Source: Octopus sinensis
Lineage: Eukaryota
Assembly: GCF_006345805.1 (NCBI RefSeq)
Contig: NW_021833943.1
Span: 1-52,878 of the forward strand
Direction of reading: 5' to 3'
DNA length: 52,878 bases
Positions 1 through 52,878 of this stretch are shown one piece after another (positions within the stretch are counted from its first letter, which is position 1; each line of letters opens with the position of its first letter). The notes under the pieces are model-generated. The model was given only the letters and a program-made list of their open reading frames with translations. It was not told the DNA's origin and did no database searches. The position numbers and the translations under genes were made by a program.

Positions 1-565
1 ACCCTCACCGTTTCCGCTCCAGCTGTTGTTGCTGGTGGTGATGATGCTGCTGTTTATTGCCAGTAACTCTTCTGTTGACGTTGCTGCTAGTGCTGCCGCT
101 GCTGCTGCTGATGCTGTTCTTACTGTTGTTGCTGCTGCTGCTGCTGCTGTGTCTTTCGTAACACTGACCACCAGCACTGCAAGCATTAACGTTAAAAGCT
201 GCTATTGTTACCGCCGCCGCAGCGAGTGTCGCTGTTTACTTTATTTATTTTTACCACTTTGTTTGTTATTGTAATTATAATTATTAATAATTTCTCTTAC
301 TTTGTCTGGTCTCTATGAGTGTCTGGTGTAGTGTACTGCAGTGTGGGGAGAGTGGTAGTTTTTGTTACTCTTGTTATGGTAGTAGTGGCCAGCAGATTTA
401 CCACAAACGGTCACTGCAACAGATAGAGGAGTATGGGTAAATATTGAAACACACAACTATACATACAGTTGCCTACATGCATGGAAAACATTAATACAAA
501 CGTATGCACTCACATATACATATAAACATATATTTATACACATATATTCAAAACATACACGCACT

Positions 566-566
566 C

Positions 567-634
<68 letters not shown>

Positions 635-649
635 CCAATCTATCTACCA

Positions 650-717
<68 letters not shown>

Positions 718-718
718 G
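566..718. repeat. (ATCT)n microsatellite
   Basis: Long near-perfect tetranucleotide run; source of the SIYL-repeat pseudo-ORFs. Confidence 0.97.
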
Positions 719-788
719 TATTCACTTCTTCATTTATTTGCTGAAAGCTGTAATTACTAGACTTCAGTTCAGCGTTACATGTTTGGGG

Positions 789-870
789 CACTTCAAGACA
801 CTTCTGGACACTTCAGGACACTTCTGACCACTTCAGGACATTTCTGGTCTGTTTGGGACAGTTCAGGACA
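789..870. repeat. 10-bp minisatellite, unit CACTTCWGGA, about 8 copies
   Basis: cacttcaaga/cacttctgga/cacttcagga/cacttctgac/cacttcagga/catttctggt/ctgtttggga/cagttcagga. Confidence 0.85.
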
Positions 871-1016
871 CAACAGCAGCATACGCGATAGTGAGGTAAG
901 CTTTAATGCTACTACTAGTATTGTTTTTCGTCCTTTTTTCCGTCAGTCATTCATTGTATCTTTCTCATTCTTTTTCAGTCATTTTACTAAAAAAAAAAAA
1001 AATTTAATTTTGCAAT

Positions 1017-1056
<40 letters not shown>

Positions 1057-1194
1057 TTTCTTTCTTTCTTTCTTCGCTACTCTTTTTTGCTGTTCTTAAA
1101 GTCAATTTTTAAAAAATATTTCATCTAAATTTCCCATTTATTTATTGTACACACGCGCACATGCACACGCACATACACACACACATACACACTC

Positions 1195-1257
<63 letters not shown>

Positions 1258-1275
1258 CTCTGTCAGTCTGTCTGG

Positions 1276-1334
<59 letters not shown>

Positions 1335-1351
1335 CCTACCTACCTACCTAC

Positions 1352-1421
<70 letters not shown>
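1195..1421. repeat. (ATCT)n/(ACCT)n compound microsatellite
   Basis: Direct reading. Confidence 0.95.
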
Positions 1422-1422
<1 letters not shown>

Positions 1423-1603
1423 CTGGAATCAAAAATGAAAAAGAATTTCTAGTGTTGCATTGTTGGTGTTACTGCTACTCTAGTAGTAGTGTAGTAGTAG
1501 TAGTAGTAGTATTTGTTGTTGTTGTTGTTGTTATTGCTTATGATAATGATTTTTGTAGTGAAGAAGTTGCTGATGAAGGCGAAATAAGTCGACGATGTCG
1601 ACA

Positions 1604-1634
<31 letters not shown>

Positions 1635-2047
1635 GGTTGTCATTGTGGGGAAAATTTTTCTGTTATCAAACAAAAATGTCTTGTTATTTAAGTGACATCC
1701 CTTAAGATTGTGAGATCAAATCCTACCGAAGTTAACTTAGTATTTCACATTTCTGGCTGGGTCGAAATAACTTCCAATGAAGTACAGGGTTTGATCTGAG
1801 CTTCTTTCACACTCTGTTAGAAATAATTTTGTCATCACTACCTCTGCAATATACATATACATGTGTATGCCTATGCACACACAAACACACTCACCGACAC
1901 ACACAACACACACACACACACACACACACGTTTGTACATATGTGTATATATTTGTGCATATACATGTATGTAAATATAGTGTGTATATATGTGTCCATAT
2001 ATAAGTACATATATATTTATGAATGCCAGTACATATTATATATTCAC

Positions 2048-2087
<40 letters not shown>

Positions 2088-2172
2088 CTTAATACTCCGC
2101 TAATTTTTTTTGATATCTAATCTAATGTTTTTATATTCATGTCAAGCTTGTAGCGAAAAAATTCGCACTAAC

Positions 2173-2288
<116 letters not shown>

Positions 2289-3816
2289 TTCAACTTATTT
2301 TGTATTTCTTGGCGAGTGTCTTTCCGACTCTTAGGGCAAAAAAGAACTTTATCATCATCATCATCATCATCATTGTTGCTGCTGTTGTTGTTGTTATTAT
2401 TATTTATAGTATTACTGTAATCGTTCTTATTAAGGTTCGAGGTCGGTGAATAGTAGAATCGGTAGGTTTTACAGCAGTTAATTCTGATTGTTCAAAACAA
2501 TCTGCCTGGGATTATCAAAATAAGTCACTTGTCAAGTCCCTTGGTCGATATAATTAACAGCTTTCTCCTTGCTAGCCAGCATTTGTGGTCGTGTGCATAT
2601 GCTAGAAATCTGCATTATTATCAAGTAGGCGACCCTAGTGTTGTTGATGAGTTTTATTATTTATTTATTTATTTGTTTATATTGATTAGTCAGAGAAAGA
2701 AAGAGTTTTTGCAGGAGCCTGAGATTATTAGTTCTTCTGACCGGAGAACTGACCCGAATATTTGATACTAAGTAGACTCTATTAAATGCATCCAAAGGGA
2801 CAGGTGGCAATCGTGTTGTTGGCTGATGTCAGTAGCTTTAACGATTAACACTTGTTACACAGGCACGGAACTTTAGGGCCGTAGAGAAGTTTGTAGCATT
2901 GACGTATTTCTTAATTGTAATTAGTGACATATGTTTATTTGATTGCAACTAAGAATCGAAAATGCGTTGTTGTGTATTATGCTCGCTGAGAATATAAACT
3001 TGTACAACAACAAACACTAATAAATGCGAGAATATCAATGGACGTAGTTGCTAGATCTTCTAGAAGTAGCAGGCAAATAACGTTTAAATCACGCTCTGCT
3101 TTCTTAACAAATACAAATACTTAAAAAAACTGAGATGGTCACAGCTGAGACACTTTTGATTATATCTCGATCTGGTTGACCTGAGGCTAAACAACCAGAA
3201 CATTAATGATTGGCAAATGCTCACAAATTCACTGGTTGGGTTGTAACCGATTAAAGCAAACCAGTATATGACTGGTATTTCTCTGAGCGACATAGGAGGG
3301 ATAAAAAACAAAAAACTAAGCTGATTCACTAGAATTATGTAAATGTCGATAAATTTATTCTGCATTATAGAAATAATAAGTAGTAGCTATGGCTAATTGT
3401 TCTGTAGTTTAGTTAATACATTCTACTGTATTGTTAATGTTATTGGTCTTCATATTATAATTTTATTATCTATATTACCATCGTTATGTTTTATTGTTGC
3501 TTTTATTATTATGCCTTGTCCAAAAGCATGAACATCAAAACATCTCGTTTGCACAAGTTTTTGAAATGCAGGGTACTAAGCTAATGAAGGGGCCTCTTCG
3601 TAGCCGTTCGACATACTGGAAAGAGCAAACATACCTCTATCAAATCGCACTCAGCCATCTTAAAATATCAAATGATATTAGATAATGTCTTGCATACAGC
3701 TAATTGAGAGGATGATTTGCGGCTGGAATGTCTTTGTTGACAAGCCTGCTTGATCAAGTCGACATGCCAAACAGCAACCACAACAATTTGGAGAAATTCC
3801 TTATATAGACAAAATT

Positions 3817-4200
3817 GTGGAGGCGCAATGGCCCAGTGGTTAGGGCAGCGGACTCGCGGTCGGAGGATCGCGGTTTCGATTCCCAGACCGGGCATTGTGA
3901 GTGTTTATTGAGCGAAAACGCCTAAAGCTTCACGAGGCTCCGTCAGGGGATGGTGGTGAACCCTGCTGTACTATTTCACCACAACTTTCTCTCGCTCTTT
4001 CTTCCTGTTTCTCTTGTACCTGTATTTCAAAGGGCCAGCTTTGTCACATTCTGTGTGTCACGCTGAATCTCCTCGAGAACTACGTTAAGGGTACACGTGT
4101 CTGTGGAGTGCTCAGCCACTTGCACGTTAATATCACGAGCAGGCTGTTCCGTTGATCGTATCAGCTGGGACCCTCATCGTCGCAAACGACGGAGTGCTCC
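3817..4200 (+). mobile_element. tRNA-derived SINE, family A, full length
   Basis: Head GGAGGCGCAATGGCCCAGTGG (A box) and GGTTTCGATTCC (B box); second copy at 7472-7858; 13-bp TSD tatagacaaaatt at 3804-3816 and 4201-4213. Confidence 0.93.
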
Positions 4201-5093
4201 TATAGACAAAATTATGATTATAGACCTATTTCAGTGTGTCGGGTGGTGGAAACGGTATAGTGGCAGACCAATTGTCTTTGGGTCTTACATCTCATTATAC
4301 TAAAATTGTAAATATTGCTGATAGTTTTCTGTGTGACTTTCATGTCTCCGAGATAAATAAGTGACGATAGAATATCGTGAGTCTGCTTAACAAATTAACC
4401 CCTTCGTTACAAACCGGGTGCTTCAGCTAAAATTACAATTGCTTCTTATCTCCCCTTAGATATGCATATATATCGGAACTTATAATTTTTTGCCGGTGCA
4501 ACAAATCCATGTTTTTATATATGCATATGTATAATATCACAATATTGTTATTGGCACAAGGATTTGGAAATACCTCATAATTTATTTACGGCATTATCAT
4601 CTTCTCCGTTTTTTTTTTATTGCCGAAGACATAATATTAGCAACACACTGAACAAGCTTAATTCACAATTGATAACATGTAACTGGTTGTTTCTCCAATG
4701 CTAATTCTGACCACTGACATATCAAAGCTAGTTGCCTGAGTGTCTTTATTTTAGATTTTTAGATTTCTTAGTTTTATTCATGCCCCTGTTCTGTCTGCAA
4801 TATGGTTTTGATAAAAATTAGCCCAGTAATATTTAGGGACAATTCCGTCACTCACTAACTTTCCTCCTACGCAAAATTGTTTCTGTAATTAATGGAAAAT
4901 AATTTTTTATTATCGTAAACATAATTAATTTTAGTCTTCACTTATATTTCCCGACGAGTTATTGCACAGTCCTTAGTAATTTAAGTATGATTGAATTGTA
5001 AGGTTTCTGTTCGTTTTTATTAATCCTTGTATGATTGATATTTACACATATAGGGCAGAATTTGGTGGAATTACCAAAGTAGCGGACAATATA

Positions 5094-5607
5094 CCGTAAA
5101 TCCTCGAGTATAGTCCGCCCTTGAGTATAATTCGCAGGGGATTTTTAGGGGGTTGTACTTCCGAAAAATCTAAACCTTGTGTATAATACGCATCTCTTCT
5201 CTAACTTGAGTCGTGCGTAATTAAGCCAGCAGCACCTAGTCAAACAAACACTTCCGCGCATGCGTAATACAATAATGGTGATGTTTTTAATGGGAATGTA
5301 AACATGTTTGCAAATTGTTTCTGTTACATGTTATTCTGTGTTCTGAATACTTTTATTTTAATAAATGTTGCTTACTGCAAGTTATAGATGATTCTTTTAT
5401 GACTTCATTGCTTTCAGGCTTAGCTTAAAGTATTTTTGCGCCTGACATCACAAAATGTGTCTGAATAAACACTGCCGGACAGCAAATAGAGACTCGGACA
5501 TTGCTTAGAAAATATTTTTCATTTTTAACATTGTATATAGTACGCATTAGGGATTTTGACCTTTAAATTTTGGGAAAAAAGTGCGGATTATACTTGAGGA
5601 TTTACGG
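5094..5607. mobile_element. Non-autonomous Tc1/mariner-superfamily MITE (Tc2/pogo-type CCGTA ends)
   Basis: TIRs CCGTAAATCCTCGAGTATA ... TATACTTGAGGATTTACGG, flanked by TA on both sides (5092-93, 5608-09); related copy at 21276-21765. Confidence 0.9.
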
Positions 5608-7046
5608 TACCAACTTCGCTATCCATCATGCCGAGTCGACAAAATACCAGTGAAGGACTGAGATCCTTCATTGGTATTTTACACCGAGGTCCATTTAATC
5701 GATTATACCCACCTTCCAAATTTGTGAAATTGCGTTCATAAATGAAATCAATATTTCTGTGTATGAATGTATGCATGAAAAAGAGTTAGTATGTGCATTG
5801 ACATCTTTTTGTCTGTTTAACAGATTTCCTTACAATGTTTATTGAGTTTTTTTCCCTGGATTTCTCAATGGTGGAATAATTTGAAGAAAGCTTATATTAT
5901 GTGTATGTTTTTACGGGTACAATCTTGTAATCTAACATTAATTTGTTTTAAAATCATTACTTCAGTTTCGATGTTGTATTGGGAAAACTTTTACATGTAT
6001 TTTACTGATAAAGCTGCTGAGCATGCTCTATAGACATGTGTAGTGTTTACATTATTTATCGTCAATAATATTGCGTGAATATTTGGCTCTGTCCTCTCTG
6101 TTTCTGAACTTCTAGTAAAATATTCATAAATACTTCTAAAATATCTTGTGTATTTAGTTATATATCTCTTTATGTTCGGCGTTCAAAGCCTCTTATATCC
6201 ATCTTTGCCTTTCTTCGCTTCAAGATTTATAACCTGATTCCCGTAGCATACTAATGAACAGTTAATGACTAGTTTTTTTTGCTATAAATATACAACCTCA
6301 TCCAAAGTTAAAAATGATGATTATATTTAACGATAAAGACACTTCATTACATAGAAAAGAGTTGCTGGAGGACAAGAAGGACTATAGCTTAAGTTACTTT
6401 TGGTGTCGACAATTAAGCAAACTCTTGCGGAGGACTTTCAAGTCAAGAATTATGGATTATTTTCTGAAATCCTTGGCCTGGTTGTGATACTAAAACACAG
6501 CACTTGTTTGTGACAAGCTGAACAGGCATGGAAGTTTGTACTCTAGGCGATCATTCTACCTGCAAGAAAAATAAGTTAACTCTCTTTTAAAACATAGTAC
6601 ATCCTGTTAAATAAAGAAGCAAACATTTCATAATGGACGGACAAAAGATGAGATGGTCATGGTTGGGATTCGTTTCATCACATGTCTGCTCAGTCCAGTC
6701 TGATATGGAGTTAAACAATAACAATGATAACAAAAAAATCCTTTAGGGGATTTGGAAAGTTGGTAACATTAACAACCACCTTAAACTATTGTTCTGATAT
6801 TCAATGGACCCCACCATATTGTCTTTTCGGGTTCTCATTGGATGTTGGATTTATCATGCTTGAACTTTTCAGAACATTGCTTAATGTTTCAATCTATAAT
6901 GTCTAGATTCCAGTACAATTCTAGAAAACCATATGCTATGTATGACAGTGCAAATGTGTTGAGTAAATTAAAAATGGTTTTATGGCTTAAAATGAGATTT
7001 TAGAATTTATTTAATCTATGAGAATATTCTCATTCATCATACGCAC

Positions 7047-7092
<46 letters not shown>

Positions 7093-7461
7093 ACACACAC
7101 ACACACACACGCGCGCATACACGCACACACACACACACACATGCACTACAAACACACACTTTTACACTCTTTAAAATACTCAAACATTTATAAAATACAG
7201 AAATGTTCAAATGTATTATTTCACTTCCGTCGAGTTTTTGACTTGCAAATCAGCCTACTTCTATTAAGTAAATGTCATTTTCTCCAGTCTAGAGATCATT
7301 TTAAAGTTTTCCTAAACTGTTTTAGAGTAGTAAATGGACTATCAAGTTTGATATCATTTTCAGGTTTCTATTTTCGCTCCTTGATAAAGAAGGGGTAGCA
7401 AGTAAGTCTGGTTTACACCTTTTCTGTACCATTGATTGTTTTAGTTATCCAACTCGAGGTA

Positions 7462-8615
7462 TGGGATGATTGGAGGCGCAATGGCCCAGTGGTTAGGGCA
7501 GCGGACTCGCGGTCGTAGGATCGCGGTTTCGATTCCCAGATCGGGCGTTGTGAGTGTTTATTGAGCGAAAACACCTAAAAGCTCCACGAGGCTCCGGCAG
7601 GGGATGGTGGTGATCCCTGCTGTACTCTTTCACCACAACTTTCTCTCACTCTTACTTCCTTTTTCTGTTGTACCTGTATTTCAAAGGGCCGGCCTTGTCA
7701 CTCTCTGTGTCACGCTGAATATCCCAGAGAACTACGTTAAGGGTACACGTGTCTGTGGAGTGCTCAGCCACTTACACGTTAATTTCACGAGCAGGCTGTT
7801 CCGTTGATTCGGATCAACCGGAACCCTCGTCGTCGTAACCGACGGAGTGCTTCCATCCATGGGATGATTGGACGTTAATAAAGCAACGTAATTCTTGTCG
7901 AGTAGAATGTGTTTACGCCAAGATATATGGAGCGATTGACCAGCTTCATATTACGAAAATCGAATTGGATGATACAATAATACGCAACAGAAATCTACAA
8001 TGCACTTGGATTATTTACAAGGATTTTTTTTTGCTTCAAACCTGCACAACTGTCTCATCAAAATATGGAAAGTTGGCAAATGTAATGACATGAGAGTAGG
8101 ATGAAGTACATATGTGTTATGACCTTGAAATATCCCAGTTGATATTTGTTGTGTGGACGCCCCCAGACGATGAAGTAGGCAAGCCCAATACGTAGATAGA
8201 GAGGGAGAAGTCTAGACGTCAGAATAACGGAGCAGTAGAACAGAGCGAAGCCGAGTAGAGTATTAGAGGCATCCGAAGTGCGACGTAAAAGTATTTCAGT
8301 GAGAGGGATCACAATTGTGGGGCTCTTGGAAGCTTCAAGGACTATTCACTTGTTTTTCGTGTTCCGAGTTCACTCTCATGTCATTACATTTTCCAACTTT
8401 CCATATTTTGATGAGACAGTTGTGCAGGTTTGAAGCAAAAGAAAAAGAAGATCCTTGTAAATAATCCAAGTGCATTGTAGATTTCTGTTGCGTATTATTG
8501 TATCATCCAATTCGATTTTCGTAATATGAAGCTGGTCAATCGCTCCATGTATCTTGGCGTATACACATTCTACTCGAGAAGAATTACGTTGCTTTATTAA
8601 CGTCCAATCATCCCA
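7462..8615. mobile_element. Fold-back (long-TIR) MITE, about 240-bp arms, interrupted at its left tip by a SINE
   Basis: 7859-8097 is the near-exact reverse complement of 8372-8616; termini TA|TGGGATGATTGG ... CCAATCATCCCA|TA; non-coding spacer of about 270 bp. Confidence 0.9.
7472..7858 (+). mobile_element. tRNA-derived SINE, family A, nested in the fold-back terminus
   Basis: Same head and body as 3817-4200; TSD atgggatgatt(gga) at 7461 and 7859. Confidence 0.93.
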
Positions 8616-8983
8616 TAGTAAATTCAGGGAACAGTTTAGATATTACCAGCAACAAGTGACAGGTTGAAAATCGATGGTTAATCTGCCGGTCTCTTTTGGA
8701 GAGCTTCCCAATAAGTCGTCGAGGAAGATGTTTAGAGTTATTGAAAAACATGTTGAAAATTTATAGTGTCCGACTATACAGTATGTTCAGTGACAGTCTC
8801 CAATAATTTTAGATGTTAGCAATTTATTCGACCGAACATTTAGGTATACACCCACACAGATCTCCAAGAACTAAATTATGATTTTGTAATATTTTATAAT
8901 CGTATAAAACAATATTTTGAAAACTAGATTAAAAATTAGGGGCAGGAATTTTGTTACAGTTAAGTTTAATCGAGAATGTGTTG

Positions 8984-9298
8984 CGTGAATTGTGGTTACT
9001 ATTTGAGAGCGTCGAGTTTAGAATAGTAAGGTTGCGAGTTCGATTCACAGCCCTGCCTATGATGTGTGTTCTTGTGTAAGACACTTAATTTCAGGTTGCT
9101 TTAGGTTACGTCACTGGTGCCAAGCTGTATCGGCCTCTGCCTTTCCTTTGGACAACATCAGTGGCGTGGAGAGGGGAGGCTGGCATGCTGGTCTTCCACG
9201 AACAATCTTTCAAAGATTTGTATCTCGTATCTCGAAAGGGAACTTTTTAGGTGTAATCCCATGATTATTCGTGATCGGAAGGGGGTCTTTACCCTCTT
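8984..9298 (+). mobile_element. Degenerate tRNA-derived SINE with CORE-like segment
   Basis: B-box-like GAGTTCGATTC followed by tgtgttcttgtgtaagacacttaa, a CORE-like motif. Confidence 0.6.
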
Positions 9299-9346
9299 TA
9301 CCACCCTCACCACCACCACCACCACCACCATCATCATCATTATTAA

Positions 9347-9425
9347 GGCGGCGAGTTGGCAGAATCGTTAGCGCGCTGGACGAAATGCCTAGCGTATTTC
9401 TCCCGTCAGCTTTTCTGTGGCTTTC
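9347..9425 (+). mobile_element. SINE family B head fragment
   Basis: ggcggcgagttggcagaatcgttagcgcg matches the family B head. Confidence 0.75.
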
Positions 9426-9589
9426 GTGGAAGTATTTCTTTCGATAAGTATACACTCACTGTCTTTCTAATCCTTGATTATTATATCAGGATTGTGGGCT
9501 TTTTCTACATTGTCAGTATGGATGGGCATATCTTACACTGTCCTCCATTCATATCTGGTCTTCTTGCTTCGTTATTATGATCAGTGTCA

Positions 9590-9875
9590 GGCGGTCAATC
9601 TGTTGCCAGCGTCCTCTGAATTTGTGAGTGAATGGCCCTAATATAAATATGCGCTTGTAAATTGGAAAGCATGAGAGGGCTCGGGCCTTTAGCGGTCAAA
9701 GTAATCCTGAATCTATGGGGTATCTTGATTGGCCTTAGCTGAAGTTTCCCCTCTATCAGGAGGACTGCTTCATTCAGCTTACCACATATTTGTAGGCTAT
9801 TTCTTCTCCATTTATTTCGTGCCATCTTTTAAATTCCCACACAAATTGTTGCCTGTTCTTGTGGTGTGCCCTCAC
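9590..9875 (-). mobile_element. Decayed LINE 3' fragment, RTE-like
   Basis: Minus frames give GHTTRTGNN and LLIEGKLQLRPIK, reminiscent of the RTE C-terminal GH..R / IEGK..RGRP motifs; many stops. Confidence 0.4.
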
Positions 9876-9902
9876 CTATACCCCTGTGGCTAGTAAAAGA
9901 AT

Positions 9903-10043
9903 TTCTTCTTCTTCTTCTTCTTCTTCTTCTTCTTCTTCTTCTTCTTCTTCTTCTTCTTCTTCTTCTTCTTCTTCTTTCTTCTTCTTCTTCTTCTTCTTCT
10001 TCTTCTTCTTTTCTTCTTCTTCTTCTTCTTCTTCTTCTTCTTC
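9903..10043. repeat. (TTC)n microsatellite
   Basis: About 46 triplets with two small interruptions. Confidence 0.97.
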
Positions 10044-10134
10044 TCATCATTATCGTTATTCTGAGAGACTGATAGTTCTTAATTTCAGGTTGTTCTTTAC
10101 TTGAAAGCAGGCAATAACAAATCATCAAAGTAGT

Positions 10135-10600
10135 TTCAAGTGGTGCCTTCCCCTGTGACTCAAAGAGACAATACTCTCCTTAGAATGCGAACTGTACCCA
10201 GCAATGCTGTCTTCCGGATCCCTTCGAGCCTGACAGCAGCTCCTATATTTTAAATATATTTTTCAAAGCTCTTTGAAACTGCTCCCAATGCTCCAATAAT
10301 CACCGGTATCACCATTTCTTTCCTCATGCCCCATAATCCGTTATTACCATATTGGTCACAATTTCGGGGTTAATTCATAAGAATTTCCCCTCTTCAGCGA
10401 TAAATACGCAGTGGCTGGTATTTCTCACTCTTTTCTGTTTCCTTACATTTCACCCTCGCATCGCTTGGTATTGCAACATCTATCATCTTTGCTTCGTTTT
10501 CATCTTTATGGATGATTGCAATGTCTGGCCGTCATGATTTGGTCGTACCGTATGTTAAAATCCCAGAATATTTTGTAATGTTCGTTTTCCATTATTTTTA
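10135..10600 (-). mobile_element. RLE-clade LINE (R4/Dong-like) 3' fragment, endonuclease domain
   Basis: Minus translation, with frameshifts: YKIFWDFNI...RPDIAIIHKDENEAKMIDVAIPSD...EKSEKYQPL...VIPVIIGALG...KTALLGTVRILRRVLS; PD-(D/E)xK-type RLE signature. Confidence 0.85.
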
Positions 10601-10604
10601 GCAT

Positions 10605-11380
10605 GGTATGTATGTTCTAGGCGGCGAGCTGGCAGAAACGTTAGCACGCCGGGCGAAATGCTTTGCGGTATTTCGTCTGCCGTTACGTTCTGAGTTCAAA
10701 TCCCGCCAAGGTCGACTTTGCCTTTCATCCTTTCGGGGTCGATAAATTAAGTACCAGTTACGCACTGGGGTCGATGTAATCGACTTAATACCTATGTCTG
10801 TCCTTGTTTGTCCCCTCTGTGTTTAGCCCCTTGTGGGTAATAAAGAAATAGGTATGTATGTTCTAGGATTTTGGTGATGTACTTACTTGCATGTTTTTCT
10901 TTTGCCATGCCTAAAAGCATCAATCATTTTAGGGATTGTTTCTATCTTTAGGCTCGTTATTGAGGCTATAATTATTTCCAGATATTTGTATTGCGATAGT
11001 TTCTCCATTTCTTTTAGAGATAAACAGTCATTTGTTGAGACTAATATGTTGATTAACAGGCATTTTTACATAGTGGATCTTGACAACAATATCTGGCTGG
11101 TTTACCTTTATCTCCTTATCTGTGTGTATTGGCATATCCCAGAGTATGGTTGCTTTGTAATTTTCCGAAACCTCTTACGGGATGTGTCTATACTATCTGT
11201 GTTCTGTTGGTATTCTGTAAAGCTGGCACAACTTTCAGTGTATGCAAATTCCAACTTTCTTGACCAAGACAAGGCAACCAAAGACAATATGATATATTGG
11301 TTTTCTCCATCTGCAGTTACTTATGGTATTATGCTTCATTATGTGTTTTTAGTGGGCATTTTTGAAGTACCTGGGTTACT
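10605..11380 (-). mobile_element. Second RLE-clade LINE fragment, interrupted by a SINE
   Basis: Minus translation KATILWDMPIHTDKEIKVNQPDIVVK followed by decayed RLE motifs; continues on both sides of the SINE TSD. Confidence 0.8.
10621..10850 (+). mobile_element. SINE family B, one body unit, ending at GAAATA
   Basis: Head (G)GCGGCGAGCTGGCAGAAACG, B box GAGTTCAAATCC; 16-bp TSD ggtatgtatgttctag at 10605-10620 and 10851-10866. Confidence 0.93.
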
Positions 11381-12226
11381 TCAGTTGATATAGTTGTCCA
11401 AGGTTATTCAGTAGCAAAATACATTATGAGCAATCATTATGTTTGCACCTTGGCACACGGATGGTCATGTTCACGTTACTAGCCAACACCGTGGGTTTCT
11501 GGATCGACGGTTCGAATCCCGTAATAACTGGGAATTGGGATGTAGTATCCAGTCTCACACAAAAAAAGGTCTAACGAGCATTTCAGAAACGTTGGGCACA
11601 CAGTAAACACATATATTGCTTCTGTCGTTTCATGTCCTAGATTTCTTTTCGTTATATGAAAGCATTTGCTCATTTGTTTCTTGTGAAAAGGACACGTTCC
11701 ACTGTTCAAGAGGTTTGTCTACTGTCGACATCTGGAATGTTGTCAGACGCTCATAGCCGTTTATAAGTCTAGTAATGCTGCCAGAAGGACTAACACACTA
11801 GCTTTCTAAAGAGGATTGGTGCTGGGTAAGAGCGGCAACGTACTCGGAAATCTCTGGGTATCGACGAGAATTAATTAACTAGTCTATTCCGGAACTGTTT
11901 CAGACTGGGAACCAAGGGTACATTACTGGTTCAAGATGATCTTTACTGGAACGGAGGTGCAGTCATTTACATCTGTCGAGATGCGCACAAGGAAACGAAA
12001 CTTCTACACACATTGGTTCTGTTTCTGAGCATTGCCAATGTAGAGCTATGTCGACTAGCTGTTGTTGAGTGTCAGACAGATCTCACAATCGGCCGAGTCA
12101 ATTGTAAACATCTCCCCGCCGCCTTTTTGATTGCTATTGAGGAAACTTGAAGTAAGGACTGGGGACAGATATTTCCATCTTCAGTAGAACCCTTACTGAT
12201 TTTATCATACACACACACACACACAC

Positions 12227-12258
<32 letters not shown>

Positions 12259-12486
12259 ACATGGGTATGAGTAAGTATTTCATTTATGTCTTACGTATTT
12301 ATCGCTGAAGAGGGAAAATTCTTATGAATTAACCCCGAAATTGGGACCGATACGGTAATAACGGATTTTTTTAGAAATTTCTATCGGTTTGTTTCGAGAC
12401 GCATAAATTATAATGGTTATTGACAATTTTGTGTTTTTTTTCGGCATATTGGCATTAGAATTTTTCTTTTGTCCTTATTTTGTAAG

Positions 12487-12534
<48 letters not shown>

Positions 12535-12535
<1 letters not shown>

Positions 12536-12935
12536 TAGACTTAGATAAACTTAGATATGTTTCGACCAAAGATTGGTCCAGGCCATGTCTAACTTAATAG
12601 CACCACCTGATAGGATTATTCGAATCCTGTTTAGGTTAAGTTTTGTTCAAGTAGTGAGTTCTTGTTGGGTGAGTTGTATCCAATTATGGGTGGCTTATCT
12701 GGTATTCTCTGAAGGAATCTATCCAGACTCTGTTTAAAGTTGATGGGATCCTTTTCCTCTTTGATCTCCCTCGGGACAATGTTAAATAGGGCAGGGCCTG
12801 TTGAGGAAAAGAAATTATGTTGCAGTGTACATGTATGTTGTGATCTTGAATTGGGCAGGGGACGTATAGCCCGTGGTCCAAGTCTTGGATGAACCTTGAA
12901 GCTAATGTTTAGGTCGTTTGGGCAAAGTTGGCGGT
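12535..12935 (-). mobile_element. CR1/L2-group LINE 3' end
   Basis: HPRLG...FSSTGPALFNIVPREIK...FKQSLDRFLQRIPDKPPIIGY...NSLL is a typical C-terminus; followed by a 3' stem-loop (GACCAA-TCT-TTGGTC) and short CTAAGT-type tail repeats. Confidence 0.8.
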
Positions 12936-12978
12936 ATATTTTCCACATCGTACAAATGATGTACCGCTCACGGCGGTA

Positions 12979-13072
<94 letters not shown>

Positions 13073-13300
13073 ATATATATACGTACATAAAACACACATA
13101 TACACATATCTATTTATAAATGTATGTATGTGTGTATGTGCTTGTTTGTGTACTGGGTTTGTGTGTATTGTATTCTTAATGTTACAGTTGAGGCAGTTAT
13201 CATTATTCTTGGTGAAAATCGACAATATTGTTATAGGCTGTTATTTCATCATTTCATTCTCTGCTGCTTTTTGCTGTTCTTTACACGTGAACTTACATAG

Positions 13301-13311
13301 TTACTTACTTA

Positions 13312-13409
<98 letters not shown>

Positions 13410-13410
13410 A
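13301..13410. repeat. (TTAC)n then (CTA)n compound microsatellite
   Basis: Direct reading. Confidence 0.95.
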
Positions 13411-13511
13411 CTACTACCACCACCAAAAAGCAGTAACATAGAGAAATATGATGCACCCAACGACATGTAGCACCCAACGACATGCAGCATCCACACACAC
13501 ACACGCACGCA

Positions 13512-13567
<56 letters not shown>

Positions 13568-14153
13568 AACACACACACACACACAAGAAATGTATACTCT
13601 TCGTTTGTTGATCGGTTCATGAATTGCAACTTATCAATTCATTTAGTTAACGTATATAAAAATACACGATTGAATATACAAACACATGATTGCATACACA
13701 CACACACACACACAACACACACGCACACACACGCGCACGCACACACATCTACACCTATGTACATATTACACCGAGTCTGCAATGTAAACAGACATCGTAA
13801 AATTGCTATAGTTTCTACTTCCTTTTTCTCCACCTCTCTTATTACTTTCACTTCTCTAACCGGAAATGCTTTATACCCTCCTAATCTTTCCAGTTGGCAT
13901 ATTTATTTTCATTGTACACATTCTATTAATGTCATCGTTTCCGTAATCTTTCAACGCTTTTGCAACTGTTAGTTTTGTCTACCTTCATATTTTATCTACT
14001 TGTTTCTCTTCTCCTTAACACACAATATCCCCCGTTTTACACTCACGCTCTCTCTCTCTCTCTCTCTCTCTCTCATGCACTCTCTGTCACACACATACAC
14101 ATTTACATACGTGTGTACACGCGCAGAATTTACAAACACATACATATATACTC

Positions 14154-14240
<87 letters not shown>

Positions 14241-15239
14241 ATTATAGGCACTCATGTATTTGTCAACTGAGTGGCTTTCTTAATATATTTACAATAACAA
14301 TACAATATTATGTATCCATTTCAGTTGATTTTATCAAATCTGTTTCGTAAATTATGAAAACAAAATATCACTCGTAGCACTCATCAGTAAGGCGAGTAGG
14401 GAAACTAACCGGCAGAAATGGATCTATAAATTTGCATGTATGTATGTATGTATGTATGTATGTATGTATGTATGTATGTATGTATGTATGTATGTATGTA
14501 TGTAGTATGTATGTATGTATATGTGTGTGTGTGTACGCACGTGTGTGTTTGCGTTTATGCATATGGAGCAGTCGAAAGCGTAAATCCCACACTTCAAATG
14601 CGTAAGAATAACCGGATATTTGCCTTTGACGATGGCGGCTGATTTATCTCCCGCTAGCGATATAAAGCAAGAGTGCTTATACGCACCAAAAGCCCATATA
14701 AAAGGTTCTCTCCAGGGGGCCATATTCTTCAAGTGGGGATATATATTACCTTTTGGTACTAATACTGCTTTTGTTGCTAATAATTATTTTTCAATAACTA
14801 AATATTTTTATTCGATTTGTTGCGAATTTCAATTCATCTATGTTGTATAACTAGTATAAACCTTACAACATAGCAATATTTACATTCTACATAACGCTTT
14901 TTTCATAATTTGCTGTTTCACATGCAACCCGCATTCGATTCATGTGCATTCCCAGTTAATTTTTAATTGCTTACTGAGGAAAGTAGGACGATACTCAGGA
15001 TGCCTTTTAGCACCACTGAAACCGGAAGAAGGGAGGAAGGTATTCTCAAGTCGGGAACTTACCTAGGATATTTGTCATAGAATGACCTCCACTAAAGGCG
15101 TCCAAGGTCCATGTGGAAGCGTTAAACCGGAATTTAAATCAATTACTTCTGTCGGCTGCAGTGTAACGGGAACTAATGATGTAAAGAGTCGGAACAAATG
15201 TCGTATGGCGTGATTCCGCCAAGTCCGTCACTCGAGGCC

Positions 15240-15362
15240 ACTACTTTATTTATCGACTTCAGAAAGACGAAAGGCAAAATTTAGCTCGGTGGAGTTTTAA
15301 CTCAGAATGCAAAGAACTGGATTAAATACTGCAAAGCATGTTGGTGTTGCAGCGATTCTGCC
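15240..15362 (-). mobile_element. Degenerate SINE family B
   Basis: tttatcgac...gaaaggcaaa...ttaactcagaa...gattctgcc matches the family B reverse complement. Confidence 0.65.
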
Positions 15363-17381
15363 ATTTCTGCAATTAATGACTTATGCAGTTGTTTCATCCT
15401 TTTACATTCGTTAAGTCTCACCGCGTTCGACTTTCCCTACTTTTTATCACCCGCCTTTACGGTGCCAGTAATATAAGTAAACGCTAATATAGGCAAACAT
15501 GTTCAATGGTATTTACCATTCTTCCACAAAATACTAGAGTTGTACTAATTTTAGAGATCCTTATATTTAGTTATTGATGTGTGTTAACCATTGTAAACCC
15601 CAAGTTAACTATGCTCCAAAACCTTTCAGTCAGTGACCAATCTTATTTTCAGATATAGTGTATCGGGGTTACATTATCTAATATGTCCTTTGTTCAAGAA
15701 TGTATAGCTTCAGGAACACACGTCCTTGCTGCCATTATGACATGCAATGCAATCTATATGGTGAGCATCATAGAATAGTGGTATATCTATAGTTGAGACC
15801 TTGATTTCGAAACTCACTCCGAATGTATGAATGTCACTATTCCTCATTTAGTGTCTTCTAAAAATGTTATTATCACCCTTTTACATACGAACCGATTATA
15901 ATTGTTGCATTACTTTTCTTATTTGTATCCCATTAAGGTCAGCTTTGATTTTCATCACTGCAGGCTCTACTTAACAAACATCTACTGATGATGCCATCTT
16001 GCTCTTCAGATTAAATCAATTATGGAAAAGAAAGAGAATAACTTAGGAATTATTCTTCTGCTCCAAATTTCAGATGGAACTTGTGTTGGAATACAGTTGT
16101 AGCAGTTACTTTCAGTCTTTTGTCTATCTATTTACCGCTCATTTATTCCAACAATAAGAAGAAGAACATCTGTGTCTGTCAAACGTGACCTAAGACGTGA
16201 CCTAATCCAACATATCAATCATCTGATTACAAATGATTAATGACGTCTGTTGATGCAAGCTTTGCATGGACGTTTATCACCTGTATTTTGTACGCGTCTA
16301 CTTTTGAGAAGAAATGTCATTCATGTACACTTCTTTCTGCCTTGTGCACGCACGTGCGAACGGACGTGCATTTGTGTTAGTAAGTGTGTGTATGTGAGTG
16401 TATGCAAATGTCTATGTGTGTGCTGGATCTCATTCAACGTATCAGTTATCTTTTTCATCATGATTGTAGAAGACTTTCTAATTTCAAAATAAAACAACGT
16501 GTTTGTATGATTGCTTAGGCAAGGGATTACTTCATTTAAAACCTTTTGCAAAACGGTTTTACTTCACACGTTTAAAATAGGTATCTTGTCCTTTAATATC
16601 TCAATGCCAGGCTATTGTAAGAGTGTAAGGGAAACACAGACTGATTGATGAGAAAAGTGCGTTTCCATGCTAAGATACTATTGATTTTTAAAAAAATATT
16701 TCTGCTGGCGATCTTTCTTTTATATGGCTTAACTCTAATCATGCATTCCGTTTGACTATATTATTCCTTATGAACTTCGTTATCATACACTCGATGATAT
16801 GCATCTCGAAAATTTCCAGTAAGTAGCTATGGACAGTGTCATATGCTTTTTTCACTGGTTTGAAGTTGATTCATCTCCAACTTCATTCGACTTGTTATCA
16901 ATAAAGTGTTAAACTTAATAACTCTATGCTCCTTTTCTGTTCGTCATATTGGCTTCTCATTTTATTTTGTATGCTGGTCTTTCGATATTTGCCTATTTCG
17001 GTATTTGTACTTTGTAAGAGGACATATAGTAATTCTCTAAGCATGTTGTCCTTTCTGATCTTGACGTGAATATCATGTCTTTATGTTTGCCTATCGGAGA
17101 TGTTACTAGCCATGATAATTATCATATTGATTATTTTCACAAATCATTAATGTGGAATGAATAGTTACTCGAGCTAAACGTCTTAGAATTTGTAAATCTT
17201 AGAGTACACACTATTTTCGGTTGGCCAGTGTAATCAACATTACTAAATATTCTTGGTTTTCATTTGTGGCCATTATATTTTAGATATGTTTGGTTTCATC
17301 TTCTCTCCCTATGATTCTTTGGCTATTTTTTAAACTTCATTATTAAATCTCAGAACGAGATGTAAACAGTAATCGCTCGAC

Positions 17382-17770
17382 AATGTAAAGTATAATAGCC
17401 ATCTCAATATGGCTAACCACAAAGGGGGGTGTTATTGTAGCTTTTTAGCTCCAGGAGATCATCGTCCCCAGCTGGAAATCAGTGGCAGAAGTCACTAGAA
17501 AAACTCTTATATATTTGCATACAGGCCTTTTCTTTCATCGTGATCCGGTGATTACCGCCCGTTGATAAGAGGCAATAACCTCGAAACCGCGGTCCGGTGC
17601 GTATCACTTAGGCTTACGAGAAAGGGATGGCCTCCCTTTGCAAATACCATAAGAGCCCAGATAGTGTGCCTAAAGCCAGCTGGAGACGATGATCTCCTGG
17701 GGCTAAAAAGCTACAGTAACACCCACCCTTAGTGGTTAGTCATATTGAGATGGGTATTATTCTTTACATT
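17382..17770 (+). mobile_element. Fold-back element (94-95-bp inverted arms) whose interior also pairs into a rod
   Basis: 17382-17475 is the reverse complement of 17676-17770; nested inner helices 17504-10/17649-55, 17512-19/17639-46, 17523-36/17620-33 and 17538-43/17614-19. Confidence 0.88.
17548..17607 (+). ncRNA. Type I hammerhead ribozyme, U3-A8 core variant
   Basis: Stem I GTGATTACCGCCCG/CGGTGCGTATCAC (bulged); core TTGATAA 17562-68; stem II GAGG-CAATAA-CCTC; GAAA 17583-86; palindromic stem III ACCGCGGT; GUC site with predicted cut between 17594 and 17595. Confidence 0.8.
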
Positions 17771-18843
17771 TTTAAACTTCGTGCTTTTCAAAAACGTTCA
17801 CAATTTGTTTTTCATCTGGATTTTGTATGTTTTACACCTATTGTTTATTCTTTCCTGCATTCGTAACAATTGCTTAAATTTTCAGGAATTTATGATTATT
17901 TAAGAATTTCTATAGTAACTAGGTTCTTACGAATATTTTGAGAATGTCGATTGTATTTTTTAATGGAAGAAAGAACCTTTCATTTAGGGTTGCTCTGTTT
18001 TCTTTTTATTGATTTATAATGCCGTTGGGTGTTTTATCAGATCGTTTCATCTTCATATATAGATATATAAATATATAGACACAATCACACACACACGTAC
18101 GTGCATATACAAACACATAAACGAGGGATTAAACTAATCGTGAGTTCATCTGTACTTCAAATACAGTCAATTCTCGACGCTTTCTCTTTAATGTTGTCGT
18201 GTTTTAATGTTTACAGTAACAGATGGTTAATGATTATTCAGATAATTTGCTTTTGTCTAGAATTCCTTGATCGATGCTTATATTTTCCAAGATATAACGA
18301 ATGTACTTCGTAATCGAGCATATTTTAATATTGTTTAAAATTAGACATATATCAGCCCTCAAAAGAAAGCCAAATTAATTTCATTCAGTTTCATCAATAT
18401 CGAGAATATAAACTTACTATTGAGAATCAACAACAATAATGAGAAGAATATTTTAATTAAAAATTAATCATAATGGAATGTTTAAGCGTTTTTATCTTCT
18501 TTTTCATTTGATAATGGTATCATACCTAATTACGAATATTATTATGTCAAATGTGATATCCAATTAGATAATGTAGTACCAGATTCTAACGGCATCTCAT
18601 CTCATAATAACCAGGCCTTTTATTGCTCCTCAGTTCAAAACAGAACAGACAGATCATTATGGAAACGAATGCTAGTCGGGTACTTCTCAAAACTAAATCC
18701 CCCCCACCCCTACACCCCCACATAAACACGCACGCACGCACACACATACAACGCGTGCGCACGTGGAGTGCTGTTTTTGTATATAGTATTTTTTCCATAA
18801 AACCCACCCCATTAGAGTGCATTATTATTATTATTATTATTAT

Positions 18844-21275
18844 TTAAAACTTTTTATGTGCAGCTTTGTTACAGTCACTTGCCGAGACACACCCAGTGCC
18901 CTGGGGCCGATGAAGGATAAGAGATGCTACAATATGACTGAAAGCTTGGGGAGGTAGTGAAATATCTTGTAATACAACACAGACATATAAATTGATAGGG
19001 TTTTTATAAGGTTGTGGGCAACACAATCTTTTGAATTTTTCTGAGACATAGTTTTGGGATCTTATCTAGATGTTTCTGACATACCCTTTTTTATATCTTA
19101 CCTAGGGCTCCTACAATAACAAGAACAGTTCTCGTTTTAAGATGCCAGATCTTTTGTATTTCAATTTCCAGGTCCTTAGATTTACTTAGTTTGTCAAATT
19201 CTTTGGCAGATATATTTTTTATCAGTGGGAACACTTACATCTATTAGTGTACAAGTATTCTCTTCCGTGTCTTTAATAATTATATCTGGTATATATTCCT
19301 GGATCGTTCTGTCAGTATTGATTGATTGAAAAATCCCAGAGGATAGTGACATTTTTACCTTCAACGACTGGATCAGGATAATGTTCGTACTAGTAAGCCG
19401 GAGTACTAATTTTGTAGTGTTTACATATTTTCAAATGTAAATAGTGTCTTACTCTATCGTGGCGATTTTTATATTCGTTTAGTGTCAGCACAGGACATCC
19501 GGAGACGAGATGGTTTATTGTTTCGTCAAATGTGTCGTAGAATCTGCATTTAGGGTCAGAACCTGGTACTTAGCCTGGAAGTTTTTGTGTAAGCAAGCTT
19601 TGGTCTTATGCCCCCAGTATGAAACCTTCAGTCTCTGCTTTCAGCCCGGAACATATCAGTCACTGATGGGTTGTTTGATCTACATCAGCAATTTGATATC
19701 GAAGTATATACTGTCTATACAGAGGCTTCTGGCTCCATCGCTCCTCAATTCATTTCTGCCCATTATTTTTTGCAGTCTGCTTGATCCATTTTGCTTGTTT
19801 TGTGGCAGTGGTTTCAGGTTCTTCAACTATTTCAGGGTTAATGCCAAGTTCCCTTTCGAATTTGCAAGCTTCGTTGAGAATCGAATGGGAATATTGCTGC
19901 TTTCGTGTTTGCACACAAGTTGCAGCGTCCAGTCTTCTGTACTAAATAAATACTTGTTCATTGTTATTGTGAAGGTCTTGTAGCACAGTTCTATCTCCAT
20001 TATTCCTCCTCCCCCATTACTTCTAGGTAGGTACAGACGATCAACATCTGCTTTTGGGTGATGCATGTACTTAGAAGTTAGTACTTTTCTTGTCTTCCTG
20101 TCCAGACATTGGAGCTCTGTAAGATTCCAGTTAATGATGTTAAAACTATATTGGACTACTGGAAGTGTCAGGGTGTTAATGGCTTCGATGCGATTTTCAG
20201 AGCTGAGTTCAGTTTTTAGTATGAGTCTTATTCTATTGTAATATTCTTTTCTTATTTTTCCCTTCATACTAGCATGTTGTATACCATCTCCTTCGTTTAT
20301 CCACAGGTATTTGTAATTTTCTTGTGGGTCAAGCTCCTTGATGGTAGTGTCGGTATCTAATTTAATGGAAGCTGTTTGCTTGTGCTTGCCACTTACAAAA
20401 GTTGCTTTAGCACACTTATCAAGGCCAAAGTTCATCCTGATGTCATTACTGAATTCTTTAACAGTTGTTAGTAGCCCTACTAGTTCTTCGTCAATTCTTG
20501 CAAACAGCTTCAGGTCGTCCATATAAAACAGATGGTTTATTGTCGTATTGTAAACTTTGAGTCCATACCTGGTGTTATTTAGTTCGTTTGAGAGTGGGAT
20601 CAGTGCCATGCAGAAGAGTAATGGGGAGATGGAGTCATCTTGAAAAATGCCTTGTTTGATGTTGATGTTGTTAGTTTGGCTCATCTCATTACTATGGTTT
20701 AGGAGACGTGTGTCCCACTTGGCCATGCTACATTGTAAGAATTTGGAGCTGGCAGGAGAGATCTTATATATTTCAAAATCCTGGAGTATCCTGTTATGTG
20801 GGACGTTATCAAACACTTTCCTGTAGTCTATGCATGCCATACCCAGGTTTTTCTTTTTACTCCGGTAATTCTCTACAATAATTTTACTTATGGATAGTTG
20901 ATCTTTGTACCCATAAGAATTCCGTTTACAGCTTTTTTGAGCTGGTGAAAGGATAGATCTCTATTCAAGGAAAGAGTATATTCTATCAGTTAATATGGAT
21001 GTAAGGATCTTGTAGGTGGTGTTGAGACATGTTATTGGTGAGTATTTCTTTGGAGTTTTCGTGTCTTCAGTTTTTGGTAGAAAGTATGTTGTTCCTTCAG
21101 TCAGTCAGGCAGGTATTAGCTCTGAAATTCTGGATGACATCAGTCAGAGATGCAGCTAAATTTTGGTGTACTTCTGTCAGACAATTTAGCCAGAAGTAAG
21201 GAATTCGGTCCAGTCGTGGAGTTTTCCATTTGTGAGACTTCCTAAGAACGCATCTTAGCTCTTGTGTTCCTGTTG
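18844..21275 (-). mobile_element. 5'-truncated RLE-clade non-LTR retrotransposon (R4/Dong-like): RT, CCHC and RLE domains; pseudogenised
   Basis: ORF 19827-20840: IDYRKVFDNVPH, IKQGIFQDDSISPLLF, HLFYMDDLKLF; downstream CRF...HLVSGC...RHD knuckle and LWDF...PDIIIKD...LIDVSVP...IVGALG; 3' end runs into (TAA)n at 18821-18843. Confidence 0.92.
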
Positions 21276-21765
21276 CCTCGAGTATAGTGCGCCCTTGGGT
21301 ATAATACGTAGGGGCTGTAGCTCTGAAAAACTTAAACCTTGTGTATGATACGCACCTCTTCTCTAACTTGAGTCAAGGAGGTCTATATAACGTCTTGGTT
21401 TGTAAAAATGTATACGGTAACGTCCTTTATTATTATTGCATATATATAACATAATGCAAACGTGTATCTTTTTTGTGCATTTTGTTTGCAGAAAATAAAG
21501 AAATAACAGTAATAACGTTTAATAAATGTTGCTTACCAAGTTATTTATGATTCTTTTATGACTTCATTGCTTTCAGGCTTAGCTTAAGGTATTTTCGCGC
21601 CCGACATCACAAAATGCGTCTGAATAAACATTGCCGGGCAGTAAATAGAGACTCGGGCTTTGCTTAGAAAATAATTTTCATTTTTAACCTCGTATATAGT
21701 ACGCACTAGGGATTTTGACCTTTAAATTTTGGGAAAAAATGCAGATTATACTCGAGGATTTACGG
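21276..21765. mobile_element. Second Tc2-type MITE copy with left TIR tip missing
   Basis: Homologous to 5094-5607 at both ends; right TIR TATACTCGAGGATTTACGG|TA intact; central part differs. Confidence 0.88.
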
Positions 21766-22037
21766 TATTCCCATTGGTCTGGGAAGCTCTGTAAAGGATC
21801 ATAGACAAGTCCTTCTCTCTAGACAAATAAATAAATAAATAAATAAATAAATAAAAGAAAAAATGATGCCGATTAGTTTAATGATTGCTAATAACAGTGG
21901 TAATGACGATGGTAATGGTGTTTGTATCATTGGTTATATTGATGTCGCTGATAGTTATGTTTCGTGTTGATTTCTATTGTTGGTTTTGTGGTATGATAAA
22001 GGCATAGTAGCAGATTATGAAGATCACTTTTTAAACA

Positions 22038-22432
22038 CATTGTCTCGGGTTCAGTCCCACTGCAGATCACCTTGGGCAAGTGTCTTCTGCTATAGTCACG
22101 GGCCGACTAATGCCTTGTGACTGGATTTGGTTGATGGAAACTGTGTGGAAACCCGTCGTATATGCATATGTGTATATAATACATAAATGCATACATACAT
22201 GCACACATATGTGAGTGTGTGTGTGTGTATGTGTGTGCCTTTTGGTCTGTATTTGTCTTCCTCACCCACCACTTGACAACTGATGTTAGTTTGTTTATAT
22301 CTTCATAATGTAGCTTCGGTAAAAGGGACCGAGAGAATAAGTACCAAACTTTAAAAAATAAACAAAAAAAACACACACAAGTCCTGGGTCGATTAAAATT
22401 CTTCAAGGTGGTGTCTCTGCATGACCGAGGTC
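22038..22432 (+). mobile_element. 5'-truncated CORE-type SINE (family C)
   Basis: GGGTTCAGTCCC B box, CACCTTGGGCAAGTGTCTT CORE motif, internal (TG)n; homologous to 45098-45490. Confidence 0.8.
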
Positions 22433-22445
22433 CAATTCTTTTCTA

Positions 22446-22833
22446 CTCTAGGCACAAGGCCCGAAATTTTTGGGGACGGGACCAGTCGATTGGATCGAAC
22501 TCAGTACGCAGCTGGTACTCAAATTATGAACCCCAAAAAGATGAAAGGCAAAGTCGACCTTGGCGAAATTTGAACTCAGAACATAAAAACAAACGAAATA
22601 CCTATTTCTTTACTACCCACAAGGGGCTAAACACAGAGGGGACAAACAAGGACAGACAAACGGATTAAGTCGATTATATCGACCCCAGTGCGTAACTGGT
22701 ACTTATTTAATCGACCCCGAAAAGGTGAAAGGTAAAGTCGACCTCGGTGGAATTTGAACTCAGAATGCAGCGGCGGACGAAATACCGCTAAGCATTTCGC
22801 CCGGCGTGGTAACGATTCTGCCAGATCGCCGCC
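22446..22833 (-). mobile_element. SINE family B, two body units plus terminal tail
   Basis: Reverse complement of head at 22813-22835; duplicated body joined at GAAATAG|GTATTTC. Confidence 0.9.
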
Positions 22834-22930
22834 TTAAGGTCGAGGTTCAATTACTGAAACAAGTGCAAGACAAATGCCTCGCCGACACAACTTAAAATGG
22901 TTCTTGTGATGTAGAAGATGGTGATGAGAA

Positions 22931-23307
22931 GGCGGCGAGCTGGCAGAAACGTTAGCACGCCGGGCGAAATGCTTAGCGGTATTTCGTCTGCAGCTACGTT
23001 GAGTTCAAATTCGCCGAGGTCGACTTTGCCTTAAATAAGTACCAGTTACACACTGGGGTCGATGTAATCGACTTAATCTGTTTGCCTGTCCTTGTTTGTC
23101 CCCCCTTATGGGTAGTAAATAAATAGAAATAGGTATTTCGTCTGCCGTTACGTTCTGATTCCGCCGAGGTTGACTTTGCCTTTCATACTTTCGGGTCGAT
23201 AAATAAAGTACCAGTTACGCACTGGGGTCGATGTAATCGACTTAATCCCTTTGTCTGTCCTTGTTTGTCCTCTCTGTGTTTAGACCCTTGTGGGCAGTAA
23301 AGAAATA
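22931..23307 (+). mobile_element. SINE family B, two body units, ending at GAAATA
   Basis: 15-bp TSD agaagatggtgatga at 22913-22927 and 23308-23322. Confidence 0.92.
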
Positions 23308-23702
23308 AGAAGATGGTGATGATAATGAAGACAGTGATTTTGGTAACATTACGCATGTTGATAATGGCGACGACAGTGAAAATGTTGTTGTTGTTGGTGG
23401 TGCTGACACTGGTAGTGACGGAGTTGTTTGTGAAGGAGGTCATGAGGATGGTATTGATAGAAATAGCGTTGGTGGGCGTGTTGCAAAAGATAATCTAAAA
23501 CCCAAGAACCAAGAACCTTTTCTAAGGTTAGGAACAAAATTAATGACTTCGTTCTTTTACTACACTTGCGGGAATGGACGCAAACACTTCACAAGCCACA
23601 CACTCCTCGACATGCACGCACTTATAAGGTAAACATTTCTTTCACCCTATCTCCTATCTCTCCCTCCTTTCTCTCAGAAAGTGCACGTGTTTGTATGTGA
23701 GT

Positions 23703-23734
23703 GTTTATATATATATATAATATATATATATATA

Positions 23735-23778
<44 letters not shown>

Positions 23779-23881
23779 TATATGTGTGTGTGTATGTATA
23801 TATCTATCTATATCTATATATATATATATAATATATATATATATGTATATATATATTATATATATATATATATTATATATA

Positions 23882-23920
<39 letters not shown>

Positions 23921-24322
23921 GTGTGTGTGTGTGTGTGTGTGTATGTGCGTGTGTGTGTGTGAATGTATACATATGTGCGTTCGCTCGCACGCATATAAAA
24001 TATTTACATAGAAGTATATATAGGTAAAAGCAGAGACATTGTGTATTAGAGTAAGTATAAAAAAGCGAAAGTCTGATGCGAACATATATTGAGGATGCAA
24101 CCATACAAACGTCGAACTTAAACATTTCCCGAAGTTATGTGTAGGATTTTACGTGTCAAGTCTCATAACATACTTGAGAAACATTTACATCATTTAAAAC
24201 ATCGGATACGCATTGAAGGAACATATCATGATGGTATCAAAATCACACATCACACATCAGAAACGTTAAGTTAATGGAAATTTTCAGAAAGTGGTACGTG
24301 GTACTCAATAAGGTTTCTAAAG

Positions 24323-24358
<36 letters not shown>

Positions 24359-24438
24359 GACATGTATGTGTGTGCGTGCATGTGTGTGCATGTATGTGTT
24401 TGCATACATGAATCGATGTGTGTTTATGAATATATATA

Positions 24439-24529
<91 letters not shown>

Positions 24530-24686
24530 TATGCATACACACACACATATATATAGATAAATATGTATATATATATATATATTATATTATATATATATTT
24601 ATATACATACATATATATATATATATGCATACACACACACACACACATATATATATAGACATATAAACATATATATATATATTTAT

Positions 24687-24737
<51 letters not shown>
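23703..24737. repeat. Clusters of (TA)n/(TG)n/(CA)n microsatellites
   Basis: Main tracts at about 23703-23965 and 24326-24737, with unique sequence between. Confidence 0.9.
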
Positions 24738-24738
<1 letters not shown>

Positions 24739-24998
24739 GTAACATCAATTGATCCCAAAGTTTCGGTGTAGACATGTCATATGTAATTGGTGAGCATATG
24801 TTCTCAACAAGAGTATGTTATTAAAAAATTGTTGCTATGTGATAAATATACACTTACACACACACAAACACACACACACACACACACAGTTAAATACACT
24901 TGAAATGGTGCTGGTTATGTGTGTGTATATAGTTGAAATTTACAGAAAAACAAAAGACGAAGACAGGTGTATGAACAATAAACAGGTGTATTATTTTA

Positions 24999-26085
24999 AC
25001 GTCCGGGGAAATGGAAAGTCGGGCTAGGATACGTGCAGTGGGCCGTGAAGGTATCAATGTTGCTAGATGGGTTCGTTCGGTAGAAACCCAACAGGGATTC
25101 GGTGCTACGATTGTGTCTTTGGTAGATGGGTTCGGACAAGAGATCCAAGGAGAGGAGGAGATATGCAAGGCCTTTCACAAGCACTTTGCCGCGCTGTTCG
25201 AGAGGGACAGGGCGTTGGACAATGAGGATGCCTTACGGCGTTTTCTGGCCGACGGCCCGTGTCTTTCGGCTCGTGATGCTGAGCGCTGTGAAGGATCAAT
25301 TACAGCCAAAGAGATCAGAGAGGTACTGTCTGAGTGCCCCGGGGACAAGTCGCCAGGTATGGATGGTCTTCCTTATGAATTTTATAGTAGCATGCCAGAC
25401 TTGTTTGGGAAAGTACTGGCCAGTGTGTACACGAATTGGCAGCAGAATGGGAGGATTCCTAAAGCTGTGAGCCGAGGAGTGGTGACACTGATCAGAAAGG
25501 ACCCGAGCAAGGGGGATAACGTCAATAATTTTAAGCCCATAACTCTGTTAAACAAAAGTTAAAGATTTTGGCCAAGGTGCTTGCGAAGAGAGTTAGAGTT
25601 GTCGTGGGCGACCTGGTGGGAGAAGCACAGGCATGTGCCATCCCAGGAAGGACGATACAGGACAACCTTCACCTCGTTCGCTACACCACAGAGCAGGTGG
25701 GTAAAATACATGGCAACGGTTGGGCACAGGTGAATTTAGACCAGTCTAAGGCATTCGATAGGGTTGACCACGAGCATCTGGACAAAGGGCCCGGTTAAAA
25801 TGTTCGGGGTCTGGTTTGGACCGGACCTCCAGGCGGAGAAGAACTGGAGGGAGGTGACGAGCAAGATGACAGCCATAGTCAGAAGTGATCTGGGAGGAAG
25901 TTATCCTTGTTGGGAAGGGCGGAGGTTGCATAGGTGTTCATAGTGTTTGTGATAACCTACCGTCTAACTGTCGTGCCTTGCCCCGGTTTGTGGCTGACCA
26001 AGTTGGAGCGGATCCTTTTCCACATTTTTGTGGGGAAGTTAAACTCCACTTGTGAGGCGATTTATCTGTTGCCAGAAATACTCCT
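24999..26085 (+). mobile_element. Tx1/L1-clade LINE ORF2 fragment with a large internal deletion
   Basis: KSPGMDGLPYEFY, GVVTLIRK, NFKPITLLN, KILAKVLAKR, QACAIPGRTIQDN, LDQSKAFDRVDH; jumps at about 25780 to post-RT GPVKMFGVWFG...KNW, so the YADD region is missing. Confidence 0.9.
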
Positions 26086-26092
26086 CTCTACT

Positions 26093-26294
26093 ATAGGCAC
26101 AACGCCTGAAATTTTGTGGGAGGGGGCTAGTCGATTACATCGATCTTAGTGCTCGACTAGTACTCATTTTATCGACCCCTAAAGGATGAGAGGCAAAGTC
26201 GACCTCGGCGGAATTTGAACTCAGAGCGTACAGACGGACGAAATGCCGCTAAGTACTATGCCCGACACGCTAACGATTCAGCCAGCTCTCCGCC
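26093..26294 (-). mobile_element. SINE family B, single unit with terminal tail
   Basis: Reverse complement of head, body and GGCCTTGTGCC-type tail. Confidence 0.85.
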
Positions 26295-28696
26295 TTGATG
26301 TAAGTTGTAATTATAAAGTCAAACCAAATAGTGATATTTCGAAATCATTTAATACCTGCATTTTAACTCTACGTAATATATTAATAGGAAATGCATCCAT
26401 TACGTAAGACCTTCTTCAGTTAAAACATTTCAAACCTGAAACACGCGTATTAAATGATTTCAAAATATCACTGTTTGGTTTGACTTTACTTTTATCACGC
26501 ACCCATACATATATGCATAAATTAGAAATCTACTCTCTATGACAATCTCAGAGTAGAAAGGCATGTTACATTGTATCGAATTTCTCAACGATATCCGTGA
26601 ATAAAGTCTACCGCCTTAGTATTAGTTTTCAGCCACTGTCACTAATAAACGTACAACGATAATATATACATTCGATGTCGAGGTCAGTAAAGGGCAAGTT
26701 TTAGGTCAATCTCAACTCTACTTCATCAATAACGGATGTCCTTTATTATTTATAATATTTTATTAAAAAATTACCTCAAGTGAATAGATAAGAATACGTA
26801 CGTAAATATTTTATTCGCATGCATATCCAGTCATGCGTAGATGTATGAATTCATGACTGCATAGTATGTCACATAAGGTTAGAGATGGGAAGATAGTGAT
26901 AACTAAATGTGTATATTAACAATTAAATGCATCCACTGCAATGGTCACGCACTAATGTTGTGTATTAAGGCTTAACATATGCATATATACAGGAGTATGT
27001 CTCTGCATTTGCGAAGTCTCATAAATGTTTTATTTTCTATCTGTTTTATAGTAACATATGCAGTCATAAGTGTGTATATGTATATATGTGTGTGCATGTG
27101 TGCATGTGTGTTTGTGTGTGTGTGCAAATGTGTGTGTCTATCTTGCACATATGTGTTTGCAGCTGCATCTGTGAGTAGTGCAGATGAATGTTTATAGCTG
27201 CTAAGCAAGCCGGGAGTGTGTCGACTAAAGTGTAGAAAAATTGTATTTTCTTGCTAGTCAAGTCATTTAAACCTCCCTGGTCTTTTAAACCCTCTCCCAT
27301 AATATTATATATATATATATATATATTATATAATGAAATTATTGTATACAGTGCTCAGGTGCACCACAACTGGTCCAGATAGAAATGTAGTTTTGTATTT
27401 GCGTTTATGCGTGCGTGCGCGTGTATATGTGTGTTTGTGTGTGTGTGTGTGTGAGTTTGTGTGTGTGTGTGAGTTTGTGTGTGTGTGTGTGAGTATCTGT
27501 GTTTGTGTGTGCGTGTGTGTGTTCATAGGCAGCTGTGTTTATAGGCAACTATATAATTACACCTATGACATAGTGAAACAGATATTCCAAGAACAATTAA
27601 CTTACATCATATTCATGTTATAAGCAAGATGAAGGTCGTATTTCTTCATCCGTCTTGTCGTTATTTTGCCCTTTAAACTTGCGTGGAACTAATGTGTGAA
27701 ATTGCAGCTGAGTTTAATGACGTTGACTTTGTTGATGAACTCGATTCATTCCTAGCACCAATTCATAAAGACAGCTACTTCTCTGATCGTAATCTGAATA
27801 ATTTTGTCCTACACGATCGATTGGAGTGAAATTGTCCATCGCTTCCCGGCTATCACTTTTCTTATTCGAAAAACTGGCTCCTTTGAATAAAATCCTTTGA
27901 ATAAACCTAGTTGAATAAACCTAGTTGGAGATATATGGTTGCGCAATGCAGTTTCTTAGATCTCACTACAGAACCACATCTCCAAATACAACAAAACCTA
28001 TTCAAGCAAGGAAAAAATACCGTTGGTTATGTCGCCAATCACTTCATGTTGGGAAAGCCTAATAAAATAGAGGTTAGTAGCTCCCAATATGAATGTAACA
28101 TTAACCTCAGCATCAAAACTATTTGCCTCTCCCATAGAAAGGGAAATAGTTTTGATTGTGCGGTTAATGTTATATAATACTCATATGAATTATATATAAT
28201 ACATACAAAACGTCATCCATAGACGCGTAAAAGTTAGAATCGATCAACATTATAGCTACCCCACAACACACACACATACACAGACACTTATAGACAGACA
28301 CACAACATGACACATATACCACGGCACTTAAAAGGTGTTACATCCACTACTGAAGTAGCTTATGGTTTTGAAAAGTTGATTTAATATAAAACTCTTGGGA
28401 GAAAACAGATCCGTCAAGTCTATCATAACCTTACTATTTTTATTAAAATATATGTAGAAAAGATTGGTGTAATAAACCCAAATAATCTGTAAGAGAACGA
28501 ACCATATAAGGTACTTGTGCCATATAAGGTGCTTGGACAGATCTCACTCACTTTTAACAGAAACTTATATAGCAGTGTAGAAATTTGTGAATGCTCCACA
28601 TAAGAATATAGTCCTGCTCTTCGGTTAAATAACCCATCAACAGAGAAAGGAAATAAAAAGACATCGAATCAGAGTGAGAGGAAGAGAGAGTGATGC

Positions 28697-28736
<40 letters not shown>

Positions 28737-29635
28737 GGAGGGAGAGAAAGAAAGATAGTAATAGACAAATATAAAGAAAAGAAGACCAAAAGATAGTAAA
28801 CAGATAGAGCAGAACCAAAAGATAAATTCAAGATCTCTAGATCATAATATATAAAAACTATTCAACAATTGATTTACCAGTGACAGTAAAATAATGTAGT
28901 ATCTTTAAAGAGGGCCAAAATATACAACGAAAAATTTGATACTAAATATTATATCATGTTAGTATAAAACACTAATGAAGTTCGAATAAACATAGCAGAA
29001 TGCTTTTAGTAACCACTATAGAAAATACTTCTTCTATAGTAACCATTATAGAAGACACTTAGTAGTGCTCAGAAGATTCAAATTTAGAGACCGATGTCAT
29101 TACAGCGGATCATTCTACAAGGTAAAGCAAAGCTATAAGAGGGATCAAGCTGAGCGGGTTGCCTCTATTGCCTCTATTATCTCTATTACCCCCCTCTCTC
29201 TCTCTCTTTCTCTCACACACACACACACTCTCTCTCTCTATCTATTTTTATATGTCACTGCGAGTAGATAAATGAAAGAGGAATGTCTGAGAATCAGCAA
29301 TGCATATGTTTCCTCTTTGGCTCGAGTCATTTGTAAATATTGTTATTTAGCTCCAAGTGAAGCCTGATTGAACAGGCCTATGACCAAAATAAACAAAATG
29401 CAACCATCCGTCTTTGTGCGCGTAATCATGAATTTCATTCTGTAATGAATCCACCCTTTTGAAGGCAGCAGCGTATGATTTGCTTTAGCGTTGACTCTTA
29501 TTTGAAGCGTGTCTTATGTATGAATATGAGTACGTATAGTAAATATGTAAATACTTGTATATGAGTGCAATTGATATTTGCGTGCATACTTAATACTTGA
29601 GCTTGTTTATACCTATATGTTTCGGCTACGTAAGC

Positions 29636-30155
29636 CATCATCGGACTGTAGTACATTTGAGATCATCTTGACTTTATACAGTCTCTCTTAAGTTTAAATA
29701 TTTTTAGGTTAAACTGAGTTCTGATGAATAATAATAAGATTGTATGGTAGGTTTGATTGCAAGGTTTTATGGAGTACTTTTATTGATTAAATTTGGGGCT
29801 ATGTTATTGTTAAAATTTACTGAGGCTTGTAAAATTTCGTAATTAAGAGTGTTCATTTAGGTGAGTCATCTCCAGGTCATAGGAGTTAATTGGATCGAAG
29901 GTGCTTCTTGGTCAGCAAATGTGTCACTCGATTTAGTTGTTGTGAATCCCTATGACCTGGAGATGACACACCTAAACATATACATGCGAAAGTTCTACAA
30001 GCATGAATAAATTTTAACAATAGCACAAACTTAAATTAAACCAATAAAAATTACCCATAGCATTCATAATAACTCAGCCTAGCCTAATTTTTTTAAACTT
30101 AACAGACACTATATAAAACCCAAGACGAACTCAATTGTACCACAGTTCGATGATG
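29636..30155. mobile_element. Old fold-back element of about 520 bp, probably Penelope-like-derived
   Basis: Diverged outer arms (catcatcggactgtagtaca... vs ...tgtaccacagttcgatgatg); inner arms 29856-83/29949-76 match at 27 of 28 positions; HHR-like motif overlaps the left end. Confidence 0.75.
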
Positions 30156-30950
30156 TCACTCTCAATATTATTCTTGTTAAAGAGTAATATATATGTGTGT
30201 AAATATGTTTGCGTTTATATAATCACATGTATTTCTATATGTCTATTTAAGTGCATATAGTCCATGTATAGACGTACGAATATTTGTGTGTGTACTTTTG
30301 TTTGACTGAATAGGTTTATGTTTATGTATAGTTATATATGTAAATAAAACATACATAAGAGCACACGCACAAACACTCAACCACACATACACACACACAC
30401 ACACACAAACACTCACACACACACACACAAACACTCACACACACACGCACACACACGCTCTCTCTCTCTCTCACACACACACACACTCTCTCTCTCTCAC
30501 TCACACACACACACACGCTCTCTCTCTTTCTCTCTCTCTCTCACACACATACACACACACACACACTCAAAGGGATGTATGTGTGTGATACATACGTGTG
30601 CCTATGTCTGCTATAGCAAAATCAAGCCACTGTAATGATACAAATATGGATTTGTATCTGGTGTCGATATCCAGAAACGCTGCGCACAGACAATAAATTG
30701 TCTTAAAAAAATATTTATATAGAGATTTAATGTGTCTATACATATACGTATATTTGTATAAATATGTTATGTGCTTATAATGTAGGATCATTTAAAACAG
30801 CTTAATCTTGAAAAATAAAAAAAAACCAAAACCGTAACTGTTTAGCTGATGTTAAACGAATCCAAGGTTATTCGGTGAGGTGACTGTGCTAATAACTGCT
30901 TATTTATGATATGGAATAGATGTATATTATTGTTACAGCGTCACAAATAG

Positions 30951-31046
30951 GGTGGCGAGCTGGTAAATTCGTCAACACGTCGAGTATAATGCTTAGCGGT
31001 ATTTTGTCTATCGATAAATTAAGTACCAGTTACGCACTAGGATCGA
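30951..31046 (+). mobile_element. Internally deleted SINE family B
   Basis: Head joined directly to tcgataaattaagtaccagttacgcac. Confidence 0.7.
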
Positions 31047-31616
31047 TCCATGATGGCCAAAAAATGTCGATATTGACGAACATTGTGTTAGATCCGCAAC
31101 CACCAGAACTGAGAAAAAAACCGCAGATGTGCGTGCAGCTGTGAGGGGAAATCGTCGAATCACCATCCGTGAGTTATCAGAGTATGTGTAGATTAGTTAT
31201 GGTTCAATTCAGTCCATTATCTCTAAAGATTTGGTTATGAGACGCATGTCTGTTAAGTTTGTGTCAAGACTGCTTTCGGTTGACCAAAAATACATCCGAA
31301 TTTCAGTTGCTCAAGATCTTGATTGTGTCGAAAACGATGAAAGCTTTTTGAAAACTCTGTGTAGGCCTCTGAGCAGGTATCGCCAAGTTTTTGGTAAAAT
31401 TTGATGCAGATTCTCTGCTCAGCCTTTTCTATCATCGTCAATGCGACGATCACACGTTACACACCTTCCTTCCAAGCACTGCTGTAAGTCAGAACGTTAA
31501 AACTTAGTGCACATGTACTTCAGAGTTTAAGGTCAATCAGTGCCCATCAGCTTTACTCTGCATGTTTTAGCTTCGTTACTCTCGGAACACTCCGGATACT
31601 TATTGATCAGACCACA
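31047..31616. mobile_element. Rearranged mariner relic (5' end on minus strand, internal part on plus strand)
   Basis: Minus: TA|TGTGGTCTGATCAATAAGTATCCGGA TIR and MIEKAEQRICIKFYQKLGDTCSEAY. Plus: VRGNRRITIRELSE...RRMSVKFVSRLLS...DESFLKTL. Confidence 0.85.
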
Positions 31617-31659
31617 TATATATAAACACGCTTAATATATATGTATTTATATATATATA

Positions 31660-31756
<97 letters not shown>

Positions 31757-32002
31757 ATATATGCATATATATATATATCTTTTCGAGTAAGCATATACTT
31801 ATGCGCACTTATTCACTCGTACATGCATACACACACTCACACATACACACATATTCACACGCTCATATATACACAAAACGGGAGGTAGAGGCTGCGGTAG
31901 ACTTTATGCAAAGAAGCACCCATCACACTTTCCCAGGAGTACATTTTATTAATCGTTTCATTTCCTTCACTACATTACACCCCCACCCCCCACACATACA
32001 CA

Positions 32003-32033
<31 letters not shown>

Positions 32034-32219
32034 TACACACATACACACATACATACACATTATAACTCTAACCAACTCAACTTTCTGAATCCCCGTCTTT
32101 GTCTTTCATCGTCATACTTTTTCCCCCTCTACCTTTTTTTTTCCACGAGCTATTCTAATTCCAATCACTCCACTTGAGATCTCATGGTGGTTACCTTGGT
32201 GATATTGCAATGTCCCTTA

Positions 32220-32595
32220 TCTCTCTCTATATAAACGGCAGTTTGTCTGTGCGTGTTTCTGTGTGTCTGTTTTCTCGTACCCTCACCCTGACCACGGCTT
32301 TCAACCGATTCTGATGAAACTTGACACACACATAGCCCAATGTCATAATTCAAAACTAACGTAGCGAAAATTTTGAAAAGTTCCCCCAGTTCTGAAAAAA
32401 ATCGATAAATTCGACATGGGGTCGAGAATCAAAAAAAATAAACCACAGACTGTCTAGGGGACGCAACTCAACCCTTTTTTACTCTCAAAAAAAAATTTAC
32501 CATCATTTTTTTTCTATTTTTTGGCTATAACTCTCTAAAAATGCTTTATAGTTATTTCCCTTACAAACCTGAGCAACGCCGGGCGATACTGCTAG
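32220..32595 (+). mobile_element. Non-autonomous Helitron
   Basis: 5' TC after A (a|TCTCTCTCTATATAAA), early TGTC-rich tract, subterminal hairpin CCTGAGC-AAC-GCCGGG, 3' CTAG followed by T; no TSD; inserted at A|T. Confidence 0.85.
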
Positions 32596-32929
32596 TTTAC
32601 AATAAAAAATTTCTCAAAAAAAAAAAAAAAAAATTATAAGCGACAGGGAGAAAAAAACACAGCAAGCCGTAATCCTGTTGGAAACAACACTTTTACGTAC
32701 TGCGAGACTTCGAATGTAACGAAAAGCAGGTTGCAACTTAATTTCACTTCTCAAGACTCCGTCGCCTCTCCAGCTTCAGTGGGTTACCGAGGGAAGATTC
32801 ATACAAACACCAATAACAATGCTTATGACTACGGTGACCTCAGCAATGATAACGATGACGATGATGATGATAATGATGACAGTGGTGGTTCTATTGGTGG
32901 TGGTAGTGGTGATAATGATGATGATGACA

Positions 32930-33088
32930 ATGCTTAGCGGTATTTTGTAAGTTTTACGTTTTGTGTTCGAATTCTGCTGAGGTCGATTTTGATTTTCATC
33001 CTTTCGGGGGTCGATAAAATAAATATTGGGGTTAATGTAATCGACTCATCCCCACCTCTCCCAAAATTGCTGCCCTCGTGGAAAAATT
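32930..33088 (+). mobile_element. 5'-truncated, diverged SINE family B with terminal tail
   Basis: tgcttagcggtatt...ttcatcctttcggggg tcgataaaa...aaattgctgccctcgtg. Confidence 0.75.
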
Positions 33089-33091
33089 TAA

Positions 33092-33688
33092 GGCGGCTAT
33101 CTGGCAGAAACGTTAGCACGCCAGGCGAAATGCTTTGCAGTATTTCATCTGCCGTTACGTTGTGAGTTCAAATTCCGCCGAGGTCGACTTTGCCTTTCAT
33201 CCTTTCGGGGTCGATAAATTAAGTACCAGTTACACACTAGGTCGATACAATCGACTTAATCCGTTTGTCTGTCCTTGTTTGTCCCCTCTGTGTTTAGCCC
33301 CTTGTGGGTAGTAAAGAAATAGGTATTTCATCTGTCGTTACGTTGTGAGTTCAAATTCCGCCGAGGTTGACTTTGTCTTTCATCCTTTCGGGGTCGATAA
33401 ATTAAGTACCAGTTACACACTAGGTCGATACAATCGACTTAATCCGTTTGTCTGTCCTTGTTTGTCCCCTCTGTGTTTAGCCCCTTGTGGGTAGTAAAGA
33501 AATAGGTATTTCATCTGTCGTTACGTTGTGAGTTCAAATTCCGCCGAGGTCGACTTTGCCTTTCATCCTTTCGGGGTCGATAAATTAAGTACCAGTTACA
33601 TACTAGGTCCATACAATCGACTTAATCCGTCTGTCTGTCCTAGTTTGTCCCCTCTGTGTTTAGCCCCTTGTGGGTTGTAAAGAAATAG
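33092..33688 (+). mobile_element. SINE family B carrying three tandem 183-bp body units
   Basis: GTATTTC unit starts at 33140, 33323 and 33506; third unit ends at GAAATAG 33688. Confidence 0.93.
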
Positions 33689-34071
33689 GTTATGCTAACG
33701 TTGCTTGTGGTACTTAAAAATTCTTGTGAATTGAATTGGTGATAATTGCGCTGCTACTAAGAATCTTTTCTACTTCATGTAGTAAATGTTAGCGGTGATG
33801 ATGATGGTAGTGATGCAAGTAGAGAATGAGAAGTTTTATCTGTTGTTTAGTCCAAGTTAGTCCTCATCGAGTATTAGTCCTCATCTTTTCCCTTTGTGCA
33901 GAGAATCTAGGGTAGATTATCCAATGTGTCCATTTCTAAGAAGTGGATTCAGATTTGAGGGCGATTTATTTAGGTAATTCTCGCAAATAGAAGTAACCTT
34001 GTGGTTACTTCCTGTATATCGTTAACTTGGGTTATGGTTGTGTGCACTGGTATATTATTATTATTATTATC

Positions 34072-34448
34072 AATTTTGGCACAAGGCCAGCAATTTCGAG
34101 GAGAAGGTAAGTCGATTACGTCGACTCCAGTACTTATTTTATCGATCCCAGAAGGATGAAAGGCAAAGTCGACTTCGGCAGAATTTGAACTCAGAACGCG
34201 AAGACGGGCGATATACCAATTTCTTTACTACCCACAAGGGGCTAAACACAGAGAGGACAAACAAGGACAGACAAACGGATTAAGTCGATTATATCGACCC
34301 CAGTGCGTAACTGGTACTTATTTTATCGACCCCGAAAGGATGAAAGGCAAAGTCGACCTTGGCGGAATTTGAACTCAGAAAGTAACAGCAGACGAAATAC
34401 CGCAAAGCATTTCGTCCGGCGTGCTAACGTTTTTGCCAACACACCACC
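34072..34448 (-). mobile_element. SINE family B, two units
   Basis: Reverse complement of head, body, second body and tail. Confidence 0.88.
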
Positions 34449-34492
34449 TTGCCACTATGTTAGAAATTATTAATAATAATATATTAGTGCAA

Positions 34493-34889
34493 GGCGGCGA
34501 GCTGGCAGAATCGTTAGCGCGTCGGGCGAAATGCTTTGTGGTATTTCGTCTGCCGTTACGTTCTGAGTTCAAATTCCGCCGAGGTCGACTTTGCCTTTCA
34601 TCCTTTCGGGGTCGATTAAATAAGTACCAATTACGCACTGGGATCGATATAATCGACTTAATACCTATGTATGTCCTTGTTTGTCCCCTCTATGTTTAGC
34701 CCCTTGTGGGTAATAAAGAAATAGGTATTTCGTCTGTCTTCGCGTTCTGAATTCAAATTCCGCCGAGGTCGACTTTGCCTTTCATCCCTTTCGGGGGACG
34801 ATAAAAAGTAAGTACCAGTTAAGCCCTGGGGTCGATGCAATTGACTTACCCCCTCCCCGAAATTGCTGGCCTTGTGTCAAAATTTGAAA
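34493..34889 (+). mobile_element. SINE family B, two units plus tail
   Basis: GGCGGCGAGCTGGCAGAATCG ... GAAATAG|GTATTTC ... AAATTGCTGGCCTTGTG. Confidence 0.92.
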
Positions 34890-35450
34890 TAAGAAATCTC
34901 CAACAAGGTCTCAAATTTTCGGTGTGTGTATGTGGCTGTGTGTGCATGAGAGTAAAATAGTTTATATCGATCTCTGTATTTGACTGGTACTTTATTTTAT
35001 CAACCGCCCATGAATGAAAAGTCTGCTTCATATCGACGTGATTTGAGCTGAGAACCTATAGTGCCAGAACAAACGTCACAGGATCTTTAATCCGATGCCT
35101 AAACATCGCCCACGCTTGCAGTGTGGTTCCAGGCCAGTAATTTGGGACTGAGTTTAAAACATATGATTTTCATTCCTCTCTCCTAACGGAAAATGTACGA
35201 GACCGATTAAATTGCCTTCAAATTTGTCTGATACCTTATTTTGTTGACCGACCCTGTAGAAGTGAAAGACAAAGGTAACCTTAGAAAGATTTGAATTCAG
35301 ACATTAAAAGCCAGTACAAATGGACGATATTTTAACTACTATGCCGACCTGTCTTCCAGTATTTAGTTGGTATTTTATTTTTTTAACTTGGAAAAGATGG
35401 AAAGCAAAGCTCACACTGGGACATCGGTAGAATTTGATTATTATTATTAA

Positions 35451-35837
35451 AGCGGTGAGCTGGCAGAATCGTTAGCACGCGGGCGAAATGCGTAGCCGTA
35501 TTTCGTCTGCCGTTACGTTCTGAGTTCAAATTCCGCCGAGGTCGACTTTGCCTTTCATCTTTTCGGGGTCGATAAATTAAGTACCAGTTACGCACTGGGG
35601 TCGATATAATAGACTTAATCCGCCTGTCTGTCCTAGTTTGTACCTCTATGTTTAGCCCCTTGTGGGTAGTAAATAGGTATAATAGAAATAGGTATTTCGC
35701 TCGTCGCTACGTCCTGAGTTCAAATTCCGCCGAGGTCGACTTTGTCGATAACGAAAGTACCATTGAAACACTGAAACCGATATAATCGACTAGTTCCCTC
35801 CCCTCAAATTTCGGGCTCTGTGCCTTTAGTAGAAAGG
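35451..35837 (+). mobile_element. SINE family B, two units (second deleted), running into (ATT)n
   Basis: Homology to other copies; tail GAAAGG followed by (ATT)n. Confidence 0.88.
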
Positions 35838-35894
<57 letters not shown>

Positions 35895-35913
35895 ATCATC
35901 ATCATCATCATCA

Positions 35914-36011
<98 letters not shown>

Positions 36012-36017
36012 TATTAT

Positions 36018-36049
<32 letters not shown>

Positions 36050-36076
36050 TATTTTATTATTATTATTATTATTATT

Positions 36077-36152
<76 letters not shown>

Positions 36153-36163
36153 CATTATCATCA

Positions 36164-36196
<33 letters not shown>

Positions 36197-36213
36197 CATC
36201 ATCATCATCATCA

Positions 36214-36277
<64 letters not shown>

Positions 36278-36280
36278 CAT
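35838..36280. repeat. (ATT)n/(ATC)n compound microsatellite, probably an expanded SINE tail
   Basis: Direct reading; abuts the SINE 3' end. Confidence 0.95.
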
Positions 36281-36696
36281 TTCATATCACTATTTTGCTT
36301 GTTGTTTTCCATTTTTACTCTTTACCACACTCGACGGTAACTCCCCACACCCGTCTGTCGTATTTAAGGCGACATATTAAGGAACATTATTAATATTATT
36401 TATCATTGCAGTTTGGGGTATTGTGGGGGGTGGGTTGCGGGTAGCGAATTGATGTGAATGATGACGACAATGGTGACCGTAAACCACATTAGTTCTGGAC
36501 GTCTGGGACTGAGTCGGAATATCTGATTTCCATTTCTTCCTTCTAACAGCAAATACTATACAGAATGTTGTTGGACTTGGACAGCTTACCCGTTACTAGG
36601 AAACGGGTATCATTATCTGTACGTGTGTGCACATGTGTGTGCGTGTGTGCGCGCGAGTATGGGTTGGTTGTGTGAATGCGTGCGTTTGTGTGTGTT

Positions 36697-36740
<44 letters not shown>

Positions 36741-38539
36741 TGTGTGTGTCTGTGTGTGTGCGCGTGTGCCAAAACTAAGCTTATAGATGAGCTTTGCATG
36801 TCTGTAAATTACCATTATATTGTTCGATGTAAAAATATTGTCTAGCGCTGCGTTGATGGTAGTGGTGGTCGTGGTGATGATGATGATGATGACGACGACG
36901 ACGACGATGATGTTGATGATGATGATGAGGATGGCATTAGTAATGTGGTTGCTGCTGCTGCTGCTGATAGTGATGGCGATGATGATAATAGAAAAATATG
37001 TAATGTTGATGACTACGACTTCATGAAGATGATGTTGATGTTAGTGTTAGTGTTGATATTGTTCTTGTTAATGATGATAACGGTGGTGGTGGTGATGGCG
37101 GTGGTAATGAATGGCGGTAATTGTGGATGCAGGTGTTGGTGGTGGTGGTATTAACAATGATGGTGGGGTGGTGATGTCAGTGACGGTTAGTAGCATTAGG
37201 ATGAAGGTCATAGGAATGGTGGTTGCGGTGGTGTTGCCGCCATTGTTTGTGTTAATGTTAGTGTTTTTGCGTATGTGCGTGCGCATGCGCGCGTGTTACA
37301 AATGATGTTTTGCAGTGGTAAGGTCAGCGATATATGCGAGAACATATCTGTAACTTAATTTATTGAGCCAGGAGTGTGTAGGGTCGACAATATTGAGCTC
37401 CGTTGGTAGAAGGACGTATAGTTAACTAATGTAAACATTTTATGAGAGAACATTAAAAAGTTAACAAGAAAAAGCAATCATCTTAAGAGAAAAAAAAAAA
37501 TATTAATTACTGATATTTTACATATTTCAGCAAATAAAGGCGGCTTTTCCGGACATGATTTTAATCTTGTGATGACTTTGTCAGCAATTTTATCATATTT
37601 GCCGAAGTCGGGTTTCTCATTAAAATGAAGCCCGTAGATGGAAAATTTTACTAAGAATTAAGAGAAAATGTTTGTGTTACGCCTGCATAGAAGATATGAG
37701 TTTGGTCATATCTTTCATGAAGACAAGATGTCGGTAAAGTTTTATTTTCTGTAAAATGTCTCACGTCTCCTAAAAAGACAACTGCCGGAACGGTTGTCTT
37801 TTAAATCTAAAGGATACTTGACTGGTATTCACACAGTATTTATTCAGTACAAAATGCAAGATAATTGATATACTTCTCTGTCACAGAGTTGCAGATTGAA
37901 GAACTGTTATGGATATTAAGCTAGTCATAACATAAAAGTGTCTCATTAAAGTCGCTGAAAGCAAAATATCTAAGCGCACTGATGAAGCTGAAAATTTTAT
38001 GCTCTCATTCATAACCATAACTATTGGTTATCCAGATTATGTGACGAAAAAGTTAATTAATATGTCATAAATGATTATGTTAGCTAACAACGAACATCAA
38101 AGATAACTTGATAGGTTCAGCTAATCAATGCAATTGTATATAAAAACAGAATTTTAAAAAATCTACATTTGAATCTTGAGCCTCGATACACACCATCGTG
38201 CTTAGTTATGAAATTAATGTTTAATAATCATGTCACTTTGTTAGCTGTTGGCTTTTGTGTTTGTTTTTGTCAAAATCAGATTACGTGGTATTTGACTGTG
38301 TAATAAATTTTTAGCGAATAAGTAGGACGTTGTATCTAAAAATGGAAGCGCCAGATGCTTTGTTTCTTTACAGATTGAGTTAAACATACAATCATAATGC
38401 TACAGTACACATTATCCACATTTCAGATTTTATCAAGGATGTCTTTTTTTTGAAAGTCTTGACATCGGTTGTCTTTTTTTTTAAAGGTTTAATTAAGAGG
38501 ACAATCCCGGATTGGTAATGTTGATACTGCTAATGTTCA

Positions 38540-38920
38540 GTTTAAACACCTGTAAGATGATGTATACACGGAAAGCATGAATGAGGAAGGGGCATAAATG
38601 TTCCAGAAGGACGATACTCTTGGAAGAGAAACGTGGGTACAGCGGCTAACTTGGTGCCTGGGGAGTGGATAAATCACAATACAGAAAAGACGAGGAATGT
38701 AATGGGCTTGTATTGATGTGGCACACATTTAGTTGGTTGAGAGGAGCCGCTGATCTTGTAGGATTGCTGTTGTGATGTTGGTGCATTAGTATTGTCATTG
38801 CCATGTACAAGATAAACAAGGCCGCTTGCTCTTTTCTGCATTGCAGAACATTTGAGTTGGTGTTTATTCGATTTAAAATTTTAAAGAACGAAATCTCTGA
38901 ATAATAAAGACAAGACAACT
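38540..38920 (-). mobile_element. Decayed LINE C-terminal fragment (CR1/Jockey-group-like)
   Basis: SRCTHVSLPRVSSFWNIYAPSS resembles the LINE C-terminal F.PR....WN.LP motif; frameshifted. Confidence 0.45.
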
Positions 38921-40625
38921 ATATACTGCTATAAAGTCTATAGAGATACGTATAGGCTTTTAATACTGCATTTGACATAGACCATGCATTGAAATTTGAT
39001 TTTATTGGAAATAAATGAAAATAAAAATAATCTTGATGATGTTGATAGTAATAATCTGATAATGATATTTGTAGAATCAATAGCTACTACAATAATCGTT
39101 ACTATTACTGCTTCAGAGGTCCCTACTTATTATGATTCATTAAAGTTTTTATTGCTCTTCGATATCCGGTTGGCATTATTCAAAACGTCATGATCGAAAT
39201 GTTATAATAGGAAAACAGATTGCAAAGTTCATCTTCAAATATTTCCAACACTGATGCAAATCATTAAATCCCTATGCGGTCACTCGACTCGCTAAAAATA
39301 GCAATTAAATTTTCGTCAAACACCACCATATTTTTAAAAATAGCTAAATATATAGATAAGCTAAACATGAATATAATATACGAGAAAATAGGATAATAAC
39401 GGCAGAAATATTTTTATCAGCGGGTGCAAAATACCGTCAGAAGGTACAATTCTCCGCTAAGTGGATTGTACAATCCATACGAAGCCACCCCTGCTTTTTT
39501 TACGAAGTTTTCAAAATACTAAAAAAAAAAAAATTCAAAAAACAAAAACATTTACAAATACTCCAGGAAAACACAATATTTAAGAGGAACAATAAAACTG
39601 ATAACACAACGATAAAACAGAAAATACCCTTTCCAGCGTTACAGGTACCCTTTCCAGCGTTACCTGTAAAAGAATATACTTTTCGAAAAGAATATACTTT
39701 TCGCACAGAAAACAAGAAATTGAAAACAACAGCACAACGTTAAAAACGAAACACTAAAAATCTAAAAATTTTACATTACAATACTTACGGAACTAAAAAT
39801 ACATTTATGTAATTAACATATTTCGTTATCATCAGGGCATTCATGGTGCTATAATTTAGGAAACATTTTCACTATTAGAACACAGAACTTCTACATTTAT
39901 ACACAAATCGGATTAGAAACACACTTTTACAATAGGGGTGACCTTATAATTTGTATATACAAAAACAAAGACAAACATTCATTGAATATATAGACATCTT
40001 AATTGTTATTAATAATCTAATAGGAAATGACGCAATACTATGCTAGCTTTCAAAATAATGATAAAAAATTGCAACTTGAGACACATCAATATCATATATC
40101 ACACACACACACACTCACACACACACACACACACGCACACACACACACACACAAACACACATATACTACATGCATGCCGACAAATATTCATACATACACA
40201 TATACATAGTGATTGCTTCCTTTTCACAGATGATTGTCCTCGTTCTGTGCTTCCTTATTGTCAATGGCATATCTGACTTTCCGTGCATGACCTTTCAGAT
40301 GACTTACGTAGTCCTGTCGTAGATCTGCATGGCTTGAAACATAGGTGAAAGACGAAAGTTGTAACGTATTGTGCGCTTCCAATTGGTTAAGTTTGCATAC
40401 GTCACCACTGTTCCATCGTCGCAGGGCTTTCAGTTGATGGAATGACAAATGAAACATCTGTACCTTGGATTATAGTAAAAAGCACTTATATAACACGTGT
40501 ACCACTCTCTGAGTGTCTGTGATTAGTACGACGTGACAGGCCGAAGCGAGAGGACCAATGGTCACATGAAACAGTAGGTGCCCCACTTCTAGGAGGACAC
40601 CGTAACAACAGCTAGGAGTATCTAA

Positions 40626-40833
40626 TTCTTTACTACCCACAAGGGGCTAAGCACATAGAGGACAAACAAGGACAGACAAACGGATTAAGTCAATTATATC
40701 GACCCCAGTGCGTAACTGGTAAGGATGAAAGGCAAAGTCGACCTCGGCGGAATTTGAACTCAGAACGTAGCGGCAGACGAAATACTGCTAAGTATTTCGT
40801 CCGGCGTGCTAACGATTCTGTCAGCTCGCCGCC
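40626..40833 (-). mobile_element. SINE family B, one unit, small internal deletion
   Basis: Reverse complement of head at 40813-40835; ends at the GAAATA-equivalent position. Confidence 0.88.
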
Positions 40834-40917
40834 TTGCTAGGTTTCACTGTACCACTCTGACATAAGCCAAAAGTATTTCTGCGTCCTCGCGCTCAACCTA
40901 CCTACCTACCTACCTAA

Positions 40918-41027
40918 AGTGAAATAAAGTGTCTTGCCCAAGGACACAACACACATTCAGCTCCAGGAATCGAACTCAATACCTTATGATTGTGAGCCCG
41001 ATGCTATAACCAATGAGCCATGCGCCT
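40918..41027 (-). mobile_element. tRNA-head plus CORE SINE fragment
   Basis: Reverse complement GGCGCATGGCTCATTGGTTATAGC...GAGTTCGATTCC...TCCTTGGGCAAGACACTT. Confidence 0.7.
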
Positions 41028-41039
41028 TCGCACAAGCAT

Positions 41040-41720
41040 TTTGGGTACTTGATTTGCAAACACCTTATTATTGGTCCATAGACGTATTCTTTCTCTTGTA
41101 GTTTTCGAACAACATTGGCGTCCAGAAGGCAGCTGATTTTCACAACAGAACATCTTTTTCCTGTGGTTCCACACAGCAATATCTGTTTTAATTTCAAAAT
41201 TCCACCAACATTTTTATACCCATGAGTTTCAATAAGTCTCAATATCGTTAACTTTGTTGTAGGTGTTTTCTCTTTTGCTATCTTGTTCCAGACTCTTCTG
41301 GAGAATGTATTCCAGATATTGTCTTCATGGGAAGACAATATCCGGAATACAATGTCTTGCAGTTGACAATAATGTAGTTGATGTCTTCAGACTTGGTCTT
41401 GAACAGCCTACAATTTTTTGTTTGTCAACGTTTTCTGCCTTTTATGTTGTAGGTACTTGGATGGGGATTTCGCGTTCTTGGATTGCATGGAGGTAGCCCT
41501 CAAAGTGGGATGTCATAAATTTGTCGGTATCCCAGGCCAAGTTTTTGACAAAATCATTCCCTTCTATGGTTTGTGTTTTACGTGCCAAGTATCCATTTAC
41601 TATATTCTCAGCGAACCGGTACATTTGTCTTATTCTGTTCTTCGTTACCAATGAAACCTTGAGGAGACATCGGCATCAGCTGTTATTTCATATCTGTCAA
41701 GTTCAGTAGCTATCCTTGTT
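41040..41720 (-). mobile_element. RLE-clade LINE fragment (CCHC plus RLE), different subfamily
   Basis: EGYLHAIQEREIP, decayed C..C/H..C, WNFEIK...DIAVWNH...KISCLLDANV..KLQEKEYVYGPIIRCLQIKYP. Confidence 0.75.
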
Positions 41721-41809
41721 ATGTATGTATGTATGTATGTATGTATGTATGTATGTATGTATGTATGTATGTATGTATGTATATGTATGTATGTATGAAT
41801 GTATGTAAA

Positions 41810-42012
41810 GTTAATCCAAACATGAAAACACAAAGAGAAAACACAACAACGAGAGGACGTGGAACAAGTATAGTGTTATTGGACGCTCAGGAAAGGAAAG
41901 AAAGAAGGATGATTTAACGTTTCGAGCGGAGCTCTTCGTCGGAAGCATAGGAAAAGGAAAGATTCAAGGAAGGGAAGACGGAGAAAAAATCGCCAACGAT
42001 ACACACGCGGTC
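41810..42012 (-). mobile_element. Short repeat of about 200 bp resembling a Penelope-like terminal repeat
   Basis: Second copy at 49185-49380; minus strand carries CCGACGA-A-GAGC-TCC-GCTC-GAAACGTT, the motif style of Penelope-like repeats; flanked by microsatellites. Confidence 0.7.
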
Positions 42013-42040
42013 GTATGTATGTGTGTATATATATATATAT

Positions 42041-42157
42041 TGGCCTGCTCGCTTAGCCAGCGGGGTGGCGTCATTCGAAGGCTAAAACAATGCGAACGCA
42101 TTGTGACTAGCGATGTGTAGCAACATCTGATGGTCTGGTCGGTCACGTGATTACGTG
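42041..42157 (+). mobile_element. 3' end of a retroposon, probably RTE-related
   Basis: tggcctgctcgcttagccagcggggtggcg...ggtcacgtga recognised as a repeat tail; family assignment is from memory only. Confidence 0.5.
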
Positions 42158-42186
42158 ATATATATATAATATATATATATGCATAT

Positions 42187-42266
<80 letters not shown>

Positions 42267-43025
42267 CATGCATACATACATACATACATACACACATACA
42301 TACATACATATATATAGTAAGAAAGATAGCCAGTAAGAGGAGAAAGAGCCAGAGAAACACACAATAGGAGGAGAGATAGAGAAAAGCGGACTTTCAGAAA
42401 AAGATAGATGAATCACCAAATTCTAAAATATCCGCAGATCCAGTTTGCTTTTAAAAATATTGATTAGTTTTTAACTAGGCACAAGGCCAAACTTTGTAGT
42501 AAAATGAATCAATCCCATTGTGCAAATTTTACTTATTTTTATCGATCCCCCACCCCAGCAGACAGCTAAAGCATGAAATCGACCCAACCAGGATTTACGT
42601 TCGAGACTATAGCAACCAACCCTTAATAATGTAATGTATTTAATATATAGCCCAATTCTTTGGCATCTCGGCTGCCCTCAGTTTATAATCAATTAAAATA
42701 CAATGAAATTCGCAGCTTATTTGCAAACAACTTTTAGGTAGATGGAGACGTGAAGTAGCCTTCAATTCAAATTTAATATCGGCGTTGTGTCGTTGGTTGC
42801 AATATAATTTAATTCTATGAGCTTCACTTCACTATGCTGTCAATAATAGGTAGCAAATCTTCTAAAATGCTCTCACGGTGAGATGGACCATGAAAACTGA
42901 ACTAAATACTGACTCTTAAAGATAACTCTCTTGAGGCCCAAGATACATTTGCATATTTATTAGTTAAATAGGCAGAGATAGAAGGCGAGATAGATAGATA
43001 GATAGATAGATCGATAGACAGATAG

Positions 43026-43094
<69 letters not shown>

Positions 43095-43734
43095 GAAAGC
43101 AAGGGAGATAAAGGGAGAGTAATGTCAAAGATAATGAGGAAAAAACATGAAAATGTAGAACAAGTACGGTGTAAGCTAGTATTGAAATAGTGATAAGGTT
43201 TACAAATTGTTTTTAAACGAAAATACATGTATAAGAAATAGGTATGAAAAATTAAACGAAGGAAAAAAACAATCAAAGAATTTTACACATGAAAATAATT
43301 ATATAACGGTGAATGGAAGGAGAAAAATACAACGTCAAAATGGATTTCTTTTGATGAGATCTTCCGCCGATACTTCTAAGGGGAGGTAATGCAGTTAGTG
43401 AATTTAACACCAATGCATCACTTATTTGTTGCTGAAATCCATCCAAATGATAACTTACAAAAAAAAAAAAAAAAAAACCAAAAGAATTAGTGGCAAAGTC
43501 GAGTCTAGCAAATAATGACAATCTTAAAGTGATATATTTATATCATTGTTTTCCCCCCGTTTCCGTAGTCACTTCCCTTTCCTATCTGTTTTCTCTGTTT
43601 TTTTCCCCAGTTTTATTAGATTTTTCTCTCTCCTCTTTGCATTCCTTTTCTTCTTTTTTTTTTTATTTTCTCGCGATCTTCCTTTTCCTTCATAATTCCT
43701 TTTGCATTTCTCTCCATCATCCTTATTTTCTAGC

Positions 43735-44100
43735 TTCTTCTTCTTCTTCTTCTTCTTCTTTTTCTTCTTCTTCTTCTTCTTCTTCTTCTTCTTCTTCTCT
43801 TCTTCTTCTTCTTCTTCTTCTTCTTCTTCTTCTCCTTGTTCTTCTCCTTGTTCTTGTTCTTGTTCTTGTTCTTGTTCTTCTTGTTCTTCCTCATCATCTT
43901 CTTCTTCTTCTTCTTCTCCTTCTCCTTTTTCTTGTTCTTGTTCTTGTTCTTGTTCTTCTTGTTCTTCCTCATCTTCTTCTTCTTCTTCTCCTTCTCCTTC
44001 TCCTTTTTCTTGTTCTTGTTCTTGTTCTTCTTGTTCTTCTTCTTCCTCACCATCTTCTTCTTCTTTTCTTCTTCTTCTTCTTCTTCTTCTTCTTCTTCTT

Positions 44101-44148
<48 letters not shown>

Positions 44149-44170
44149 TACTACTGCTACTGCTGCTACT
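43735..44170. repeat. (TTC)n/(TTG TTC)n/(CTA)n compound microsatellite with higher-order blocks
   Basis: Direct reading; a block of about 65 bp recurs roughly three times. Confidence 0.95.
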
Positions 44171-45097
44171 ACCGCCATACACACTCTCTCTGTTTACCAA
44201 GCTCCGTCTCTATTGATTGCTAGTATCTATTTACCAACTCATTAGTCAATCTATTTGCTAGTGAATATGTTTACCAAGTGTATTCTTTAGTGAATTGATG
44301 TCACACTAAACAAAAGCCTTCTCAAAAGTCGAGTGTCATAGTAGTATTAGTTTAGCGTATGTAGCTTTTGATATAATGATAACTATTGAATTTATATATT
44401 CTGTTAGCATGCTGGAAAATTCTAGAAGTTTTTCAAAAAGCCTGTCTGCATAAAATATTTCATCTGCAACAGCAACACGTATTTGTATGTATAAATAATC
44501 ATATCATATATATAGCCTTCTGTTTAGCATGATAGGCGCGAGAGAGAACATCACTATTGAGTCATTCGATATCCATAATGATATCTAATCTCACAGAGAT
44601 CTCAGAGTTGTGAATGGGTCTAGCACCTTAAACACAAAGGCTAGAACATAGTCATAGAGTAAAGGAATGTTGGATTTAAAAATATTCAATTGTCAGAGGA
44701 GGACAAACGTTAACTGGGTGATGTACTGTAAAGAGGTTGAGTTCACAAATCGGTTTTAGAAGAGCTAAATCGTATACAATGATTGATGAACAACGTTGGA
44801 ACAGAAACTAGTTCAGGAACTGACTGAGTCATATACACATGTGGTTACTGAAGATATGAAATTTCGACGAAGAAAGTGGGCAAGTCGGATTTCGTTTCCA
44901 GTTGGAGATATTCGCTTTAGTAATGCTCTAGGAAAAAAGTACCATTACCGTCTTGAAAACATTTTTGTTCTTATCATCTTACATAAATAAGATGATTAAC
45001 ATACATTTCAGATGATACTAAGTGCTGTGCATAGATGTGTGTTTATTTAAATATTAAAATTTACACAAGTTGTTTCTATAATGGAATGCTGAATATA

Positions 45098-45490
45098 GGC
45101 GCAGGAGTGGCTGTGCGGTAAGTAGCTTGTTTACCAACCACATGGTTCCGGGTTCAATCCCACTGCGTGGCACCTTGGGCAAGTGTCTTCAACTATAGCC
45201 CCGGGTCGACCAAAGCCTTGTGAGTGGATTTGGTAGATGGAAACTGAAAGAAGCCCGTCGTGTATATGTTTATATGTGTGTGTGCGTGTGTGTTTGTGTG
45301 TCTGTGTTTGTCCCCCTAGCATTGCTTGACAACCGATGCTGGTGTGTTTATGTCCCCGTCACTTAGCGGTTCGGCAAAAAGAGACCGATAGAATAAGTAC
45401 TGGGCTTACAAAGAATAAGCCCCGGGGTCGAGTTGCTCGATTAAAGGCGGTGCTCCAGCATGGCCGCAGTCAAAATGACTGAAACGAGTA
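45098..45490 (+). mobile_element. CORE-type tRNA SINE (family C), full length
   Basis: GGCGCAGGAGTGGCTGTGCGG head, GGTTCAATCCC B box, CACCTTGGGCAAGTG CORE, internal (TG)n, 3' CAGTCAAAATGACTG hairpin. Confidence 0.92.
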
Positions 45491-46269
45491 AAAAAAAAAT
45501 AATATATATATATAATAGTCGGCGAATCTCAATGTACTGTTTAACAATGTCTGATGGGATGTTAACCTTTACAACGACACGTTGGTGAGTAGTGTAGAGC
45601 GCCAATCTTTGGGTATTTAGTTTTATTAGTATTTGGTTTCGCTCTTCATGCTTTATATTCCTCTCTCCAGCAAGTATTGACTTAAAACTATTGAAAAGCG
45701 ATTAATAGCTGCCTCATCTAAAGTATATAACTGAAATCCGATATGCTATATATATAACAGTTAGCTTGTGATTATTTAAAGGGAATTAATATGTATTTAA
45801 TCAAGGGTATTTTATATATACACAGCAAAGACAACATATAAAATTTGAGATGTTTTTACTTTATCAAGAATCTAAGATGTATGTTTGAGATATAATGAGG
45901 AAGTGTACTATTTACAAAGCAATTGTTTTATTTTTCCGACTAGGAATCTCATTTTACTATTGTTCAATGATTTTGCTACTGTTCAATGATCAACATTTTC
46001 TGCAGAACTCTGCATCGGACACATTATTTTATTTATGGACAACATATGGATATCTATCGATCAAATCTGAAAAATTATATCATTTAGTTGTTAAGATGTA
46101 TATGTAATATATCGGGCGTGTATCAGAATATATTAGTGATGAGAATGGCATTTAGAATGGCATTCTAACAGTGGCGTGATGTGTATAGAAGTGTGTCGGG
46201 ATAATGTGATATGTGAGTAGTGTTTATAGACGGTTTTATGTTAGGGTGATATATTATAATGAAGCACTG

Positions 46270-46407
46270 TTGCTGTTTTTTAACCTCTAGGTTAGCTTGA
46301 AGGTGTTTTAGCAATGACCGTTCTCTATCAGAGAGTACATACTCTCTGATAGAGAATGGTCGTTGCTAAAACACCTTCAAGCTCACCTAGAGGTTAAAAA
46401 ACAGCAA
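46270..46407. repeat. Near-perfect 138-bp palindrome (68-bp arms, 2-nt centre)
   Basis: Three differences between arms; internal TTAA|CCTCTAGG ... CCTAGAGG|TTAA. Confidence 0.95.
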
Positions 46408-46885
46408 TGTTCAATGTATATATTTCCCTTTTTTCTTTTTAGGGCAGTAGAATGTGATTTGAAGGAGAATTAGTAGATATTTCTAATAGGTCCAAAGCCA
46501 AAGTAAAGGCTCCCTGTAACTGACGGAGGAGAGTATCAGTGAGGTGTGCTATGTATATAGCATATATAGGGTGGTGCTTTATGAACAGTGGAACGACGGG
46601 TAGTTCACATTTTGGGATGGGAGTCAATTTACAGAAAGTAAAAGGTTTGTTGAAAGAAAAATGGTCTCCACAACTGTACAAAATGCTCCACCGTAGGTAA
46701 TAATCTGGGACAGGTCAAAATCCAGCAGTGTTAGACATTAAGAGCACTACATTAATTGAATAGGGGAGGAACAAACTTCGTGTCTCACCACCATAAGGAT
46801 TAATAGTTAACTACATATTCTAATGTTTTATTAGTAGCAGCAGGTGTCAGAATCGGTAAAGTGTTTGACAAAATTACTCTCAAAA

Positions 46886-47049
46886 GGCGCAGGAGTGGCT
46901 GCATGGTACGTAGCTTGCTTACCAACCACATGGTCCTGGGTTCGGTCCCACTGCGTGGCACCTTGGGTAAGTGCCTTCTATTATAGCTTCCGGCCGACCA
47001 AAGCCTTGTGAGTGAATTTGGTAGACGGAAACTGAAGAAGCCCGTCGTA

Positions 47050-47102
<53 letters not shown>

Positions 47103-47357
47103 GTATGTATATGTATATGTATGTGTGTGTATATGTATGTGTGTGTATATATTTGTGTGTCTGTTTGTCCCACCCAACATCGCTTGACAACCGACGTTAG
47201 TGTGTTTACGTCCCCGTAACTTAGCGGTTCGGTAAAAGGCACCGATAGAATAAGGCTTACAAAGAATAACACATGGAGTCGATTTTCTCGACCAAAAGCG
47301 GTGCTCCAGCATGGCCACAGTCAAATGACTGAAACAAGTAAAAGAGTAAAAGAGTAA
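46886..47357 (+). mobile_element. CORE-type tRNA SINE (family C), full length
   Basis: As 45098-45490, with expanded internal (TA)n and a (GTAAAAGA)n tail. Confidence 0.92.
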
Positions 47358-47932
47358 TATTTAGTTATGCCTCTTTATGTTCTAATTTCAAATCTCATTC
47401 AGATCAACTTTGCCTTTCATCCTTTCAAGGCTGAAAAATAATCTCCTGATTCGGTGAAACAAATATCAGCCAATACTGGGTTGATCATATTGATACTTAT
47501 AACATCCTGAAATTGAATATTTATTTATTTCGTATTATTTGCAAAGTTACATTTATAGAATCTTCGACGCTTTTTTTCATTTATCCGGAAGTAACGCCTC
47601 ATCATCTCCAAACCTTCTTTTAACTATAGTTAGCCGAGTAAACAGTATTATAACGAGTAAATAATTGGCAAGTAAACAGTTGTTAGACGATTAAAAAATA
47701 AATAGTTTCATTCCATGAGTTGTGTTAATCGATTAAATATGTGCTCTGCGCTAAAATGCAACAGTGACGACTGTTGTGATCGTTTAAATATGATCATTTA
47801 CTTCTTCAAGATGATTTATCCGGAAACATTCCATTTATCAGATTGTGATGTCGTATTTGAATGCATCGCCATTAATGTGAAAGTGTGTAGTATGCCAATA
47901 CCTAAACCTTGAGTTCACGAATTATACATGTA

Positions 47933-47974
<42 letters not shown>

Positions 47975-47985
47975 ATATATATATA

Positions 47986-48230
47986 CGTCGGAGTAAGCAA
48001 TAAATGTGAAACAGGTGGAAAAAAGAGTACTCAAATACCAGAGGTAGAGTAATGTGCTTTATATAAAAGCAGCAGAAGTATAGCAAAGCTGTTACTCAGA
48101 GTTTCACGTTCCCGTTCGTCGGAAAGGTTTTGTTGAATTTCTGCTGCTTTTAAATAAAGCATATTACTCTACCCTTGGTATTTGAGTACTCTTTTTTCCA
48201 CCTTGTTTCACATTTATGTGTTTACTCCGG
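47986..48230. mobile_element. Fold-back element (about 90-bp arms) embedded in (TA)n
   Basis: 47989-48077 is the reverse complement of 48139-48229 with a few substitutions and indels. Confidence 0.9.
48089..48126 (-). ncRNA. Minimal type I hammerhead-like motif at the fold-back apex
   Basis: Minus: CTTT-CCGACGA-ACG-GGAA-CGT-GAAA-CTC-T-GAGT-A-ACAG. Core has C at position 4 and stem I has one mismatch, so this copy may be inactive. Confidence 0.65.
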
Positions 48231-48741
48231 TATATATATATATATATGTACACACACACACACATACACACACACACACACACACTTACATGCATGCATA
48301 CATACATATAGACAGACATACTCACATACGCACACACACATACATACATACATAATACATACATACATACATAACATGCATCCATACATACATACATACA
48401 TACACACATACATACATACATACATACACACATACATACATAAATACATACATACATACATACATACATACATACATACACCACATACATACATAAATAC
48501 ATACATACATACATACATCATACATACATACATACACCACACACATACATACATACACACACACACAACATACATAAATACAAACATACATACATACATG
48601 CATACATACATACATACATACATACATACACACACCACACATCATACCACACACACACACAACACACACAACACTTACACATGCATGCATACATACATAT
48701 CGACAAACATACTCACATACGCACACACACACACACACACA

Positions 48742-48772
<31 letters not shown>
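48231..48772. repeat. (CATA)n/(CA)n compound microsatellite
   Basis: Direct reading. Confidence 0.95.
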
Positions 48773-48774
<2 letters not shown>

Positions 48775-49184
48775 CGAGTGTTCTTATGAAAAGGTATGTA
48801 TATAGATGGAACATTTTGCATGTATGTTACTATGTGAGGGAGATGGTTAAAGAAACATTCATATGTAAGGGTTTATATTTGCTTAGGTGTTTTCTTGAAT
48901 GCACCCGTGAGTATGTAACTGTGTAGTGTACATATATGCATACACACGCACACGCGCACACACATACATACACGCACACACGCACACGTACAAACACACA
49001 TACGTGGGCGTGTGTGTGTGCGTATGTGTGTGCATATATATATTTGAAATTGATTATACTTATAAAGCAATGTGTATAAGAGAACGTAAATGGGAGATTG
49101 TAATTATATGTAAGGGTATTTGAAACCATATATAAATATTCATGCACTATTGTTTATATGCATGCATCTATGCATATATATATG

Positions 49185-49380
49185 GTTAATCCAAGCATGA
49201 ACAAAGAGAAAACACAACAACGCAAGGACGTGGAACAAGTAGAGTGTTATTGGACGCTCAGGAAAGGAAAAAAAGAGGATTTAACATTTCGAGCGGAGCT
49301 CTTCGTCAGAAACATGGGAAAAGGAAAGGTCCAAGGAAGGGAAGACGGAGAAAGAAAATTGCCAACGATACACACGCGGT
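49185..49380 (-). mobile_element. Second copy of the Penelope-like terminal-repeat-type element
   Basis: Homologous to 41810-42012; minus motif TTT-CTGACGA-A-GAGC-TCC-GCTC-GAAATGTT-AAA. Confidence 0.7.
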
Positions 49381-49619
49381 AATATATATATATATATATA
49401 TATATATAGGAATTATGCTCTAACTATACACACATCAATATATCTAAACATTCACACTACTTATCTATCTCTCTTTCTCATTCTCTACCTCTCTCCATCC
49501 ATCAATTCATCCAACGATACTTTCTCTTCATAAAACAGGTTCATATTCAGTAATAATACTCCGAGTACATTATTTATGAGGCTTTGCTGAAGAAACCAGA
49601 AAACCACTCAGTTTATAAA

Positions 49620-50854
49620 CGAGGGTGGGCTGAAAATTTCATTGGCTGACTATGAAGGAATGATGCTAGAACTGTGAAATCTTGCAGGCATTCATTTCAA
49701 CTTTACTTATTTATAGCTGTCTTGTGTCTTTCCAGGTAAAGCAACAGAGACGTCAAAAGTGACTAGTAGAGTATTCTCTTGAAAACGGTGTTATCAAGTA
49801 TCTCCGAAAAAAGGGTTTAGCTCCTATCCCTAACAACATTCATACTGACACGGTTACTACGTTAGGTGATGACGCTCCAGCTTTATCAACAGTGAATTCA
49901 GGAGCCGCTGAATTTTGGATGGGAGAGAATTTTGGATGGAAGAGTGTCGAAGATGATTCACGGTCAGGACGTCCTGCATCTGCAACCATCGAGGAAAACA
50001 TTGATCGTGTTCATCACAAGCTGATGGACGACAGGCGATTGACTATAAATCAAATAACCAATGATTTTTAATTTATCCTGTGAATGATATGAGAATATTC
50101 TACGTAATGAACTTGGCATGATGAAGGTTTCTGCTCGGCGGGCGCCAGTTCTGATCACCAGTCTGATCACCTCACGAGAAAATCTGTTTGTGGCAGGTTC
50201 AGCTGGTTTCCTTAAACGTTTCCTAAAGCAGGATGAGTGTTGAACCAGAGACAAAGAGACAATCCATACAGCAGAAACACCCCTCGTCACCTGCTCTAAT
50301 GAAGGCCAACGTCTTTTCATCTGCAGAGGAGGTAACAGCCTCAGTTTTTTGCGGTGCAGAAGGCATTATTTATTGACTATCTTCGAAAGGCCCATACCAT
50401 CAATGGAGAGTACTATACTAACCTACTGAGGCAGTTACGAAAGGCTCTCAAGACCAAACATTCAGGAAAATTGACGAAAGAGGCTTCGTTTCATCTGGAC
50501 AATGCTCCAGCTCACAAGTCCTTGGTTTCTGTGGCTGTTGTACCTGTCTGTTGCTTTGAAGTGGTTGATGACCCACCCTATTCTCATGGCCGCATTTGAC
50601 TATCATCTGTTCCCCAAAATGAGAAAATATTTGGCTGGAAACTAGTGTCGCAGTGATGATGACGTCATATCTGCTGTTGGTGACTTATTCGACCAACAGG
50701 ATGAAAGGTTCTTTACCAATGGATCCAAGTACTGCAACACCGATGGAAGCAAGTGTATGGACCGCAAGCTGGATTATGTTGAAAAATAAATCTTATTTGG
50801 TTAGGATCTATGAGAGTATCATGGTCAGCCTATAAAATTTTCAGCTGACCCCCG
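49620..50854 (+). mobile_element. Near full-length mariner (DD34D-type) with pseudogenised transposase
   Basis: TIRs CGAGGGTGGGCTGAAAATTTCATTGGCTGAC ... GTCAGCCTATAAAATTTTCAGCTGACCCCCG; peptides SVEDDSRSGRP, KVSARRAP, FIDYL..TINGEYY, LDNAPAH, PYS..FDYHLFPKMRKYL; multiple frameshifts. Confidence 0.93.
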
Positions 50855-52878
50855 TGTTACAAACAACACGCGCGACTAGTGTTCTGTTTCTTTGTACAAT
50901 TTTATTTCATGCTAGAAAAATTTGTATCAAGGTGATTTCAGTATATTACAGGTTCTCATCTCTTTTTAAGTTTGGAGGATGGAAAACAAAAAATAATAAC
51001 TGTATCGATTTTTTTCAGGAGCATATGATCCCCGATTCATTGCAAAGTAGCAATGAAATTGATAGCATTCATACTTTTCAAAGTGCATATCTGTGATGTC
51101 ATTGAAAGGAAATGGATATAATTAGGAATTGAAACCGGGAAACTAAGTTACAAATACAGTTCAACAGGAGATTATGTTTAATGGTGTCTAGCTCTGAACT
51201 ATTTTTAGCTTTCCTTTTATTTTTACTAATGAGATGGTCAAGCGGATATGTATTGATTTATCTCCCATTTCACAGGAATTGTGTTGAAACCATCTGTTGG
51301 CTTTTTACTGTAATATTTTGATAGAACAGTTAATCCTAGGTGCCTCACTTCTCGTAGCGGTTAGTAATATGTACCAAATCATCGGGGAAATTTAACAACG
51401 ACACACAGACATCAAATCTACGAATGATTTATCTCTAATTCTCTTATTGACACATGATCTTAATTGTCTTCTGAGACTCAGGGGAGAATTTAATTTTTTG
51501 AAATTTACATAAAATTCAACTGTAATATATGTATAGTGACAATTCAAGGGATAAAATATATTTTACCGCTTCAAAGAATACGACATTGAAAATAACAACA
51601 AATTATAAAGATATTTATGAAATATTGATTAGCCAAGTGATTGATTGTCTTAATAATTCCGACAGGAATCGTCAGCGGGCAGTTTTTATCGTGGATAATA
51701 ACATTACTCGTCTTAAACAGCGCTTGTTCTGTATTGTATATGAGGTCGTTGTGAGCTAAAATAATACTCGTAAAGTACACTGATACTCTTACTTCTTAGT
51801 GATGTGAATTATACCTGATTGACAACGGTACCTGTTGACATTTAGAGAACACCAGTCATTGAGAAGATGTGTTGTTTTTATTTAGCCCCACCTCAACCTG
51901 ATTGGGTAGGCATATGATGAAAGGTGTTACAACAAGATCATCCCATTTTTCTTTTCTAGCCATAGCATACCCCGAGTGCATGGAATATATTGCACCTCCA
52001 CTTTTTTTTAAAGGCGGTAGTTTGAGATTTGAGGAACTTTTGGCTGTTATATCTAACGGATAGAACAGTAGCGAAAAGGTGCTCTCGTTGGCCAGCCAAC
52101 ATAAATATTTCACATAAAAGCTACCAGTCTGACGGCCTGCTGTTTTGGCTTTTGTCACCTACCACATGGAGCTTGTACATATATTTTGGCGAGCAAAACC
52201 GAAGCTTTTCTCAAAAGAGTCACTGACGTAAGTGAAGGTACAAGGTCACCACCGGGGATCGATTATCACAATATTAAATAAGCTAAATTTCGAAAAAGCC
52301 GACGTCTCATCCCAATTCTAGCTGTCACAACAGTTTGGTTGATTGACGTTTATTCCAATTCTGTGGTACACTATCTCAGCAAGACATTATTACAAGACAG
52401 TACAGCATTACCGGCTATTTAGCCTTCCAGCTATTAGAGAAGAAAGAAGACGTAGAATATTAGAAGGTGAGAATGTGAGAGGCATGAAGGAGAGTAAAAC
52501 GGAGAGTGAAAAAGGGAGGGTTCTAGAAAGAGAAAGATAAATGGGCAATGAAGGAGAAAGTGAAAGAAAACGGGAGGGAAATGAAGGGAGATATGGGAAA
52601 GGAGAAAGAAGAGAAAAACGGGAAAAGGATAGAAAGATTGAGAGTAAGAAAACACTGGGTATTGAGAGAAGGAAGATGAAGACGAATTTATGAAGAAAGA
52701 AGTGAAAAGAAAGTAAGGAAGAGAGTGGAAATAGAAAAGTCGAGAGAAAGAAAGAACGAGGCAAGACTAGGAAGAGATCGAGTTGTGTGAATAGAAAGAA
52801 GTGAACGAACGAGAGTAAATCATGGAAATCTTAGGGAGGAGTCAGAATGGAGGATAATAAAAATTGTGATGGAAAATG

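What the first reader, a model, noticed from the sequence alone, without database searches (positions are those of the whole stretch)
17382..17770. Rod-shaped fold-back element with an apparently intact hammerhead ribozyme at its tip
Seen in sequence: outer 94-95-bp inverted arms, four further nested helices, then a bulged stem I leading into a complete type I hammerhead (TTGATAA / GAGG-CAATAA-CCTC / GAAA / ACCGCGGT / C). Most of the 389 nt folds as one viroid-like rod. Established: C3 and G8 form a tertiary Watson-Crick pair that tolerates U3-A8; short palindromic stem III is typical of type I hammerheads that work as dimers (newt satellite, Penelope-like elements, metazoan retrozymes). Inference: having both halves of the U3/A8 swap plus an intact GUC site suggests selection for cleavage. 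Retrozymes known to me are tandem or LTR-like direct repeats; an inverted-repeat, MITE-like carrier may be undescribed, but I cannot check the literature.
Basis: partly seen in the sequence, partly recalled or inferred. Interest (0 to 1): 0.9.

Follow-up and report, generated by a model that had tools for sequence, protein, structure and literature searches.

The report
Solitary hammerhead-ribozyme retroelement copy, hairpin-shaped
This is a single, probably dead copy of a small non-coding mobile element that carries a hammerhead self-cleaving RNA motif, a kind already known from animal genomes (retrozymes and Penelope-like elements), here with an unusually long hairpin shape; it is not a new class of carrier.

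Summary
Window 17382-17770 is a 389-nt fold-back. Its outer 94-nt arms are about 92% complementary, and the inner 200 nt form a rod of their own. A complete type I hammerhead (HHR) sits at the tip, 17544-17617, + strand. It matches Rfam Hammerhead_HH9 at 35.2 bits, below the gathering score of 52, with E = 3e-5 for the whole window. The core is canonical except for the paired change U3/A8. Helix III is the perfect palindrome ACCGCGGU, and the cleavage site is 17594/17595.

The U3-A8 covariant, the short palindromic helix III that works in dimers, inverted-repeat insertions with a 30-40-bp tail, and dispersed monomers are all already described for Penelope-like elements (PLEs) and animal non-LTR retrozymes. 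A 12-nt direct repeat (TTTTTAAACTTC) flanks 17339-17768. That leaves 43 nt between the left repeat and the left arm, which fits a retroelement insertion and does not fit a MITE. Folding models give the monomer's catalytic fold about 0.5% probability. A register-shifted alternative is preferred, while a two-copy (double) hammerhead is about as stable as two misfolded monomers. Only one copy lies in the window, and none could be retrieved elsewhere, so selection on the core cannot be tested.

Verdict: a new member of a known kind, of modest interest.

The parts
17327..17338 (.). Left copy of the 12-nt direct repeat TTTTTAAACTTC (putative target-site duplication)
   Evidence: family D1. In an empirical test over the window, a 12-mer placed like this occurs at 0.17-0.5% of positions.
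17339..17381 (+). 43-nt 'tail' between the left repeat and the left arm. It contains a small hairpin, AUCUC-AGAAC-GAGAU.
   Evidence: Sequence. Folded alone it gives -4.4 kcal/mol, and it caps the rod when 17339-17768 is folded as a circle. Its length is comparable with the 30-40-bp tail of PLE insertions.
17382..17475 (+). Left outer arm of the fold-back
17476..17543 (+). Left strand of the inner rod (helical segments below stem I)
17544..17617 (+). Type I hammerhead motif, U3/A8 core variant. Core 17562-17568, stem II 17569-17582, GAA 17583-17585, palindromic helix III 17586-17593, C17 at 17594, predicted cleavage 17594/17595.
   Evidence: Rfam HH9 at 35.2 bits, E = 3.2e-7 local and 3.1e-5 for the whole window
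17618..17675 (+). Right strand of the inner rod
17676..17768 (+). Right outer arm. The fold-back as first described runs to 17770, but its last two T belong to the right copy of the direct repeat.
17769..17780 (.). Right copy of the 12-nt direct repeat TTTTTAAACTTC

Best explanation
A solitary, non-coding, hammerhead-bearing retroelement insertion spans 17339-17768 (430 nt, 44% G+C). It is a monomer of an animal non-LTR retrozyme or Penelope-like pLTR-derived family.

Inferred life cycle of the family, taken from the literature and not shown here:
1. Master copies in tandem are transcribed.
2. Two hammerheads pair through the palindromic helix III ACCGCGGU into a double hammerhead and cut after GUC.
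3. Unit-length RNA is ligated into a highly self-paired circle.
4. That RNA is copied into DNA by a Penelope-like reverse transcriptase/endonuclease and inserted with a target-site duplication.

This copy has one ribozyme and no tandem partner. It cannot release a unit and is most likely an inert relic. If it is transcribed on the + strand, the monomer mostly sits in a register-shifted 'off' fold.

The 94-nt near-perfect arms have two possible origins that I cannot separate:
(A) The PLE insertion signature. This is an inverted 5'-truncated copy of the element's 3' end (17382-17475) with its optional 43-nt tail, joined head-to-head to a 293-nt unit (17476-17768) that holds the inner rod and the ribozyme.
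(B) A unit-length cDNA of a 430-nt rod-shaped circular RNA. Its two tips would be hammerhead loop II and the tail hairpin.

Shown here: the anatomy, the hammerhead match, the flanking repeat and the folding energies. Inferred: retrotransposition, the PLE partner, and dimeric cleavage.
For: - Hammerhead of canonical animal type I design, E = 3e-5 in the window.
- Helix III is a perfect 8-nt palindrome. The double-hammerhead dimer scores -46.1 kcal/mol, against -44.2 for two misfolded monomers. Dimer-type HHRs with helix III of 1-2 bp and a palindromic loop are the norm in animal retrozymes and PLEs (PMC4209133; PMC7229834).
- The U3-A8 core covariant is already found in PLE hammerheads.
- A 12-nt direct repeat flanks 17339-17768, with background 0.2-0.5%. 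Retrozyme target duplications are described as larger than 4 bp.
- The size and composition, 389-430 nt and 44% G+C, fit retrozymes: mussel repeats are 350-390 bp and G+C is below 45-50%.
- The inner 200 nt are a significant rod by themselves, and the + strand folds better than the - strand. There are nine G:U pairs on the + strand. My hand count from the alignment finds about two helix positions where the transition instead gives an A.C mismatch. This fits an RNA-level constraint on the ribozyme strand.
- Complementarity drops sharply from about 92% to 60-75% at 17475/17476 and 17675/17676. The arm differences are 4 transitions, 3 transversions and 1 indel. That looks like neutral decay of a once-perfect DNA-level inverted duplication.
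- PLE insertions often have an inverted 5'-truncated copy and a 30-40-bp tail at one end only. A PLE enzyme cleaves and extends both DNA strands and starts reverse transcription at two adjacent internal sites, which produces the tail.
- Dispersed retrozyme monomers are documented.
- There is no ORF over 56 aa in the element.
Against: - Only one copy could be examined. There is no second copy or tandem partner in the 52.9-kb window and none in any searchable collection. So family membership, the consensus and the link to a PLE are untested.
- No PLE reverse transcriptase or GIY-YIG gene was seen among the ORFs of 110 aa or more in the window. The nearby RT ORF (19827-20840, - strand) matches only the general RVT_1 family, and its named relatives are uncharacterised proteins. 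I read it as LINE-like from its motifs.
- The Rfam score is below the gathering threshold (35.2 against 52).
- The 12-nt repeat could still be chance (0.2-0.5%).
- The tail is 43-45 nt, slightly longer than the published 30-40 bp.
I did not measure those.
Confidence: 0.6

Rival explanations
1. A MITE or fold-back DNA transposon moved by a cut-and-paste transposase, which happens to carry, or has captured, a hammerhead at its centre.
For: - The inverted repeats are long and about 92% complementary.
- The same window holds other palindromic or fold-back elements without a ribozyme: 7859-8616 (arms at least 178 nt, 97% complementary) and about 46271-46406. Fold-back repeats are therefore common in this genome.
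Against: - The bases directly flanking the arms (…GCTCGAC | … | TTTTTAAAC…) share no duplication.
It lies 43 nt outside the left arm, so the inverted repeats are not terminal.
- The inner 200 nt are an RNA-like rod that folds better on the ribozyme strand.
- Every animal type I hammerhead carrier described in the papers I read is a retroelement.
Confidence: 0.12
2. A host-recruited element. The hairpin and/or ribozyme would now serve the host, for example as an intronic self-cleaving motif like the amniote HH9/HH10, or as a long double-stranded RNA source for editing or small RNAs.
For: - The best Rfam match is to HH9, the family built on conserved intronic hammerheads.
- The core is intact.
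- A 94-bp stem would be a substrate for enzymes that act on double-stranded RNA. This is my inference, not a result.
Against: - No orthologous sequence was available to test conservation.
- The arms have decayed by about 8% with transversions and an indel, as expected for neutral DNA.
- The monomeric catalytic fold has a predicted probability of about 0.5%.
- No gene context was identified in the window.
Confidence: 0.08
3. A chance look-alike: the tip of an ordinary palindromic repeat that happens to resemble a hammerhead.
For: - The Rfam score is below the gathering threshold.
- Stems I and II come for free in any hairpin.
- Two core positions are non-consensus.
Against: - E = 3e-5 over the whole window.
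- All other core residues are canonical, along with the G10.1-C11.1 pair, the A15.1-U16.1 pair and the GUC site.
- The UUACC and GUA loop residues and the A-rich 6-nt loop II are matched.
- The two deviations are exactly the known covarying pair.
- The other fold-backs in the window give no hammerhead hit.
Confidence: 0.05

Closest known systems
Animal non-LTR retrozymes (Cervera & de la Pena 2020, PMC7229834), e.g. the 350-390-bp repeats of the mussel Mytilus galloprovincialis
   Same: - Canonical type I hammerhead.
- Non-coding unit of a few hundred nt with low G+C (44% here).
- Highly self-paired RNA.
- Target duplication longer than 4 bp.
- Dimer-type short helix III.
- In some mussel circles the ribozyme is also predicted to be blocked by an alternative fold.
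   Different: - The copy here is single, not a tandem array, so no unit can be excised.
- Its outer 94 nt are paired far more perfectly than the inner rod.
- Its core is U3/A8.
- Circular RNA was not tested.
Penelope-like element insertions and their pLTR hammerheads (PMC4209133, PMC8557442, PMC11167929)
   Same: - Hammerhead in the terminal non-coding part.
- U3-A8 natural covariant.
- Palindromic helix III.
- Insertions with an adjacent inverted 5'-truncated copy that forms inverted repeats.
- An extra 30-40-bp tail at one end only.
   Different: - There is no RT/GIY-YIG ORF here or nearby.
- The ribozyme is of the canonical kind, with loop-loop contacts, not the 'minimal' kind typical of autonomous PLEs.
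- Homology to a PLE pLTR could not be tested.
Newt/salamander satellite 2 and Schistosoma Sm-alpha hammerheads; Rfam Hammerhead_HH9 (RF02275)
   Same: Same ribozyme architecture. The stem I internal loop (UUAC / UA) and the A-rich loop II align with the HH9 consensus. Dimer-dependent cleavage is expected, as reported for newt and axolotl motifs.
   Different: Those sit in tandem satellites, SINE-like repeats or conserved introns. The score here is below the HH9 gathering threshold.
Viroids and viroid-like circular RNAs with hammerheads
   Same: A rod-like fold of 250-450 nt, and a ribozyme that is kept inactive in the monomer and active in multimers.
   Different: This element is encoded in chromosomal DNA and flanked by a target duplication. 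It has one polarity of ribozyme only. There is no evidence of RNA-RNA replication.

Membership tests
Hammerhead ribozyme, type I (Rfam clan CL00010 / HH9 RF02275) | Conserved core: C3 U4 G5 A6 N7 G8 A9, G12 A13 A14, A15.1-U16.1, H17 | tested here: met
   UUGAUAA … GAA … A-U … C17. Only positions 3 and 8 differ, and they differ as the known covarying pair U3-A8 (PMC4209133).
Hammerhead ribozyme, type I (Rfam clan CL00010 / HH9 RF02275) | Three helices around the core with the open end at helix I | tested here: met
   Helix I is 6 bp (one bulged U) plus 5 bp. Helix II is 4 bp with a 6-nt loop. Helix III is 2-3 bp within the palindrome ACCGCGGU.
Hammerhead ribozyme, type I (Rfam clan CL00010 / HH9 RF02275) | Score at or above the curated Rfam gathering threshold | tested here: not met
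   35.2 bits against 52. The E-value is still 3.1e-5 for the window.
Hammerhead ribozyme, type I (Rfam clan CL00010 / HH9 RF02275) | The catalytic fold is thermodynamically accessible | tested here: inconclusive
   In the monomer the HHR register has probability of about 0.005. It is 8.0 kcal/mol worse than the alternative locally and 5.6 kcal/mol worse in the full element. The double hammerhead scores -46.1 against -44.2 for two alternative monomers. Tertiary contacts are not modelled.
Hammerhead ribozyme, type I (Rfam clan CL00010 / HH9 RF02275) | Self-cleavage after H17 | not testable with these tools
   Needs in vitro transcription of monomer and dimer constructs.
Animal non-LTR retrozyme | Tandem repeats, so that two ribozymes flank a unit | tested here: not met
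   One copy only in 52.9 kb. It therefore counts at most as a 'monomer derivative' in the sense of the 2026 preprint.
Animal non-LTR retrozyme | Short non-coding unit (about 170-400 bp, up to 972), low G+C, highly self-paired RNA | tested here: met
   389-430 nt and 44% G+C. 76-79% of nucleotides are paired, z = -23.6. No ORF exceeds 56 aa.
Animal non-LTR retrozyme | Target-site duplication longer than 4 bp, when present | tested here: met
   12-nt TTTTTAAACTTC at 17327-17338 and 17769-17780, with background 0.2-0.5%.
Animal non-LTR retrozyme | Expressed as linear and circular unit-length RNA | not testable with these tools
   No transcriptome data available.
Penelope-like element insertion (autonomous or mobilised in trans) | ORF with a telomerase-like RT and a GIY-YIG endonuclease | tested here: not met
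   None in the element. Among window ORFs of 110 aa or more, the only Pfam hit is RVT_1, on an ORF I read as LINE-like. At best the element is non-autonomous or a 5'-truncated remnant.
Penelope-like element insertion (autonomous or mobilised in trans) | Adjacent inverted 5'-truncated copy, plus a 30-40-bp tail at one end | tested here: inconclusive
   The 94-nt inverted arm with a sharp boundary, and the 43-nt extra segment on the left side only, fit this pattern. One copy cannot prove it.
Penelope-like element insertion (autonomous or mobilised in trans) | Sequence homology to the pLTR of a PLE in the same genome | not testable with these tools
   No repeat library or source genome was available.
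MITE / fold-back DNA transposon | Inverted repeats at the very ends, directly flanked by a short fixed-length duplication | tested here: not met
   There is no duplication next to the arms. The 12-nt repeat lies 43 nt outside the left arm.

The most novel reading that the evidence does not exclude
The 430-nt insertion could be a faithful unit-length copy of a hairpin-shaped retrozyme family. In that family every unit would carry both 94-nt arms, so the circular RNA would be a near-perfect double-stranded rod. A canonical, tertiary-stabilised U3-A8 hammerhead would cap one end and the tail hairpin the other. The family would spread as single units rather than tandem arrays. That would be a fold-back variant of retrozymes, and its RNA would be an obvious substrate for editing and small-RNA pathways.
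Probability: 0.15. Interest if true: 0.55.

Novelty: new member of a known kind. Interest (0 to 1): 0.3.

Why it matters
It adds one more animal genome locus to the known link between type I hammerheads and Penelope-like or retrozyme retroelements. It also shows the U3-A8 core covariant in a ribozyme of canonical design, with the loop-loop contact residues, not only in the 'minimal' PLE motifs where it was first reported. If the whole family proved to be hairpin-shaped and to spread as single units, it would widen the known forms of retrozymes and bear on how their RNAs meet double-stranded-RNA pathways. As a single decayed copy it changes nothing fundamental.

Tried and rejected
1. Finding further copies:
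- BLASTN of the element against the window found only the element itself.
- A protein search with the element's longest open frame, hoping for spurious ORF calls on other copies, found no candidate.
- A hammerhead pattern scan of metagenome contigs gave one hit in a G+C-rich bacterial contig (L001). It had no Rfam hit and no repeat, so it is a chance match.
- A 25-mer shared by both arms was absent from genome contigs and viral contigs. The U3/A8 hammerhead pattern was absent from viral contigs.

2. Identifying the source genome:
- The exact RT ORF is not on record.
- Its best relatives are only 66-71% identical and sit on unnamed ENA contigs. Those loci hold no copy of the element.
- Sequence strings of the SINE-like repeat and of the ribozyme were not found in the paper library.
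- My recollection that the microsatellite load and the SINE-like repeat look cephalopod is unverified.

4. The tail as a terminal redundancy (a more-than-unit cDNA): by eye it shows no convincing similarity to the last 43 nt of the insertion. It shows only a weak resemblance (about 12 of 14) to the terminal ATTATTCTTTACAT.

5. LINE/SINE-type mobilisation: there is no poly(A) or simple-repeat 3' end, and no similarity to the neighbouring LINE.

6. ARAGORN finds no tRNA-like gene in the window.

Full report
WHAT IS THERE. Window 17382-17770 is a 389-nt fold-back. The repeat finder gives two abutting inverted-repeat segments, 17382-17429/17723-17770 and 17421-17475/17676-17730, at 90-91% complementarity. 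They form one 94-nt arm interrupted by a 1-nt indel. In the alignment of the left half with the reverse complement of the right half, 73 of the first 80 columns match. Identity then falls abruptly at 17475/17476 and 17675/17676 to 60-75%, with indels. As RNA the + strand folds to -230.3 kcal/mol (z = -23.6) and the - strand to -216.5. The inner 200 nt alone (17476-17675) are still a significant rod: z = -6.9 on the + strand and -4.8 on the - strand. So the rod is not only a by-product of the outer arms. The dyad axis runs through 17573-17578.

THE RIBOZYME. At Rfam's gathering thresholds nothing in the window is reported. With E-value reporting, Hammerhead_HH9 (RF02275) matches 17544-17617 on the + strand over the whole model. 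The score is 35.2 bits against a gathering score of 52. E = 3.2e-7 locally and 3.1e-5 for the whole window. It is the only hammerhead hit there; everything else is microsatellite noise on miRNA models.

Read directly from the sequence:
- Helix I is 6 bp with one bulged U, then an internal loop (UUAC / UA), then 5 bp.
- The core is UUGAUAA (17562-17568).
- Helix II is GAGG-CAAUAA-CCUC.
- GAA follows.
- Helix III is ACCGCGGU, a perfect palindrome.
- G10.1-C11.1, A15.1-U16.1 and the GUC triplet are all canonical.
- The UUACC and GUA residues and the A-rich loop II line up with the HH9 consensus.
- Only positions 3 and 8 deviate, together, as U3/A8.

Cervera & de la Pena (PMC4209133) describe the canonical animal type I hammerhead in the same terms. 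Helix I is 6 bp, helix II is 4 bp, and helix III is 1-2 bp capped by a small palindromic loop. It is inactive as a monomer and active as a dimer. The same paper reports U3-A8 as a natural covariation in Penelope-like element (PLE) hammerheads, with about 1,300 hits in Schistosoma mansoni, mostly single motifs.

DOES IT FOLD AS A RIBOZYME? Nearest-neighbour models ignore the loop-loop tertiary contacts. Under them the monomer does not fold this way:
- For 17544-17617 the minimum-energy fold (-22.1 kcal/mol) shifts the stem I register (UACCG/CGGUG) and pairs CCGU, which includes U3, with GCGG of helix III. The hammerhead fold scores -14.1.
- In the full element, enforcing the hammerhead costs 5.6 kcal/mol: -224.7 against -230.3.
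- The hammerhead register has pairing probability of about 0.005, against 0.9-0.99 for the alternative.
- A domain-swapped double hammerhead, with an 8-bp intermolecular helix III, scores -46.1 kcal/mol. Two alternative-fold monomers score -44.2.

This is the behaviour expected of dimer-type hammerheads, which are off in monomers and on in multimeric transcripts. It does not refute the motif. It does mean that a lone copy is unlikely to cleave efficiently.

BOUNDARIES. A 12-nt direct repeat, TTTTTAAACTTC, lies at 17327-17338 and 17769-17780. I slid a 389-nt pseudo-element along the window and asked for the same configuration: a 12-mer starting within a few bases of the right end and recurring within 100 nt upstream of the left end. 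This happens at 0.5% of positions, or 0.17% when low-complexity flanks are excluded. I therefore take it as a target-site duplication that brackets an insertion of 430 nt (17339-17768, 44% G+C). The right arm abuts the repeat. The left arm is separated from it by 43 nt (17339-17381), which contain their own small hairpin. The bases directly next to the two arms share no duplication. The inverted repeats are thus not terminal, which is the defining requirement of a MITE, and in my recollection 12 bp is longer than the duplications of cut-and-paste families.

WHAT IT MOST LIKELY IS. It is a solitary insertion of a hammerhead-bearing, non-coding retroelement: a monomer of an animal non-LTR retrozyme or PLE-pLTR-derived family. 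The fits are as follows:
- The ribozyme type fits.
- The unit size and G+C fit (mussel repeats are 350-390 bp, with G+C below 45-50%).
- A 'highly self-paired' RNA fits.
- A duplication longer than 4 bp fits (PMC7229834).
- The existence of dispersed monomers next to tandem arrays fits (bioRxiv 10.64898/2026.07.22.740005).

That preprint and the 2020 paper both point to PLEs as the mobilising partner. The inverted arrangement is not foreign to this world. PLE insertions often have an inverted 5'-truncated copy immediately adjacent, which forms inverted repeats. They also often have a 30-40-bp tail at only one end (PMC8557442). A purified PLE enzyme cleaves and extends both target strands and starts reverse transcription at two adjacent internal sites, which accounts for the tail (PMC11167929).

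TWO SUB-READINGS.

Reading A: the insertion is tail (43 nt), then an inverted 94-nt copy of the element's 3' end, then a 293-nt unit (inner rod with the ribozyme plus the 3' end). In its favour:
- The boundary of high complementarity is sharp.
- The arm differences are 4 transitions (3 giving G:U, 1 giving A.C), 3 transversions and 1 indel. This looks like neutral decay of a once-perfect DNA duplication.
- The inner helices are rich in G:U on the + strand. Nine G:U pairs are predicted in all. My hand count finds about two helix positions that give A.C instead.
- The tail is present at one end only.

Reading B: the 430 nt are a unit-length cDNA of a circular rod RNA. The arms would stack directly on the inner rod, and the tail would form the far hairpin cap (circular fold -226.9 kcal/mol, 76% paired). 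In its favour:
- The arms begin exactly at the base of the inner rod.
- The insertion ends exactly at the far tip of the rod.

One sequence cannot decide between them.

ON 'SELECTION FOR CLEAVAGE'. The arms differ by about 8%, or roughly 4% per copy if both were identical at insertion. At that level a 13-nt core is expected to have taken about 0.5 substitutions, so an intact core is unremarkable. Two independent transitions that create exactly U3 and A8 after insertion would be improbable (on the order of 1e-3 by my estimate). The pair was therefore most likely inherited from a family in which it was selected. That agrees with the literature, but it is an inference about the family, not about this locus.

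CONTEXT.
- The window is 32-40% G+C by 2-kb window, very rich in microsatellites, and clearly from an animal.
- It holds an RT ORF at 19827-20840 on the - strand. Pfam matches it only to RVT_1, and I read it as LINE-like from its motifs. Its best relatives are only 66-71% identical.
- No Penelope-like reverse transcriptase was seen among its longer ORFs.
- Other fold-backs without any hammerhead occur in the same window: 7859-8616, about 46271-46406, and an inverted SINE-like pair at 34147-34794. Hairpin-shaped repeats are thus common here, which modestly raises the MITE rival. I still put that rival at about 0.12 because of the offset 12-nt duplication.

LIMITS. I could not obtain a second copy from any collection. 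The source genome is not represented in the protein collection. Family consensus, covariation, the PLE homology test, expression and cleavage therefore all remain open. The steps that would settle them are listed separately.

VERDICT. The ribozyme call is right. The 'undescribed MITE-like carrier' reading is not supported. This is a new member, possibly a structurally extreme one, of a known kind. Interest 0.3.

Noticed in passing
window 7859-8616: A second, unrelated fold-back element. The arms are at least 178 nt and 97% complementary. By eye they extend to about 240 nt, around a unique centre of about 270 nt. There is no hammerhead hit and no obvious flanking duplication.
   Followed up: partly
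window 46271-46406: A near-perfect palindrome of about 136 nt. It scores about 55 bits on both strands against the plant miRNA model MIR9486, well below the gathering score of 100. It is probably a small hairpin repeat or MITE.
   Followed up: partly
window 33140-33690, with related copies at 10616-10855, 22503-22837, 26129-26317, 33088-33241, 34130-34795 and 35480-35644: A 183-bp unit in three tandem copies (97% matches), plus dispersed copies in both orientations. These include a head-to-head pair with 306-nt arms (34147-34452 / 34489-34794). It looks like a SINE-type repeat, but ARAGORN finds no tRNA-like gene. My impression that it resembles a cephalopod SINE is unverified.
   Followed up: partly
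window 19827-20840 (- strand): A 337-aa ORF with an RVT_1 reverse-transcriptase domain, which I read as LINE-like. The best database relatives are only 66-71% identical, on unnamed ENA eukaryotic contigs. DNA similarity to those loci spans window 19065-21107.
   Followed up: yes
window 25011-25562 (+ strand): A 183-aa ORF whose sequence looks like the N-terminal part of a LINE reverse transcriptase (…GMDGLPYEFY…, …KPITLLN…). It has no Pfam hit.
   Followed up: partly
whole window, e.g. 567-717, 1195-1422, 23706-24738, 35838-36281, 43734-44172, 48249-48771: The density of microsatellites is very high (TCTA, CA, TA, ATT, CTT, TACA). They produce dozens of sub-threshold false matches to miRNA families (mir-297, mir-3149 and others) in the permissive Rfam scan.
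   Followed up: no
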